Origin: Vampirovibrionaceae bacterium NZW_1234
GTDB taxonomy: Bacteria > Cyanobacteriota > Vampirovibrionia > Vampirovibrionales > JAGQHJ01
NCBI GenBank assembly: GCA_041697335.1
Contig: JBGUGD010000035.1
Location: forward strand, 64,001-128,000
Direction of reading: 5' to 3'
Length of the DNA stretch: 64,000 bases
A program made the position numbers and the translations under genes. The notes under the pieces were generated by a model. That model was not told where the DNA came from and ran no database searches. It was given only the letters and a program-made list of their open reading frames with translations. Position 1 is the stretch's first letter; every line of letters begins with the position of its first letter. Of this stretch, positions 1 to 64,000 are shown in pieces.

Positions 1-232
1 TCTGGGTATGAGGGACTGGAAAGTAAACCTTCTTAGGCTTGGTTTCTCCCATCTTAAGGTCTTTCTGGTTGGAAGGGAGTCCGCTAAACACAGTAGTCAT
101 TCCCTTTGTACTACCAATACGCAGTTTTACTGCATAGCCATCACATTTTACCAAGGGTAAGCTTTTCATCAAGCCATTAGATAAATTGCCTCCTTGGAGC
201 TGCAAGGGCCTTACATCTGATGTTCTAACAGG

Positions 233-1297
233 TTACTCAATGACGAGGAAATCATCTTCATTGTTGTCTTGGGTTGTCATGGGATGACTGAACATACCTT
301 CTCGAATGAAACCTGTTTCAAGGTTCTCAACCTCGACAAAATAAGCTTCTTCCCAAATATCTTCTCGTTCAATTTCTCCAACTCTAACACTCAGCCGATG
401 GATCCCATATCGTGTAACCATATCGGGAGATTCAAGTTCCCACTTTATATAAGCCTCTATGTCTTTTATGGCAACATATTTCAAATTTTTTCTATTAAAT
501 TGTAATGATAAACGAGGGTTAGTACTCACATTGCCCGAATATATATCAAAAACATGAGTGCCAAATATTGGCGCCTGTGGAACAAGTGCTTCCACAACCT
601 TGATCCCGGGAATAATGCTTTTTTCATCAATCTTAAAGCCTTCACCAACTTGGCGTCCTTGCATTGGAATAATCTTAGTATCAAACCAAATAGTCCTAAT
701 TAAAGTATTAGCAGGCTTTGAGGACTTGTTTTTTAGGCAAGCTACCAGGTCAAACGTTAAATTATCGTACATCGGGTCTTCTGTTTCACAAAACTCAAGC
801 CACAAATCGGGCCCTGCCTGACGGTTCATCACATCCCGTATCTCAAATTCTTCCATAGGAACAGATTCAAAGTTAAATCGCTTATAAAACTTTTTATCTG
901 AGGCTTGGTGCGGAGCATTGGTACTTTGAGGTATTTCCACAACGTATGCGAACTTTCCCGGAGAGGTTGAGGTGAGTTCAACAGGATGAATGACAATCCC
1001 ACTGATTCTCCTCTGAATACGAGAATTGATTACTTGCTCCAACCATTCCTTGGATATCTCGGATGGGTTGAATCCTTCATCTAACTTTTCAGGCAGGTGT
1101 TTAGTCTCTCCGGTGCCTTCAACCATACCGTAGATGATTGTGCCACCAGCAGAGTTAGCGAAGGCTGAAACGTCTTTACTTAGCTCGTTCTTCTTTCCGT
1201 CAGTAGTTGCCAAGCTATTACAGGCTTTGTAGTCTAAGGTTAAACTCTCTTCAACCTTGTTATCTATAAGGGAGATTAAGCGTTCTTCTGTCCACAT
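233..1297 (-). CDS. Schlafen/AlbA_2 domain protein with an unknown C-terminal domain
   Basis: N-terminal motifs EESLTLDYK, KDVSAFANSAGGTIIYG and PHQA...FYKR are typical of AlbA_2. Confidence 0.85.
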   Translation of the reverse strand: MWTEERLISLIDNKVEESLTLDYKACNSLATTDGKKNELSKDVSAFANSAGGTIIYGMVEGTGETKHLPEKLDEGFNPSEISKEWLEQVINSRIQRRISGIVIHPVELTSTSPGKFAYVVEIPQSTNAPHQASDKKFYKRFNFESVPMEEFEIRDVMNRQAGPDLWLEFCETEDPMYDNLTFDLVACLKNKSSKPANTLIRTIWFDTKIIPMQGRQVGEGFKIDEKSIIPGIKVVEALVPQAPIFGTHVFDIYSGNVSTNPRLSLQFNRKNLKYVAIKDIEAYIKWELESPDMVTRYGIHRLSVRVGEIEREDIWEEAYFVEVENLETGFIREGMFSHPMTTQDNNEDDFLVIE

Positions 1298-1372
1298 ATC
1301 TAATTCCTGCTTATGTTCCTAGCTAAGCTACTTTGTAAACAATGGGATTAATAGATCGGACTTGATGTGGGC

Positions 1373-2047
1373 TTAGAATTGAATGTAATTGGTTTCATCT
1401 ACAAATATCTGGTAAGCTTCAATATCTTTTTTCCGCTCTGGAGTTAGCCATCCTCTTTTATCCCAAAATTCTCTGATTCGTCTTGGTGATGGTGGTGACA
1501 TAATTCCACCAACCCTCAAGGCTTCCCATTCTTTCATAGCCTCTTTAGCTTCAGGAGTAGGGTTTGGTCCTCCGAATTCAGAAGGTACTTTACTACCACC
1601 AAGGGCTTTGTAAGCCATATCAAATGCAACATAAGGGTACCAATATTCATTAAGCATAGATTTGATTTCATCAGAACTGATGCCCATTGAGTGACACACT
1701 CTTATTAACCGGTCTTTCTTTGCAGATTTCTCTTCTGGACTTGCACCTGCGAAACGATTACCACCTTGTATAAGACCTAAGATAATTGGTATAAGGGTTG
1801 ACGCCATTTCCTTCTGAAGTTCTTTGATGTTTGACTCAGCAGTTATCGCTATTCTTCTTAACTTAACCCCTTGACTCCCCAGCGTAAGTGTTTCAAAAGT
1901 ATGTAGGTTAGCGAATAGTAATGAAGCGCCACAAAGACCCGCCATAATAGCCATTGGCTTCCATCGGTCCAGATAACCAAAATGAATGGCTATCAAAAAA
2001 CTAGCTATTGCAACAATAAAGTAGATGAGGTTCCTTTGTTTTTCCAT
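1373..2047 (-). CDS. Hypothetical membrane protein (two N-terminal TM helices)
   Basis: 224-aa ORF with a hydrophobic N-terminus; directly abuts the upstream ORF. Confidence 0.7.
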   Translation of the reverse strand: MEKQRNLIYFIVAIASFLIAIHFGYLDRWKPMAIMAGLCGASLLFANLHTFETLTLGSQGVKLRRIAITAESNIKELQKEMASTLIPIILGLIQGGNRFAGASPEEKSAKKDRLIRVCHSMGISSDEIKSMLNEYWYPYVAFDMAYKALGGSKVPSEFGGPNPTPEAKEAMKEWEALRVGGIMSPPSPRRIREFWDKRGWLTPERKKDIEAYQIFVDETNYIQF

Positions 2048-2335
2048 CTATTTACTCACTCTCTGCCGATATTCCTTAACCATCTCCGGCGTAACGTCCT
2101 CGGGATAACACAAAGGAGCATACCCACCAGCACGATTGTAAGCGCTTCTTCTACCGCAAGCGTGACCTCTTCTGTCTGTATTATAAGGACAAGGACAATT
2201 CCCTGGATACTCAGCGATTGATTCCTGAATGAGCTTCTGTTTAATGGCGGCGTCTGAAAATTGTTTTGCTTCCGTGACAGGAACAGCAGCGAATGTCACC
2301 ATAACTAAGGCCACAATTGCTAACTTGTGATTCAT
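2048..2335 (-). CDS. Small secreted Cys-rich conserved hypothetical protein
   Basis: Signal peptide followed by CPCPY...CGRRSAYNRAGGYAPLCYPEDV. Confidence 0.75.
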   Translation of the reverse strand: MNHKLAIVALVMVTFAAVPVTEAKQFSDAAIKQKLIQESIAEYPGNCPCPYNTDRRGHACGRRSAYNRAGGYAPLCYPEDVTPEMVKEYRQRVSK

Positions 2336-2479
2336 CTTCCGTCCATCTTAGTGTTCAACTCAGCCGACATGATACCACCAAAGTCGCTTGTTGCTTCAAA
2401 AGGCAATTTCAAAAGCTGCCATGTTTTTATTTAAACAGCGAAGAAATTGACTTGGATGATGGAGAGAGGAGAGGCAATT

Positions 2480-2779
2480 ATGAGTAATTTTTACAGCATT
2501 GGTACTATGGCGTCACCGTCAGCGACATCTTCACCTATAACAATAGGTTCAGGCCGAGAAATAGCCTCATTTAACGGTACTGTTGAAGATATTATGTTTG
2601 AATACCTTCATAAGCTTTGTGGCGACAAAGAACTAAATGTTGAGAATCTAATTAAGCAGAACGGCAACAGCATTAACACAAGTGCCTTACAGGTGCCGAG
2701 TTATTTCAGCATTAGCGCGCTAGCGGCAAGCAGCGGAAACAGCGGCATCCCCATGAATCAACTAGACAACTTGGTCTAA
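2480..2779 (+). CDS. Hypothetical protein
   Basis: ORF with GGAGAGG-like SD before ATG 2480; no recognisable motif. Confidence 0.45.
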   Translation: MSNFYSIGTMASPSATSSPITIGSGREIASFNGTVEDIMFEYLHKLCGDKELNVENLIKQNGNSINTSALQVPSYFSISALAASSGNSGIPMNQLDNLV

Positions 2780-2815
2780 TAGAATTTATTTTCGAGTTTT
2801 GCTTTAATAGGTTTC

Positions 2816-3067
2816 ATGAATCTGAACCCGCAAAAATACAGAATAGCCTTGTCTGAAGACCTAGGCGTTCCTTCTGCTGCCATTGATTATTGGGAATATC
2901 AGGAGGAGACGGAAGCTAAGAAGGTCTTCAGGCGTATGGATGTGCCTTCAGGATATCAGCTTACCTTATGGAAGCTTGAACCAATGGAACAGATGGTCAT
3001 GGGTTTCGTACATCCTCCCTATTGGCGTAAGATCGACACAAGAATCGGTTTCTCGGAGTTCCCATGA
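2816..3067 (+). CDS. Hypothetical protein
   Basis: 83-aa ORF with an ATGA overlap into the nuclease gene. Confidence 0.55.
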   Translation: MNLNPQKYRIALSEDLGVPSAAIDYWEYQEETEAKKVFRRMDVPSGYQLTLWKLEPMEQMVMGFVHPPYWRKIDTRIGFSEFP

Positions 3068-3549
3068 AGTTTATCCTGTCGATTGTTCTAACAGCCCTTC
3101 TCACTGGTTCAGCCTTCGCTGATAAAGTCTGCAAGGTTTCGGATGGCGATACCTTCAATTTATGCCCTAAGAAACGGGTAAGATTGGCTTGCATTGACGC
3201 GCCAGAAGTCAGGCACAACAAGAAACAATCAGGACAACCAATGGGTTTCGAGTCCAGAGAGTTCCTAAAGGAAACTACAATGGGCAAGGACGTAAAGGTT
3301 CGCTGCGTTGCTCAATCCTACGATCGCCGTGTATGTTTTGCAGAGGTCAATGGCCGTGATTTAAGCGAAATGATGGTACTGGAAGGATTGGCCTTTGTGT
3401 CCCCTACAAAATGGGCCTACTGTAAAGGCGAATACGGTTTGAAGCTTACCAAATATCAGGAATACGCTAAAGCCAAGAAAGTAGGCATTTGGCGGCTTCC
3501 TAATGGGGGTGTTAGGCCGTGGGAGTATAGACACACTAACAGCCACTAA
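3064..3549 (+). CDS. Secreted thermonuclease (SNase family)
   Basis: Signal peptide; motifs VSDGDT, VRLACIDAPE, YDR, AKAKKVGIW and PWEYR. Confidence 0.9.
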   Translation: MKFILSIVLTALLTGSAFADKVCKVSDGDTFNLCPKKRVRLACIDAPEVRHNKKQSGQPMGFESREFLKETTMGKDVKVRCVAQSYDRRVCFAEVNGRDLSEMMVLEGLAFVSPTKWAYCKGEYGLKLTKYQEYAKAKKVGIWRLPNGGVRPWEYRHTNSH

Positions 3550-4358
3550 GTACTAACAGCTTCATCCAGCTTATACATGAGTAAACTGGCTAAAAATAAA
3601 TAGTGCATGGCTCTTTCAGGACTGATTAGAAGATTGTCATGGGCGTTCGGATTACGGATCCCTCTCATCACCCCGGCAAAGATTTGCGTATAGCCTTCTT
3701 GGACGTTCTTGCCAGACTCGGTTCCTAAATCATCTAGGACAATCACAGGGTTCTTAATGCTGAAGGCATTAAACATAAGATCCGAGCCATCCCTCTCTTC
3801 GCCCCTGCACTTTAGAAAACTCTCTTTAACTCGCTTGTTAACCTCTTTTAGAGCCGATTCTACCGCATCAGCATAATGACCATCCTCAAATTTAATCTGA
3901 GAGGTTAACTGAATCCGCTTGTGTATTAAAGCCCACATTGGCTCAAAGGCGTTCTTAGAGCTATTGGAGGCTAGGTTGTCGCTGTCTGAAAAATCTATCT
4001 TTGCTTCCTCCAGATTTTCAATTAAGCCCTGAAGGAAGGTGATAGCGTTAGGTAAGTCACCTTCAAAGTCTCGCTGGTATTCGGCATCTGAGCCACCAGC
4101 ATAACTAATATAGGTTATGCGGTAATGCTGGTTACGCAGATATTCAGGGGAGGTAGGACCAAAAATTTCAAGAATGTCTCTGTTAATTCGCTGCTCCACA
4201 TTGTCCACTTGTTGGTCATTGTGCCAAACGTGATCTATTTGTAATTGTTTGACTTCCTCTAGACGTCGTTGTAGCTTTGCGATGCCTCTGTCGATTTCAG
4301 CAAGCGAGTCGAATTTCTTAATTTCTGGCTGTGGTGGTGTGGATTTCTTGGTCGCCAT
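3546..4358 (-). CDS. TIGR02391 (Hypoth_Ymh) domain protein
   Basis: C-terminal F..GHYADAVESA...DG..LM..AF...G...GIRNP.AH pattern. Start moved to ATG 4358, which has an SD. Confidence 0.85.
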   Translation of the reverse strand: MATKKSTPPQPEIKKFDSLAEIDRGIAKLQRRLEEVKQLQIDHVWHNDQQVDNVEQRINRDILEIFGPTSPEYLRNQHYRITYISYAGGSDAEYQRDFEGDLPNAITFLQGLIENLEEAKIDFSDSDNLASNSSKNAFEPMWALIHKRIQLTSQIKFEDGHYADAVESALKEVNKRVKESFLKCRGEERDGSDLMFNAFSIKNPVIVLDDLGTESGKNVQEGYTQIFAGVMRGIRNPNAHDNLLISPERAMHYLFLASLLMYKLDEAVST

Positions 4359-4530
4359 CCTGTGATCCCTCTTCCCTAACGTAACTATACAGAAGAGTAT
4401 AGGATAAACGGGGATAAACATGTCTGTCTTAAGGAAAATTTAAGGCGGTTGTTGGTCACCAATTCACTGTCATACAACTGCCATCGCTGTCGTGTAAGTT
4501 GGATACTGTAGAAAATGTGAGGGCAACACA

Positions 4531-4761
4531 ATGGCCAACGGTATGGATAGACATACGATCACCCGTCGTCAGTTTGAGGAAGACAAGCAAGAGCTTATTA
4601 GAAGGGCTAACGCAACCATGTTTGACAGTGAACCGGTCATTATACCGGGAACTGAAGTGAGGATCGAAAGCCGACTGGTTAAACAGGACGAAGAGCTTGA
4701 TAAGACACTTATTTTAGCTCTGCAAGCCTTCCATAAGAAGCCTGTTGAAATCGTGGATTAA
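4531..4761 (+). CDS. Hypothetical protein
   Basis: 76-aa ORF with GAGG SD, convergent with the integrase. Confidence 0.55.
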   Translation: MANGMDRHTITRRQFEEDKQELIRRANATMFDSEPVIIPGTEVRIESRLVKQDEELDKTLILALQAFHKKPVEIVD

Positions 4762-6023
4762 TCCCAACCCTTCATCATCTCTACAACCTCGTCTTCCGTC
4801 GTCCGGCAGTACTTCATCGTTGTCTTGATGTCCGAATGACCTGCTGCAATTTGAAGCATATTCAATGGCTTACCCTTATTGGCGTTGTGGGTGATGAATG
4901 CCCTTCGAAGTACGTGAGGAGTAACTTCAACACCCGCACGTTTACCGAGCTTTCCCAATACTGACCTTAAGCCGTGTCTGTCAGTCTTCTCCCCATATCT
5001 GCTTAAGAAGACGTTTTCACGAAGCCCGTGTTCTTGAATACAGAAGTCTCTATACTGTCTAAGAGCCTTTGCGACTTTCTCACCAAAACCCACTTTCCGT
5101 CGTTTACCACCCTTCCCACAACGAACAACAAGATAACCTTCTTCTAGATTCACATCGTCCCATTGTAGGTTACAGAATTCGCTTGCCCTCAACCCGGTTG
5201 CTGCTAAGAACAGAACTGTTGTGTACTGTCGAATGGTTTGACAATGAGCCAATAAAGCATCTAATTCAACTTCATTAATTGATGTGCGTTTAGGCGGTTT
5301 ATGACGTTTGGGTTGGAGCGGTTTTATCTCGTTGAGGAAGTACGGATTTAAGGCCTTTTCGTTGATCAGGTACTTAGCGAAACATACAACCGCCTTGTAC
5401 AGTTTATCTCGCTTGCCATATTGTTCAACAGGTATGGACAACAACTCTTTCTTAAGGCTGGTAAGGCTTAGCTCCTTGTGCTTTTTAAGGAACTTATCAA
5501 TATAAAAGCTGTAATACTTGACTGTAAATGGACTAAATGGTTTACCACCAATTAACCCGTGTTCCATTGATCGTCTCCATGGCTCAACAGACCTTATCAA
5601 CTCGCCATAGGAGGCACAAGAAGAAATTTTGGCAGAGTCATTTTCTCCCTGATGGCCCATTAACTTGTTGAAGCGTTCAAACAGCTTCCCGGCTAAATCA
5701 TCTAGCTGGTCGTTTGTGTCCCCTCTACGCTTCTTTTTAGTGCTTAAATGACGCTCAAGCGATTCAACGTCAATTAAATACCTGGTTTTAGTTCCATACG
5801 GTTCAGTAAACGCTTGTACCTTACCTTGTTCGCACCACAAAGTTAGCGTACTTGGAGCAATATTGTAGGTTTTAGAGACTTTTTGAAGCGGTAGGTAACT
5901 TTCCGATCTGGGAAGTTCCTGTGAAGTTGTTAAAAGGTCTGAAGAATGGTGGGCGGTACAAGATTCGAACTTGTGACCCCTTCCGTGTGAAGGAAGTGCT
6001 CTACCACTGAGCCAACCGCCCAT
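4758..6023 (-). CDS. Tyrosine recombinase/integrase with an N-terminal excisionase-like HTH; true start uncertain because the frame runs through the tRNA
   Basis: Catalytic motifs TGLRASE, GKGGK, HVLRR and AGHSDIKTTMKY. N-terminal YLPLQKVSKTYNIAPSTLTLWCEQG resembles HTH_17. Confidence 0.9.
   Translation of the reverse strand: MGGWLSGRALPSHGRGHKFESCTAHHSSDLLTTSQELPRSESYLPLQKVSKTYNIAPSTLTLWCEQGKVQAFTEPYGTKTRYLIDVESLERHLSTKKKRRGDTNDQLDDLAGKLFERFNKLMGHQGENDSAKISSCASYGELIRSVEPWRRSMEHGLIGGKPFSPFTVKYYSFYIDKFLKKHKELSLTSLKKELLSIPVEQYGKRDKLYKAVVCFAKYLINEKALNPYFLNEIKPLQPKRHKPPKRTSINEVELDALLAHCQTIRQYTTVLFLAATGLRASEFCNLQWDDVNLEEGYLVVRCGKGGKRRKVGFGEKVAKALRQYRDFCIQEHGLRENVFLSRYGEKTDRHGLRSVLGKLGKRAGVEVTPHVLRRAFITHNANKGKPLNMLQIAAGHSDIKTTMKYCRTTEDEVVEMMKGWD
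5947..6021 (-). tRNA. tRNA-Val (anticodon CAC)
   Basis: Reverse complement GGGCGGTTGGCTCAGTGGTAGAGCACTTCCTTCACACGGAAGGGGTCACAAGTTCGAATCTTGTACCGCCCACCA folds as a cloverleaf with a TTCGAA T-loop and encoded CCA. Confidence 0.97.
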
Positions 6024-6040
6024 ATTCGCTTGGGTTAGAC

Positions 6041-6070
6041 AGCATAGCAGAAACCAGGGGTAAGCTGCAA
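6041..6070 (-). promoter_or_regulatory. Sigma70-like promoter of the tRNA
   Basis: TTGCAG-N18-TATGCT with an extended -10 TG. Confidence 0.55.
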
Positions 6071-6172
6071 GGCATGACTCTCACCCCCTCATGCAGACTT
6101 GCATCGGCCAAAGGTTCTCGTCTTGGGTTTGATGTGGCAGATTGACCACAGAAAGGCGGCAAAGACAAAATA

Positions 6173-6212
6173 AAAAGCAAGGGTATCCTCCCTTGTGGGG
6201 AAAACACCCTTG
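6173..6212 (-). terminator. Intrinsic terminator
   Basis: AAGGGTGTTTTCCC-CACAA-GGGAGGATACCCTT hairpin followed by GCTTTTT on the minus strand. Confidence 0.65.
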
Positions 6213-6560
6213 TTCGCTTCTTCTCGCTCCTGATATGACTTTAATGTACTAGGCTATGTTGTTGAGAGAGTCAGGGATAGAAAATCTAGCGTCGCATTTG
6301 TACAATGAGCGCACCTTGGCGTTGCCCAATCACCCCCAAGTATCTTAATGAGGTGATATTCGCATTGATGTTAAATGCTTTTGAGCAACATCGAGGGTTA
6401 GAAACAGAAAACACCTCGACCAGATGGGACCCCGTTCGGATCAGATCTGTTCTGTTACCGCATGCACCCTTGCACTTTGTTTCATACTTTTTATTCCTCA
6501 ACCTATATTTCGTAACCAGCGAGACCCTTATTCACAGATTCCATTAAACCATTTGTATTA

Positions 6561-6611
6561 ATATAAAAACAAGAACTATGAATTTAATGTTAGGGTTAAT
6601 ATTTTTTTAAG
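6561..6611 (-). promoter_or_regulatory. Conserved 51-bp promoter element, copy 1
   Basis: CTTAAAAAAA-TATTAACCC-TAA-CATTAAATTC-N7-TTGTTTTTATAT; 39/51 identical without gaps to 10343-10393. Confidence 0.65.
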
Positions 6612-6880
6612 AATGTCTCCCAGTATACATTTCCCCCCTCTCAGCCTGCCCCTGTTCCACTGTGTAACATTCGGATAACGTGTCTCAATTCCCCTTCATT
6701 CGGGCGTTCATGGAACGTCACCCTTGCGGTTTCATGGAATCCTCATTGCCCACCTGGGCGATGTCATGTATACTGGCTAAGTCAATAGGCCGAAGCGTGC
6801 TTTACCACGCGGCTTACAGCCCCCAGGGGTACCGTTCCAAGTCCTAAGTAGTTTTGAGAACAGAGAGAGTGAGTTGTCCG

Positions 6881-7165
6881 ATGCAACAAACCCACCGATC
6901 TCCTTATCCTGACACGTTTTATTACGCGTCTGACGAATATCTTGAACCTGTTGAACGCCAAGGCCTTTTTCGGCGTCCTGTTTTACGTGAACGCATCAGT
7001 AGTCCCCTCCAAACACCCTCTCATGCAAACACACTGACTGAGCGAACCGAACCACTGAGAACCAAATTTATGCTCCAGCATGATGAAATCCCGGAATCCA
7101 CGGATGACTTGCTGGATATGCTTTATGAAGATCGAAGCAACTCTATTACGCTCGGTTCTTATTAA
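6881..7165 (+). CDS. Hypothetical protein
   Basis: ORF upstream of the Fe-S cluster genes; no motif recognised. Confidence 0.5.
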   Translation: MQQTHRSPYPDTFYYASDEYLEPVERQGLFRRPVLRERISSPLQTPSHANTLTERTEPLRTKFMLQHDEIPESTDDLLDMLYEDRSNSITLGSY

Positions 7166-7260
7166 TCTCTCGTTTCTTTATGAACTGACATCCATTGGCA
7201 TGAGCGCGCTTTCATGTCTATAATCCTGGGATCCCCGATGTTTTTTCCAGGAGATGACTT

Positions 7261-7491
7261 ATGATTACAGAAGCTGAATTCACGGAGCTCCTCACCACTG
7301 CCTTTCCCGATGCGGAAGTGGCTCTGGTCGATACGACGGGCACGCTGGACCATTACCGCCTATGGATTAAATCTGTGGCATTCCAGGGCAAAAACCTGAT
7401 TCAACAACATCAATTGGTGTATCAGGCGTTGGATACTGCCATGAAAGATGGTCGTATCCATGCGGTTGAAATTAAGACCGAAGCCCCGTAA
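7261..7491 (+). CDS. bolA: BolA family protein
   Basis: DHY...S.AFQGKNLIQQHQLVY...IHA; AGGAG SD. Confidence 0.92.
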   Translation: MITEAEFTELLTTAFPDAEVALVDTTGTLDHYRLWIKSVAFQGKNLIQQHQLVYQALDTAMKDGRIHAVEIKTEAP

Positions 7492-7547
7492 AATCTCTAA
7501 TCAGACCGAGGAAACACAATCGTAAAACGACTAAAGGAGATTTACTG

Positions 7548-7883
7548 ATGTCGAATACGCTTCAATCCCTTCAACAAGAAATTCAAGACGAAATCAAACA
7601 AAACGGCATTGTCATCTATGCCAAAGGCACCAAAGAACAGCCCCGTTGTGGTTTTACTGTCGAAACCATCCAGTTTTTCGAGCGCTATGGACGCCCTTAC
7701 GCTGTCATTGACGTGCTGGAGAACATGGAAAAACGTGAAGCCTTGACTCAGATGACCAACTGGCCCACATTGCCTAAAGTATTCATTGGTGGTGAGTTCT
7801 ACGGCGATACCGACATTTTGGATGAAATGGCCGCCAAGGGTGAAATTGAGCCTCTTCTGGCGAAAACCTTTGGTGAAGGCTAG
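7548..7883 (+). CDS. grxD: Monothiol glutaredoxin (Grx4/GrxD family)
   Basis: KGT..QPRCGFT and WPTLPKVFIGGEFYGDTDI. Confidence 0.9.
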   Translation: MSNTLQSLQQEIQDEIKQNGIVIYAKGTKEQPRCGFTVETIQFFERYGRPYAVIDVLENMEKREALTQMTNWPTLPKVFIGGEFYGDTDILDEMAAKGEIEPLLAKTFGEG

Positions 7884-7920
7884 TCAACCTCGTCTGATTT
7901 CTCAAAAACAAACAATGCTT

Positions 7921-7950
7921 TAAGCCCAAATCAGTGATGGTTTGGGCTTA
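7921..7950. terminator. Stem-loop between grxD and iscA
   Basis: TAAGCCCAAATCA-GTGA-TGGTTTGGGCTTA inverted repeat. Confidence 0.5.
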
Positions 7951-8027
7951 AAACCGGAGATTAGCTATGTTATAGTGTCAGTACACCTGCTGACAAAATC
8001 GTCCATAATCTCAGGAGATTGCCAACC

Positions 8028-8396
8028 ATGAGTGAAACTGTCACCTATAAAGCCGCTCCACCAGACCTGGTCCAAATTACCGATGTGGCTCTGGCTCAGA
8101 TTCAACAGCTGATGGTGGACGAAAAAGCCAAGTCTGAAACGGTCCAAGGCCTTCGCTTAGGTGTTAAAGGCGGTGGTTGTTCCGGTTTGTCTTATAAAAT
8201 TGCCTTTGACCAGCCTCAACCGAATGACTACCTCTTGGAACGGGACGGTGTCCAAATTTACATCGACCCCAAAAGCGCTATTTACCTCAAAGGCATGACC
8301 GTGGATTACCAGGGTGGCCTGGAAGGTAAAGGTTTTGTGTTTACCAATCCCAACGCCACCAGCACCTGTGGCTGTGGTGAATCCTTCAGCGTTTAG
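8028..8396 (+). CDS. iscA: A-type Fe-S carrier (IscA/HesB)
   Basis: GGGCSGLSY and NPNATSTCGCGESF. Confidence 0.93.
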   Translation: MSETVTYKAAPPDLVQITDVALAQIQQLMVDEKAKSETVQGLRLGVKGGGCSGLSYKIAFDQPQPNDYLLERDGVQIYIDPKSAIYLKGMTVDYQGGLEGKGFVFTNPNATSTCGCGESFSV

Positions 8397-8413
8397 TCCG
8401 TCTATCAGCACCC

Positions 8414-10105
8414 ATGACCGCACAAACCGAATCGCTGTCCTCACTGGTAAATTCGGCTCGCAATACAGCCGGTCTGATGCTTCTTGCCGACTACGGTTTA
8501 ATACGAGTGTCCGGGGCCGATGCTGCCGAATTCCTTCACAGTCAATCAACCAGTGATGTTTTGCGCCTAGCAGAGGGTGAGTCTCAAGCCTCGGCCTTGG
8601 TCGATCGTAAAGGCCATCTCCAGGCCAGCCTGACTCTGTATCGTGCCGAGGCGAGTTATTGGATCCTAGCAGAGCAATCCCAGCTTCCCGCTATTCTAGA
8701 GCGCCTTGAGGCCTATCATTTTACCGAAGATGTCCGCTTCGACAGCCAAACTGAGATTTATGACCTGATTGCACTTCAAGGCCCTCAAACCCCTCTGATT
8801 GCCCGAGAGTTAAGCCTTCCCACGGACCCTGCGATAGCTCCCTTTGAATCGGGCTGGGTTTTGAAAAAGTCTCTCACGGGCGATGACGGTCTGATTCTCG
8901 CGCTTAAGAAACCCCATGCAGGCGATTGGTTGGCGCGCCTGACGACCGTTGTTGAGACCCATGGCGGTGTTATGTTAACTCCCGAGGCCTTGGAAACACT
9001 TCGCATTGAAGCAGGGCTCCCACGCTATGGCTTGGATATGAGCATCGAGAACTTACTGCCCGAAACAGGGCTACAACAAACGGCCGTGAGCTACGATAAA
9101 GGCTGTTACACAGGTCAGGAAGTCATTGCGCGCGTGCGAACCTATGGCTCCGTGCAACGCGCCTTGATGGGACTGATCTTTCCTCCAGAAGTCTCGCTTC
9201 CACCCCTCCATAGCGAAATTCTTCTCAACAACCAGCCGATTGGGATCATCAAGAGCAGTACCCTCTCCCCCACATTGGATGCCCCCATTGCACTGGCATA
9301 CCTTTCTCGAGACCACCGGGTTCCCAATAAGATTCTGGAGGTCACCATGGCCGGGCAGCTCTACACCGTCAAAGTGGTCTTTCTTCCTTTCTATACACCA
9401 CTACAAGCAACCGAACGGGGAAAAGCCAAATATGAAGAAGGGTTGCAACGCTTTGGAGAGAACCAGGAAGCCGAGGCCATTGCCCTGTTACGAGAAGCCA
9501 TTGATCTGGATCCCCATCTGGCTGACGCCTATGAAGCGCTTGGTGTCATTTTGTCCCGACACGAGCAGTATGACGAAGCCATTACACTGATGCAGCGCCT
9601 TGCAGAAATTGATCCGGAAGCCATCATGCCTCACACCAACCTGTCCGTGTTCTATATGAAGAAAGGTATGAAAGACGAAGCCGAAATTGAAAAGGCCTTG
9701 GCAACCACCCTGGAATTCAAGAAGGCCCTTGCACAAAAGCAGCAGGAAAAGGCCACTCAACAAGCCAAACAACAGCAACGAGAAGCGCTGGAATCCAAAA
9801 TCGGCATGTTTCAGGAAGTTTTAGAACTTGATCCGGAAGATGCCCTTGCCAATTACAGCCTAGGCAATACCTACCTCCAGTTGGGCCGGAGCGCCGAAGC
9901 CATTGCGCATCTGGAGAGAGCCCTGATGAGTGATCCCAAATACACCGTTGCCTATTTGGCTTTAGGCAAAAGTCTAGAAGCCCAAGGCCAGCTTGATGCC
10001 TCCAAAAGCACTTATGAAAAAGGCATTGAAGTCGCCGCTAAACGAGGTGACTTGATGCCCCTCCAAGAAATGCAGCGACGCCTTCAAGCCATTTCAAATC
10101 AGTAA
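8414..10105 (+). CDS. ygfZ: YgfZ/Iba57 folate-binding Fe-S maturation protein fused to C-terminal TPRs
   Basis: GcvT-like N-terminus, the KGCYTGQE signature, and two TPR blocks. Confidence 0.88.
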   Translation: MTAQTESLSSLVNSARNTAGLMLLADYGLIRVSGADAAEFLHSQSTSDVLRLAEGESQASALVDRKGHLQASLTLYRAEASYWILAEQSQLPAILERLEAYHFTEDVRFDSQTEIYDLIALQGPQTPLIARELSLPTDPAIAPFESGWVLKKSLTGDDGLILALKKPHAGDWLARLTTVVETHGGVMLTPEALETLRIEAGLPRYGLDMSIENLLPETGLQQTAVSYDKGCYTGQEVIARVRTYGSVQRALMGLIFPPEVSLPPLHSEILLNNQPIGIIKSSTLSPTLDAPIALAYLSRDHRVPNKILEVTMAGQLYTVKVVFLPFYTPLQATERGKAKYEEGLQRFGENQEAEAIALLREAIDLDPHLADAYEALGVILSRHEQYDEAITLMQRLAEIDPEAIMPHTNLSVFYMKKGMKDEAEIEKALATTLEFKKALAQKQQEKATQQAKQQQREALESKIGMFQEVLELDPEDALANYSLGNTYLQLGRSAEAIAHLERALMSDPKYTVAYLALGKSLEAQGQLDASKSTYEKGIEVAAKRGDLMPLQEMQRRLQAISNQ

Positions 10106-10342
10106 AGACTTCAATTCTTCTAGAGTGGAAAAATAGTACTGGCGTAATACACTGCCATTATGTGGGCTAGAGGGGCCATTCCCCGGCTATCTTTCTTTAC
10201 TTCTTTTACAAGGCTGTTTTCCTGGCAATGCCTAACCTTGGGACCTATATCCGAAGCTAATTTTACAGCAAAACCACAGAACTTATTGATTTCTCCGAGA
10301 GGTTGGCCACCACTGAGAACTTCAACCGGTGTCTTTGGTTAT

Positions 10343-10393
10343 CTTAAATATGTATTAACCCCGTCATAAAATTCCCACATATTGTTTTTATAT
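10343..10393 (+). promoter_or_regulatory. Conserved 51-bp promoter element, copy 2 (upstream of the toxin gene)
   Basis: CTTAAATATG-TATTAACCC-CGT-CATAAAATTC-N7-TTGTTTTTATAT, followed by TATAGT at 10395-10400. Confidence 0.65.
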
Positions 10394-10489
10394 ATATAGT
10401 TGTGTGTGATTCAGTGAGACTTGCCTGCGCCGTGGCACAGGACCGTCTAAACAACCATCCCGCTTTTGTAGTGGGAAGGAGGATTGGCT

Positions 10490-13400
10490 ATGTCTGGTAT
10501 TACTGAGAAATCAACCTTTATCTCAAAGGCTAAAAGCGTGCCGCTAGAGTCTTTAAATGTTTTGGACATCAAACCTTCAGACACTGTCAATCTGATGGAC
10601 TTGCTCAAGAAAAGCAAACCGGATTATTCCAAATATTTTGCAACCGATTTAGGCACTAAAATGCCTGGCACCACAACAAAGCCTCCTGCAAAATCCGAGT
10701 TTTCAGGTAGCTCCTTGAAGGATAGTACTGCTTCCACCGACGGATTACCTAAAATGCTGTCCTTAAAAAAACCGGCACCCAAACCCTTCACACCAAGCAG
10801 TGATCCAGGGGGCACGAATGAACCGGTCATGGTGGATGGAAAACCCATGATCTTGATAAGGAGACCTTGGGTCCAGCCCAAAATGACGGAAGGAAAGGGG
10901 GGAAAACGGCTTGATAAAGATGAAAACATCCCATTCTTACTCGTTCCTCAAGAGATGCCACCTGAGGAGGTTGTAGAATCCTATATTTTACCGGACCTGT
11001 ATCAACGCATCGAAGCCATTCAGGAACGCCGCCGCAACAGTCCATTCGCCAGTACACGGTATAACCTGGCTGAACGTCGTGATTTATTTCGACTGCAGCA
11101 TAGCTATTATATGCTACGAGCCTTTGCACAAAACCCTGAATTCCGAGCCCAGCTTGGCAACAACATAGAAAACCTTTACGAATTCATTCAGGAAGACATG
11201 GACCTACTGAATGATATGAGAAAGCATGAGCCAGAGTATTTTGATATGCGCCCCCAATTGGTACCGGCGATGTTTAAAGGCTACAAGGCGGGCGCATCGG
11301 GAGATTTTATCAAGGATTTGACCCGTGAACTATCCGAATTAAACGGCATTGATGTGAGCTGGGATATTCGAGAAGAACGATTAGTCCCACCGGCAAAAGA
11401 TTTTCGTGGCAGAAATATCGCTTTAGCCATACCAAAACTTGAGGCTCACACAAAAGCGCATGGAAGTATGGAAGGGCTTGTCTTTTCTGAAGCGGACTTC
11501 AGTGAGGTCGATCTATCGACGTTAAATGTGCGTGGGGCTGATTTTTCAAAAGCCTGGGGAGTCGTCTTTAGGGGAACTATTGATGCGGAAAGCCTCTCCG
11601 GCGTGAATTTACGATATAGCCCAGGGTACACCCCACTGGGTTGGAAGCCCGGCGAGAAATACGTGGGTCCTCCAATAGGTGCTCAGTTCAGAGATGCCAA
11701 AATCGTCGGTGATCTCCGTCGCATGACACTTACCGGGGCCCATTTGCACGATGTTAATCTGGATGAGGCCAACCTACAAGGGGCCGACTTTACCGGCTCA
11801 CGTGGTGTTCGCTTCAAAGGCACGTTAGATCCTAAGCGGTTTGAAGGCAGTACGCTTACCGATACCCACTTTGATGAGGCTGTTATTGACGGTGACTTTA
11901 CCCCAGGAACCCGGCTCAACGGAGTTTTCTGGAGCAAAACCAACCTGACCAAAACCAACATGCAAGGCCGGAATCTTGAAGGCAGTGTTTTTGAAGGGAG
12001 CAATGCCAGCGGTGTCAGCTTTGAAAATGCCTGGCTCGATGAAGTCGTCACTGATAGTGCCAATTTCTCAGGTGCCCGCTTCCAGGGTGCCAGCTTCCAA
12101 AAAGCGGTAATGGCCAATACAAATCTCTCCGGCGCCGTCTTCAATGAACGAACCAATTTCCAGGATGCTCAATTTGTACACTGCAACCTGACCAATATTC
12201 AGGCCAAGGGCGTCACCATGCGTGGCGTCATTCTCCATGGCTCGGTCCTCCATGGAGCCCATATGGAGGGCGCCTCGTTGGAAGAGGCGAATTTGTCCAA
12301 TGTACAGCTAGATGGCAGGACCAATTTGCATAAGGCAAATTTGACAGGCGCTATGCTACACGGGCTTCGCGTCACGGATAGCGCCGACAACCGAACCAAT
12401 CTGGCAAAGGCCACCTTAACAGGAGCCAGTCTGCTGGATGCACAACTAGGCCATGCCGATTTATCCGACGCCAACTTGGAAGGCGCCAATTTGCAGGGAG
12501 CAAACCTGAGTCAGGCCGTGCTAACCGGCGCCAAGCTGGATGGCGCCGTCTACGATGACCGAACCCAATTCCCCGGCATCAATAACACCGACCCGGCTGC
12601 TCGGGCTGAATTTGCAAGACGACATAACATGGTTCACATTAACCAACTGGAAATGATGCATCAAGCTGAATCCACCTCGGCCATCAGTGGCCTAATGACC
12701 GAGATGTACAATCGAGTCCGGGATCAGTTTGATACAGTACGTTATTCCAAAGCTATGGAAAAAACGGGCAGAACGTACACTGTCGAACATCGGACACCCC
12801 ATGCCATGTCCATCCAGGTTGACAACATCAGCAAAGAAGTTGAGCAATTGTCCAGAATTTCCCAAGAGGGCTACACTCCAGACTCTCGAACTCGGTTTAA
12901 TACGCAGTTCCATAAGCTATACGGATTCAACCCGGGGGAGCCGTCGGAAGGGTTTCGAAATCTCGTAGGGCATCTCAATAATCTACCCATTAATAGCCAA
13001 GGCGAAATCCGTCAGGAAGATCTCCTTGCCGTGTTCGATAACGATGATGCAATTAACGCTTTCCCAGAAGGCAGCGTGATGCGAGAAACCCTCTCAACCA
13101 TCCGTCAAGCTTTACAGGAAGGACGAGACAGCGCCTCCCGCCGATCCATGATTGCAGGCTTAGCCGCTTTTGTGGCGGTAGGAATAGTTGCTGTTGCAAC
13201 AGGAGGAACAGGTATAGCCCTGGCGGGACCGGTTGTATCGGCTTTAGCCTCTACTGCCAGCCGCGCAGTCAATGGCCGAGGAGACGGCACAGAATTCAGT
13301 GGCAGTGAATTATTGCGCTCTTTTGCTGTTGAAACCGTTGCGGGTTACGTGACTCTTCCTCTGGGTGCAGCAGGACGCTCTATTGGGTCTTTGGCCAGCC

Positions 13401-15217
13401 GTGGCGGTGGCTATGTTCTGGGACGCGTGGGAGGCCGAACCATCGCCACCTTTGCCGCCAACCCAACTGCACAGATGGCTGGACGTTTTCTGGCATCCAC
13501 TGCTGGACACGCCTATAATGGCAGCGCCTTTGCCTTCACCCACACTACGCTAGACGGGCTTAGCCGTGGCGAAAGCCTAAGCAGTTCTCTATCCCGAGGT
13601 CTGCATTCGATGCCAGAAGGCGCCGTTGCCGGTATTTTGATTGGTACCCCCATGCAGGCAGGTCATCGAGGTCTCAGCCGATTGCTAAGACGCGGTAGCG
13701 AACCCACTCCGGAACTTTCGCCTGCAGGCGAAAAGCCTACGGCGAAATTGGCTACCGAGACCACCCCGATAATGGAGCGGTTCACCCTCCCAAAACGCTC
13801 ATCCGCCAAATACATGGAGAAATTCACGGGCAAAGACCTGACAGAACGTCTAGGCGTTAAAGAAAAAATGACGCCAAAAGCCGCCGAAAAGATGATGGAT
13901 CCCAGTCCCGAGAATCCGGTAGTCACGGAGAAAACCCTCTTTAAAAGCAAAGCCAAAGGCACAGTGCCTACCGAGCGTCCAATAGAACTTCACCGCAGCA
14001 GAACAGGATCGGATTCAACAATAACGATTGAACTGCGGGATGCTCGAGGCAATACCCGCCCGGAAGTTATTAACTCGGTTGCTGAAGCCATTGGCGTCTC
14101 TCCTGAGAATATTAACATCCGTGTGGTCCGCCCACATGAGGCTCCTCATACCACGATAAATGCACGTGGCCAAGTGGAAGTTGTTCTCCCAAGAGAAGGC
14201 GTTGGTCGGGTTCGTCTAGTGGAATTGGCCCATGAGATGCATCACGCTCAGCTTGTCAGACAAGCCCAGATTGGGGGGCCTGGCTCTCCTGCAGCCAGAC
14301 GACTCGAGTCTTATCAGCAGGTTGATAACGCCTACCAAAGAACCTGGGAGAGGGCGCAGCATGAGCGCAACACCACTGGTCGCATTTCGGAAGCCACGCA
14401 ACGCGACCTGGATGCTGCTCGATTTGCGTATGAAAACCATCCTGTCGAATTGTCCGCTCGCGCTGCGGAATATCAAGCCCTGGCCAGTGTGGGCCGCCAA
14501 GGCCAACCGGCACTAAACCATGCCGATCGGCTCGTTGCCAAAGCCAATGCCATGGAACAGGTAATGGCAGCAGATACGCCACAAGCCTTTGAAGCCGCAC
14601 TTCGGCAAGCTCGTGATGCAGGCTATAGCGGACCGGAAATCACCCGAATCCGCAGTTTGCGTCCTGATTTAACCTCGACACCTACCGGGGGCCCGCGTAT
14701 TCCACAAAACGCAACAGGTCCGGAAGTTGCTACCCAGTTAAGAGGCACCCTTGTGGAGCCCAGAACCTACGGTGGTGAAAGACTGACAAATACGTTTGTT
14801 GTTCGGGAAGGCAATAATTATCATATTATTCAGCCTGGGACGAATCCGTGTACCGGGCAACCGCATCCCGTCCATACCATTAACGCTTCATTAGTCACAG
14901 CCTCAACGCCGCTTCAAAGCCATGTCAATGCCTATTTAGGTCGTATTCGCCCTACATCCGCCCAGGCTCGAACGTATCTTGAAAGGAGAGGCTATACTCT
15001 TGAAGCAACCGGTGAAACCAGTCATGGTCAACCGATTTACAGAGTGCTACAAAATGGCCGTAACACAGGACGGCGCATTAGCTTTGATGTCGGAAGCGGT
15101 AACAATGCCGGATCCCATGAAGGCGCCATCTGGAAAGATGTTACCCGAGGCACCAGAAGCGACCAACGAGTACCAGTTGATCACAACTTAGATCCGATTG
15201 AAGGCTATTCACTATAA
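10490..15217 (+). CDS. Large polymorphic toxin/effector: pentapeptide repeats, hydrophobic Gly/Ala region, HExxH metallopeptidase-like domain, C-terminal Ntox21-like RNase
   Basis: AxLxx repeats (~11470-12560); hydrophobic segment (~13150-13250); ELAHEMHH...HPVELSAR; C-terminus SHGQPIY...ISFDVG...SHEGAIWK...DHNL; AGGAGG SD. Confidence 0.8.
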   Translation: MSGITEKSTFISKAKSVPLESLNVLDIKPSDTVNLMDLLKKSKPDYSKYFATDLGTKMPGTTTKPPAKSEFSGSSLKDSTASTDGLPKMLSLKKPAPKPFTPSSDPGGTNEPVMVDGKPMILIRRPWVQPKMTEGKGGKRLDKDENIPFLLVPQEMPPEEVVESYILPDLYQRIEAIQERRRNSPFASTRYNLAERRDLFRLQHSYYMLRAFAQNPEFRAQLGNNIENLYEFIQEDMDLLNDMRKHEPEYFDMRPQLVPAMFKGYKAGASGDFIKDLTRELSELNGIDVSWDIREERLVPPAKDFRGRNIALAIPKLEAHTKAHGSMEGLVFSEADFSEVDLSTLNVRGADFSKAWGVVFRGTIDAESLSGVNLRYSPGYTPLGWKPGEKYVGPPIGAQFRDAKIVGDLRRMTLTGAHLHDVNLDEANLQGADFTGSRGVRFKGTLDPKRFEGSTLTDTHFDEAVIDGDFTPGTRLNGVFWSKTNLTKTNMQGRNLEGSVFEGSNASGVSFENAWLDEVVTDSANFSGARFQGASFQKAVMANTNLSGAVFNERTNFQDAQFVHCNLTNIQAKGVTMRGVILHGSVLHGAHMEGASLEEANLSNVQLDGRTNLHKANLTGAMLHGLRVTDSADNRTNLAKATLTGASLLDAQLGHADLSDANLEGANLQGANLSQAVLTGAKLDGAVYDDRTQFPGINNTDPAARAEFARRHNMVHINQLEMMHQAESTSAISGLMTEMYNRVRDQFDTVRYSKAMEKTGRTYTVEHRTPHAMSIQVDNISKEVEQLSRISQEGYTPDSRTRFNTQFHKLYGFNPGEPSEGFRNLVGHLNNLPINSQGEIRQEDLLAVFDNDDAINAFPEGSVMRETLSTIRQALQEGRDSASRRSMIAGLAAFVAVGIVAVATGGTGIALAGPVVSALASTASRAVNGRGDGTEFSGSELLRSFAVETVAGYVTLPLGAAGRSIGSLASRGGGYVLGRVGGRTIATFAANPTAQMAGRFLASTAGHAYNGSAFAFTHTTLDGLSRGESLSSSLSRGLHSMPEGAVAGILIGTPMQAGHRGLSRLLRRGSEPTPELSPAGEKPTAKLATETTPIMERFTLPKRSSAKYMEKFTGKDLTERLGVKEKMTPKAAEKMMDPSPENPVVTEKTLFKSKAKGTVPTERPIELHRSRTGSDSTITIELRDARGNTRPEVINSVAEAIGVSPENINIRVVRPHEAPHTTINARGQVEVVLPREGVGRVRLVELAHEMHHAQLVRQAQIGGPGSPAARRLESYQQVDNAYQRTWERAQHERNTTGRISEATQRDLDAARFAYENHPVELSARAAEYQALASVGRQGQPALNHADRLVAKANAMEQVMAADTPQAFEAALRQARDAGYSGPEITRIRSLRPDLTSTPTGGPRIPQNATGPEVATQLRGTLVEPRTYGGERLTNTFVVREGNNYHIIQPGTNPCTGQPHPVHTINASLVTASTPLQSHVNAYLGRIRPTSAQARTYLERRGYTLEATGETSHGQPIYRVLQNGRNTGRRISFDVGSGNNAGSHEGAIWKDVTRGTRSDQRVPVDHNLDPIEGYSL

Positions 15218-15242
15218 GCCCTGAGAAAACCGAGTGCGAGGC

Positions 15243-15563
15243 TTACTCTTCGTCCTCGTCTTCGTCGAGTTCCATTTGCTCGACGTAAGCCAAGACGCGT
15301 TCAAACTCGTCTTCGTCTTCGATGGCTTCAAAGACTTGCTCGCCATCTTCTTCGATAATGCGCATGACAACGACTTCTTCGTCGTAGCCTTCTTCCACAT
15401 CAGCGTCGTCTTGTTCGCCCAAGTACAACAAGAGCCCGTACATCTGGCCTTCCACTTCAATCATATCGATCATCTGAAAGCGATGCTCTACACCCTCCTC
15501 GTCGGTGGTAAAAATAACCGGGGCTTCGTCAAAGCCGCTGTTGCCATTCTGGGACGCAGACAT
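15243..15563 (-). CDS. DUF1292 domain acidic protein
   Basis: I.TTDEEG.E..F...IEVEGQ.Y.LL and IEDEDEFERV; AGGAG SD. Confidence 0.85.
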   Translation of the reverse strand: MSASQNGNSGFDEAPVIFTTDEEGVEHRFQMIDMIEVEGQMYGLLLYLGEQDDADVEEGYDEEVVVMRIIEEDGEQVFEAIEDEDEFERVLAYVEQMELDEDEDEE

Positions 15564-15741
15564 AGGTGCTCCTTTTTGCTGTGTTTTCGTTCAGGGGTGA
15601 TCTACATCGGGAGTGTAACACAAGTTCTCCTCCTTTCAAATGGTCCCAAACCACAACCGGCCCCGTACAATAATAAAAGCCAAAATCGGGTGTAAAAGCA
15701 CCCTTGAGCGATATCCCTAGGAGCCAAAGGTTTCTCTCCCC

Positions 15742-16767
15742 GTGATCGATATCGAAGCCGTTAATCCCGTCAACGTGGGGGCTATGCAACCCCTCTATAC
15801 CAGCTTTCGCAAAATTGCCGAAAGCGATTACGGCTGGCCTCTCAGTGCTATCGACTTTAACGGATTACGACAGATCCTTTTATCGGGCCTGATGAGTGCC
15901 TATTTGATTAAGGATTTTCATCAACAACGCTATATTGGTTTTATGCTCTATCAGGTGGAGCCTTACCGTGCCCTGGAAATAAAAGTCATTTACCTGGACC
16001 AGGACGAGAATGTCAAAGCCATTTTGGACACGCTCTTTCCCAAGTTCCTGGACGATTGCAAGGCCTATAGTGATCACTGGGATGTCATCAGCTACCCGGT
16101 TTTGGGAATCGGCCAAAGCCGCTATGTGCGTTATTTGACTTGGTATGGTCTTAAGCCGGTAGGCCAATCCGTCGTGAACTTTAATATTTTTGATGGCATC
16201 TCCGTCGAGATTTTCAAGAAACAACACTACACCGCACCACCGGAAGGCTATCGCTTTATCTCCTGGGATGATCAATATACGGAAGGGGTCATCGACGTTC
16301 TTAGCGAAGCGTTTGCGACGTCGGTTGATGCATTGTGGGATCCCCGGTTTCGCTCTCGCGACGGGATTCGTCAGGCCCTGGAATTTGTAAAAACTGGGGG
16401 CTACGGAACGTTTTGGCCCTCGTGTAATACCATTCTGTTAAACGACCAAAACCAGGCCGTGGGCGTCTGTTTGCTTAATGTGGTAAGCAAGGATGAAGCC
16501 AATATTCCGCTGATTGGGCTGTTGAAAAGTGAGCGCCGACACAAGCTGGGACGCACCCTCCTTGCCCAGACCGTGGAAAAATGCATCAACGAAGTCTTGG
16601 CAGGCAAGCTCAAAATTCAGAAAATTTCCGCTACCGTGGCAACCGAAAACATTCCGGCTGTTCGCATGTATCGACACACCGGGTTTCAGGAACACCACTG
16701 GTATACTCATATGTATGAAGATCGCAGTGATGTGCTCAATCGCAAGAAAGCAGGTCAATGGTGCTAA
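15742..16767 (+). CDS. GNAT family N-acetyltransferase (probably tandem GNAT)
   Basis: ERRHKLGRTLL acetyl-CoA motif and ENIPAVRMYRHTGF. Start may be 15784. Confidence 0.8.
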   Translation: MIDIEAVNPVNVGAMQPLYTSFRKIAESDYGWPLSAIDFNGLRQILLSGLMSAYLIKDFHQQRYIGFMLYQVEPYRALEIKVIYLDQDENVKAILDTLFPKFLDDCKAYSDHWDVISYPVLGIGQSRYVRYLTWYGLKPVGQSVVNFNIFDGISVEIFKKQHYTAPPEGYRFISWDDQYTEGVIDVLSEAFATSVDALWDPRFRSRDGIRQALEFVKTGGYGTFWPSCNTILLNDQNQAVGVCLLNVVSKDEANIPLIGLLKSERRHKLGRTLLAQTVEKCINEVLAGKLKIQKISATVATENIPAVRMYRHTGFQEHHWYTHMYEDRSDVLNRKKAGQWC

Positions 16768-17999
16768 GCTCTCCCCCATCGGTTAATTTCCAGGATGTCA
16801 CGACCCGGGTTCGCATTAATCCGGATACCTACCTGAAATTTGAAGACGGCGATCAAGTGACGCTACAACATATGTACAGCGACCAAAGTGTTCGCATTAA
16901 ATATGACATCATGCTCATTCTCTACCCCATGGTCCAGTGGGTCACGGTTGGGGAATTGTGTGAAGGCTGGCCCCCGGAAGATCAGGTCAAAATCAAAGAT
17001 CACCTGCAGATGCTCCACCAAAGCAAGATTATTCTGACCGAGCAGGACGAGTTGCCCGAACAGAGCCAAAGCAACTTGCCCACCAACCTCGGCAAGGAAA
17101 TCACCATTAACATCGAAAACCACCATGTTATGCTGCGCGACAGCATTCGCATGGCCTGTTACCAACGCGCCATTGAAAAAGCCGTCAACGCCAATAGCAT
17201 TGTGGTGGATTTAGGGGCAGGCTCCGGCATCTTATCCTTCTTTTCCGCTCGAGCCGGTGCCCAAAAAATCTATGCCATCGAAAAGCGCCCGGATATGGTG
17301 ATGGTGGCCAAGGAACTGGCCAAAGCCAATGGGTTTGAGCATCAAATTACGTTTATTGAAAACAGCTCCCATCTGGTCAAGGCCGAAGAACTGGACCCCA
17401 AGCCCACGGTCCTGGTTTCTGAAATCCTTGGAAACGCGATTCTCGAAGAGCACATCCTGGAATTTACCATGGATGCCCGGGATCGTTTTCTGGCTCCTGG
17501 GGGCAAACTGATCCCGGCCGCCGTCGATATCCTGGTCGTTCCCTTTGACAGTGGCCCGCCGTTGGATCGGACCCTGGAAGTAGATGAGCTGTCCATGATT
17601 TACGGCTTTAATTTTGACATTATGAAAACGGTTCTGGCCCAAAAACCCACCATGAAGCTGGAGCGCTTTAACCCAATGGCCTACCCCATTGTTGCCGATC
17701 CGGTATGCGCCATTTCCTTAGACCTCTACAGCATTCAGTCGCCGAAATTTCAAAGTTCCTTCTCGTTTACAGCCAAGGAAGACGGCTTTGTCAACGGGTT
17801 TTGTGCCTTCTTCAGAGCCAAAATGGACGACGACAATGTGCTGACCAACTCACCCTGGGCGCCCCCGACACACTGGACCCAGATGGTTTTTCACTTCCCC
17901 GACCGACGCCCCGTCAAAGCCAACGAGAGTTATGAGATGGAAATGCGCTATGATGGTGGCCTGAGCCTATGGTTCAAAGCCGACTACAACAACGACTAA
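16758..17999 (+). CDS. SAM-dependent methyltransferase of the protein-arginine methyltransferase (PRMT) type
   Basis: H.VMLRD..R..CY, VVDLGAGSGILS, double-E loop SEILGNAILEE and THW loop (PPTHWTQ). Confidence 0.85.
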   Translation: MVLSSPPSVNFQDVTTRVRINPDTYLKFEDGDQVTLQHMYSDQSVRIKYDIMLILYPMVQWVTVGELCEGWPPEDQVKIKDHLQMLHQSKIILTEQDELPEQSQSNLPTNLGKEITINIENHHVMLRDSIRMACYQRAIEKAVNANSIVVDLGAGSGILSFFSARAGAQKIYAIEKRPDMVMVAKELAKANGFEHQITFIENSSHLVKAEELDPKPTVLVSEILGNAILEEHILEFTMDARDRFLAPGGKLIPAAVDILVVPFDSGPPLDRTLEVDELSMIYGFNFDIMKTVLAQKPTMKLERFNPMAYPIVADPVCAISLDLYSIQSPKFQSSFSFTAKEDGFVNGFCAFFRAKMDDDNVLTNSPWAPPTHWTQMVFHFPDRRPVKANESYEMEMRYDGGLSLWFKADYNND

Positions 18000-18120
18000 T
18001 ACGCTGACACCATTGCCCTGTTTTTCTGGCATCAAAGCGGCTAGCAACATTTTGCCTTGACCGGGTTTTATCCTGCACGACCCACCCCAGCAAGCGTGTT
18101 TTAGTGAGGAGCCCAAAAGC

Positions 18121-19329
18121 GTGATGCCTTCCACCGGTATTAACCCCGCTGTGATTGACCGAAACAGCCGCGCCATGCAAGCTGGAACATTGCGCGCCTT
18201 GGCAAGCAAAGCACACCTGGCCCCTATCGTTACAAACGCGGATCAGACACGGTTTGGGTTCCAACGCCCTATCTCGGAACTACCAACCCCAGCCATCACA
18301 TCACTCAGTGCTTATTTGGGCCGTCCATGGCCAGCAGCTCCGACAGTTCCCGTGGCCGTTGTCGATTTAGGCAGTCATGCCGCCAAGATGTCCGTCGTCA
18401 AACCCAATGGCCAAGTCCAGATTTACCACTACAGTGTACTATTGGGCAGCAACCTGGGCGCAACCGGCAAAATCGGGGATTCGGGTAAACAAAGCCTGTT
18501 AAACGCATTGAACGCTTTTGGCACAATTCTTGAGCAACAAGGCGTTTCACCCCGCCAGGTCATGGGCGTGGCCACCGCCTGGGCCAGAGATGCCCAGAAC
18601 AGCAAGGAAATGCGTCAAATTTTAAACGACTCAGGCCTCAACATTCGGGTCATTCCCGGGACAACCGAAGCCCTGTTGGCCTTCAAAGCCACCCTCCGCA
18701 ATCAACCTTTAGAGCCCCAGGAAAAAGTCGTGGTCCTCGAAATGGGGGGCGGCAGTTCTGAACTGTGCTTTGGAACAGGGCACCAGTTTGACGAACAATT
18801 ATCCGACGAGATACCCTTGGGCTTAAGTCGCCTGAACCTCCATAACCCCTTTGATCCCAATGCCCTGGCTCAGGCCCGGGCCAAGATCCGGCACATCCTC
18901 ACCACGGAAATGCCGGAAAAGACACGCCAGAACGCCCAGGGCCGGCGTCTGTTCATTGAAACCTTTGAGCTGCAACAGAAGATTCTCCAGGGTGTCAAAG
19001 ACGACTTGGGCTTGAATACCTCAAGCGATGCCCCCTTAACCCAAGAGCATCTTGGCTATCTCTTACGACCGGAGCATTTGCCCCTGTTCCAGAAACATGC
19101 ACTTCTAATCGGCCAACAATTGGCGGCCACGCCAGACACCCCCACGGATCAGGATGGTGACATCATCCGTGGTGTTTACAACAGCGCCAAGAACACTATC
19201 CGGTCCCTTCTGGTGATTCAGAGCCTGTTGGAATACCTCAATCTGCCCCAAGCCGAATACGGAGCCCCGGGTGGAATGAGTACCACCTTGCTGTTAGGGC
19301 AGTTGGCCAAAGCCACACAACCGGCTTAG
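18121..19329 (+). CDS. Ppx/GppA-like phosphatase (ASKHA fold) with N-terminal extension
   Basis: VVDLGSH, VATAWARDAQN, GTTEA and EMGGGSSEL. Confidence 0.75.
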   Translation: MMPSTGINPAVIDRNSRAMQAGTLRALASKAHLAPIVTNADQTRFGFQRPISELPTPAITSLSAYLGRPWPAAPTVPVAVVDLGSHAAKMSVVKPNGQVQIYHYSVLLGSNLGATGKIGDSGKQSLLNALNAFGTILEQQGVSPRQVMGVATAWARDAQNSKEMRQILNDSGLNIRVIPGTTEALLAFKATLRNQPLEPQEKVVVLEMGGGSSELCFGTGHQFDEQLSDEIPLGLSRLNLHNPFDPNALAQARAKIRHILTTEMPEKTRQNAQGRRLFIETFELQQKILQGVKDDLGLNTSSDAPLTQEHLGYLLRPEHLPLFQKHALLIGQQLAATPDTPTDQDGDIIRGVYNSAKNTIRSLLVIQSLLEYLNLPQAEYGAPGGMSTTLLLGQLAKATQPA

Positions 19330-19691
19330 CGTTGCGTTTCCAAAGCCTGCAAACAGGCGATGACCTGGGCCAGCTCAGGCGGGGCGGATCCCCCTTCTTC
19401 AGCATAACGGGTCACAAAATCCCGAGTGGCGTCCATTAAATCTTTTACCGGCACCTGCGGGGATAGGGCCTGAACAAACGCGCCAACCTGAAGGCTCTCG
19501 ATCCCAAAATGCTGGCTTAAAAGCTCAACCAGTCGTTGTTTCACCAGGCTTGCCTCGTTCATGGGCCCCAAGGGCAGGCCTTGGGAAGCTAAATCCACAT
19601 TAGAGGAGGCTTTAGCACGCATCCATGGAGTCATCTCATCTTGCTGGGTTTGCTGAATCACCCGTTTTAAGCCGACAAATGGGGTCGACAT
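19326..19691 (-). CDS. Hypothetical protein
   Basis: 121-aa ORF with GGAGG SD. Confidence 0.65.
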   Translation of the reverse strand: MSTPFVGLKRVIQQTQQDEMTPWMRAKASSNVDLASQGLPLGPMNEASLVKQRLVELLSQHFGIESLQVGAFVQALSPQVPVKDLMDATRDFVTRYAEEGGSAPPELAQVIACLQALETQR

Positions 19692-19743
19692 GGAAACATC
19701 CTCCCTCTATCCCCGGGTCAAAGCCCGGTGTCTACCTTGCGGG

Positions 19744-20307
19744 TTAAATTTTCATAATTTCCTGTTCTTTTTCGGTAATGATCTTCTCCAGCTGGCCTGT
19801 GTAGCGGTCGGTCAGTTTTTGAATCTCATCCAACTGGCGTTTCACCTCATCTTCAGGCATGCTGGCTTCTTTTTCGAGCTTTTTGACCGCATCAGTGGCA
19901 TCCCGGCGCACGTTACGAATGGCGACTTTGCCTTCTTCACCGTATTTTTTCACCAGCTTAACCAGCTCTTTACGCCGATCTTCGGTCAAGGGCGGAATAT
20001 TCAGGCGAATAGCACTGCCGTCGTTGTTGGGGGTCAGCCCCAGATCGGACTTGGAAATGGCTTTTTCAATCTCCGCCATGGACGATTTGTCATAAGGCTG
20101 GATCAACAAGGTCTGGCCATCGGGAACCGAAATGTTGGACATCTGCTTAAGGGGGGTCGGGGTGCCATAGTAGTCCACGGAAACCCGATCCAGAATCTGC
20201 GGGTTGGCACGACCCGTGCGCACCGCAGCGAGTTCATTTTGAGTGGCATTAATGGCCTTTTTCATGCGATCTTCCGCGTCCTGGTGAATTTGTTCAATGG
20301 TCGGCAT
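19744..20307 (-). CDS. frr: Ribosome recycling factor
   Basis: RTGRANP, VDYYG, PPLTEDRRKELVK and AIRNVRRDA; AGGAG SD before ATG 20307. Confidence 0.98.
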   Translation of the reverse strand: MPTIEQIHQDAEDRMKKAINATQNELAAVRTGRANPQILDRVSVDYYGTPTPLKQMSNISVPDGQTLLIQPYDKSSMAEIEKAISKSDLGLTPNNDGSAIRLNIPPLTEDRRKELVKLVKKYGEEGKVAIRNVRRDATDAVKKLEKEASMPEDEVKRQLDEIQKLTDRYTGQLEKIITEKEQEIMKI

Positions 20308-20413
20308 GGCAGTCACTCCTTCACGCATGCTAGGGATACTCTGTGTGTTTATCTTAAAACCACCGGTGGTTCATCGCAACCGCTTATTTCAGTTTCTTGG
20401 CAAATTCATGGCC

Positions 20414-20444
20414 AAACCCGCCCCGGCTTTACCAGGGCGGGTTT
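20414..20444 (-). terminator. Hairpin/terminator after the speD pair
   Basis: AAACCCGCCC...GGGCGGGTTT inverted repeat. Confidence 0.55.
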
Positions 20445-20465
20445 AAACCGAAGTTGCTGAATTTT

Positions 20466-20942
20466 TCAGGACGCCATCATCACTGAAGACACACCGGTCA
20501 CAGCCTGAATGGGACTTTTTGGGGCTTCCAGGTGTGCCTCGCGTTCGTTACGCGGGAAACCGGCGCCACGGATGGTAAAATGCACGTCCGCATCTTTGAC
20601 TTCGAACGCCTCCAGCACATACCGTTGGGTCGCCTCCACATCAAACGGCTTGCAGCTGAAGAGATCGAAGAAAAAGTAGTCCTTTTGCGTAAACGAGTGA
20701 AAGGACAAATGGGACTCGGCAATCACCACCACCCCGGTAATCCCTTCATCTTCCGGTACCAGGCCGGAATAGGGGAAGACATAGGGCTGAATAATTTTGG
20801 TCATCCCGACTTTTTCCGGCAAGGTGTTCAGAAAATCGAAGATATAGCGTAAATCCGATATTTTCCCAGGGTGACACTGACGACAATCCAGCATCAAATG
20901 GGGCCCCATGGCGTTGGCCAAAGCAGTCGAATGTCTCATCAT
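20466..20942 (-). CDS. Pyruvoyl-dependent decarboxylase proenzyme, divergent SpeD family paralogue
   Basis: GPHLMLD, GITGVVVIAESHLSFH and DLFSCKPFD. Confidence 0.85.
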   Translation of the reverse strand: MMRHSTALANAMGPHLMLDCRQCHPGKISDLRYIFDFLNTLPEKVGMTKIIQPYVFPYSGLVPEDEGITGVVVIAESHLSFHSFTQKDYFFFDLFSCKPFDVEATQRYVLEAFEVKDADVHFTIRGAGFPRNEREAHLEAPKSPIQAVTGVSSVMMAS

Positions 20943-20945
20943 GGG

Positions 20946-21362
20946 TCAGCCCTCCTTTCCGGCAGGAATTGCCGTTTTTACTGCAGGTGGCGACAAGCGG
21001 TCCAGAATGCGATTGAGATCGCCGCGTTCGACATGCTGGATATCAGCCGCTTCAGCGCTAAATCCATCCTTTAAGACCCGATACGCGACCATTTGCTGAA
21101 TAGTATCCCCACAGGTATATAAATCAATGGACGCATAGCGGTATTCCGGCCAGGTATGAATGGCCAGATGGGATTCGGCAATCACCACCACGCCGCTGAT
21201 ACCGTGCGGCTGGAACCGATGAAACGTTGACTGGACAATAGTAGCCCCGCAATCCCGGGCAGCCTGGTTCATGATCTCTTCCACATAAGGCAAATCGTCC
21301 AGGGCCTTGGGATCACAATTATAAAATTCAAGCAACATGTGCTGACCAAGCGTTTGTTTCAT
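20946..21362 (-). CDS. speD: S-adenosylmethionine decarboxylase proenzyme
   Basis: LGQHMLLEFYNC, GISGVVVIAESHLAIHTWPE and DLYTCG. Confidence 0.93.
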   Translation of the reverse strand: MKQTLGQHMLLEFYNCDPKALDDLPYVEEIMNQAARDCGATIVQSTFHRFQPHGISGVVVIAESHLAIHTWPEYRYASIDLYTCGDTIQQMVAYRVLKDGFSAEAADIQHVERGDLNRILDRLSPPAVKTAIPAGKEG

Positions 21363-21492
21363 GACGCAATCCTCCGTATGACGTTGTAAGACTGACCTTC
21401 ATCGGAGCTTTTGCTTCACGCGGTTCTCGATACTCCCCTGATTCCGTGGGACACATGGAATGCAACTTCCATGCTTTCCCAGGGTTTCAAGT

Positions 21493-21858
21493 TTAGAGAA
21501 TCGGCGCGGCAAAAGCCAGGCTCATCCTGCCTGAGCTGTCGTCACCGGATTTATTGCTATCAAAGGCAAAGCGCAAGAGAAAGGTCCGAAAAAACCGACA
21601 GGAATCTTCGGCCGAAAACACGCCATTTAAAAACTCGCTAAGATGGGAGCTGACCATACTTTTGGTCCGTGCTTGCAGGGTGTGGATATAACGCCGAACA
21701 GAAACCCGTTGAGGTTCACCACGCTCAACTTGTGCGGTCTGTTGAAGGGTTTGATAGAATCGCTGTGACATTGGCCACGTATCTCCATCATCCATCGACG
21801 TCATCTGTGTCCACGGAAAACCGTTTCTGAAGTATGACACAGATTTGCCATCGGACAC
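21493..21858 (-). CDS. Hypothetical protein
   Basis: 121-aa ORF; no motif recognised. Confidence 0.5.
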   Translation of the reverse strand: MSDGKSVSYFRNGFPWTQMTSMDDGDTWPMSQRFYQTLQQTAQVERGEPQRVSVRRYIHTLQARTKSMVSSHLSEFLNGVFSAEDSCRFFRTFLLRFAFDSNKSGDDSSGRMSLAFAAPIL

Positions 21859-21941
21859 CCACCTATTTATATTACCCTAATATTTTCCTTTCCAGTCCGT
21901 TTTTAGCTCACGTGCACTATCCCCAAAACCTAGTGCCTGCC

Positions 21942-21976
21942 AAAAGGAAAGGACCTCTAACAGGCAAGAGGTCCTC
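21942..21976 (-). terminator. Intrinsic terminator
   Basis: AGGACCTCT-TGCCTGTT-AGAGGTCCT followed by TTCCTTTT on the minus strand. Confidence 0.7.
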
Positions 21977-22228
21977 ATGGGAGGGGCAACTCATTCGATC
22001 GCTATGGATCTGTAATGTTTCTTCCTCCCGAACAACACACAAGTGAACCAAGGTTCAAGGTTTCCCAAAGTCCTACTGGCTGTGAAAGTTGAGATTTACC
22101 CTCTCACAGTACGCGTATTACCCGGCCAACCTTGAAAAAACGATGTGCTTACCACCTCCGCTCGTCAACCCACCGGCCTTTGCCGGGGTAACCTACATCC
22201 AACCTCATCAATCATCCCGCTTTGGGAC
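21942..22228 (-). ncRNA. Unidentified structured RNA of ~285 nt (6S-like rod, leader or novel sRNA)
   Basis: Bounded by a sigma70 promoter and a terminator, with no credible ORF. Nested stems TCCCAAAG/CTTTGGGA, TTACCCCGGC/GCCGGGTAA and CTGTGAGAG/CTTTCACAG. Confidence 0.6.
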
Positions 22229-22234
22229 AGAACA

Positions 22235-22263
22235 ATACTACTAAAGATTAAATAAACATGCAA
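22235..22263 (-). promoter_or_regulatory. Sigma70-like promoter of the candidate ncRNA
   Basis: TTGCAT-N17-TAGTAT; predicted +1 G at 22228. Confidence 0.65.
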
Positions 22264-22382
22264 TGAATATGAAAGAAGTGTAACATTTTGCACCCCTGGA
22301 ACGACCTTCCCTTTCCCTTAACCCCGCGCGATACTGTGGAAAGCTGACAATATCAGCAATCCCCCCCGAAGAGGATGTCCTG

Positions 22383-22604
22383 ATGCCTGACACAACCCCT
22401 GATATTCGCCCCCTCGATCCCGGCGTGTATTCCTGGTGTACCTGCGGTTTTACACGTGAAGAACCTTTTTGCGATGGGGCTCATATCGGCAAGGGCATGT
22501 GCCCTATGACCTTCACCCTGGAGGAATCCAGGACCGTGGCCCTATGCCGCTGCAAAAAAACCAGGACCCCACCCTATTGTGACGGCAGCCACCAGGGCCG
22601 CTAA
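22383..22604 (+). CDS. CDGSH iron-sulfur domain protein (two motifs, MiNT/CISD3-like)
   Basis: CTCG...PFCDGAH and CRC...PYCDGSH. Confidence 0.9.
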   Translation: MPDTTPDIRPLDPGVYSWCTCGFTREEPFCDGAHIGKGMCPMTFTLEESRTVALCRCKKTRTPPYCDGSHQGR

Positions 22605-22930
22605 AAAGGCCACCAGTGGCCATAAAGCACATAATGGAACACAAGCACCCCACAAACTGCGATGATCAGCGCAAAACTACCCAAGTGAACCCGTTTGTCC
22701 ATCCACAGACTGACAAGAATCAAACCGCCAAACAAGGCTGCCCCCACCCCCATCATATTAAGCAAACTCTGCCCATATTGCGTTAAAAATCCACTAGGCG
22801 CCATTAACACCGATTCAACAACGGTTTGCAGGACGAGAGCCATCATGACAACCAAGACTTCTATCTCAAGAAACCCCATTCCAGAGGCATCACTATCGGG
22901 ACCTTCATGGGTTTTATCGGCACGACGCAT
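22601..22930 (-). CDS. Hypothetical membrane protein (~3 TM)
   Basis: Hydrophobic segments; start uncertain. Confidence 0.5.
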   Translation of the reverse strand: MRRADKTHEGPDSDASGMGFLEIEVLVVMMALVLQTVVESVLMAPSGFLTQYGQSLLNMMGVGAALFGGLILVSLWMDKRVHLGSFALIIAVCGVLVFHYVLYGHWWPF

Positions 22931-23036
22931 TTCGGACTTGATGGCCGAGACTCCTTTGCATCGCCACAAAAAAATGCCGCCAAGAGCCATTCTTAGCGGC
23001 ATTCAGATGGGGTTAGACTGTACTTCGGTTTTAAAT

Positions 23037-23774
23037 TTAGCGTTGTGCCAGGGTTGATGAAGGCCCAATGCTTGCAATTTGCTGCTTTACTACATTGATG
23101 GGAACCGCAAAGCTCACACCCGCGCTACTAGCCCCCACCGGGTTGATAATGGAGCGATTAATACCAATTAACTCGCCGCGAATATTGAGCAACGGCCCAC
23201 CGGAATTCCCCGGATTGATGGCTGCATCGGTCTGAATCATATTACGCGTCCTATCAATACGACTCACAATCCCTGTCGTCAACGTCCCGTCCAGGCCAAA
23301 CGGACTGCCAATAGCCAAGACTCTTTGGCCGACTCGCACCAGGCCGGAATCACCCATCTTGGCTGTGGGGTAGGGCCCTCGACCATTGAGACGCAAGAAT
23401 GCCAAATCTTTATTGTCTAATCCCAGGGCAACCACACGAGCCTGCTGGAAACGATCATCGGCCAATTTGACAGTCACGGTCTTGGCATCCAAGACCACAT
23501 GCTTGTTCGTCACAACCAAGCCATCGGACGTCAGAATCACGCCGGCGCCCTGGTTTTTGCCGGAGTTAATCCCGACCACGGCCGGGGCATTTCGCTCATA
23601 AACGGCAATATTTGCTTGCTCTTCGGCACTGACGGAAACCGGAATTTCTGAGGGGGCCTGCTCCAAGGCAGCCGTTGATTTTGACATAGGAGTCAAAACC
23701 ATTAAGTTTAAAGCCATCGCAGGAGCCAAGCTCAACAACAACCATTTCCGGGTGGACAAAATCGGACTCTTCAA
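23037..23774 (-). CDS. Trypsin-like serine protease (HtrA/S1C type, no PDZ domain), exported
   Basis: TNKHVV, DLA and IQTDAAINPGNSGGPL; N-terminal signal. Confidence 0.92.
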   Translation of the reverse strand: MKSPILSTRKWLLLSLAPAMALNLMVLTPMSKSTAALEQAPSEIPVSVSAEEQANIAVYERNAPAVVGINSGKNQGAGVILTSDGLVVTNKHVVLDAKTVTVKLADDRFQQARVVALGLDNKDLAFLRLNGRGPYPTAKMGDSGLVRVGQRVLAIGSPFGLDGTLTTGIVSRIDRTRNMIQTDAAINPGNSGGPLLNIRGELIGINRSIINPVGASSAGVSFAVPINVVKQQIASIGPSSTLAQR

Positions 23775-24030
23775 CCTTCACTACCTCTTCTACTGTGGGA
23801 CTCTATCATAGGCACTTGGATTATAGCAGACGATGCTTGAAAAGTGTCCACACTCTAAGTGAACAAATCATCGCCAAACATCTTCCCTCACGAGATCGGA
23901 TCAATGCCGCACCAATACAACTTCGTGTATCCATGACATTTTCCAGGACATATATTAAGATTTGTAACAAACCCCGTCTTGATTTCCAAAAGACAGTTGC
24001 GGATTCGATTGGACGCGTTAGACTAAATAC

Positions 24031-24150
24031 TACTAACTGAAGTAAGTAACATCAGTTGTCCCGCATACACTAAGTTTCTTTTAAGTTTTCCCCCTCACTC
24101 CCAACCTAAAATATCAATCCCCTCCAACACGATTGGAGGGTTCTTTTTTT
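24031..24150 (+). ncRNA. Candidate ~120-nt sRNA
   Basis: TTGCGG-N16-TAGACT upstream, 5' hairpin AACTGA/TCAGTT, a C-rich linker and a strong terminator. Confidence 0.4.
24120..24150 (+). terminator. Intrinsic terminator
   Basis: CCCTCCAA-CACGA-TTGGAGGG followed by TTCTTTTTTT. Confidence 0.75.
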
Positions 24151-24332
24151 GGAGCGTTTTCAGTAAATCATGGTTGGGTGACACAAGGATGGCATGGCTG
24201 AGAACGCCACTTCAGTCGCCTTCGATTTGTCGAAGTCCTGCTTTTCTGTTACCGTCCATACAGTCACCTGGATTGTTCGGGTCTGTCCCTCGTCGTTTCC
24301 AAGTCCAAAGAACGCTGAAAGGATCGCTGCAG

Positions 24333-24710
24333 ATGAAATCCGTTAAAACGTTTTATTGGCTTCCCAAGTGCACCACATGTCAACGGGCCGAGCAGTTTCT
24401 GCTGGATCATGGCATTACCATTGACACTTATGTCGACGTAAAAACCGAAGCCGTGGATAAGGCGACCCTTCAACAACTCGCCGAAGCCTTAGGCGGTGTC
24501 GACAAACTGTTTTCTAAACGTGCATTGAAGTACCGGGCCCTTGGTCTCCATGAACAAACCCTCAGTGATGCGGATATGCTGGACTGGATGGCAAAAGAAT
24601 ACACGTTTATTAAGCGTCCCGTTCTTGTTACCGATGAAGGCCAGGTTTTATCCGGGTTTGTTCCTAAACAATACAAGACCCTGGTTGCCCAAGCGACCCC
24701 CAGCGCCTGA
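24333..24710 (+). CDS. ArsC/Spx/YffB family protein
   Basis: PKCTTCQRA and FIKRPVL; start moved to ATG 24333. Confidence 0.88.
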   Translation: MKSVKTFYWLPKCTTCQRAEQFLLDHGITIDTYVDVKTEAVDKATLQQLAEALGGVDKLFSKRALKYRALGLHEQTLSDADMLDWMAKEYTFIKRPVLVTDEGQVLSGFVPKQYKTLVAQATPSA

Positions 24711-24835
24711 TTTCAATTTTGATTCTTTTTTTGCCGTTTCCCACGGCCGCTTGCGTGTGATTCCCCTTCATGATTTCATCGAAGGAGCGATATGCTTTGC
24801 ATGCATTCCATCGATATCGGGGGAGCTTCTATCTG

Positions 24836-25732
24836 ATGTTTCACATTCACACATCGCCCACTATAAGCAACACTCGTGTTGCTTTCTCCAAACGTACCCG
24901 GCCAACCTCAACGTCGGTCTTTAAAACCACACCGGCAAGCAGCCCTCACGCGCCTCGCTTTGCCAGCAGCCATGCTAGCGCCAAACTTTTGGGCGCCTAT
25001 ATTTTCGGCATCGGCTCAGCCCTCCTGGGTGTGCACCTGACACAACCCTCCCCGGTACAAACGCCTGCGCGCCAAACCGCCAACACCCCGACAGAAACGA
25101 TTCCTTCCGGCATGGTGGTGGAAGCCAAAACACCCGGACTGTTTAAACTGGATCTGCAACGAAACGAGCTTGAATTCCTGGAAGCCTACACTCATCGAGC
25201 CGATACGGTTCTAAGTTACCTGGAAGCTCTGCACCAGGATATCCAAGAGACCACGGCAGTAACCGAAGACTTTAAAGCCGGTGTTGTCGAACGATTGTCT
25301 CGGTTTAAGTCCCTGAAAAGCCAAATTTCACCCAGAACCCGGGCTGTTCTTGAGAACTGGAAGTATGACGACCGAGCCTCGTTCGATCCCGAGCAGCAGA
25401 AGGCCTTGGCGGAGTATATTATCCAAGTCGGAGCCAAAGGCCATCGGGAACTGACCTTTATTGGGCTCACCGCCCATCCCGACGATCAGCGTTTCTTACG
25501 CGACAACCTCTGGCAAACCCACAGCGGCTTTGTCTCCCCGCTTTATCGGGGGCTACCCCATGACAGCTTGGCTATGCTTCAGCTGCGGGTTACCCGCTAT
25601 AACAAAGTGGCCCCTGCCCCGTACCAAAGCTTAATCGGCTGGGACTATACCCAGGACATTGAAGAAACCGTCCTCAAGGATAAAGTCTTTGGCGGCCTCC
25701 GCCAGGACTGGCCCAAGATGTACCTGCCCTAG
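24836..25732 (+). CDS. Hypothetical protein with one TM helix and a low-complexity N-terminus
   Basis: Long ORF; GGGGAG SD before ATG 24836. Confidence 0.7.
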   Translation: MFHIHTSPTISNTRVAFSKRTRPTSTSVFKTTPASSPHAPRFASSHASAKLLGAYIFGIGSALLGVHLTQPSPVQTPARQTANTPTETIPSGMVVEAKTPGLFKLDLQRNELEFLEAYTHRADTVLSYLEALHQDIQETTAVTEDFKAGVVERLSRFKSLKSQISPRTRAVLENWKYDDRASFDPEQQKALAEYIIQVGAKGHRELTFIGLTAHPDDQRFLRDNLWQTHSGFVSPLYRGLPHDSLAMLQLRVTRYNKVAPAPYQSLIGWDYTQDIEETVLKDKVFGGLRQDWPKMYLP

Positions 25733-25890
25733 GCAATCTTGCCTGAAGCTACCCGTTTCAGGGATTTCCGAGGCGAAAGATACGTGCAGAGAAATGCCAT
25801 ATATCTTTACTTGAATTTGGCCCTTGGCGGGCTAAGATAGAGCCATTCCATTGTCCGTTTGACTGTGTCCCCCAACCTCGAGGAACCCCA

Positions 25891-26529
25891 ATGCTGTTTG
25901 GCATTAATTTGTTACCCCAAGAAGATCGGTTTTATGATTTGCTGGGTGAAAGCGGCGAGCTGTCCTATTTATCCGTCCAACTGCTCAAGCAGCTGGTGAA
26001 CGAAACCGATTCCCAGAAAGCCTACAAACTGGGCCAGGACATTAAAGTGGCCAAAAACCGGTCCAAAGCCGTCACCCAGGAAATTGTAGAAAAACTCTGC
26101 CATACCTTCATTACCCCCTTTGACCGCGAGGACATCCATGCCCTGGCTCGCGGGATGTACAAGATCCCTAAAATCTGCGAGAAGGCACAGGAACGCCTTC
26201 TTTCCTTTCAGATTCAACCCTTTCAGAGCGATCTCTACCGCCTGACCGATAACATGGTCGAAGCCTCCGAGCAGCTCCACTTTCTGCTGAAGAACCTGAA
26301 AACCTTAAAGCACCTGCAACAGGTTTCGGACAAATGTGCCTTGCTGCAAAATGTTGAAAACAACACCGACGAACTTTTGAACCAACTTCTTGTCGACCTG
26401 TTTCAAAAGGAACATGACGTCAAGCAGATTATCCTGCGCCGGGATGTGTATGAACTGATGGAAAACATCGTGGATCGGCATCGGGATATGGGCAACATCA
26501 TCCTTGAAATCGTGTTAAAACACTCCTAA
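25891..26529 (+). CDS. DUF47 (PhoU-like) phosphate transport regulator
   Basis: TFITPFDREDI; adjacent to PiT. Confidence 0.9.
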   Translation: MLFGINLLPQEDRFYDLLGESGELSYLSVQLLKQLVNETDSQKAYKLGQDIKVAKNRSKAVTQEIVEKLCHTFITPFDREDIHALARGMYKIPKICEKAQERLLSFQIQPFQSDLYRLTDNMVEASEQLHFLLKNLKTLKHLQQVSDKCALLQNVENNTDELLNQLLVDLFQKEHDVKQIILRRDVYELMENIVDRHRDMGNIILEIVLKHS

Positions 26530-26572
26530 ACTCCCCCTGACCTTGTTCACACTACGTTGAGTCACACCCCTT

Positions 26573-27583
26573 ATGGATTTTACCCTCCTCGTCCTGATCA
26601 TCATCCTGGCCCTGGCCTTTGATTACATCAATGGCTTTCATGATGCGGCCAATGCCATTGCCACGGTTGTTTCCACCAAGGTGCTGACCCCTCGGGTCGC
26701 CGTGCTGTATGGCGCCATTCTCAACTTTTTGGGTGCCATGATGGGCACCGAAGTCGCTGCCACCATTGGCAAAGGCATTGTGGATGCAAAAATGGTGACC
26801 CCGGAAATCATCTTGTTCACTCTCATCGGGGCCATCATCTGGAACCTGTTCACGTGGTATAAAGGCCTCCCCACCAGCTCCTCCCATGCGCTTATCGGCT
26901 CCCTGTGCGGTGCGACCGTTTTTGGCTCCGCCACCACCAACCCTTTGACGGGGTTGCCTGCGGTACACTGGGACAAACTGTATCAAAAAGTGGTTGCCCC
27001 CATGTTTACCTCGCCGACGATTGGCCTGTTGCTGGGCTACGCCTTGATGCTCAGCCTGTTATGGTTTCTCCATAAAGTGGCCCTGTCGTCGGTGAACAAG
27101 TGGTCGGCCAAGCTTCAAATTGTTTCGGCGGGCTTTATGGCCTTAAGCCATGGCTCCAACGACGCCCAGAAGTCCATGGGGATTATCGCCATGAGTGTGG
27201 CGGCTTTCTATCACACGCCCTTTGTGGTGGACAACTGGGTGAAAGTGGCCTGTGCCGTTGCAATGGGCTTGGGCACCATGAGTGGCGGCTGGAAAATCAT
27301 CTACACGCTGGGGTCCAAGATGATCAAACTGCAACCCATCCACGGGTTTGCTGCCGAGACCACAGCCGGAAGCATTATTCTCCTGGCCTCCCACCATGGC
27401 ATTCCTGTGAGCACAACCCAGGTAATTAGTTCTGCCATTATGGGCGTCGGCGCCACCAAGCGCCTGTCGGCCGTGAAGTGGGGTGTTGTGGGCAATATCC
27501 TCTGGGCATGGGTGCTCACGCTGCCACTGACCTTTTTGTTATCGGGTCTTCTGTTTTGGGCATACAATAGGATCAGTCATTAA
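26573..27583 (+). CDS. pit: Inorganic phosphate transporter (PiT family)
   Basis: NGFHDAANAIAT, PTSSSHA, HGSNDAQKSMG and PVSTTQ. Confidence 0.95.
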   Translation: MDFTLLVLIIILALAFDYINGFHDAANAIATVVSTKVLTPRVAVLYGAILNFLGAMMGTEVAATIGKGIVDAKMVTPEIILFTLIGAIIWNLFTWYKGLPTSSSHALIGSLCGATVFGSATTNPLTGLPAVHWDKLYQKVVAPMFTSPTIGLLLGYALMLSLLWFLHKVALSSVNKWSAKLQIVSAGFMALSHGSNDAQKSMGIIAMSVAAFYHTPFVVDNWVKVACAVAMGLGTMSGGWKIIYTLGSKMIKLQPIHGFAAETTAGSIILLASHHGIPVSTTQVISSAIMGVGATKRLSAVKWGVVGNILWAWVLTLPLTFLLSGLLFWAYNRISH

Positions 27584-27637
27584 GCCGCCCAAACGGCCTC
27601 AAGCATCGTCATTGGCGAAGAGAAGGAATCCGGTACG

Positions 27638-28303
27638 ATGGACTCTATCAGCCACCTCATCGAAGTAATTTCGGTTTACATCAAGGACTTTATTGATACC
27701 ACCGGGTACCTGGGTGTCATCTTTTTGATGGCCCTGGAATCGTGTAACATCCCGGTGCCGAGCGAAGTGATTTTGACCTTTGCCGGCTACCTGGTCCAGC
27801 AAGGCCACATGAATTTTCACCTGGCCGCCCTGGCCGGAGCCATCGGTTGTGTTGTGGGATCGGCCCCATCCTATTGGCTGGGCTACTATGGGGGTCGTCC
27901 GTTTCTGGAAAAGCACGGAAAATGGCTGCTGTTAACACCCCATGACCTGGATGTCTCCGAGCGCTGGGTCAACAAGTATGGCACCCTCACGTTTTTCATC
28001 TGCCGCATGTTGCCGGTGGTGCGAACCTTTATCTCCCTGCCTGCCGGGATCCTGAAAGCCCGCTTCTGGCCCTTTATGTTCCTGACCTTTATCGGCTCCT
28101 GGATTTGGAGCTATGCCCTGGTCTGGGTCGGGGTGAAATTTGGTGAGAACAAGGAACTCTTCAGCCATTACTGGCATAAGTTTGATGCAGCCATTATCGG
28201 GGTCTGCTTTATTTTAGGCTGCCTTTATGTGTATAAACATGTCAAGCATTTCAAGCACGCGTCACCCCGTCCGCCCGTGGACTCGGAAACGCATTCCGTA
28301 TAA
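27638..28303 (+). CDS. DedA family membrane protein
   Basis: ALESCNIPVPSE and RMLPVVRTFISLPAG. Confidence 0.93.
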   Translation: MDSISHLIEVISVYIKDFIDTTGYLGVIFLMALESCNIPVPSEVILTFAGYLVQQGHMNFHLAALAGAIGCVVGSAPSYWLGYYGGRPFLEKHGKWLLLTPHDLDVSERWVNKYGTLTFFICRMLPVVRTFISLPAGILKARFWPFMFLTFIGSWIWSYALVWVGVKFGENKELFSHYWHKFDAAIIGVCFILGCLYVYKHVKHFKHASPRPPVDSETHSV

Positions 28304-28333
28304 GTCTAAACCTGTTTAGGGGGAATTCACCTG

Positions 28334-29770
28334 ATGGCCACCACCGTACCCGCCAGCGATGCACCGGACAACACTGCGTCAGGGCAAGCGTTAAAACGAG
28401 AACTCGGCCTTTTTAGTGCTGTTGCTATTGTTTCAGGCGTCATGATTGGCTCCGGGATCTTTATTGTCTCCGCCGATATCAGCCGCCAAATGGGCTCACC
28501 GGGCTTGCTGTTGGCCATCTGGATTTTTACGGCCGTCACCACGCTTCTGGGTGCCATGAGCTACGGCAAGATGGCGGCGGCCTTTCCCGAAGCCGGGGGG
28601 CAATATGTTTTTCTGAAGAAGGCCTGGGGCGAGATACCGGCCTTTTTGTACGGCTGGGCACTGTTCTTTGTGATTCAGACCGGCACCTTGGCGGCCGTGG
28701 CCGTGGCCTTTGGCAAATTCCTGGGGGTTCTCATCCCGGCCATTTCCAGCCAAACCGTTTTGCTGTCTTTGGGGAGTTTTAAGCTTACCTCGGTCCAGGC
28801 GGTCGCCATCAGTGTTCTCATGCTCTTGACCGCTTACAATTGCCGGGGGATTAAGCAAGGCGCCCTCATGCAGAATATCTTCACCACCCTCAAGGTCCTG
28901 GCCCTTTCAGGCATCATCGTTGCCGGGATCTTCGGTGCCCAACACGGCCTGCCCAACCCATCCCAGTGGGCCATCAACTGGAATTTCGATTTTGGCGGCC
29001 TGCCCTTTCTCTCGGCCTTTGCGGTGGCCACCGTGGGATCGATGTTTGCGGCCGATGCCTGGAACAACGTGACCTTTATCGGCAGCGAGATCAAGAACCC
29101 CAAGCAGAACCTCCCCCGGGCCCTTTTCTGGGGGACGCTTCTGGTCTTGTCCCTGTATGTTCTGGCCAATGTGGCCTACATCAACCTGTTGCCCTTCGAT
29201 ATGATTCAACACGCCCCGGAGGATCGGGTGGCCACGGCCGCCATGAACCAACTTTGGGGCAGTGCAGGTTCTGTGCTGATGGCCTGTATCATTTTGGTTT
29301 CAGCCTTTGGCTGCTTGAACGGGATGATTTTGGCCGGTGCCCGGGTGTTTTATGCCATGGCCCACGACAACCTGTTCTTTGCCTCTTTCAAGCGGGTTCA
29401 CCCGAAGTTTCATAGCCCCACCGTCTCTCTGATTGGGCAGGGCATCTGTGCTGCCGTCCTCACGCTGTCCGGATCCTACGGTCAATTGCTGGACTACACG
29501 CTCTTTACGACCCTGCTCTTCTACGTCATCACCATTGTCGGCATGCTTCGCCTGGCCCGGACCCACGCACAAGAACTCGGCATGACCTCCTGGACCAGCT
29601 ACATTGTGCCGGTCACCTACCTGATTCTGGTCAGCTACATCTCCATTAACCTGGCCCTGTTCAAGCAACAATACACCCTGCCCGGCCTTGGCATTGTGAG
29701 CCTGGGGATTCCCATTTACTTTGCCTGGAAAGCATTTCACCAAAAGAAGGCTGTCGGGCAGACAACCTGA
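28334..29770 (+). CDS. APC family amino acid permease
   Basis: MIGSGIF, PEAGGQY, EIKNPKQNLPRA and ARVFYAMA; ~12 TM. Confidence 0.93.
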   Translation: MATTVPASDAPDNTASGQALKRELGLFSAVAIVSGVMIGSGIFIVSADISRQMGSPGLLLAIWIFTAVTTLLGAMSYGKMAAAFPEAGGQYVFLKKAWGEIPAFLYGWALFFVIQTGTLAAVAVAFGKFLGVLIPAISSQTVLLSLGSFKLTSVQAVAISVLMLLTAYNCRGIKQGALMQNIFTTLKVLALSGIIVAGIFGAQHGLPNPSQWAINWNFDFGGLPFLSAFAVATVGSMFAADAWNNVTFIGSEIKNPKQNLPRALFWGTLLVLSLYVLANVAYINLLPFDMIQHAPEDRVATAAMNQLWGSAGSVLMACIILVSAFGCLNGMILAGARVFYAMAHDNLFFASFKRVHPKFHSPTVSLIGQGICAAVLTLSGSYGQLLDYTLFTTLLFYVITIVGMLRLARTHAQELGMTSWTSYIVPVTYLILVSYISINLALFKQQYTLPGLGIVSLGIPIYFAWKAFHQKKAVGQTT

Positions 29771-29791
29771 TATCGCTTCCAGTAGGAAAGA

Positions 29792-30736
29792 CTACGGGGA
29801 TTTCGGAGCGAACGCCCTGACCAGCACCTCGGCCAGCTTGCCCATGGTCTCATGCATGGTGTTTTTATCCACGTTGGCGTTTAGCACCAGGTTGGCATAG
29901 GGCCGGGTGGGGTCTACATGATATTCCTGCATTTCAAGAGCGTTCTTGAGCAAGGCCTCGCCTGAGGCATCGCGCTTGAAGTTACGCTCCTGGGCCCGGC
30001 GCCAGAAGCGATCCACTACGACACTGCGGTCGGCTTCAAAGAGAATCTTGAGATCGTAGATCTTGCGAAAGGGTTTCATCAGGGTGAAGAGGCCTTCGGT
30101 CACCAAAAACGGCGTCGGCCTGATGGTCAGGGCATTGGGGGTGCTGGAGCTGTCGGTGAAGTCATACTTTCGAATGCGGGTGGAAAGCCCGGACTTTAAG
30201 CTCTCGACGGCCCGCTTGTATTCAGCCAGGTGAAAGCAGGTCCAGGTATCGAGGTTGACCTTTTGAAAGAAGGCATCCCCATGCTGACGGCGTAATTCGG
30301 TGTTGTCCCGATAGAAGTTGTCCTGGCTCAGAAACGTGGCTATCGCCTTCTTGCGCCGGGACCAGCGGCTCATTGCAATGCCTGCCTCACGCAGCTGATC
30401 GAGAAACCCTTTGGCTGCCGTGGTTTTTCCTGTAGCCGTGCCACCGGCAACGGCCAAGGTGAAAGGGCGCAGGGTCGTTGTCTCGTTTTGCTCTTTCAGA
30501 AAGCGCTTGGCCTGGGTCAAAATGTCAAACATATTGACGGACTTGATGACAGGTTGGACGTGGGTGGCTTTGTCCCAGCGAAGCAGGCGATAAAAGTCTT
30601 CTTCAAAGGCCTGAAGACGTTGATGAAGCTGCTCAGCGCTAAGCTTGGCCGGTTTATGACCGGACGAAGGCTTTCCCTGGAAGCGCACATTCGCTGCCCA
30701 AAAAGCACTGTTGCGTTGAGCCACCTGCATGGTCAC
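29792..30736 (-). CDS. Uridine kinase-like P-loop protein with N-terminal extension
   Basis: AGGTATGKTT, SQDNFY, YDF and TEGLF. Confidence 0.8.
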   Translation of the reverse strand: MTMQVAQRNSAFWAANVRFQGKPSSGHKPAKLSAEQLHQRLQAFEEDFYRLLRWDKATHVQPVIKSVNMFDILTQAKRFLKEQNETTTLRPFTLAVAGGTATGKTTAAKGFLDQLREAGIAMSRWSRRKKAIATFLSQDNFYRDNTELRRQHGDAFFQKVNLDTWTCFHLAEYKRAVESLKSGLSTRIRKYDFTDSSSTPNALTIRPTPFLVTEGLFTLMKPFRKIYDLKILFEADRSVVVDRFWRRAQERNFKRDASGEALLKNALEMQEYHVDPTRPYANLVLNANVDKNTMHETMGKLAEVLVRAFAPKSP

Positions 30737-30988
30737 CGTCTCCTTTCCACACGCACCTCAAGTAAGACCTTTGTAGTTTTACCCAAAACCCCCGAATTTC
30801 GCAACCGATGACGTCGCCGCCTGAAGCCCTTGAAGGTCTATTCCACTAACCAATGCCCTTTTTAGCCCGAACAACGTAAAACACAGAAAGGTAATACAAA
30901 AGTTAACATGCTCTGTCGGCAGCCTCAGGGTTTTTGCCACAATACAGGGTAAGCTCGTCAGTCAAAATACAGGATAGGGATTGTGCCT

Positions 30989-31612
30989 ATGAGCGATGGT
31001 TTTCAAGCAACCTTCCCACCCCCATGGCAGACACTGGAAGAGGTCTGCCACACGGCCAGTGGCTGTGTTCGATGTGCGCTCCACACGTCTCGGACCAAGG
31101 TGGTCTTTGGATCCGGCAACCCTAAAACCCCTCTGATTTTTATTGGCGAAGGCCCCGGCCAAACTGAGGACGAGACCGGCCTGCCCTTCGTCGGGCGTGC
31201 GGGCAAGCTCCTGACCCAGATCATTGAATCGGTGGGCCTCAACCGAGAGACCGATTGCTACATCACCAACGTCGTCAAATGCCGTCCTCCCGGCAATCGG
31301 GTGCCCAGTGACATTGAGATGGCCACGTGCTTTCCCTACCTGGAAGCCCAAATCAACTTTATCCGGCCTCAGATCATTGTCCTGGTGGGGGCAACAGCCT
31401 TAAAAGGGGTCTTGGGGATGAAAAGCCCCATCACCAAAATCCGCGGCCAGTGGCTCGATACGCCGTTTCATGGGGCAAAAGCCATGCCCATCTTTCATCC
31501 GTCCTATTTGTTACGAAATCCTTCATCGGAAAAAGGCACCCCAAAGTGGCTGACCTGGATGGATATCCAGGAAATCAAGAAAGCCTATGATGCCCTGACC
31601 ATGCATGTTTGA
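30989..31612 (+). CDS. Uracil-DNA glycosylase, family 4 ([4Fe-4S])
   Basis: C..C.L, IGEGPG, PFVGRAG, NVVKCRPP.NR and HPSYLLR. Confidence 0.95.
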   Translation: MSDGFQATFPPPWQTLEEVCHTASGCVRCALHTSRTKVVFGSGNPKTPLIFIGEGPGQTEDETGLPFVGRAGKLLTQIIESVGLNRETDCYITNVVKCRPPGNRVPSDIEMATCFPYLEAQINFIRPQIIVLVGATALKGVLGMKSPITKIRGQWLDTPFHGAKAMPIFHPSYLLRNPSSEKGTPKWLTWMDIQEIKKAYDALTMHV

Positions 31613-31799
31613 TTCCATGTAGGACACATTACCCACCGACCCAAATTCCCCTTACCACACGATCCGGTCGTGGGGGTCATTGTAATTTTTTCTTAACAAA
31701 TTGTTGCCCCACTGATATAATAATTTTCAATCGCTCGAGTGCTTGATTAAGAGAGTGGACGTTACAAAACCGAGTGGGATGGATAGGAGTTAGTATCAC

Positions 31800-32024
31800 A
31801 TGTCAATGGCAGATCCGTTCGAGTCGGATGTGGTGATTGGTACCTTCAAGCGATGGAGCGCCTCGGCCGTGGAATGTTTTGTGCGCGAGGCTCATTGTGA
31901 CGGGTGCTACTACAGCGACTTCTTCAAAGACCGACCCTACGGGTGCAAAATGCATCTGGCAGTCGAACAATTGCTGGAAACCTTGGGGGAACCGAGCAAA
32001 AACATGTTATCCAAATACGGCTAA
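31800..32024 (+). CDS. Small Cys-rich hypothetical protein
   Basis: AGGAG SD; C-x6-CxxC-x12-C; followed by a terminator. Confidence 0.7.
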   Translation: MSMADPFESDVVIGTFKRWSASAVECFVREAHCDGCYYSDFFKDRPYGCKMHLAVEQLLETLGEPSKNMLSKYG

Positions 32025-32071
32025 CCATCGTTGCCTTATCGAACCGGGTATATATTTTTCGAAACAAAGGC

Positions 32072-32114
32072 TTTAAACCCCCTGACTCCCATCGACGGAG
32101 CAGGGGGTTTTAAA
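32072..32114. terminator. Bidirectional terminator between convergent genes
   Basis: AAACCCCCTG...CAGGGGGTTTT inverted repeat. Confidence 0.7.
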
Positions 32115-32136
32115 TGGCACTACTTTCGCGCTTGGC

Positions 32137-32763
32137 TCAGACCGATAGCTGCCGCTGGGCAAGGCGGCTGAGAATCACATCCAGGATCTGGGGGGCAATG
32201 TCAGCCAGGGGTTGGGAGGCGTCCACCACCACGATACGATCCGGGTTGGCCTGAGCCAGCGTAAGATACTGCTGGCGAACGGCTTCGTAAAAGGTCACGG
32301 TCTCCTGCTCCAGGCGATCCGCATCGCTTCGGGACTTGGCTCGGGATAAGAGCAAGGGCACCGGGGCATCGAGCAGGAAGGTCAACTCCGGCACCATGCC
32401 CTGAATGGCAAAGGCGTTCATCCGGTGGATTTCCTCGATGGGTAAGCCTCGCCCGCCGCCTTGATAGGCCACCGTCGAGTCAATGTAGCGATCACAGAGC
32501 ACCACTTGACCCTGGGCCAAGGCTGGGCGAATGCGCTCGTCCACATGCTGGGCCCGATCGGCCAGATACAGGAAAAGCTCACAGCGATCCGACACAAAAT
32601 CCGGGTGATGCAGCAGGATCTGGCGCAGCTGGGATCCCAGGGCCGTCCCCCCGGGGTCTCGGGTAATCACCACGTCATAACCCTGCTGGGTTAAGCGCTC
32701 GGCAACGGCCGCCAACTGGGTGGACTTGCCAGAGCCGTCAATGCCTTCAAAGGTAATAAACAT
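32137..32763 (-). CDS. tmk: Thymidylate kinase
   Basis: FITFEGIDGSGKST, ADRAQH and DRYIDSTVAYQG. Confidence 0.97.
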   Translation of the reverse strand: MFITFEGIDGSGKSTQLAAVAERLTQQGYDVVITRDPGGTALGSQLRQILLHHPDFVSDRCELFLYLADRAQHVDERIRPALAQGQVVLCDRYIDSTVAYQGGGRGLPIEEIHRMNAFAIQGMVPELTFLLDAPVPLLLSRAKSRSDADRLEQETVTFYEAVRQQYLTLAQANPDRIVVVDASQPLADIAPQILDVILSRLAQRQLSV

Positions 32764-32804
32764 CGGGGTTGCAGACCCTTTCCTCTTCGCTCGTACACGC
32801 CTGT

Positions 32805-34472
32805 CTACGAGGATAGCGTATCCGGGTCCAAATTGCTATGCCCCTTGGACTGGGCCGGAGGCACCAGCTTCAAGCGGCGGTTGGGCTCATCGCCCACACT
32901 AAAGCTAAGCAGGTTGTGCTTTTCCACCAGCTCATGCTGGAGGCGGCGGATGTAGGAGCGCCGGGGCGAGAGCTCCACGGAGCGGTCATCGTTAATCACA
33001 ACCTCGATGGCTTCTCGGGCTTCCTGCAAGGCCATTTCCGTTTCATCCTGGGTGGGGATGTCCACCATGTGATCCATGAAGGAGCCGGCATTGGAGTTCA
33101 AGGCTTCCCGGATGGCCCGCTGGATTTGCGGCATGGTGTTGGTTTTGGCAAAGAAGATGGGAATTTCGTAGTCTTCGGCAATGCGCATCATCTTAGAGCC
33201 CGGACGACAACTGCTTCTGAGGGCAATAATGGCGTCCGCATCGGTCACCTGACGGGTAATGCCCACGTCATGCAGCTCGAGACGCTCGAGGATGCGATCG
33301 GCAAAGATCTTGCTGATGCCATAGATGTAGATGCTGAAGCGTTGATCGGTGCTGCGCTTCTGATCCACAAACTCGGCCTGGAACTCTTCCTGGCTGATGG
33401 TCAGCGGCATCGGCTCCACGTCGGATTGCAGGACCTTGATGGCCCCGGTTTCGTAGTCGATCTTCCGGATTTCCGGGAAGATGGTCCAGCCCCGCAGGAT
33501 GTGATCGACGGCTTCGGCCACATCCGGGTAAATGGCCAGGGTGTTCTGGTCCCGGATCTCGATGCAGATGTCGAAGGTCGGGCGTTTCTCCCGTTCCAGA
33601 ACGGTCTTCTGAGTCGAGCGGCGCTTGGCCTCTTCGTCCCCCAGGGTCACGGTCTGAATGCCCCCGACCAGATCGGACAGGGTGGGGTTCTTGATGATGT
33701 TTTCCAGGGAGTTCCCGTGGGCGGTAGCAATCAGGATGACGCCCCGCTCGGCAATGGTACGGGCCGCAAGGGCTTCTTCCTCGGTGCCGATTTCGTCCAC
33801 GACGATGACCTCGGGGGTATGGTTCTGGACCGCCTCGATCATCACTTCCTTCTGGCGGTCATGGGAGCTGACCTGCATGCGGCGGGCCCGGCCCACGCCC
33901 GGGTGGGGGATATCCCCATCCCCAGCAATCTCGTTGGAGGTATCGACCACCACAACACGCTTACGGGCCTTGTCGGCCATCAGCTTGGCCACTTCCCGGA
34001 GCTTGGTGGTTTTCCCGACGCCGGGGCGTCCCAGCAGAAGCACACTTTTGCCTGAGTCAAACAGATCCTGAATGGCATCGATGGTACCCGTGACAAAGCG
34101 CCCGACCCGGCAGGTCAGGCCCACGATTTCGCCCTGACGATTGCGGATGGCACTGACCCGGTGCAGAGTCCGGGGGATCCCGGCCCGGTTGTCGGTGGAG
34201 AAGAAGCCCACGCGTTTGACCACGTGGTTAATCTCGTCCAGGGTGACCTGTTGCTGGCCTAACTCTTCGATATTCCCGGCCATAAAGCGGGCTTCGGGAA
34301 TGCGGCCCAGGTCCATGACGATTTCCACCAGGTGGGCCAGATTATGGGTTTTCAAGGCTTTTTGGAGACGGTCCGGCAACACATCAATCAGCAGTTGCAG
34401 GTCGGTTTCAACGGATGGTGTCTGATGAATCGGAAAGCTTTCGGACATCGGATACACAAACTCGGCTGACAC
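32805..34472 (-). CDS. Ycf45/SpoIIIAA-like AAA ATPase with C-terminal R3H domain
   Basis: GRPGVGKTT, VDTSNEIAGDGD, VDEIG and RRLQH (R3H). Start GTG 34472 or ATG 34448. Confidence 0.9.
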   Translation of the reverse strand: MSAEFVYPMSESFPIHQTPSVETDLQLLIDVLPDRLQKALKTHNLAHLVEIVMDLGRIPEARFMAGNIEELGQQQVTLDEINHVVKRVGFFSTDNRAGIPRTLHRVSAIRNRQGEIVGLTCRVGRFVTGTIDAIQDLFDSGKSVLLLGRPGVGKTTKLREVAKLMADKARKRVVVVDTSNEIAGDGDIPHPGVGRARRMQVSSHDRQKEVMIEAVQNHTPEVIVVDEIGTEEEALAARTIAERGVILIATAHGNSLENIIKNPTLSDLVGGIQTVTLGDEEAKRRSTQKTVLEREKRPTFDICIEIRDQNTLAIYPDVAEAVDHILRGWTIFPEIRKIDYETGAIKVLQSDVEPMPLTISQEEFQAEFVDQKRSTDQRFSIYIYGISKIFADRILERLELHDVGITRQVTDADAIIALRSSCRPGSKMMRIAEDYEIPIFFAKTNTMPQIQRAIREALNSNAGSFMDHMVDIPTQDETEMALQEAREAIEVVINDDRSVELSPRRSYIRRLQHELVEKHNLLSFSVGDEPNRRLKLVPPAQSKGHSNLDPDTLSS

Positions 34473-34631
34473 GTACTTGGGGTCCCTCCCTCTATTAACT
34501 CTATCCTCTTGGCTACCCTCTTGTTTTTTTGAGTCTTCCGGCAGGCCATCCGGATGGTGATGATACACGGTCCCAGTGACCGTCGGATGGCGGATTTTGG
34601 ATAAAACCAGAACGGTGGCCCGGAATGATAC

Positions 34632-35600
34632 CTATATTATAGCGGATGTCTGGGGAGTCTGAAAGTAGCGAACCAAGCGATCGGCCTCTTGAGCGGCTTT
34701 CACGGGATCCGACAGACTTTCCCAAACCTGCTGGCGGGCGTAGGTTCCCATTCCTACTCCATGAATCGGCGCATATTCCGGGAACTTTAGGAACTGGGCC
34801 GTTTGGGCATTGATGCCCCCGGAAACGGTGAGGTACATGCCCTGGGGTAAATCCGGGGCCAGGGCGCGAGCCGCCTCCAAGGCCGGGCGCGAGGCCTCGG
34901 GATCAGCGGACCCGGACATGGGAAGACCATCCACCTGCACAATCACCGGATAGGGGCTTCGGTCCTGAAACGCCTGGAGGAAGGCCAGTACCTGGGACCG
35001 GGGCAATTCCTGGGGGCGCAGGCAAATGGAGAGCGCCTTATCGACCAGAAACGGCCCCAAGGTCTCATACAAGCCCTCCACCATCACCGGGTCAGCAAAG
35101 CTGGTGTGAATTTCCACCATGGTGACCTCGGGCTTGGCCAAGACCGCTGCCAGATCAGGGTAAACTGAAAACGGCTCCAGAAGCAACGCCTCGGTGGGGC
35201 AGACAGGGACACAGCGCCCGCAGCCATAGCAGGCCGGTCCCGTGACCTCAAGCGTATGATTCAGGGTAAACACCTGGGTGGGGCAGATGGGGACACAGGC
35301 GCCGCAGAGAATGCAGTCGGATTCCACCAGTTGGATCTTTCGAAAATGCGGATCACTGTCCAGCGGGAAGCTCACCATCAGCGCAGGCGGTTGAGCCTGG
35401 GAAGCCAGGGCCTGGATCACGGTGTTGACCACCGGCAGGGAAGCCGAGACATCGATGACCGGAATCCCGGTTTGGGCATAGCATTGCACGAGGGGTTCCA
35501 GGCGGGTGGTATCACTGAAGCTGCCCCCGCAGATGAGTTTAAAAAACTGACGGGCCTCTAAGGCCTCATAAACGGCGCTCAGGGCCGGTGTCTGCTTCAC
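34632..35600 (-). CDS. ldpA: LdpA-like 2x[4Fe-4S] ferredoxin-domain protein
   Basis: FKLICGGS, DPHFRK, CILCGACVPICP, CYGCGRCVPVCP, EIHT, QVDGLPMSG and GVGMGTYAR. Confidence 0.8.
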   Translation of the reverse strand: MKQTPALSAVYEALEARQFFKLICGGSFSDTTRLEPLVQCYAQTGIPVIDVSASLPVVNTVIQALASQAQPPALMVSFPLDSDPHFRKIQLVESDCILCGACVPICPTQVFTLNHTLEVTGPACYGCGRCVPVCPTEALLLEPFSVYPDLAAVLAKPEVTMVEIHTSFADPVMVEGLYETLGPFLVDKALSICLRPQELPRSQVLAFLQAFQDRSPYPVIVQVDGLPMSGSADPEASRPALEAARALAPDLPQGMYLTVSGGINAQTAQFLKFPEYAPIHGVGMGTYARQQVWESLSDPVKAAQEADRLVRYFQTPQTSAII

Positions 35601-36990
35601 GCGTCTGTACCACAGCCACTTCCTGCTGGTGTTGCAGGGACGTGACCCCTTCAATCACAATTTGCTCGCCGGGATTCAAGCCCGACTTGATTTCCATCTG
35701 GGCCTTGGATTCATCCCCGGTCATCACCGGGCGCTCCATAACACAGGTACGTCCATGTTCTCGATTCACCACGTAAACCACCTGACGCCCCTGGCGAACC
35801 TGGATGGCCTCTTTGGGGATCCACACATATCCCAGGCCGGGCACCTCAAAATCCAGGGAGACGAACTGATCGGTTTTCAGGCGACGGACGGACCCTTCAA
35901 TGACCTCCACGGTGACACTGCCTTCCAGATGGTCCACCTCGTCGTCCGCAGCCTCACCCGTTGTTTCCGGATCCGCTCCACCGGCGTTAGCCACTGACGG
36001 CATAGCGTTGGCCCCAGGCTTGGCCTGAGGTTTGGCAGAATCATCGCCAGGGACCATTAATCGGGCAGGACCTTGGGTGGCCGCTTCCGTTCTCCGAAGG
36101 GCCTCTTCCCAGCCTTCAGGCATCTCCTTGGCCACCACTTCACCTTCAAAGCGGCTCCAGCGACCCATGTCATCCTGGGCTCGGACCCGCACCTTCTGGT
36201 TGGGTTTGATGTTCCTGAGGAGTTCGATGGGCATTTTGGCAGTGACAATGGGATGTTCCGAGGTGAGCACCGTCCCCACGGACTCCAGGGGAGTAATAAC
36301 CGTGTTGGGTGCAACCGTAAACTGAGTGAGCTTGCCGCTTCGGGGCATCCTCACCACATGGGCCTCAATGCGCTCCTGCAAGGCTTTCATCTTGGCCGAT
36401 ACCTGATCGGACCGACGTTTCACCCGACCCAAGGGGGAATTATCGTACTTGGCCGCATGATCGGCGGCATTCTTGCCTTGGGCCGCGTCGGTATCTTCCA
36501 CCGTGATTTCCGTCTCGGCTGTGTCTGGCGGGCGATCGGCAGTGGGCACCAATTCATCCAGATCGTCTTCGGACATGGGCGCCCAATCCGTAGGAGCATC
36601 GCCCACGGAGGCCTGTTGCAGCTGGGTATGCAAGAGTGCCAGCTCGGTCTGGAGCTTGGCATATTGCTGACGAGAGGCCGTGTCATCGAGTTTAAACAAG
36701 GGCTGGCCTTTACGAAGCATTTGCCCCGGCCGCGCCATCACCTCCGTGACCCGGCCGCCCACTTCCGGGAGGATCTCGCTTTGGGAGGACTGCTCAACCA
36801 CCCCTTCCACTTCCACCCACGTGGTTTTGGCCGCATCCGGCACGGGCATCGCAGTGACACGGGCCAAACCGCTAGGCAAGGTCAGGCCTCGGCCCTGGTC
36901 GTTGCCGAAAAACATCCAGACTCCCACGGCCAAGCCCAGGCCAAGAACGGCAGAGACAATACCCACAATGAGGCCAAGCTTGCGATTCAT
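35566..36990 (-). CDS. Membrane-fusion/periplasmic adaptor protein (HlyD/RND MFP)
   Basis: N-terminal TM, lipoyl-like GRVTEV...GQ.L..GQPLF and C-terminal EIKSGLNPGEQIV. Confidence 0.85.
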   Translation of the reverse strand: MNRKLGLIVGIVSAVLGLGLAVGVWMFFGNDQGRGLTLPSGLARVTAMPVPDAAKTTWVEVEGVVEQSSQSEILPEVGGRVTEVMARPGQMLRKGQPLFKLDDTASRQQYAKLQTELALLHTQLQQASVGDAPTDWAPMSEDDLDELVPTADRPPDTAETEITVEDTDAAQGKNAADHAAKYDNSPLGRVKRRSDQVSAKMKALQERIEAHVVRMPRSGKLTQFTVAPNTVITPLESVGTVLTSEHPIVTAKMPIELLRNIKPNQKVRVRAQDDMGRWSRFEGEVVAKEMPEGWEEALRRTEAATQGPARLMVPGDDSAKPQAKPGANAMPSVANAGGADPETTGEAADDEVDHLEGSVTVEVIEGSVRRLKTDQFVSLDFEVPGLGYVWIPKEAIQVRQGRQVVYVVNREHGRTCVMERPVMTGDESKAQMEIKSGLNPGEQIVIEGVTSLQHQQEVAVVQTREADTGPERRL

Positions 36991-37164
36991 CTTTCGGGTT
37001 CGACTCCAAGGTTACTCTTGCTGTCAGCCCACATGGGCTGAGGACACATCCGGGGGCGCGTGACCAAGCGGTCGCCGCTTTTATTATACCCGAGTTCCAC
37101 CGCCATCGAGCCGGTTGGGGCAAAGATCCCCCAAGCAAGGGACCGCGTCCGCAGGCGACCCCAG

Positions 37165-37270
37165 ACGCGTGTTTGGACGCGTGAATCGCGCGTGATTCGC
37201 GCGTGTTTTGGGCCAATCACGCGCGTGATCACGGCGTTTTTTCGCGTGATTGGGCGTGAACACGCGTGTT
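37165..37270. repeat. Helically phased degenerate array of (C)GCGTG cores
   Basis: GCGTG at 37167, 37179, 37190, 37201, 37223, 37244, 37254 and 37264, with GCGTT at 37234. Confidence 0.75.
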
Positions 37271-37700
37271 TTTCCCCGCAGGGCGTTTCAAGCAAAATAG
37301 CCTCAGGACAAGGGTTTTCAGGATAATCACCTGGGGTTGAACGGTGGATTTTGTGAAAAAGGGCGATTTTCACGCGTTTTTCCGCTAATTTCCGCGTGGC
37401 CCCCAACACCGGACACAAGACCAAAAAGCCTCTTTTCCCCATTGCTTTGGGAAAAAGAAGGCTTGGAAAATCAACGTGTCGTCGGTGCATCATTGAGGTT
37501 GGATCCAATGTCAGTATGTATATAATTATTATATACCAATCTGGGTTTTATGCCGGATTCTTCAGGATTTTTTAAGATTTTATTGACCAATAACTTATGA
37601 GACAAGGTTTTTCAGCATTCTTATCACCTCAAACCCTTTTATGGATGGTCAAAACAGAGTCACTTTCAGTACAGTACTTTTCAGGACTGGATTAATGATT

Positions 37701-39101
37701 TTAAAACAGGAAAAGCCAGCCCTTGGCAGCGTATAAGCTGGTGTAGGCGAGCGTCATCAAGCTCAAGAGAACCAACACACAGGGCAGAAGCCACCGGGAC
37801 AAAACATGGGCTTGGGCCAGGAGCAAGCCCCAGCTCCAGAAAACCGGGAAAACCGCCAATAAATATCGGTGCATGCTCATATAATTGCCCCCGGTCATTA
37901 AGGACCCCAAGCTCAGCACGGTGTAGGTGCGATACACCGGTGGCAGCAAGCCGATAGTCAGCCCCACGCCGGTAACTGCAAGCCACAGCCCTACATAACC
38001 CGGCCCATTAAAGTAGTGGCCCCAATCCAAGAGCATCCAATTGCCCAAAAGGACGATAATGGCCATGGCCCCCAACATCAGGCGGCGGCGCAAGGGGGGT
38101 AGGGGGTCCCAGGCCCAGGCTTTCAACGTCTGAAACCTCCAGCCGATCACTACCATGGCGAAAAACCAGGCCATCCAACCCACCAGTACCAGCCCCTGGG
38201 CATGGCCCCGGTAATGGCTGTGGAGTCGAAAATACAAGCCGGGTTCCCCGAAACGCCAGCCCAAATACAGGGGAAAGGCCAGCACGCTCAGCAGCATCAA
38301 CCCGATACAGCCCCATTGAAATGCCGTCCAACGCCGATACCCCAGGGTTTGAAGAGCCCCTATCAGGATCCCCACACCGTTAAAGCGGGTTAAACTGGCC
38401 GGCCATGACAAAAGGGCCGCCCACCCGGTGCGCTTGCCTTCCAAGGCCAGGAAGCCCACCACAATACAGGCCAAAAACAAGGACTCCGATAAAAACATGG
38501 AGCAAAACAGGCTGGCCGGGCACAACGCCAAAAGCCAAACACTGAGGGTGGCAACCCGAGGCTCATGATGGCGTCGAATCAACACGTAAAGAGCGGCTAA
38601 GGCCACCCAAAACAACAGGTTCGAGGCCACTGTTCCCGCCCAGACAATGGCTTCGGTAGGGGTCAGGCCCAAATCCAAGGGCATCACCACCCACTCACCC
38701 AGGACACGGCTTAAGAACGAAAACCCCGGGTAATGGGCCACGCTTTGATGCATGGTGGTGCCGTCGTACTGATAGCCGTTCTGCGCCAGATCCAGGTACC
38801 AGTAGCCGTCCCAATACTGCACGATATCCCACAGTGCCTGCCGCCCGGATTCGTAGAAAAAGGGGTGAATGGCAAAGACCCGACCGGCCAACTCCGGTGG
38901 GGAAAACAGGAGCTGATACAGGCCCTGCACAAAATGGACCCATCCCGGCAGACCCGACAACCAGATGCCCAAGGCCACCACGGCACGTGAGACCCAAAAG
39001 GCCAGGGTCGCATGCACCCAGGCCTGAGGCCATGCGGAGGCCTTGGAAGCAGCCACACCTTGCAAATGCGATGATGGTGCGAGAGAAACCGTTGCGGCCA
39101 T
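37701..39101 (-). CDS. GT-C fold membrane glycosyltransferase (PIG-V/mannosyltransferase-like)
   Basis: WDGYWYLDLAQNGY, A.YPG, SESLFL and TRFNG; multi-TM. Confidence 0.8.
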   Translation of the reverse strand: MAATVSLAPSSHLQGVAASKASAWPQAWVHATLAFWVSRAVVALGIWLSGLPGWVHFVQGLYQLLFSPPELAGRVFAIHPFFYESGRQALWDIVQYWDGYWYLDLAQNGYQYDGTTMHQSVAHYPGFSFLSRVLGEWVVMPLDLGLTPTEAIVWAGTVASNLLFWVALAALYVLIRRHHEPRVATLSVWLLALCPASLFCSMFLSESLFLACIVVGFLALEGKRTGWAALLSWPASLTRFNGVGILIGALQTLGYRRWTAFQWGCIGLMLLSVLAFPLYLGWRFGEPGLYFRLHSHYRGHAQGLVLVGWMAWFFAMVVIGWRFQTLKAWAWDPLPPLRRRLMLGAMAIIVLLGNWMLLDWGHYFNGPGYVGLWLAVTGVGLTIGLLPPVYRTYTVLSLGSLMTGGNYMSMHRYLLAVFPVFWSWGLLLAQAHVLSRWLLPCVLVLLSLMTLAYTSLYAAKGWLFLF

Positions 39102-39102
39102 A

Positions 39103-39891
39103 TTACGGAGCGCTCCCTCCTCGGGCAATGGCCTCACCGGCACAGGGAGTGGCAAACAAACGCTGTAAAACCGGGGATTCACCCCACCGACGGGGAGCAC
39201 CCAAGCTATCGGCGTGAGACAACACCTGCCCCATCAATGCCAACGCAGGGTTTAGCGACGCGTCTGCCTCTTTCATGGCCAACAGCGGCTGTGACGTGGG
39301 ATGGGCTTTGGGCTCAAAAGACAGGACCACCAGGCGAGATCGGCCCTCTGGGGTTTTCGCCGGGAAATCCAACACCGTGAATATGGAATTCACCACCGTT
39401 CGATGGCGATGGGTCAAGACCTGATAGACCGGATAGCGCCCATAGGGGGTCGCCACACACACCTGGCGGGTAACCTGGGTGTGCCGGGCAAGGGCGCCAG
39501 GCTCCATGGCACGGGAAGAAAAAGGATTCAGGCTTTCGGCCAGCCAGGTGGGCACACCGCGATGGGTATTGAGAAAGGCAAGCATCCGGGCCCGGTCGGC
39601 AGGTTGTTGAATAATTTCCCGATACAACAAGCGCATGTCACGCCGCGGCATGGAAAACCACACCACACGCTGAAGCCCCAGGGCATCACCCATGGGGCCC
39701 ATACGGGCCAACAGGCGCATGCGCCCAAACTGGTCTTTCAAAAACGACGGCATCAGGAAGGTTTTGGATGCGCCAGGCGGATGATGCGGATGAACCCGAT
39801 GCGTGTGGGACACCCCGACACACCCGGCCAGAAGAATGCCCATCAGGATCATCAACACCCCATGTCGCCACATCCCCATCGGCCGAAGCAT
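39103..39891 (-). CDS. Hypothetical lipoprotein
   Basis: LLAGC lipobox after a hydrophobic stretch. Confidence 0.6.
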   Translation of the reverse strand: MLRPMGMWRHGVLMILMGILLAGCVGVSHTHRVHPHHPPGASKTFLMPSFLKDQFGRMRLLARMGPMGDALGLQRVVWFSMPRRDMRLLYREIIQQPADRARMLAFLNTHRGVPTWLAESLNPFSSRAMEPGALARHTQVTRQVCVATPYGRYPVYQVLTHRHRTVVNSIFTVLDFPAKTPEGRSRLVVLSFEPKAHPTSQPLLAMKEADASLNPALALMGQVLSHADSLGAPRRWGESPVLQRLFATPCAGEAIARGGSAP

Positions 39892-39893
39892 CC

Positions 39894-40553
39894 TTAGGAA
39901 ACCTGCTTTGCGTCAATGGCCGTGCGCAACGTAGTGGAGAAACGGGCCATCAGGTGTTTGAACAAACTGCCCTCGGAAAAAAAGCGCCGAAGCTTAAATA
40001 AACTGCGGTAAGCCGGATGAGCGCCCCAGAGTTCCTGGGCCCGCTTTTCGACCAAGGTCACAAACCCCCATGCGGCCGAAGCCTGGGGACTCATGGCCGG
40101 GAAGCCGACTTTTTGAGATTGAGGTTTGGCGGTTTTTCGTCCTCGCGTGGCTGAAGCCTGGGCCTCGGTTGCCTGATCCCGAACGGGATCGAAAACATCA
40201 AACAAGCCCGATACAGGGCCTTGGCGCCCCTCATGAGGAATGCGAAACACATCCAGTTTGTCCGACTCTCCCGGGCGCTTGGTTTTGGACAGGCGAATGG
40301 GGGTCATGCCCTGAATGAAGCGATCGCTCGCGGGAAGAAAGACCTTGAGAAAATCCGGATCCGACACGGCAGCATCCACGTAGGCATGAGCCAGAGTCAG
40401 ATGGGTAGGATTGGTTCGGGTGGCCTCATGGGTGCCGTCATCCATCATGGATGCCCCGGCCGCCCGGTAATGCATGGCCCCTTTGACCAAGTTTTCATAA
40501 AGACGGGGAAGGCTTCCAAATCGAATCGATACCATGTCGGGGGCTATCTCCAT
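39894..40553 (-). CDS. Hypothetical protein (N-terminal IRFG motif)
   Basis: 219-aa ORF at the head of a minus-strand run. Confidence 0.65.
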   Translation of the reverse strand: MEIAPDMVSIRFGSLPRLYENLVKGAMHYRAAGASMMDDGTHEATRTNPTHLTLAHAYVDAAVSDPDFLKVFLPASDRFIQGMTPIRLSKTKRPGESDKLDVFRIPHEGRQGPVSGLFDVFDPVRDQATEAQASATRGRKTAKPQSQKVGFPAMSPQASAAWGFVTLVEKRAQELWGAHPAYRSLFKLRRFFSEGSLFKHLMARFSTTLRTAIDAKQVS

Positions 40554-40758
40554 CGTTCTCGGGCGGTGTTCCCATGGGGGGGTCCAAAGGGGAAAGATTA
40601 CTCGATATCATGGCGCAAAAAAACAGGTCACTCAAGTAACATGGCGGCTTTGAAACAATTGGGGATTTTGTGGATTCAACCGGGAACTAGCAACAAATGA
40701 TCTTGAGGGGATTTATACCCGTATAATCGTACCATCAGCCACGAGAGAATTTTAGCCT

Positions 40759-41604
40759 ATGCCTAGCCCTGTTTCCTTTGGTTCCTCCCCGATGGCCTTT
40801 TCCCCGGCCCGTCGGCAGACAACACCTCAGATTCCGACCAATCTGCGCTTTGGCGAAGGTGGGGATGGCGGTGGCGGCGACGTCGGCAGCTTTGGCGATG
40901 CCGGCCATGGCCATGACGGCGGCCATCACTCGTCGGATTCAAACAACATTGATGACGCGAGCCTCCTGGGTTTTGTGGCGGCAAATGCCGCCGAATCAAC
41001 GGAGGAATCGTCTCCTAAAAGAAAAACCAAGAAAGGCAACTCCGGCGAAGACGCTCAGCCCCAAGGTCTGGTGGAGCGTGCCGTGGCCTTTGTCAAGCGC
41101 ATGTTCAAGTCCATTCTCATCTTCTTAGGGCTGGATGCCTGGTTTAATTTGTCCAACAAACCCAAAAGCACCCCGGAAGCCAACCCGCCGGCCCCCCCCA
41201 AATCCTTTAAAACCGTGCAAGAGGCCCCCATCAAACTGACGGTGGCCGACAATGTTTCCAAACCCTTTGCAAAACAGTTGCGCAAAGCCTTGAATAATTT
41301 GCCCAAAGCGATTGCTGAGAAATTGCCCAAGGGCTTGCAACTGAAGGTGGCGCAACGGATGAACCACTTTCAGCCCGACGAATTGAGCACGAAAGACCAG
41401 AAGTCTCGCTTTAATGCATTCGGTACCTATAGCCTGAAGCAAAATACGCTTTATGTCGCTGAATCTCGCTATCAGAGCTTCCGCTGCATGAAGTCCGGCA
41501 AACCCGCGGGCGAATATAAGACCCCGGTCAATCTTGTGATCGGGCGTCTGAAACTCCTGAGCCAGGCTAAATCCACCAAAGACTTAGGGTTTGTTGTCGA
41601 CTAA
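40759..41604 (+). CDS. Hypothetical protein (N-terminal SFG/LRFG motifs, Gly/His-rich segment)
   Basis: 281-aa ORF; TATAAT upstream at ~40722. Confidence 0.7.
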   Translation: MPSPVSFGSSPMAFSPARRQTTPQIPTNLRFGEGGDGGGGDVGSFGDAGHGHDGGHHSSDSNNIDDASLLGFVAANAAESTEESSPKRKTKKGNSGEDAQPQGLVERAVAFVKRMFKSILIFLGLDAWFNLSNKPKSTPEANPPAPPKSFKTVQEAPIKLTVADNVSKPFAKQLRKALNNLPKAIAEKLPKGLQLKVAQRMNHFQPDELSTKDQKSRFNAFGTYSLKQNTLYVAESRYQSFRCMKSGKPAGEYKTPVNLVIGRLKLLSQAKSTKDLGFVVD

Positions 41605-41704
41605 TTCGAGCCTGAATGCGGATTATTTTGTAAACGCAAATAGGCCCAGGCCCTTGCGGGTGAAGTCAGATCCCGCACCGGATCGCCGTTTATTTTTTTA
41701 GGCC

Positions 41705-42235
41705 TTATTTCGTCTTTTTTGCCGTCTTCGACGTGCTGGGAGCTTGGCTTGAGATCCGATCAAAGGCATCAATGGCCCGGGACAGGTTGGCCATTTCGAT
41801 AGCCGTCACCGCGGCATCGGCGCCCTTGTTGCCGGACTTGGTCCCGGCCCGCTCGATGGCCTGCTCCAGGGTATCGGTGGTGATAATGCCATAAATCACC
41901 GGTGTCAGGCCTTCCTGGTTGAGGTGGGAAATACCCTTGGCCGATTCCCCGGCCACGTAATCGAAATGCGGTGTGTTGCCCCGAATGACAGCCCCCAGGC
42001 AAATGACGGCGTCAAACTTGGCCAGATCAACCAGCTTGGTGGCGGCAAAGGGGATTTCAAAGGCCCCCGGCACCCAAACCACATAGACATCTTCACGGGA
42101 AACGCCATGGCGGGACAAGGAGTCCACACAGCCTTCCAGCAGTTTTCCGGTAATAAAGTCGTTAAAGCGGCTGACAATAATGGCAATCTTGAGGCCGGTG
42201 CCGACCAGTTCGCCTTGAATGGTATTATGCAACAT
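41705..42235 (-). CDS. ribH: 6,7-dimethyl-8-ribityllumazine synthase
   Basis: [28 protein letters not shown] and GNKG. Confidence 0.97.
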
Positions 42236-42292
42236 ACTCGGGGTTCGCTCCTTCTTCTTTTTGCTTGAGGGGTAACGGTTTCAAGACCAGGG

Positions 42293-43540
42293 CTAGGGGA
42301 TTAGGGCATCGAGATCCATCATATGCCCCAGTTTCGTGTGCTTGGTTTTGAGGTAGTTCTCGTTATGTTCGGTGCGCCCCAGGGGCAAGGCCACCCGGTC
42401 CAGAATATCCAGGCCGTAACCTTCCAGGCCCCGGATTTTACGCGGGTTGTTGGTAACCAGATGAAAGGCCCGCACGCCCAAATCCAAGAGAATCTGCGCC
42501 CCAACGCCGTAGTTTCTCAGGTCCGGGGCAAAGCCCAGATCGAGGTTGGCCTGAACCGTGTCCACCCCTTTTTCCTGTAAGGCATAGGACTTGATCTTGT
42601 TGGTGAGCCCGATGCCCCGGCCTTCATGGTTTCGCAAATACACGACGGCGCCTTTGCCGTGCTCATCAATCAACTGGAGTGCCGAGGCCAGCTGGGAGCC
42701 GCAATCGCAGCGTAAACTTCCCAGAACGTCACCGGTCAAACACTCGCTGTGCATCCGAATCATGGGCACCACGCCGTCATCGGCCGCCAAATCGCCCTTG
42801 ACCAGGGCCAGGTGCTCGGACTGATCGAGAACATTGGTGTAGGCAAAGACCTGGAATTCACCAAAGCGGGTGGGCAGGAAAGCCTCGGCCTCACGCCGGA
42901 CGGTGCGCTCGTGGCGAAGGCGGTAAGCAATGATCTGAGCCACGGTAATAAATTTCAGCTGATGCTCCTGGGCAAAAGCAAACAGTTCGTTGCGACGGGC
43001 CATGGTCCCATCGGGGTTCAAAATCTCACAAATGACCCCGGCAGGCTTGAGTCCGGCCAATTTGGCCAGATCCACGCTGGCCTCCGTTTGGCCGACCCGC
43101 TCGAGAACCCCGCCCGGCTTGGCGCGAAGGGGAAAAATATGACCGGGGCGACGCAGATCGCCGGGCACAGCATCGGGGGCCACGGCCACCTGAATGGTAA
43201 TCGCTCTGTCTGAGGCAGAAATGCCGGTGGTGACCCCAAACTTCTGATGGGCATCGATGCTGACGGTAAAGGCCGTCGTGTGGGCCTCGGTGTTTTGTAG
43301 GGTCATCGGATGCAATTGCAAGGCATCGCAGATGGGGCCGTCCAAGGCCAGGCAAATGAGCCCGCGGCCTTTTTCGGCCATAAAATTGATGATGTCCGGG
43401 GTTACCTTTTCCGCCGCACACACCAGATCGCCCTCGTTCTCCCGGTCCTCGTCATCGGCCACAATGACCATTTCGCCGCGACGGATGGCTTCGATAGCCT
43501 CTTCAACAGTATCAAAGCGATTTTGGGGGTCTAACGTCAT
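42293..43540 (-). CDS. ribBA: Bifunctional DHBP synthase / GTP cyclohydrolase II
   Basis: DDEDRENEGD, HSECLTGD...RCDC, EGRGIGL and TNNPRK. Confidence 0.97.
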   Translation of the reverse strand: MTLDPQNRFDTVEEAIEAIRRGEMVIVADDEDRENEGDLVCAAEKVTPDIINFMAEKGRGLICLALDGPICDALQLHPMTLQNTEAHTTAFTVSIDAHQKFGVTTGISASDRAITIQVAVAPDAVPGDLRRPGHIFPLRAKPGGVLERVGQTEASVDLAKLAGLKPAGVICEILNPDGTMARRNELFAFAQEHQLKFITVAQIIAYRLRHERTVRREAEAFLPTRFGEFQVFAYTNVLDQSEHLALVKGDLAADDGVVPMIRMHSECLTGDVLGSLRCDCGSQLASALQLIDEHGKGAVVYLRNHEGRGIGLTNKIKSYALQEKGVDTVQANLDLGFAPDLRNYGVGAQILLDLGVRAFHLVTNNPRKIRGLEGYGLDILDRVALPLGRTEHNENYLKTKHTKLGHMMDLDALIP

Positions 43541-43560
43541 CTTCCACGCTCCTTAAGGGG

Positions 43561-44217
43561 TTAGGGGGTAAAGCCGTGGGCGGCCAAAAAGGCCTCATCC
43601 ACGCGCGAGGGGGCTACTGTATGTAACGTTGGTGATAGCATTTTTTTGACATACTTGCCCAATAAATCCGTTTCGATGTTCACCGTGTCGCCCACCTTGC
43701 GATCGGAGAGGGTTGTATGGGCCAGGGTGTGGGGAATAATGGCCACAGAGAACGTATCGCCTTCGACGGTATTCACCGTGAGGCTGATGCCAGCAATGGC
43801 AATGGATCCTTTTTCCACCACAAACTGGGCCAATTCCGAATCCAGCAGGCGAAAGGTAAAGATCACCGCATTGCCTTCCGGCTGGCGGCGCACCAAGGTG
43901 GCCAGGCCATCAACATGACCGGTGACATAATGGCCGCCAATGCGGCTTGTGGGGGTCAAGGGGCGCTCCAGGTTGACCCGGGTCCCCGGTTTGTAAGCGC
44001 CAAACCCGGTCTTTCGCATGGTCTCCGGCGAGGCTTCGATGGTAAAACTGGTGGGGGTAAAGGCCACGACCGTGGTACAGGCCCCATCAATGGCAATGCT
44101 GTCGCCCAATTTGACGTTTTCCAAGACGGTTTTGGCTGAAATGATCAGGACACTACCCTCGGGGCTTTGCTGGATGGAAGCCACCGACCCGACTTCTTCG
44201 ATGAGACCGGTAAACAT
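43561..44217 (-). CDS. ribE: Riboflavin synthase (alpha chain)
   Basis: MFTGLIEE, GGHYVTGHVD, KGSIAIAGISLTV and VNIETD. Confidence 0.96.
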   Translation of the reverse strand: MFTGLIEEVGSVASIQQSPEGSVLIISAKTVLENVKLGDSIAIDGACTTVVAFTPTSFTIEASPETMRKTGFGAYKPGTRVNLERPLTPTSRIGGHYVTGHVDGLATLVRRQPEGNAVIFTFRLLDSELAQFVVEKGSIAIAGISLTVNTVEGDTFSVAIIPHTLAHTTLSDRKVGDTVNIETDLLGKYVKKMLSPTLHTVAPSRVDEAFLAAHGFTP

Positions 44218-44497
44218 CTGAAGCGAACTCTTTACGTCGTATAGTGATTATCAATGTCCTCACCATAGCGCAACAGTGCGGTCTTTTCAACGGCTTGGTC
44301 TGATGTGTTTTAGAAGGGAAAACAAAAGGGGGTTAATGATACAAATGTAACAATTCCTCTAAAAACCATTGTATCGACGATTTATTTGAAACAGAATCAA
44401 CACTTGGACAAACATCCGTTTGACATCAATTTCCCCTCTCGCATCCCGATGACATCGTCCTATTTTATTTCAATTTTAATTTTGGGAGATACTCTGC

Positions 44498-45289
44498 ATG
44501 CAACCCCTCTCAGGATCTGTCCGCTTTGGCGTGACCACCACCATTAATCCGGTCCAAACCATTGCCGCGTTGGAAACCAATTTGGCCCTTTTAAAAGCCA
44601 AGCAAGCGGATGAGGCCAATGTGCAGAAAATGAATGACCGCAATGACCCTATTAGCCTGCATGTTGACATTTTTGAAACTGGCCAAGCCAAAGCCAGCAT
44701 TACCACCCAAAACACCCGCCAAAGCAAAACCGTTGAGCTGAACGACACCACCCAGGTTCCCGCGTTTTGGCAGACGATTCTGGGCGAAATGAAAACACTG
44801 TTACCCCGTCCAAAAACCCCTCAAGAACTGGATCAGGAACGATTAACGTATGGGGCATTCCAACTGAATCGTCTCTTAGAAGCCCTGGGCAAAAGTGAAT
44901 ATAAGCTTCTCAATGCGAGAACCAGCCTATCAGAAGTCGGTAAAAGCGTTTATCAAATGGCTGAAGTCGAGGTGGATGGAAAACCCTATACCATGCTTCA
45001 TGTGTCGCCTAAAAATACGCTCGAGATTGGATGCCAAGCAACGGGAGAATTGATCCGCTACACAGAAGCTGAACCGTCGTGGTTTCGATTGCCGTTCTTG
45101 GGAAGACGCAACGCAAATACCGCTGAAATTTTGATTCGAACCCGTGAAGAAAATGACCCGGGAAAAACATATAACATTTCGAACCAATCCTTGAGCCCTT
45201 ATGATACAGAAGGCCAAAAAACGCTCGCCCTTGGCGCCACATCCAAGCTGCTGATGCGAAAACTTAAAGACAACTTTGCGTTTGAGTAA
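44498..45289 (+). CDS. Hypothetical protein (N-terminal VRFG motif)
   Basis: 263-aa ORF with GGGAG SD; possible sigma28-like TCAA-N15-CCCGATGA upstream. Confidence 0.75.
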   Translation: MQPLSGSVRFGVTTTINPVQTIAALETNLALLKAKQADEANVQKMNDRNDPISLHVDIFETGQAKASITTQNTRQSKTVELNDTTQVPAFWQTILGEMKTLLPRPKTPQELDQERLTYGAFQLNRLLEALGKSEYKLLNARTSLSEVGKSVYQMAEVEVDGKPYTMLHVSPKNTLEIGCQATGELIRYTEAEPSWFRLPFLGRRNANTAEILIRTREENDPGKTYNISNQSLSPYDTEGQKTLALGATSKLLMRKLKDNFAFE

Positions 45290-45382
45290 CCTCACCAGAG
45301 CCGCAAAGCACGGTTATCACGAAACCGTTTTTTGGGTATGATCAGGGCCATTGAATCTGCGTTGTTTACGGAGGATTTCCCG

Positions 45383-45850
45383 ATGTCTGTTGATACTCAA
45401 GCCCTGGTTGCCGTTGGCAGCAAAGCCCCCGAGTTTAATAATGTCCTGGCCACGGGCAACGTCCGCATTAATCTGGCCGATTATGCCGGCAAGTACCTGA
45501 TTATGGTGTTCTACCCGAAAGATCAGACCCCCGGCTGCACAAAACAACTGTGCGCCCTTCGCGATGATTACACGATGCTGAAATCCATCAACACCGACGT
45601 CCTGGGTGTGAATCCCGATGGGCTGGAAAGCCATGAGCGATTTGTCACCGCCCAAAGCTACCCGTTCCCCATCCTGGTGGATGAAGGGGCTGCCATTGCC
45701 AAGGCGTATGGGGCCACTAAAGAAGGCGGCAGCGGCATTCAACGGACCGTCTACATCATCGACCCGAACGGAAACGTCCTGTTTGCCGAACAAGGCATGC
45801 CCACCGACGAGACCCTGGCGGCCGCCATTCGCCAGCATCAGGGCGCCTAG
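45383..45850 (+). CDS. bcp: Peroxiredoxin (BCP/PrxQ)
   Basis: FYPKDQTPGCTKQLC and RTVYIIDPNG. Confidence 0.92.
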   Translation: MSVDTQALVAVGSKAPEFNNVLATGNVRINLADYAGKYLIMVFYPKDQTPGCTKQLCALRDDYTMLKSINTDVLGVNPDGLESHERFVTAQSYPFPILVDEGAAIAKAYGATKEGGSGIQRTVYIIDPNGNVLFAEQGMPTDETLAAAIRQHQGA

Positions 45851-45878
45851 GCCAAAAAGCCAGAGAGAGATCACGCTG

Positions 45879-46358
45879 ATGAGCACCACGGCACTGCCCA
45901 ATCGCTGGGTTATTGTTAGTTCGCCGGAAAACTTTGCCACCACCGCCGAGCTGGGGTTTACGCTCCAAGGCATCAAGTCCCGGCATCGCAAAAAGGCCGA
46001 GCAAATCCGCCCTGGAGACACGGTGATATACTACATCACTGGGAAACAAGCCCTGGCCGCCATTGCCCAGGTGACCTCAAGCTACTTTGAAGACCAGACC
46101 CGGGTGTGGAACTGCAAAAGCAACCGGGACACCGAGGTTTATCCCTTTCGCTTTCGCCTGGCCCCGGATCTGATTCTGCCGGAATCGGCCTATCTGCCCG
46201 CCCAAGACCTGGCCGGGCAGCTGACCTATCTGAAAAAATGGCCCGCCGAGCATTGGCGCCTCGGGTTTCAGGGGAACATCCACCTGTGGCCGGAAGCCGA
46301 TTATCAGCTGGCCCGGGAGGCCATGCTGGCCCAACAGGCAAAGGCGGTGGTCGTATGA
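45879..46358 (+). CDS. EVE domain protein
   Basis: W..VSSPENF, IRPGDTVIYY and YPFRF. Confidence 0.8.
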   Translation: MSTTALPNRWVIVSSPENFATTAELGFTLQGIKSRHRKKAEQIRPGDTVIYYITGKQALAAIAQVTSSYFEDQTRVWNCKSNRDTEVYPFRFRLAPDLILPESAYLPAQDLAGQLTYLKKWPAEHWRLGFQGNIHLWPEADYQLAREAMLAQQAKAVVV

Positions 46359-46831
46359 AACATGCGCTTCTCAAAACCACCCATGCCCTCGAAGTGGTTT
46401 CTCTTGGCTTGATGATGGGGGGCATGCTGACCCTGGGTGCCTTTGTTGCCCCGATGGTGTTTCGCAGCTTTCCGGTGGATCAAGCCGGCGCCGTGATGAC
46501 GGTTATCTTTCGGCGGTTTGACGCGGTCCTGCTGGTTTGCCTGGCCGGGGTTGCCCTGGGTGAAGTCGTTCGGTTTTTAACCAAAGCCGACAAAGGGTCT
46601 AAACTCCTGGCCCGCCTGCGTCGCGTCAGTGTGTTGGGCTTGATGGCCGTTACCCTGTATGGCAGCCTGATGGTACACCCCCAGATTGAGGCCTTTCAGA
46701 AGGCTGGCGTTCGGCGAGGTGTGGGGGTGGAAGGCCAGGCCTTTGAGTGCCTGCACAAGACCTCGGAATCGCTCTATAAAACCGACTTTGTTCTGAGCAC
46801 CGTGACGTTGATCCTGCTCGCGCTCATCTAA
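46355..46831 (+). CDS. DUF4149 family membrane protein
   Basis: FVAPMVF, AG..M..IF and F..LHK.S; four TM. Confidence 0.75.
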   Translation: MKHALLKTTHALEVVSLGLMMGGMLTLGAFVAPMVFRSFPVDQAGAVMTVIFRRFDAVLLVCLAGVALGEVVRFLTKADKGSKLLARLRRVSVLGLMAVTLYGSLMVHPQIEAFQKAGVRRGVGVEGQAFECLHKTSESLYKTDFVLSTVTLILLALI

Positions 46832-47817
46832 AAACGCCGGTAATGCACCCCGGCCCAAAAGGCCCCGCCCACAAATACCAGGGTCAACATCAGGCACCAG
46901 ACTGTCAGATTCACATCCTTGTCCTCCAGGCCCAAGGTCTTTTGGCTGATGCGCTCGTAAATCTGCTGGAAGTCCTCCAGTTTGGAGGCCCGAAAATAGG
47001 TCCCCCCGGTTTGCTGGGCCAGGGATTGCAAGGTGGTTTCATCCAGGCGGGTGAAAATGCTGTCTTTAATGTAGGCCCCGGTTTCTTCGCCAATGCCGAT
47101 GCTGAAAATCCGCAAACGATTCTCAATGGCATGTTGCACGGCAATGGCCGGGGACATCCCCAAGTTGCTTTCGCCGTCAGTAATCAGAATCAAGCTGCCC
47201 TGGGGCTGCCCTGGCTGGACCTCACTAGGCCGTGAGTTTGTGGGAGGGGTGGCACCTTGCGATGCGGCTGTCATGGCATCGGTCGCCGTGATAATGGCAT
47301 CGCCAATGGCGGTGCCTTGGCGAAGATCCTGCAAGGTCAAGCTTTTCAAGTAGGCGCTAACCAGATGATGATCGTTCACCGGCGGGGTGACCAGATACGT
47401 GTTTCCGGCAAACAGTTCCAGGCCGATCTTAACCTCCCGGGGCAGATCCTCGACAAAGGCAATGGCGGCTTTTTTGGCAACCTCCAGACGGTTTGGCTTG
47501 AAATCGGTGGCCTCCATGCTGAGCGAAATGTCCATGACCAGCATCAAATAACTGTTGTGGGTGATGACTTTGGTCCGCCAGGTAGGCTGGGCGAGGCCAA
47601 TAATGCCGGTGGTGACCGCCGCCAGCAAACATAAGGGGATAATCCGCTGCAACCAGACATGTTTGGGATTGCCCTGAAGGGCGCTTAAGGCCGAAACCTG
47701 GCTAAAGGCAAAGGCATCTTGCCAGAACTGACGCTGTCGGGTTAAAAACCACCACGCCAAACCCGGCACAGCCAGCAACAACAGGAGCATCCAGGGCCAT
47801 TCAAACCAGAACGTCAT
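46828..47817 (-). CDS. VWA domain protein (BatA-like)
   Basis: N-terminal F..PW.LLLL, MIDAS motif DISLSM, GTAIGDA and ITDG. Confidence 0.9.
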   Translation of the reverse strand: MTFWFEWPWMLLLLLAVPGLAWWFLTRQRQFWQDAFAFSQVSALSALQGNPKHVWLQRIIPLCLLAAVTTGIIGLAQPTWRTKVITHNSYLMLVMDISLSMEATDFKPNRLEVAKKAAIAFVEDLPREVKIGLELFAGNTYLVTPPVNDHHLVSAYLKSLTLQDLRQGTAIGDAIITATDAMTAASQGATPPTNSRPSEVQPGQPQGSLILITDGESNLGMSPAIAVQHAIENRLRIFSIGIGEETGAYIKDSIFTRLDETTLQSLAQQTGGTYFRASKLEDFQQIYERISQKTLGLEDKDVNLTVWCLMLTLVFVGGAFWAGVHYRRF

Positions 47818-48761
47818 GCCACACGCACCAGGGGCATTAGCTGGGCCAAGGGCGGCTGATCCGTCATCAGCCGGGTGCAGTCACCCCAGTAGGTCGCTTG
47901 GGCTATCCGGGCCTCGACCTTGGCGGCCATGGTCGTCTGATACTGGGCCCGCTGGGCCGCATCCGTCATGTCGACCCAGGCCGTCTCTCCGCGAAGTGGG
48001 TCAAGTAGGGGCAACCAGCCAACAGATGGCTTCAGAGCCATCTCAACTGGGTCTAACACCATCAGCGTGTGGATCTGATGTTTTCGGGACCAGCGTATCC
48101 AGGTGTTTTGAGACGCCTCGGGATGTTCAAGAAAGGCCAGATCGCTCACCAAAAAGACCAGGCATCGGTTGGTTAACAGGGCCTGCAAATCGGGAACACG
48201 GCTGGGCGCATAACGGGCATGGGTCGGCACGGTCCGGGGAATGGTTTCCAGGATCCAGGTCAGATGGCTTTCCATGGACCGAGGCGGAATGACCGTAACA
48301 CCCGCCTCACCCTGCCAGAGAATCAGGCCCACCCGCTGGCCTGTTTGCAAAGCCATCAGGCCTAAGACGGCAACCACTTCCCGGGCATAGCCAATCTTGG
48401 CTTGGGTCTGGCCAAAGCCCATGGGCAAGGTGGCATCCACCACAAACCAGACCGGGATCTGCTTTTCATCAAAATGCTCTTTGACATGGGGCACGCCGGT
48501 TCGGGCCAGGACATTCCAGTCGATTTTTCGCACATCATCGCCGGGCTGGTATTCCCGAAGGCCCTTTAGCTCCATGCCATGGCCCTGAAACACCCCTTTG
48601 GTATTGCCCGGATAAGGCGAACCCAGGGATTGTCGCAAGCGAAACTGAAGCCGCCGCAGCAGGGCCGTGGAATGCTCCGAGAGCGCAGGGTTAATTGAAG
48701 CCGCCTCAACCAGATCGGCGGTGGGATCCCAGAGCGTCCGCAATCGGCTCAAGGCGGTCAT
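47814..48761 (-). CDS. DUF58 domain protein
   Basis: G.GME...LREYQPGDDVRKIDWNV.AR. Confidence 0.92.
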   Translation of the reverse strand: MTALSRLRTLWDPTADLVEAASINPALSEHSTALLRRLQFRLRQSLGSPYPGNTKGVFQGHGMELKGLREYQPGDDVRKIDWNVLARTGVPHVKEHFDEKQIPVWFVVDATLPMGFGQTQAKIGYAREVVAVLGLMALQTGQRVGLILWQGEAGVTVIPPRSMESHLTWILETIPRTVPTHARYAPSRVPDLQALLTNRCLVFLVSDLAFLEHPEASQNTWIRWSRKHQIHTLMVLDPVEMALKPSVGWLPLLDPLRGETAWVDMTDAAQRAQYQTTMAAKVEARIAQATYWGDCTRLMTDQPPLAQLMPLVRVA

Positions 48762-49747
48762 CCGACAGACCGAAGCTCCTCTGGTGCAGCAAAGCCTCCT
48801 TGTGACCAGAGATCATCCAGCAGCATATCCGGGGTTTGGCTGGCCGTCAGGGCTTCATAGGACAGAATAACCCGGTGGCGCAGACAATCTTTAAAGACCC
48901 AGGCAATGTCCTCCGGCAGGACATATGGCCGACCGCGTAGCAAGGCCAGGCCCTTAGCCGCTGTAGCCACAGACAAGGTGCCCCGGGGAGAGGCCCCATA
49001 CAAAAGCCGATTTTCAGAAGCCGATCGGGTGGCCTGGACCAGCTTTACAATGCCACTCATCAGCGTGGGTTCGATAAACACCTTGGGGACCAGTGCCATC
49101 AGCTCCATTAATTGGGCATGGGTTAACACCGGTTGCGGCTCGGGCAAGCCCGTCTGGGTGACCCGTTCCAGGATGACAAACTCCTCATCCGAGCTTGGAT
49201 AATCCACCAAAATCTTGAACAGAAAGCGATCCAACTGGGCCTCGGGCAAGGAATACGTACCTTCCGATTCGATGGGGTTTTGAGTGGCCATCACCAGAAA
49301 GGGAGCCTTTAACGAAAAGGTGTCTCGGCCAATGGTCACCTGGTGCTCCTGCATGGCCTCCAACAAGGCGCTTTGAACCTTGGCCGGGGCCCGGTTGATT
49401 TCGTCGGCCAAAATAAAATTGGCAAACAACGGGCCTTGCTCCGTGGAAAAACTGCCTTGAACCGGGTTATAAATCCGGGTGCCAATCAGATCGGCCGGCA
49501 ACAGATCCGGGGTAAACTGAATGCGCTTGAAGTCAACGGCCATGATTTGGGCCAGCGTTTTCAAGGCCAGGGTCTTGGCCAAGCCGGGTGCCCCTTCCAC
49601 CAACACATGGCCTTTGCAGATGACGGCCACCAACAAGCTCTCCAGCAAACGGCTTTGCCCAACCACGACTCGCTTTAACTCGTAGAGAGCCTGCTCTAAA
49701 ATCTGATGGGCCTCGCGGGCCTCGGTGTCGGAAAGTCGATCCTGCAT
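48758..49747 (-). CDS. moxR: MoxR family AAA+ ATPase
   Basis: EGAPGLAKT, RIQFTPDLLPAD, ADEINRAPAKVQSALLEAM and ATQNPIE. Confidence 0.95.
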   Translation of the reverse strand: MQDRLSDTEAREAHQILEQALYELKRVVVGQSRLLESLLVAVICKGHVLVEGAPGLAKTLALKTLAQIMAVDFKRIQFTPDLLPADLIGTRIYNPVQGSFSTEQGPLFANFILADEINRAPAKVQSALLEAMQEHQVTIGRDTFSLKAPFLVMATQNPIESEGTYSLPEAQLDRFLFKILVDYPSSDEEFVILERVTQTGLPEPQPVLTHAQLMELMALVPKVFIEPTLMSGIVKLVQATRSASENRLLYGASPRGTLSVATAAKGLALLRGRPYVLPEDIAWVFKDCLRHRVILSYEALTASQTPDMLLDDLWSQGGFAAPEELRSVG

Positions 49748-49808
49748 GGTTTTATTGTACCGTCTCTCGGACGGATTGGGGTACAGAATGGCGGCAGAAT
49801 TGACGCGC

Positions 49809-50846
49809 TTAGGCGGCGGGGGCAAATAAATTGTCAAACCAGCTCTTCATGGCTTGTCCCAAGCCACCCGACTGCCGAGTGGGTTCGGCAATGTAGGCTT
49901 GCGCATCTTGACGGACACGCTGCATATCGGCCATGGCCGTTGCATCGGCCCCTTCCCCTGAGGCATCCAAAAGAACACCCATCAATTCAGCCATTTCAAG
50001 TTTTCGAAAGACCTGCTGCAGGGCATCCGTATTGCCGCTTTGCCGCGCCTCGGTTAAGAGCTGACCCGCTTCGGCCACCAGAGTTTGCTGACGTCCCTGT
50101 ACTTTTTTGGCGGCTCGCGTCGCTTTATCCGATCGTTCCTGTTTTTCTTCCGGCGTTTCAAAGTTATTGGGATCCGCTTGCTGTTCGTTGGCATCGCTGG
50201 CCCCGTCGGACACGCCGACCATATTTGCCCTCGGGTTCACAGACCCTTGATCCGCGCCGGGACTGGTAACTGGCATCGACATAGAGCCGCCATTGGCGTT
50301 GGCAACGGACCCATAATTTGGGAGATTCGAGGATTTGGCATTGGGCGAAGCCATCAAAGCCAAGATGTCCTCATCTGAGAGATCCGGGGCCCCTTTCATG
50401 GCCGTTCGGATCATGGAAACCACCAGACTTTGCATTCGTATCAGGCGAAGCCGCATATCAATATTTTTGGCCGCTTCCAAATCCATGGATTCGGCTTTAC
50501 CTTTGATTTTAATGCTCCTTAAGGCATCCTGAATCATCCCACCGGCTTGAATCAAGAGCTGAACGGCGCCCTTGGGGTTAAAAAACATCATGTTTTGCGC
50601 CGCATTGGTAAGACTTAAAATCTCGGAAATCGTCGATTCATCCAGCTCGTTCTGCTGCTTTTTCTGCATTGCCTCGATGGTTTCAGACAGCTTTTCCATG
50701 GTGGGTGAGTTCAGTCCCGGTGCATCGGCTCGCATCAGCCCCACCATGGGCGCAGAAGCCATGCCCTTTGCCTGGGGTGTTTGGCTCGCATTGACCGATG
50801 GCTGCGACGTTAAATTGGCAACTGTATTCGCACCTTGAATGCGCAT
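49809..50846 (-). CDS. Hypothetical helical protein with a low-complexity N-terminus
   Basis: Long ORF; probable start MRIQGANTV at 50846. Confidence 0.75.
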   Translation of the reverse strand: MRIQGANTVANLTSQPSVNASQTPQAKGMASAPMVGLMRADAPGLNSPTMEKLSETIEAMQKKQQNELDESTISEILSLTNAAQNMMFFNPKGAVQLLIQAGGMIQDALRSIKIKGKAESMDLEAAKNIDMRLRLIRMQSLVVSMIRTAMKGAPDLSDEDILALMASPNAKSSNLPNYGSVANANGGSMSMPVTSPGADQGSVNPRANMVGVSDGASDANEQQADPNNFETPEEKQERSDKATRAAKKVQGRQQTLVAEAGQLLTEARQSGNTDALQQVFRKLEMAELMGVLLDASGEGADATAMADMQRVRQDAQAYIAEPTRQSGGLGQAMKSWFDNLFAPAA

Positions 50847-50876
50847 GCGCTCGCGACTCTCAATCACTATCCATAA

Positions 50877-50928
50877 ATATAAAAACAATCATTTTGTCCC
50901 CCGGTGATGGAATGTAACCATATGTAAC
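50877..50928 (-). promoter_or_regulatory. Tandem GTTACA direct repeat (HLR1-like) plus TTGTTTTTATAT box
   Basis: GTTACATA-TG-GTTACATT at 50911-50928 and TTGTTTTTATAT at 50877-50888. Confidence 0.6.
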
Positions 50929-51012
50929 ATCCAGCGTTCATGGGCTTCTTGGCCCAAAAACCCGATGGATGCGACCGGGAAGGTCGAATCTAAAAAGAAT
51001 CTAAATCGAGGT

Positions 51013-51828
51013 TCAGGCTTTGCGACGGCGCTGACGCAAGGCCTCAAAGAGGAGGACCCCGCCTGCGACAGAGACATTGAGGGATTCAACCCCTTCTGCC
51101 AGATCGATTTTCACCAACTGATCACAGTGTTCCTGCACCAGGCGACGCATGCCAAACCCTTCACTGCCCAAGACAATGCCGGTCGAGCCGGTATAGTCGT
51201 ATCGATCATAATCAATCGCCTTGGCATCCAGGCTCGCGCCAACCCACCACATCCCGGCTTTTTTCAAACGCTCCATGGCGTCCACCAGATTCGGCACCAC
51301 CACAATGTTCATCAATTCCAACGTCCCGGCACTGGCCTTACCCACCGCCGGTGAAAATCCGGCACTACCAACCTTGGGAATCATCAAGGCCGTCGCTCCG
51401 GCCCCGGCGGCAACACGGATCAACGCCCCGAAGTTCCTGGGATCGGACACATCGTCCAAAGCCACAACCAGGGGAGCCTCGCCCTGAGCCTGGACCGCTT
51501 CCACCATGGCCACCAGATCATAAATATCCAACAAGGGCTTGGGGGCCACCATGGCCACCACGCCTTGGTGAGGGGTCTCTTCTTCAGCCATTTTGTCCAG
51601 CTTGGCCTTTGGCACCAACTGGTAAGGCGTGCCGTGAGTCTTGGCCAGATCAATCAACTCTTGAAGCCGTCTATCTTTCGACTGCTCCTGAGAAATGAGC
51701 AGTTTAAAAACACGTGATGGCGCGTGTTTTAAGACCGCCTCAACGCTATTTTTTCCGAAAGCGTAGCCGGTCTCGCCATGACTTTTCGGTGGGGTGTTTT
51801 TCGGGGATTTGTCCCGGTTCTGTGGCAA
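51013..51828 (-). CDS. rlmB: 23S rRNA Gm2251 methyltransferase (TrmH family)
   Basis: HQGVVA, DPRNFGALIR, VLGSEG.G and VESLNVSVA; AAGGAG SD before TTG 51828. Confidence 0.92.
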   Translation of the reverse strand: MPQNRDKSPKNTPPKSHGETGYAFGKNSVEAVLKHAPSRVFKLLISQEQSKDRRLQELIDLAKTHGTPYQLVPKAKLDKMAEEETPHQGVVAMVAPKPLLDIYDLVAMVEAVQAQGEAPLVVALDDVSDPRNFGALIRVAAGAGATALMIPKVGSAGFSPAVGKASAGTLELMNIVVVPNLVDAMERLKKAGMWWVGASLDAKAIDYDRYDYTGSTGIVLGSEGFGMRRLVQEHCDQLVKIDLAEGVESLNVSVAGGVLLFEALRQRRRKA

Positions 51829-52852
51829 TGGAGGCTCCTTGTTCACCTTTATCGGGGGGCAAGGTAAAGAGCGCCAGCCACCCATGGCGGGCCACTGTTG
51901 CCGGATCCAAGGTATCTCCCAGGAAGCGGACCTGACTGGACTGGGAAGAACATTCCCAAAACCCCAGTGGCCATTCGGATTGTCCCTTAAACATAACCAA
52001 TTTGACAACAAAGGCATCCGCCGCCTGGGCACTCCACCCCAAAACCCGAATGTCCCAGGGCGGTGCCTTGGCCTTGAACTCCGGTGTCCGGGCTGTGTAG
52101 TCGTCCCAGACCTTCTTTGGCAAAAGGGTCAGTCGGGTGGCCTGTTCTTGACCCAAGTCATACACGACCGGCAAGGTCTTCAGAATACCCTGGTGATGCC
52201 CTCCAGGGCGGTAAGTCATTAACAGCTTGCGCCCATCGCTGGACCAGTCGCCCACCTGAACAATATCCACCCGAAAGGGGTCGTTGCCCTGGTAGCCCAC
52301 TTCAAAAATCGTCTTGCGGTGCTTGACTTGTTTTTCCGGAGAGTAGCGATCCCAGAACGCATGGGGATCAACTTTGATTTCAGGTTCTTTTTCACGGGTG
52401 ATGAGTTTCTTCACCCCCGTCGGCCGGGGCTTGTCCGGGGGCGGAGGCGGTGGGGTAATCTGTTCCTGAGAGGGGGATTGCCCAACAGGGATGAGAAACA
52501 CACGGCTGAATGTCTGGCGGTTGGTGGGTAAGAACGCCACTTCGGTCACCGCCATCTGCCGCTTATCGGGCGAAAGGACCGGGAAGCCGTAGACCGATTT
52601 CATCGTCTCGTAGCCATACAGATTCAGGCTGCCGGGAGCAAAGGGAATATTCTTTCGAAATTGCACATAGTCATTTTCCGTCATGGGCGGGGGCGGTGCT
52701 TTTGCCCAAGCCACACCGGCCCATAAGAGCAGCATCGCACAGAGGACTCCAGCTTGTATGGCTCGGGGCATGCCTGGGGCTGACCTGTGGTGAAGCTTCT
52801 TCGTCATTCTCGTTTCAACGTCCTTGTCGCCCATCATGATGTGCAGTGCCAC
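51746..52852 (-). CDS. Hypothetical exported protein (beta-propeller-like motifs)
   Basis: Signal-peptide-like segment; LSPDK and WSSDG motifs. Confidence 0.7.
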   Translation of the reverse strand: MALHIMMGDKDVETRMTKKLHHRSAPGMPRAIQAGVLCAMLLLWAGVAWAKAPPPPMTENDYVQFRKNIPFAPGSLNLYGYETMKSVYGFPVLSPDKRQMAVTEVAFLPTNRQTFSRVFLIPVGQSPSQEQITPPPPPPDKPRPTGVKKLITREKEPEIKVDPHAFWDRYSPEKQVKHRKTIFEVGYQGNDPFRVDIVQVGDWSSDGRKLLMTYRPGGHHQGILKTLPVVYDLGQEQATRLTLLPKKVWDDYTARTPEFKAKAPPWDIRVLGWSAQAADAFVVKLVMFKGQSEWPLGFWECSSQSSQVRFLGDTLDPATVARHGWLALFTLPPDKGEQGASIATEPGQIPEKHPTEKSWRDRLRFRKK

Positions 52853-52961
52853 TAGGGACCTTATCGGCTGGAGGTCCCCATAACTTGAAAACCCTCATGG
52901 GCGCTTCTCTGGGAACTCCCCTCAAATCCGGGACGTCTCGTATAATAGAAAATAACCCAAC

Positions 52962-53561
52962 ATGGATGACAGGATGCACAAGGCTCTCAACATATATTTT
53001 GGTTGGCTGATGGTGATAGTGGCCGGATTTTTCGGGCTCTTCAGCGTTGCTGACGCCCAACCCAGGGATGCCGGGCAGGAGGTTATGTATATTACCCAAT
53101 ACACCCTGGCATCCGACGCCCGAGCGGTCTATGGGATTTTTGATCTGGGGAACAAGCCCTCACTCCGACTGGTGATGCCCACCCTGCAAGGCGGCAAACT
53201 CACCCTCACACTCCATGGGCGTCATTACCATACCCCGGATCCCAGAACGTTTTCCGTCATCGCTTCTTTTGAGGATGTCACCGGCACCGTGTTTCAGCAG
53301 TCGCCTGCCGTGACTTTCCAAGCAACAAAACAGCCAACGACACCTCAATGGTTTAAAGCCCTCGACAATCTGGCTGGCTGTTATGGCAGCCAGACAATCA
53401 CCATGACGGTCCCCCAAGGAACCTCGGTGGTTAACCTGATGGGTGACGATGCAACCACCGCCTCGCCCAATCAGCTGGTGGGCTATGTCAGCCGCATCGA
53501 ACTGCCTGGAGCAGAACGGTCTCAAACCTCATCGAATGGCCTGGGACCCAGCACGCCATGA
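52962..53561 (+). CDS. Hypothetical exported protein
   Basis: Signal peptide; ATGA overlap with engB. Confidence 0.7.
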   Translation: MDDRMHKALNIYFGWLMVIVAGFFGLFSVADAQPRDAGQEVMYITQYTLASDARAVYGIFDLGNKPSLRLVMPTLQGGKLTLTLHGRHYHTPDPRTFSVIASFEDVTGTVFQQSPAVTFQATKQPTTPQWFKALDNLAGCYGSQTITMTVPQGTSVVNLMGDDATTASPNQLVGYVSRIELPGAERSQTSSNGLGPSTP

Positions 53562-54163
53562 AGATTCTGTCAGCCGAGTATGTGATCAGTGCCCCGTCCA
53601 TCAAAGAAGCACCCGACTGGAGTCTTCCTGAAATTGCGATGGTGGGCCGGTCCAACGTGGGCAAATCCAGCCTGATTAACCGCCTGACCGGGCGAAAGAA
53701 GTTGGCCCAGACCAGCAATACCCCTGGCAAAACCCGGCTCATGAATTTTTATAATATTAACAACACGCTCTCCCTGGTCGATTTACCGGGATATGGCTAT
53801 GCCAAGGTTTCGAAAACCATGCAGGCCAACTGGCAAAAGCACTTTCAAATCTACCTGTCCAAGCGCAAAAACTTGACCCTGGTCATTCAGCTCATTGATG
53901 CCCGCCATGGCCCACAAGCCCTGGATGAGCAGATGCTCTCCTGGTTGGAATCCCATAACTTACCGGTCATTCTGGTGTTGACCAAGGTCGATAAAATTTC
54001 CCGCAACGATCTGGGCAAACAAGTGGCCTTGACGGCCAAGGAATTGGGTTTGTCCCCGGATCAGGTCTTTACCTTTTCGGCTGAAACCGGGTGGGGCAAA
54101 GATGCACTTTGGTCATTTTTGGGCGATTATCTCAAGCATGTGAAAGACAACCCTGCGGAGTAA
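53558..54163 (+). CDS. engB: Ribosome biogenesis GTPase YihA/YsxC
   Basis: GRSNVGKSS, TSNTPGKT, DLPGYG and TKVD. Confidence 0.97.
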   Translation: MKILSAEYVISAPSIKEAPDWSLPEIAMVGRSNVGKSSLINRLTGRKKLAQTSNTPGKTRLMNFYNINNTLSLVDLPGYGYAKVSKTMQANWQKHFQIYLSKRKNLTLVIQLIDARHGPQALDEQMLSWLESHNLPVILVLTKVDKISRNDLGKQVALTAKELGLSPDQVFTFSAETGWGKDALWSFLGDYLKHVKDNPAE

Positions 54164-54601
54164 TTGTCGATGAGTCCCCAATACTGGCTAATGAAAAGTG
54201 AACCGGAAACCTTTTCCTATAGCGATCTGGAGCGTGAGGGTTGGACCCATTGGGACGGCGTGCGCAATTATCAGGCCCGCAACAATTTGTCGGCCATGAA
54301 CGTCGGTGATTTCGCCTTGATTTATCACAGTGTCAGCGACAAACAGGTTGTGGGTATTGCCCAAATTACCAAAGCCGCCTATCCTGACCCCACAGATACC
54401 ACAGGCAAGTGGGTCGCCGTTAAGGTAGAGCCGGTACAACGCCTAAACACCCCTGTGACCCTGGAGCAAATTAAAACCACACCCCGCTTGGCGGAGATGC
54501 CCCTGGTCAAGCAGGCTCGGCTATCCGTGATGCCTATTTCCGAAACCGACTTTCACGCCATTCTGGCTCTGGGAGACACGCGTCTTGAGGCCAAGGTATA
54601 A
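54164..54601 (+). CDS. EVE domain protein (thymocyte nuclear protein-like)
   Basis: YWLMKSEP, WDGVRNYQARN and RLSVMP. Confidence 0.93.
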   Translation: MSMSPQYWLMKSEPETFSYSDLEREGWTHWDGVRNYQARNNLSAMNVGDFALIYHSVSDKQVVGIAQITKAAYPDPTDTTGKWVAVKVEPVQRLNTPVTLEQIKTTPRLAEMPLVKQARLSVMPISETDFHAILALGDTRLEAKV

Positions 54602-54624
54602 AACCAGAATTCAACCCATTGCCG

Positions 54625-56550
54625 TTAATCGACTTGGGATTGATGGACCTCAACATTATTGGCCGGACGAAATGGCCCTTGCCGAAGCGCATCAGTGTAG
54701 GTCCCATCGAGTCTAGAGCGCTCAAAGAGCACCACACCGGGCAAGCCGGCTTTCTTCACGGCGTCAATCTGAGACACTAACTCGGTTGGGGTTTTTCGAC
54801 TATAAAGGCCAAAGACACCCGCATAGACCGGTACCTGACCTTGAACCATGCGCTTGAAATACAGACTGTCTTCATACATGCCCTGGGGCTCGGGGTTTAA
54901 CCCGATGGGTGTTAATGCCTGGACCCAGCCTTCTTTCACCCAGCGAGGCCAATCCTGAAGCTTTACCGGGTTCTTAGGCAAAATATGCGGAAAAACCACG
55001 GCAGAAACAAGGGCACTGGGCTTTTTCTCATGAATTTGGGCCGAAATGGTTTTCACAAAGCTGGACACCTGCTCCTCTCGCCATTGAACCCAACGGGGCC
55101 AAAGGGGATCCGTGGGCAACAACTCAGCAGGATCGGCCTTCGGGGGTTCAAACTTGGGGAGTGCCACAGCCGCTTTCGTCCCGTTGGACAACGTTTTGGC
55201 CTTGGCCTTCAGTTCTGCGATACGGGCGTCATACTCCGCTTTGGCCTCAGCCTCGATCATCGTTTTGAAGGCCTGACGAGCATGCGCAGAATATCCCCAG
55301 GTTGTGGCCAAAAAGCCGACCCGACTATCGGGAACACTGGCAGGATAGCGAATGTAATCCAAGTTCACTCCGTCCACCCCATAGTTCTGGGTGACTTCCA
55401 GAATCAGTTTTTGAAGGAACTGACGGACCTCCGGGTTAGCCGGATCCACAAAATAATGCCCATCTTCAACAGAGGAGGCAACCGGCGTTGCAGCGGCTAT
55501 GGCACTGCGCTGAACATTACGCCATTGCGGGTATTTTTGCAGGATGGGCCCATAGGTTTCCAGCTCACTGTGGCGATTGCCCGCGAAAAAGGTTTGCACC
55601 CAGGCATGCACCTTAAGCCCATGACGATGAGCAACATCAACCCATACAGCCAAAGGGTCCCAGCCTTGAAACTCGGCATGCTGCTTGGGCAAGCCATATT
55701 CCTCCATTACTGCGCTGGGATAAAGGGTTTTGCCCCGAAAATACGTTTCGACAAACAGTTGATCGACATGAGCTGCCTTTAACGCTTGAACTGCCTTTTC
55801 AACCTCTTGAGGGGACTTCTCAACCGGGCGTATCCAAATGCCGCGAAAACCATCGTGAAAAGACGCCACGGATAAGTAGTAGGCTTGGCTGGCTTGTTGC
55901 AGGCAGGTTTCTGTCTGGTCCACGAGAGTAGGGGTTACCCCTTGGGAAGCCAAGGTTTTCAGGTCACGATAGCACCCTTGAGCCTCGGCTAAGGCCGTGT
56001 GATACTGCGGCAGGACTTCAGGGTGCCCTGCTCTGGAGGCCTTGTTTAACAGTGTCTCCACCCGAGAGACGTACACATCAGGAGTAATACGAAGGTGCAA
56101 TTTCTTTTGTTGCGGGTCCACTTCGGCCAGTGCTCCCAAGACGGCCACACGCTTAATCCAGAGTCCGCTTTGGCCTTGCCCGCTAATGACGAAGCCATTT
56201 GTGGGAATCGAACTGTTATTGGCCTCTTGAATCTGAGTAATCCGGCCATCAACGACCACAGCTTCGACGCCGAAAGCGTTGGTCTGGGTGGAGGAACCAA
56301 ATGCCGGGGTGTAGATTACCAACTGTTGAGCCCCACGAAACCCAGGGGCTTTTGCACCCTTGGGATTGCTGGCTTCGGTGGGATCAATGGCATCGACCAA
56401 CATTTCAAACTGGGTTTTCACCTGGGTTTGGGGAGCCAAAAAACTGTATTCACCCTCTTGTGCCTTACTCAGTGGTGTTTGAAACAGACTCCACAGGAAA
56501 ACAAGCACAAAAATCGGTCGGAACCATGATTGCCACATCTCAGAACACAT
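54625..56550 (-). CDS. Exported glycoside hydrolase-like protein (GHL10/DUF187)
   Basis: RGIW, DPL...AH..GLKVHAW, DPANPEVR and DGVNLDYIRYP. Confidence 0.88.
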   Translation of the reverse strand: MCSEMWQSWFRPIFVLVFLWSLFQTPLSKAQEGEYSFLAPQTQVKTQFEMLVDAIDPTEASNPKGAKAPGFRGAQQLVIYTPAFGSSTQTNAFGVEAVVVDGRITQIQEANNSSIPTNGFVISGQGQSGLWIKRVAVLGALAEVDPQQKKLHLRITPDVYVSRVETLLNKASRAGHPEVLPQYHTALAEAQGCYRDLKTLASQGVTPTLVDQTETCLQQASQAYYLSVASFHDGFRGIWIRPVEKSPQEVEKAVQALKAAHVDQLFVETYFRGKTLYPSAVMEEYGLPKQHAEFQGWDPLAVWVDVAHRHGLKVHAWVQTFFAGNRHSELETYGPILQKYPQWRNVQRSAIAAATPVASSVEDGHYFVDPANPEVRQFLQKLILEVTQNYGVDGVNLDYIRYPASVPDSRVGFLATTWGYSAHARQAFKTMIEAEAKAEYDARIAELKAKAKTLSNGTKAAVALPKFEPPKADPAELLPTDPLWPRWVQWREEQVSSFVKTISAQIHEKKPSALVSAVVFPHILPKNPVKLQDWPRWVKEGWVQALTPIGLNPEPQGMYEDSLYFKRMVQGQVPVYAGVFGLYSRKTPTELVSQIDAVKKAGLPGVVLFERSRLDGTYTDALRQGPFRPANNVEVHQSQVD

Positions 56551-56650
56551 CCTATTTTCTCTTTCTAACCAAACAATTCACCCTTCTTGCCGGGTTCTCT
56601 GCCTGTCGGCGTATGGTGCGTACAGACAGAGCCCGCCCCAATAGACCTGT

Positions 56651-56920
56651 TTAATGCGCTTTTTGAGGCACCTTGGGCGTGACGTAGGTTTTATCAATAA
56701 ACGACATGGGCGCTTCCGTCTGAATAGGTCGAAATCCAGTACGCTCCGCTTCCATTTTACTGGTCATCACCACGGCAACCGTGCATACCGTAACAAAGGA
56801 CAAAATGATAATGAGGTAAACATTACGAGCCGCATTAAACTCGGCCTTTTGCTGAGCCTTAAGCTGCTGTTGGGTCTTACTGGGTGAGGCCATGGATTCA
56901 CTCCTATCTGATTGCGCCAC
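56651..56920 (-). CDS. Small hypothetical protein with a single TM helix
   Basis: One hydrophobic helix; AGGAG SD before the second Met. Confidence 0.6.
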   Translation of the reverse strand: MAQSDRSESMASPSKTQQQLKAQQKAEFNAARNVYLIIILSFVTVCTVAVVMTSKMEAERTGFRPIQTEAPMSFIDKTYVTPKVPQKAH

Positions 56921-57000
56921 TCACGGATCTCATCTGTAGATGATCATGGTTTTACCAGGAAACCGGGGAGATGACCAGTGACTCTCCCTAAGCCCTTGAC

Positions 57001-58302
57001 CTATGCTCGTCCCGCCCCGGTTTTGCTTTGAAGCCACGAGGCCTGCCCGGGCGCCAGAGGGTGAGTCCCGTAATAGTACATCACCAGACCGCTTAGGAGC
57101 TTTGGATAGAAATAGGTGGACTTTTGGGGCATCCGCAAGCCGGACTCACAGATGCGACGCACCTCATCCACGTCCGGTGCATGAACCCAAAAGACCAATG
57201 CGCCTTGCTTCAGGCTGTCTAACACTTCCTGCTCATCACGGACAAAGTGCAGATGGCCTTGCTGCTTCAGCTCATTGGCCGCTTGCTTGAGAATACCTTG
57301 AAACACCAGAGCATCGAGAATCGCTACATCCAAGGGCCGCAAGGCTTCAGGGATGCCCGAAAGATCGGCCGAGGCTTTGAGCCCAAACGCCTGCTTTGGC
57401 CCGGTGCCATGCTGGACCCAGAAGAGGGCTTTCTCTTCGCTTACGGGCTCAAAGGACTCGGCCATGGCTTGAAGAAGCGATTCAGCCGTCCAGCCTTGGG
57501 GCAAGGAATCAAAGACCCGGTGGGTTGGATACACTTTCAACCCTTCATCGGCCATGTTTGTGAAAAAGGCCATGGTGTAATCGCACGGCAGGCTGCCTTT
57601 GGGAGCGCCCTGCTGTCCATCCTGCTCTCGACGCCATTGACTGTAGGCCACAGCCGTCTCATAACGGTGATGGCCATCGGCAATGAGAGCCGCCTTATCC
57701 GCCAAAAGGGTCTGAATCGCGTCGACCTGCTGGGCGTCGATGACCGGCCAGAAGCGATGAAATACCCGGTCATGATCGTACACTTCCAAGGGCTTTACGG
57801 CAGGAGGCACCTCAAAGAGCATGGCTTCAAGACGTTTTTCAGGATCATGGTACAAACAGAAAATTGGGCTTAAGACGGTCCCGGTGGCCTTCATCAGGGC
57901 CAGACGATCGGCCTTGGGGCCGCCCAAAGTGTACTCGTGGGGCAAGACTTGGCCGCTTTCGTAGTCTTCCAATTGCATGGCCGCGATAATGCCACGACGT
58001 TCCAGGCCGTCCCACTGCTGAGAGTAGGCATAAAAAGCCGGCTGTGACTCAGCTGTAAGGACCCCAGCCTCACGCCACGCTTCCAGGGTCTCGTGGGCCC
58101 GGGTGTACACGTTTTGGGATTCGGAATCGGAAGGCTGCTTAAGACCCAAGATTAAGCGCACCACGTTATAGGGGCTTTTTTCATGCAAGGCCTGTTGTTC
58201 GGCCGCGGAAATCACATCGTAGGGAGGCGCAACAACCGCCTCCATATCCGTCACCTGCTGAGGATTATACCGAAGTCCGGGGAAGGGACGAATGTGAACC
58301 AT
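57001..58302 (-). CDS. DUF1015 family protein
   Basis: IRPF.GLRY, APPYDVIS, PHE.T, IADGHHRYETA and MPQKSTYFYPKL. Confidence 0.93.
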   Translation of the reverse strand: MVHIRPFPGLRYNPQQVTDMEAVVAPPYDVISAAEQQALHEKSPYNVVRLILGLKQPSDSESQNVYTRAHETLEAWREAGVLTAESQPAFYAYSQQWDGLERRGIIAAMQLEDYESGQVLPHEYTLGGPKADRLALMKATGTVLSPIFCLYHDPEKRLEAMLFEVPPAVKPLEVYDHDRVFHRFWPVIDAQQVDAIQTLLADKAALIADGHHRYETAVAYSQWRREQDGQQGAPKGSLPCDYTMAFFTNMADEGLKVYPTHRVFDSLPQGWTAESLLQAMAESFEPVSEEKALFWVQHGTGPKQAFGLKASADLSGIPEALRPLDVAILDALVFQGILKQAANELKQQGHLHFVRDEQEVLDSLKQGALVFWVHAPDVDEVRRICESGLRMPQKSTYFYPKLLSGLVMYYYGTHPLAPGQASWLQSKTGAGRA

Positions 58303-58387
58303 AGGGCAGCCTCGCTTTCCAATGCCGTCTTTCAATCACACCTGAAGGTGCGCTACACTGGTTGCTACCATATCACAAGAGACCCTT

Positions 58388-58888
58388 ATGCGCAGCCTCA
58401 GAATCATTGCTGTCGGCAAAATTAAACAGTCGGCCAAATACCTCATCCCCGGTATCGAACTCTACCAGAAACGATTGGCCCGCCACGTGGCCATTGAATG
58501 GATTGAAGTACCTGAAGAAGCCCCCAGCGCAACCCGCCCTGTGGAGCAAACCATCGAACGAGAAGCTGATGCCATTTTAAAACACTGTGACTGGGCAGAA
58601 ACCGTCGTGCTCCTCAGTGAGCGAGGGCGTCTGATGAATTCGGAGGAGTTTTCGACGTGGTGGCTTGGGGGAAATCCTCTCAATGGAGGTCCCCAGCTTC
58701 CGACGTGGGACCGTATGATTATGATTATCGGTGGGGCGTTCGGCACCTCTCAGAGATTGGTGGAGAGAGCATCTGCAACCTTATCCCTGTCGCCGCTCAC
58801 GTACCCCCATCAAATGGTTAGGTTAATCCTGTTGGAGCAATTATACCGGGCGTTGACCATCGCCCATAACGAACCCTATCACAAGTAG
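58388..58888 (+). CDS. rlmH: 23S rRNA m3Psi1915 methyltransferase
   Basis: IAVGK, IGGA.G, LSLSPLTYPHQMVRLILLEQLYRA and PYHK. Confidence 0.96.
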   Translation: MRSLRIIAVGKIKQSAKYLIPGIELYQKRLARHVAIEWIEVPEEAPSATRPVEQTIEREADAILKHCDWAETVVLLSERGRLMNSEEFSTWWLGGNPLNGGPQLPTWDRMIMIIGGAFGTSQRLVERASATLSLSPLTYPHQMVRLILLEQLYRALTIAHNEPYHK

Positions 58889-59023
58889 CGGCCCTGATAA
58901 CAGAGAGTAACACTGGTTGGGACAGGCCGCAGGTCCTGGCACTTCTGGAGTTGCCAGTGAATTTGTGCTGGCGTTATGGCGCTAATGACGGCCCCTGAAA
59001 GAAGATAAGAAGAGGATGATTCG

Positions 59024-59455
59024 GTGAGTGACCTAAAAAAACTAAAACGGACCGTCTACGTAGACATCTGCCACACTCAGAGCCTGAACGGGATGGAGCC
59101 CATCGAAATTGAAGAAGATGCCGAGGGTGCCCTCTACCAGGTTGACCGGAATACCTATATCCTGGCTTTTGACAGCCATCTGAACGGCCGTAAAGTAACT
59201 ACAACAGTAAAAATTGGCCACGACACATTGTCCCTGGTCAAGATTGGCGATGTCCATAGCCGCCAAACCTTTGCTGCTGACCAATGGTTGGCCTCCCAAT
59301 TTTTCTACGGCGGTGGCAGCATCATCTGCCGCAACTTCACCAAAAAGCTGGACTATGCCCTGACTCCCAGCGGTGGCTTGATTGAGGTGCTCTATGAACT
59401 GTGGAGCGGTGACACCCACCTGGGTTATCACAACCTGGAATTCTTCATTCGCTAG
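59024..59455 (+). CDS. DUF1934 family protein
   Basis: Beta-rich, with TTTVKI, G.V.S.Q.F and Y.L..G pattern; GAGG SD. Confidence 0.75.
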   Translation: MSDLKKLKRTVYVDICHTQSLNGMEPIEIEEDAEGALYQVDRNTYILAFDSHLNGRKVTTTVKIGHDTLSLVKIGDVHSRQTFAADQWLASQFFYGGGSIICRNFTKKLDYALTPSGGLIEVLYELWSGDTHLGYHNLEFFIR

Positions 59456-59618
59456 TTCATCAGGCCTTTCTCTCAATCTAAAACCCCAATACTTGAGATC
59501 AAACACACGTGTCGCAGTCATTTTCACCCCATCTTCGACACGTCCCCTCCAGACTACTGGCGGACTCATATTGACGTTATAATGGGCTTATCTGTGTGAC
59601 CAACGGAGTGTCCCGTCC

Positions 59619-61727
59619 ATGACGTCTAAACCTTCGATGCTTGCCCTGCCGAGCCTGCTGCTTGCCAGTGCCTTGATCTGCACCACACACTCGGCCCTCG
59701 CCATTACACCACCTGCCTACGAGCAATACCAGCGAGGCCTGCAACTGGAAAAGAATCATCAATACCGTGAAGCCGAGCAAGCCTATCGCACCTCCATGGG
59801 GCTTGATCCCTACGATAGCTTGACTTACATTCGGCTTGCCGACCTTGTTGCCAAGGATAATCGCTACGACGAGGCTATTTCACTGTATCAACAGGCCCTG
59901 ACCATGAATCCCAAGGACACCATGCTCCATGCTGCCTTGGCCCACCTTTGGGAAACCAAACATTTGCCCGAGAGAGCCTTGGCCGAGTACAGGACCTTAC
60001 TGAAAAGCAATCCTGAATATACTTACGCCTACCTTGCCATGGCCCGCTTGTATAAATCAATGAATCAGCCGGACAAGGCTATTGAGGCTTCCCAGCAATT
60101 TCTAGCCACTTATCCCAAACACGAAGACGCTCAGCGAGAATTGGCACGGCTGCATTTAGGCCAGAAAAACTTTGCCCAGGCCGCTCAAACCTATGAGACT
60201 TTGAAATCCCAGAATTCCGGCAAGTTTAAAGACACCTTGGCCTATGGCATTGCCTTAAACAACAGTGATAAACCTCAAGAGGCCCTGGCCGTCTTTGATC
60301 AAATCCAGACCCCATCGGCTGTTCTGTATGAACAACGAGCCATGGCCCTGGAAAAACTCAACCGATTGTCAGAAGCTTACAACAGCTATCAACAAGCCCT
60401 GGAGGCTCTTCCGCCCACCGAACCCGGGACACCTGACAAACAAGCCGAACTCTTTTTAAAGCTGGCCGATTTGGCTACGTCATTGGATCGTTCGCCGCAG
60501 GCCGTTTCTAATTTAACGGCCTATCTCAGGTTGCATCCTGAAAACACCAAAGTTTCCCTGGCTTTAGCCGATCTGTTTGTCAAAGGCCAGGACTTTGGAA
60601 ACGCCCAACGGGTGTACGAGTCCGCTTTGACCATGTTGCCGGATTCCAAACGGGAAGAACGCGCTGAGTTGATGCGGAATCTGGCCTTTGCCTCCCAAAT
60701 GCAAGGCCAGCAAACCCAGGCTGTGACCTGGTATGAAACATCCCTGGCCCTCGAAGACAACCAACAGGCTCGTAAGAATCTTGCGCTCGCCTACCACCAA
60801 CAAGGCCAATATGATAAGGCCCTAAACCTCTATCGCAATCTGGTCAGTGAAGATCCCAACGCCAAAACCCTGCGGCAAGATATGGCCCAAGCTCTCTTGG
60901 CCGTGGCCGATGACGCGTATCAACACGGAGATTATCCCAAGGCCTTAAGTCATTACCAGGATGCCATGTTTACCGGTAGTGCCCAGGAAACACCTGCCCT
61001 ATTAGGCATTGCCAACACACAATACGCCTTGAGAAATAATGAATTGGCCTATAGCACCTATCAACGCGTGCTACAACTGGACCCTGATAATATCCTGGCC
61101 CGGATCAATAAAGCCCAGCTTGACATTGAACTGAAAAACTACCTTGCGGCAGTAGAAAGTCTACGTTGGGTGGTCTCTAAAAAACCTGACTCTCTCGAGG
61201 CCGTGCAACTTCTGGCCACCACCCATGATCTGCTTGGAGATTACGGACAGGCCGCTCTGTACTATCAGCAAGCTCTTCAGTTAAAGCCGCATGATGCGAC
61301 TTTACTGGTGGGCTATGGCAACAGTTGTCGCCAAATGGGAGATCTGAATAAAGCCCAAGTGGCCTATGAAGCAGCCCGTCAGTCTACGCCTCAAGATCCG
61401 CTGGTTCATTACAGTTTGGGCAGCATCTACAGTTTGAAAAATCAGCTAGAAGACTCTCGAAAAGCCTATCAGCAGGCTTTAGAATTAAACCCGGGCTTCA
61501 CAGAAAGCTACTATGGGTTGGGAACAACCCTTGAGAAGCAAAAAAAGCTGGATGAAGCCCTCAAAGTCTACCAGCAGTACCTGGAAAAAGCGCCTTCATC
61601 GGCTGCCTATGTCCCCTTGGCCAAGCAGCGAGTGGATATTCTGAAAAAAACAATGCCGACCCCAACGACAACACCTGCCCAAGTAAAACCCGTTTCAACA
61701 GGAGCATCCCCGAATGCTCGTCGTTAA
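59619..61727 (+). CDS. Exported TPR-repeat protein
   Basis: Signal peptide followed by continuous TPR repeats. Confidence 0.9.
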   Translation: MTSKPSMLALPSLLLASALICTTHSALAITPPAYEQYQRGLQLEKNHQYREAEQAYRTSMGLDPYDSLTYIRLADLVAKDNRYDEAISLYQQALTMNPKDTMLHAALAHLWETKHLPERALAEYRTLLKSNPEYTYAYLAMARLYKSMNQPDKAIEASQQFLATYPKHEDAQRELARLHLGQKNFAQAAQTYETLKSQNSGKFKDTLAYGIALNNSDKPQEALAVFDQIQTPSAVLYEQRAMALEKLNRLSEAYNSYQQALEALPPTEPGTPDKQAELFLKLADLATSLDRSPQAVSNLTAYLRLHPENTKVSLALADLFVKGQDFGNAQRVYESALTMLPDSKREERAELMRNLAFASQMQGQQTQAVTWYETSLALEDNQQARKNLALAYHQQGQYDKALNLYRNLVSEDPNAKTLRQDMAQALLAVADDAYQHGDYPKALSHYQDAMFTGSAQETPALLGIANTQYALRNNELAYSTYQRVLQLDPDNILARINKAQLDIELKNYLAAVESLRWVVSKKPDSLEAVQLLATTHDLLGDYGQAALYYQQALQLKPHDATLLVGYGNSCRQMGDLNKAQVAYEAARQSTPQDPLVHYSLGSIYSLKNQLEDSRKAYQQALELNPGFTESYYGLGTTLEKQKKLDEALKVYQQYLEKAPSSAAYVPLAKQRVDILKKTMPTPTTTPAQVKPVSTGASPNARR

Positions 61728-62373
61728 GACCTACACCTTGGGAATGTTTCAAGTCCACAATTACCTGCTGGTGGACACAGACACCCGGGAAGCCGTCTTG
61801 ATTGATACAGGGAAAAACCCACAGGCCGTTCTCGACACACTGGCCCAAGAGGATTTGGACTTGACGTTAATCCTGTATACCCACACCCACATTGATCATG
61901 TGGAAGGCCACCACGTCATCCGTCAGGCATATCCTGATGTTCCTGCCTGGATGCATGCCGAGGATCAATTTTGGATTGACGCCCTGCCCATGCAGGCTGA
62001 AATGTTCCAGATGAAGCCCCCGCCGCCGCCGATCATTACCGGCTTTGTGACTCCAGGGCAAGTCTTTGAACTCACCAATTGTACCTTTGAAGCCCGCTTT
62101 TGCCCGGGTCATACCCCTGGCGGGATAAGTTACTATGTCAAAGAAGGCCCCTTTGTCTTTACCGGTGACAGCCTGTTTGCAGGCAGCATTGGGCGCACGG
62201 ATTTCCCCCGCGGGGACTTTGACACCCTGATGGATTCCATCAATACCCAGCTCTTGACGCTTCCAGACGACACTTGGGTTTATTCCGGACACGGGCCTGT
62301 AACGACCATTGGCGATGAGCGTCGACAAAACCCCTATATTTTAAATCACTTGGCTCGTAGCACATCCCGTTAG
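61714..62373 (+). CDS. MBL-fold metallo-hydrolase (glyoxalase II-like)
   Basis: THTHIDH, PGHTPG, FTGDSLF.GSIGRTD and SGHG. Confidence 0.93.
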   Translation: MLVVKTYTLGMFQVHNYLLVDTDTREAVLIDTGKNPQAVLDTLAQEDLDLTLILYTHTHIDHVEGHHVIRQAYPDVPAWMHAEDQFWIDALPMQAEMFQMKPPPPPIITGFVTPGQVFELTNCTFEARFCPGHTPGGISYYVKEGPFVFTGDSLFAGSIGRTDFPRGDFDTLMDSINTQLLTLPDDTWVYSGHGPVTTIGDERRQNPYILNHLARSTSR

Positions 62374-62380
62374 AACGATA

Positions 62381-63163
62381 TTATTTCGATTTCAGCATCA
62401 TATAAGCACTGTTACGGCCATCTTCCCCACGCCGGAAGGAAAATAACTGCTCCGCTTCACAATAGGTGCATTGTGGCAGAACATCACAGTGCTTTACTCC
62501 AAACGCCTCAAGCTGGGCCGCATTGATGGCCTTTAAATTGACACGGGGGTTTTCGGGGAACGCCTCATCCCAAACAATCAGGCCTTTCTGGGTCAGGGCT
62601 TCTAGCTCCTGATCCAAGCTTGCCCCGAGCTGCTGGGCCACAGTCAGCGAGACTTGAAAGCAACATAGACTGATGGCCGGACCAATGACCGCACGAATAT
62701 CCTGGGGTTTTACACCTTTGGCATTTTGAAACGTCAGTATGGCTTCTTGAACGATGTTTTGGGCCGTACCGCGCCATCCGGCATGAATGACTGCCCCGCT
62801 GTGTGTGACCGGATCATAGAGTAGAATCGGCACACAGTCGGCAAAAAGCAGCATAACAGGGATATCGGGGGTAAAAAGCGCCATGGCATCGGTTTGACAA
62901 AGGGCAGTATCGCCGGCCCGGCCAACACGATGTCCATGCACCTGCTCCGGAATCTGCCAAGGCTGGGTTAGACCCAAGGCCTTGTGAAAGCGCTCTCGAT
63001 GGTCCAGTACTCCCTGCCGAGGATTGACCGGTGTATCTGGACCGCCAAACGACCAAGGCTTACCTGTGAAGCCGTGAATCAACCGTTCAGCGTAGGGCTC
63101 AAGCAACGCCGATTGGTACAATAATGGGAGTGAGTCTTGCATTGACAACGGAGTAGAGGCCAT
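62381..63163 (-). CDS. pgeF: YfiH/PgeF family (polyphenol oxidase-like, peptidoglycan editing factor)
   Basis: EQVHG, FADCVPI, HAGWRG, IGPAI and FSFRR. Confidence 0.93.
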   Translation of the reverse strand: MASTPLSMQDSLPLLYQSALLEPYAERLIHGFTGKPWSFGGPDTPVNPRQGVLDHRERFHKALGLTQPWQIPEQVHGHRVGRAGDTALCQTDAMALFTPDIPVMLLFADCVPILLYDPVTHSGAVIHAGWRGTAQNIVQEAILTFQNAKGVKPQDIRAVIGPAISLCCFQVSLTVAQQLGASLDQELEALTQKGLIVWDEAFPENPRVNLKAINAAQLEAFGVKHCDVLPQCTYCEAEQLFSFRRGEDGRNSAYMMLKSK

Positions 63164-63693
63164 TGGTTCACCGTTCCCCTGTGTGTAAAATGCTTTGCAT
63201 ACTGTGTTTTATTGTCGCATTGATGCTGCCTCTGGCCAAGGCCCAGGCGCCTTCTGTAAAGCCCAAAGCGGAAGCCTTGCCTTTGCTGATGGAACTCAAA
63301 AGCAGCCGGGATACCTTTCGGGCCAAGCAGGACATTATGGTTCAAGCAGCCTTGTGGGCCCGAGAACCGGTCACCCTTTGCATTTATCCCAGTAAACCTG
63401 AAGCCAGTTTCAAGGTGGAAGTTTACCGGGCGGGCTATGGGCAGCTTGATCCCCTTCCCTCAACCGTTCAGTTGACCCCGGAAGATAAACGACAGCTTCA
63501 GCGCGTCACCCTTCAACCGGGAGAAGTCTATCGCACCTATTTTAACCTTAAAAAGGTCATCCCTTTACCGTCCTATGCCTGGACAACCGGTGAATATCGT
63601 GTACAAGGCAAGTTTTATCTGTGTGGGAAAACAGAGCAATCGGAAACCGTGATTCCGGCCAAAGGGCCACTTCACCTTCTAATTCTGGATTAA
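63163..63693 (+). CDS. Hypothetical exported protein
   Basis: Signal peptide; probable start ATG 63190. Confidence 0.65.
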   Translation: MVHRSPVCKMLCILCFIVALMLPLAKAQAPSVKPKAEALPLLMELKSSRDTFRAKQDIMVQAALWAREPVTLCIYPSKPEASFKVEVYRAGYGQLDPLPSTVQLTPEDKRQLQRVTLQPGEVYRTYFNLKKVIPLPSYAWTTGEYRVQGKFYLCGKTEQSETVIPAKGPLHLLILD

Positions 63694-63694
63694 C

Positions 63695-63898
63695 TTAGGC
63701 CTGAACCGATAACTTGGTGCCAGCCTGGGAGCACCCCGCCTGAAGCATGCGAGCTGCATAAGGCCGTCTTGAGCAATCCATCGCCATTGCTCCTTGGTAG
63801 CCTTGGCCTAAGAATAATTGAGCCGCAGATGAGGGTATCGTTTTTTTGCTTGCCACGGATTGAGGCAACGCCCGAATTTCGGTTAGTTTCATGGCCAT
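63695..63898 (-). CDS. Small hypothetical protein
   Basis: GGAGG SD; 67-aa ORF. Confidence 0.4.
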   Translation of the reverse strand: MAMKLTEIRALPQSVASKKTIPSSAAQLFLGQGYQGAMAMDCSRRPYAARMLQAGCSQAGTKLSVQA

Positions 63899-64000
63899 CC
63901 CTCCAACTCAGCCCAAACGGACTGAGGATTTTCTATGTGTGCGAGATATTCTACTAAAAACATGGCCGCCTGAAAACCCGATCTGGGCCATCTTTTCAAC

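Follow-up and report, generated by a model that had tools for sequence, protein, structure and literature searches.

A zincin-marked toxin gene of a Vampirovibrionales bacterium that probably ends in a ribosome-cutting domain

Among described systems, the nearest to the end of the gene analyzed here is Ntox21 as found in CdiA-CT of Enterobacter cloacae (CdiA-ECL, 4NTQ), a small C-terminal unit consisting of a helix and a beta-meander. According to a review, CdiA-ECL cuts 16S rRNA between A1493 and G1494 by means of the active-site residues D203, D205, H207, and K214, and BECR toxins share one fold while acting on different substrates (PMC9086364). Damage of the colicin-E3 type to 16S rRNA is reversed in vitro and in vivo by PrfH together with RtcB2 (PMC9304027), a rescue and repair pair that mends the colicin E3/CdiA-ECL cut and has been described as the victim's defence. 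With regard to the part preceding the tip, the closest counterparts are the PVC-metallopeptidase/DUF4157 toxins, in which a constant zincin stands N-terminal to variable tips, autoprocessing has been proposed and adjacent immunity genes are often missing (Zhang 2012; PMC3482391), so that zincin-before-toxin layouts without immunity are known in principle.

The window, i.e., the whole stretch of 64,000 nucleotides analyzed here, carries a gene (Table 1) that we explain, with moderate confidence, as encoding an exported RNase toxin of the polymorphic-toxin type with an Ntox21/colicin-E3-like tip. A previous sequence-only reading had given the ORF at 10490-15217 on the plus strand with 1577 aa; position and strand hold, but the real length is 1575 aa, since TTG 10484, which gives 1577 aa, lies too near the Shine-Dalgarno sequence and was dismissed as start codon. 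All sequence features listed in that reading are indeed present: a K/P/S-rich N-terminus without signal peptide (best 11-mer hydropathy of 1.04 within the first 45 aa, i.e., no hydrophobic core), about 360 aa of pentapeptide repeats, a hydrophobic Gly/Ala-rich region, HExxH with a downstream Glu, and the C-terminal SHGQ...D...H.G..WK...D.NL motif. The pentapeptide repeats are nearest to stand-alone pentapeptide proteins of the same genome and order and account for all NCBIfam matches of the toxin, each of them below equivalog cut-offs; the repeat family is that of the cyanobacterial HetL-type, Qnr/MfpA, and PipB2/SopA proteins, but here the repeat forms a single module in just one family member and is missing from all four others. 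Hydrophobic 19-mers occur at aa 882-927 only, as the hairpin of a putative membrane-crossing element, and all long homologues have a hydrophobic peak ahead of the zincin; the toxin's own hydrophobic region went undetected with a profile built from the outside homologues. None of 7999 candidates scored was a full-length relative.

Table 1. Features of the toxin locus and of related genes in the same genome. Coordinates without prefix refer to the window, others to the contig named.
Feature	Coordinates	Strand	Description
Toxin gene (P0001)	10490..15217	+	1575 aa from ATG 10490
Shine-Dalgarno AAGGAGG	10476..10482	+	strong; 7 nt ahead of ATG 10490
Toxin aa 1-145	10490..10924	+	low-complexity K/P/S/T-rich N-terminus, without signal peptide
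Toxin aa 146-325	10925..11464	+	probably helical domain; no Pfam family, no paralogue
Toxin aa 327-700 (approximate limits)	11468..12589	+	pentapeptide-repeat beta-helix; Pfam PF00805, E=1e-47
Toxin aa 701-881	12590..13132	+	helical region; no family over cut-off
Toxin aa 882-1065	13133..13684	+	hydrophobic hairpin and Gly/Ala-rich stretch
Toxin aa 1188-1357	14051..14560	+	gluzincin-fold module: H1248-E-M-H-H1252, long helical hairpin, third ligand E1320
Toxin aa 1400-1473	14687..14908	+	small beta-rich pre-tip module (N-x-T...L-x-G), common to four tip-bearing copies
Toxin aa 1474-1575	14909..15214	+	Ntox21/colicin-E3-like tip
ygfZ-like aminomethyltransferase-TPR gene	8414..10105	+	ancestral upstream neighbour
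DUF1292 gene	15243..15563	-	PF06949, E=2e-12; ancestral convergent neighbour; 25 nt between stop codons
Paralogue C34	C34:123272-126679		1135 aa; zincin, pre-tip, tip
Paralogue C13	C13:70277-78742		2821 aa; two zincin copies, pre-tip, tip
Paralogue C14	C14:81126-87239		2037 aa; zincin, pre-tip, tip, inactive Cys-less transglutaminase-like domain
Paralogue C37	C37:106263-108110		615 aa; zincin, different C-terminus, without this tip
PrfH gene	C9:949-1680		RF[GS]-tagged N-terminal extension
RtcB2 gene	C21:5095-6294		RF[GS]-tagged N-terminal extension

For aa 1480-1575, Ntox21 (PF15526) was the best Pfam family (E=0.006, 17.3 bits against a gathering cut-off of 25), and the genome-wide family search gave no Ntox21 match over threshold. 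An HMM of eight independent Ntox21 members put the window ORF at the top of 14,647 ORFs (E=0.094), while hhalign of five tips against eight Ntox21 members gave 81% (E=1.2e-5), but only 3% without the window sequence. The motif order of the window tip follows that of the Ntox21 members column by column (helix-G[YF]-SHGQP-NG-I[ST]xD-H-G-WK-R-D-L), with SHGQ at 1511, D1533, H1543, W1548-K1549, and DHNL at 1564; D1533, H1543, and K1549 align with D203, H207, and K214 of CdiA-ECL, as numbered from the 4ntq alignment and with active-site residues from the review. Unlike in Ntox21, the equivalent of D205, i.e., the second Asp of DxDxH, is missing and the His is preceded by an insertion of six residues. 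The [DS]xDxxxH spacing given by Zhang (2012) is likewise altered, SxD being kept but with nine residues between it and the His, and of the motifs RxG[ST] and RxxD the R and the terminal D-x-L are kept and G[ST] is lost, the latter being retained as R-x-x-G-T in C34, C13, and P0006. Five tips, four from this genome and one outside fragment, all keep S, D, G, H, G, K, and R; since the other tips are only 20-29% identical to that of the window, the invariant D, H, and K argue for selection on catalysis. The proposed Ntox21-like RNase domain thus stands as a motif-level match backed by several weak but concordant tests, each of them below threshold when taken alone, and there is a fair probability that the tip, although outside formal family membership, works like Ntox21. 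The gene probably ends in a ribosome-cutting toxin.

The zincin expected upstream of the tip is supported by both motif and fold: HEMHH spans aa 1248-1252 and E1320 lies in a downstream HPVE, with a second HExxH pattern at aa 1216 falling outside the conserved helix. A model built from nine sequences (pLDDT 89.2) consists of three strands, the HExxH helix, a long helical hairpin, and the E1320 helix, which places H1248, E1249, H1252, and E1320 on a zincin fold. In the wide fold search gluzincins lead the matches at Z below 8, the VgrG2b effector 6h56 coming first (Z 6.7, rmsd 3.9, 124 aligned); the top 16 include oligoendopeptidase F, lugdulysin, SPRTN, and M32 peptidases, with plain helical bundles ranking in between. 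The likeness to VgrG2b, lugdulysin (M30), SPRTN/Wss1-like proteins, and minigluzincins (Z 5.6-6.7) is at fold level only, with 12-14% identity, and unlike in these the window zincin is internal and followed by a nuclease. No match over the cut-off was found to DUF4157/eCIS_core (PF13699), and the HExxHxxQ-E signature of PVC-metallopeptidases is replaced by HExxHAQL, with the Q one place earlier. Unlike in PVC toxins, a long helical hairpin precedes the third ligand, the module sits far from the N-terminus, after a hydrophobic hairpin, and no sheath gene was found. In the Atlas the zincin matched unnamed clusters only, at low feature overlap; no Foldseek match at E<=0.001 was obtained for the zincin or the tip model, and a PDB sequence search with either gave nothing significant. 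HExxH is intact in 8/10 copies (window, first copy of C13, C37, C14, P0005, P0007, P0008, and P0010) and lost in the second C13 copy and in the only copy of C34, where the second His is missing, which shows that self-cleavage is not obligatory. Release of the tip by the peptidase, as earlier suggested, is hence a candidate function for the window copy but not an obligatory step given the degenerate C34. The zincin would either free the tip in the window copy, autoprocessing having slightly less than an even chance, or act as scaffold, chaperone, or sorting mark; the scaffold or sorting-mark option follows from the inactivity of some copies.

The family comprises five copies in this genome, the window protein and four zincin-bearing paralogues. 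The N-halves of C34, C13, and C14 are unrelated to one another and to the window protein. Paralogues with a common N-terminus and swapped tips had been predicted; within the genome the reverse is seen, a constant zincin and tip cassette behind varying N-termini, and tip swapping on the shared zincin occurs between genomes only. Profile searches gave no convincing match to the tip cassette in 48 other genomes of the order, where the one match (E=0.005) was in G030, and none to the zincin in 250 other genomes of the class; six weak zincin-profile matches (E 5e-5 to 9e-4) to the helical part in proteins of ~1180 aa were dropped as coiled-coil. A search of 1.84 billion representatives returned 10 matches. 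Four of them belong to this organism or to strains near-identical with it, one is a fragment of a related tip, and in five outside proteins a hydrophobic hairpin and the zincin are joined to different C-termini; one of these five is an Armatimonadota FHA protein with the FHA domain confirmed by Pfam. The same zincin with a different C-terminus is found in C37, P0005, P0007, P0008, and P0010. Judged by eye from their motifs, the outside C-termini resemble RNases of two small types, a PD-(D/E)xK nuclease, and a kinase. At the single outside locus available as DNA (L044), a co-directional ORF of 111 aa begins 4 bp after the stop codon, in the immunity position. Taken together, the outside proteins with their varied tips and the L044 layout indicate that the zincin marks a polymorphic toxin family which elsewhere, to judge from this one locus, appears to have the usual toxin-immunity layout. 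Word-index searches with aa 1180-1575 and with the zincin profile added no further relatives, and a scan of genome contigs with the outside homologues found nothing. The earlier assignment to polymorphic toxins is accordingly borne out as far as a constant module with exchangeable C-termini is concerned, but not for an adjacent immunity gene or a recognized trafficking domain: no Pfam or NCBIfam family for signal peptide, TPS, VgrG/PAAR, LXG, or Rhs was found in the toxin, which unlike known Ntox21 systems has neither a CdiA/Rhs/LXG/MafB stalk nor a co-directional immunity gene.

The convergent DUF1292 gene reported downstream is indeed there. In two relatives (L045 and L046) convergent DUF1292 and a GNAT gene come within about 120 bp after the ygfZ-TPR gene, with no toxin in between; this adjacency holds in 2/2 relatives with both genes on one contig, the stretches of L047, L048, and L049 being without DUF1292. 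DUF1292 was therefore rejected as an immunity gene, and the toxin is best seen as a lineage-specific insertion of 5 kb beside an old neighbour, in line with the earlier observation that no immunity gene is adjacent. The ygfZ-TPR protein has its best full-length orthologues in an uncultured cyanobacterium (53%), Vampirovibrionales MAGs (51% and 42%), and a Vampirovibrio sp. (45%), which places the host in the Vampirovibrionales, as the suggestion of a Vampirovibrio-like organism had implied; no relative of the same genus was found among the 49 genomes of the order searched.

A co-directional small gene accompanies 0/4 tip-bearing loci of the genome. By comparison, an annotated co-directional ORF was present at 4/5 plasmid Ntox21 loci read for neighbours (6 fetched). 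No homologue of six immunity-position proteins, five from Ntox21 loci (two of them partial) and one from L044, was found in the genome (best E 0.72). However, C34, C13, and C14 each abut a convergent orphan ORF of 128-149 aa (gaps of 27, -18, and 10 bp), two of which are clearly related (E=1e-13) and the third weakly; the window copy has no such partner. A small close convergent neighbour occurs at 6/76 genes of at least 900 aa, and three of the six are the tip-bearing paralogues. A partner relative is found in one other metagenome contig (P0039), and weak, partial partner-profile matches in 3/48 and 1/200 genomes were dropped. As all three partners carry an N-terminal RF[GS] tag, export fits them better than a cytoplasmic immunity function. 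In a complex prediction of the C34 tip with its convergent partner, made from single sequences, the fold of the partner came out uncertain. PrfH (173.7 bits, cut-off 166.65) and RtcB2 (436.6 bits, cut-off 271.8) both exceed their curated cut-offs, and each is present in 1/49 genomes of the order, namely this one, many of the others being fragmented MAGs; the tip cassette is likewise confined to this genome among the 49, a co-occurrence that is a single-genome observation. Unlike the described pair, the two genes are unlinked, tagged, and located in the putative producer. They may simply defend against neighbours' incoming toxins, the known role, and, being tagged, they may be export substrates instead of protecting the producer. 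Given PrfH and RtcB2 and the candidate partners at three paralogues, the missing immunity gene is a weaker sign of an algal target than had been argued.

With regard to the export route, neither VirB4 (T4SS ATPase) nor the contractile sheath PF04984, the only sheath family searched, was found in the genome, the assembly being 94.75% complete. The genome has T2SS/type IV pilus and Tad loci, routes that need a Sec signal. Furthermore, type III export is encoded twice, by a canonical flagellar set and by a divergent set with FlhA2, a second FliI, FliH, FliF, rod genes, FlhB, and FliPQR. FlhA2 is 37% identical to FlhA1 and below the FlhA cut-off, and at least two FlhA-family matches in two score tiers were found in 46/49 genomes of the order, some of the extras being split genes. 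About 9% of the long ORFs begin with an S/T/P/R-rich, acid-poor N-terminus ending in [PV]RF[GS]. At a score of 12, a tag matrix that was itself trained on N-termini gave 202 N-terminal against 2 internal matches among 2269 ORFs, and an untrained pattern 148 against 33 of 2107. A Sec-like core is present in 4/150 tagged as compared to 367/2119 other proteins. The tagged proteins include M16 and M41 peptidases, a Clp-type ATPase, and hydrolases, and 9/20 scanned are orphans. The tag is clear in C37, two partners, PrfH, and RtcB2, missing from C13 and C34, and weak in the window protein (score 6.2, reached by 2.8% of internal windows). The RF[GS] tag might be an export signal and the second flagellum-type set its machine.

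Following this, we propose that the toxin leaves the cell without Sec, tentatively via the second flagellum-type (type III) set as the most likely route. The pentapeptide helix, here presumably recruited from the local stand-alone family, and the helical N-half would form the variable stalk or receptor-binding part and the hairpin would serve in membrane entry, assignments that we consider slightly favoured. The tip is likely an active RNase, and with a little better than even probability it would cut the 16S rRNA of a neighbouring cell at A1493/G1494, in the decoding site of its 70S ribosomes; the host's own 16S rRNA has the canonical helix-44 sequence. Self-protection could, in a tentative view, be provided in trans by PrfH-RtcB2 repair and/or the small partners rather than by an adjacent immunity gene, with latency of the precursor as further cover for the producer. 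Mat bacteria or cyanobacteria are the more likely targets as compared to algal plastids. A wider proposal, in which the conserved second flagellum-derived machine of the order delivers some 200 RF[GS]-tagged proteins into prey, with zincin-processed 16S RNases that lack immunity genes added in this lineage and tagged PrfH/RtcB2 undoing the cut in producer or prey, is distinctly unlikely; it would amount to a ribotoxin controlled by repair of its target instead of by an inhibitor protein, with reversible switching of prey or plastid translation.

Alternatively, the protein might be a eukaryote-directed effector that cuts plastid, mitochondrial, or cytosolic ribosomes of algae or protists serving as hosts; active only once released there, it would need no immunity, and PrfH, RtcB2, and other tagged proteins would be co-delivered to tune host translation. 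This would suit a Vampirovibrionales host, as Vampirovibrio chlorellavorus preys on Chlorella (Soo 2015; PMC4451040), as well as the missing immunity genes, which in PVC toxins were taken by Zhang (2012; PMC3482391) as a sign of aim at distant organisms, and the many tagged proteins without a Sec core. We nevertheless regard it as rather unlikely: as the family was not found in the other 48 genomes of the order searched, it does not belong to a predation kit common to them, the L044 homologue is followed by an ORF in the classic immunity position, the window protein itself is only weakly tagged, and VirB4 of the conjugative T4SS proposed for V. chlorellavorus (Soo 2015; PMC4451040) was not found in the genome.

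If the explanation as an exported RNase toxin of the polymorphic-toxin type is true, it would offer, for a toxin without linked immunity gene, a candidate answer in PrfH-RtcB2 target repair. Moreover, it adds an apparently undescribed zincin-marked polymorphic toxin family in non-photosynthetic relatives of cyanobacteria, and the second flagellum-type set across the order together with the N-terminal tag provides a candidate delivery route in Vampirovibrionales; the attack mode of Vampirovibrio-type predators also matters for algal pond crashes. Ntox21 and PrfH-RtcB2 are already known. No description of the zincin family, of a fixed tip behind variable N-termini or of the tagged-repair pairing was found in the literature at abstract level, where supplements such as Additional File 1 of Zhang (2012) may list the zincin family, and none at that level of polymorphic toxins, secretion effectors, or a type III/flhA link in Vampirovibrio, Vampirovibrionales, or Melainabacteria.

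The structural comparison of the tip bears on the Ntox21 assignment and on a further reading, namely a colicin-E3-like fold with another RNA target (tRNA or mRNA), or a different small alpha+beta nuclease, with PrfH-RtcB2 as coincidental defence. The model of aa 1400-1575 has a mean pLDDT of 68.6, with 85-92 over aa 1490-1530 and mostly 40-70 in the pre-tip, for which Mog1/PsbP-like fold matches (Z 3-4) were distrusted in view of the low pLDDT. In the wide fold search colicin E3 (4v5k_AY) matched the tip model with Z 3.8 (rmsd 4.0, 76 aligned) and CdiA-ECL (4ntq_A) with Z 3.0 (rmsd 3.6, 69 of 76 aligned), and 4ntq had the highest Foldseek probability among the matches listed (0.51), but unrelated chains of the Ntr1/TFIP11 type outscored colicin E3 at Z 5.7-6.1. 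In the Atlas, Ntox21 ranked 16th at 0.89, with several other Ntox and HNH-type clusters at 0.91. These weak scores, the missing second Asp, the inserted loop, the distance of the paralogue tips from Ntox21, and the variation of substrates among BECR toxins (PMC9086364) would all be compatible with another target; against this stands the column-by-column agreement in motif order, which makes such a reading very unlikely. Lastly, the protein might have been domesticated into a non-toxic adhesin or metalloprotease, at the surface or secreted, with the tip left over from a decayed toxin. Such a reading would explain the missing immunity gene, the degenerate zincins in C34 and C13, the inactive transglutaminase-like domain in C14, and the C37 zincin without this tip, but is highly improbable given the invariant D, H, and K across tips at 20-29% identity, the intact frames, and the retention of the gene with few differences in a second strain.

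This diverged strain was found in one run of another study, where contigs join both ends of the gene to the same flanks. Near-identical toxin DNA (at least 99%) was present in contigs from three runs of one hot-spring sample, which may be the window's own source.

A divergent second flagellum-type export set, encoding FlhA2, FliI2, FliH2, FliF2, FlgB/C/F/G2, FlhB2 and FliPQR2, is present in the NZW_1234 genome, with an orphan ORF of 385 amino acids occupying the fliG position; a single flagellin cluster was detected. At least two FlhA matches were found in 46 of 49 Vampirovibrionales genomes, revealing a second FlhA tier across the order, and we propose this set as a candidate protein-delivery machine of the Vampirovibrionales.

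In about 200 proteins genome-wide (e.g., loci L152-L171), the motif [PV]RF[GS] closes an N-terminal extension that is rich in S/T/P/R, poor in acidic residues and devoid of a Sec core; its composition presumably resembles that of organelle transit peptides. Pfam families were assigned to 11 of the 20 tagged proteins scanned, namely RtcB2, M16 and M41 peptidases, a Clp-type ATPase, inositol monophosphatase, hydrolases and HEAT repeats, the other nine being orphans. Both PrfH and RtcB2, a pair found in only one of the 49 genomes, carry the tag. The ORFs convergent to toxin paralogues form an orphan family with the motifs R-F-x-G-x-F-x-x-I-P and W-A-x-I and one outside relative, P0039.

Features located in the NZW_1234 genome (G000) and related loci
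Feature	Location	Remark
YgfZ-like aminomethyltransferase-TPR repeat fusion	window 8414-10105	
Protein-arginine-methyltransferase-like gene	window 16758-17999	PRMT_C over cut-off; SAM domain
S-adenosylmethionine decarboxylase-like genes, two in tandem	window 20466-21362	by eye
Cas9-like ORF	G000:C14:92281-95502	by eye
Cas1-like ORF	G000:C14:91440-92333	by eye
Divergent second flagellum-type export set	G000:C32:10110-20950, C29:178730-179812, C8:66046-68072	L147, L148
Orphan-family ORFs, 128-149 aa	L001:8707-9102, L002:5910-6296, L005:5668-6117	convergent to three toxin paralogues
PrfH	G000:C9:949-1680	unlinked to RtcB2
RtcB2	G000:C21:5095-6294	unlinked to PrfH
Second RtcB	C30:29726-30952	without tag

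Low-depth contigs of a diverged second strain (run X7), compared within window 9000-15450, differed from the window at 69/491 and 31/323 bases in ygfZ-TPR, as compared to 4/341, 8/428, 5/703 and 8/313 in the toxin gene, divergence being far greater in the flanking genes. Judged from these sequences, the toxin may possibly have been recently exchanged between strains, or swept.

The YgfZ-TPR fusion, preceded by glutaredoxin and IscA-like genes, is kept in Vampirovibrionales and one Hydrogenedentes MAG. The C14 toxin paralogue lies about 4 kb from the Cas9-like and Cas1-like ORFs. In the GC-rich metagenome locus L044:9530-15450, a zincin toxin is followed by an ORF in the immunity position and a 600-aa peptidoglycan-binding protein, the C-terminus of which, by eye, is probably papain-like.

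A low-GC island (window 233-6023), which encodes a tyrosine integrase and also contains genes for Schlafen/AlbA_2, SNase and Hypoth_Ymh, ends at a tRNA (5950-6021, minus strand) at which relative L046 carries different defence-like genes. The protein-arginine-methyltransferase-like gene, a eukaryote-like enzyme in a bacterial host, is preceded by a tandem GNAT gene and conserved in relative L045 (72%). The first S-adenosylmethionine decarboxylase-like gene has many viral homologues (51-60%).
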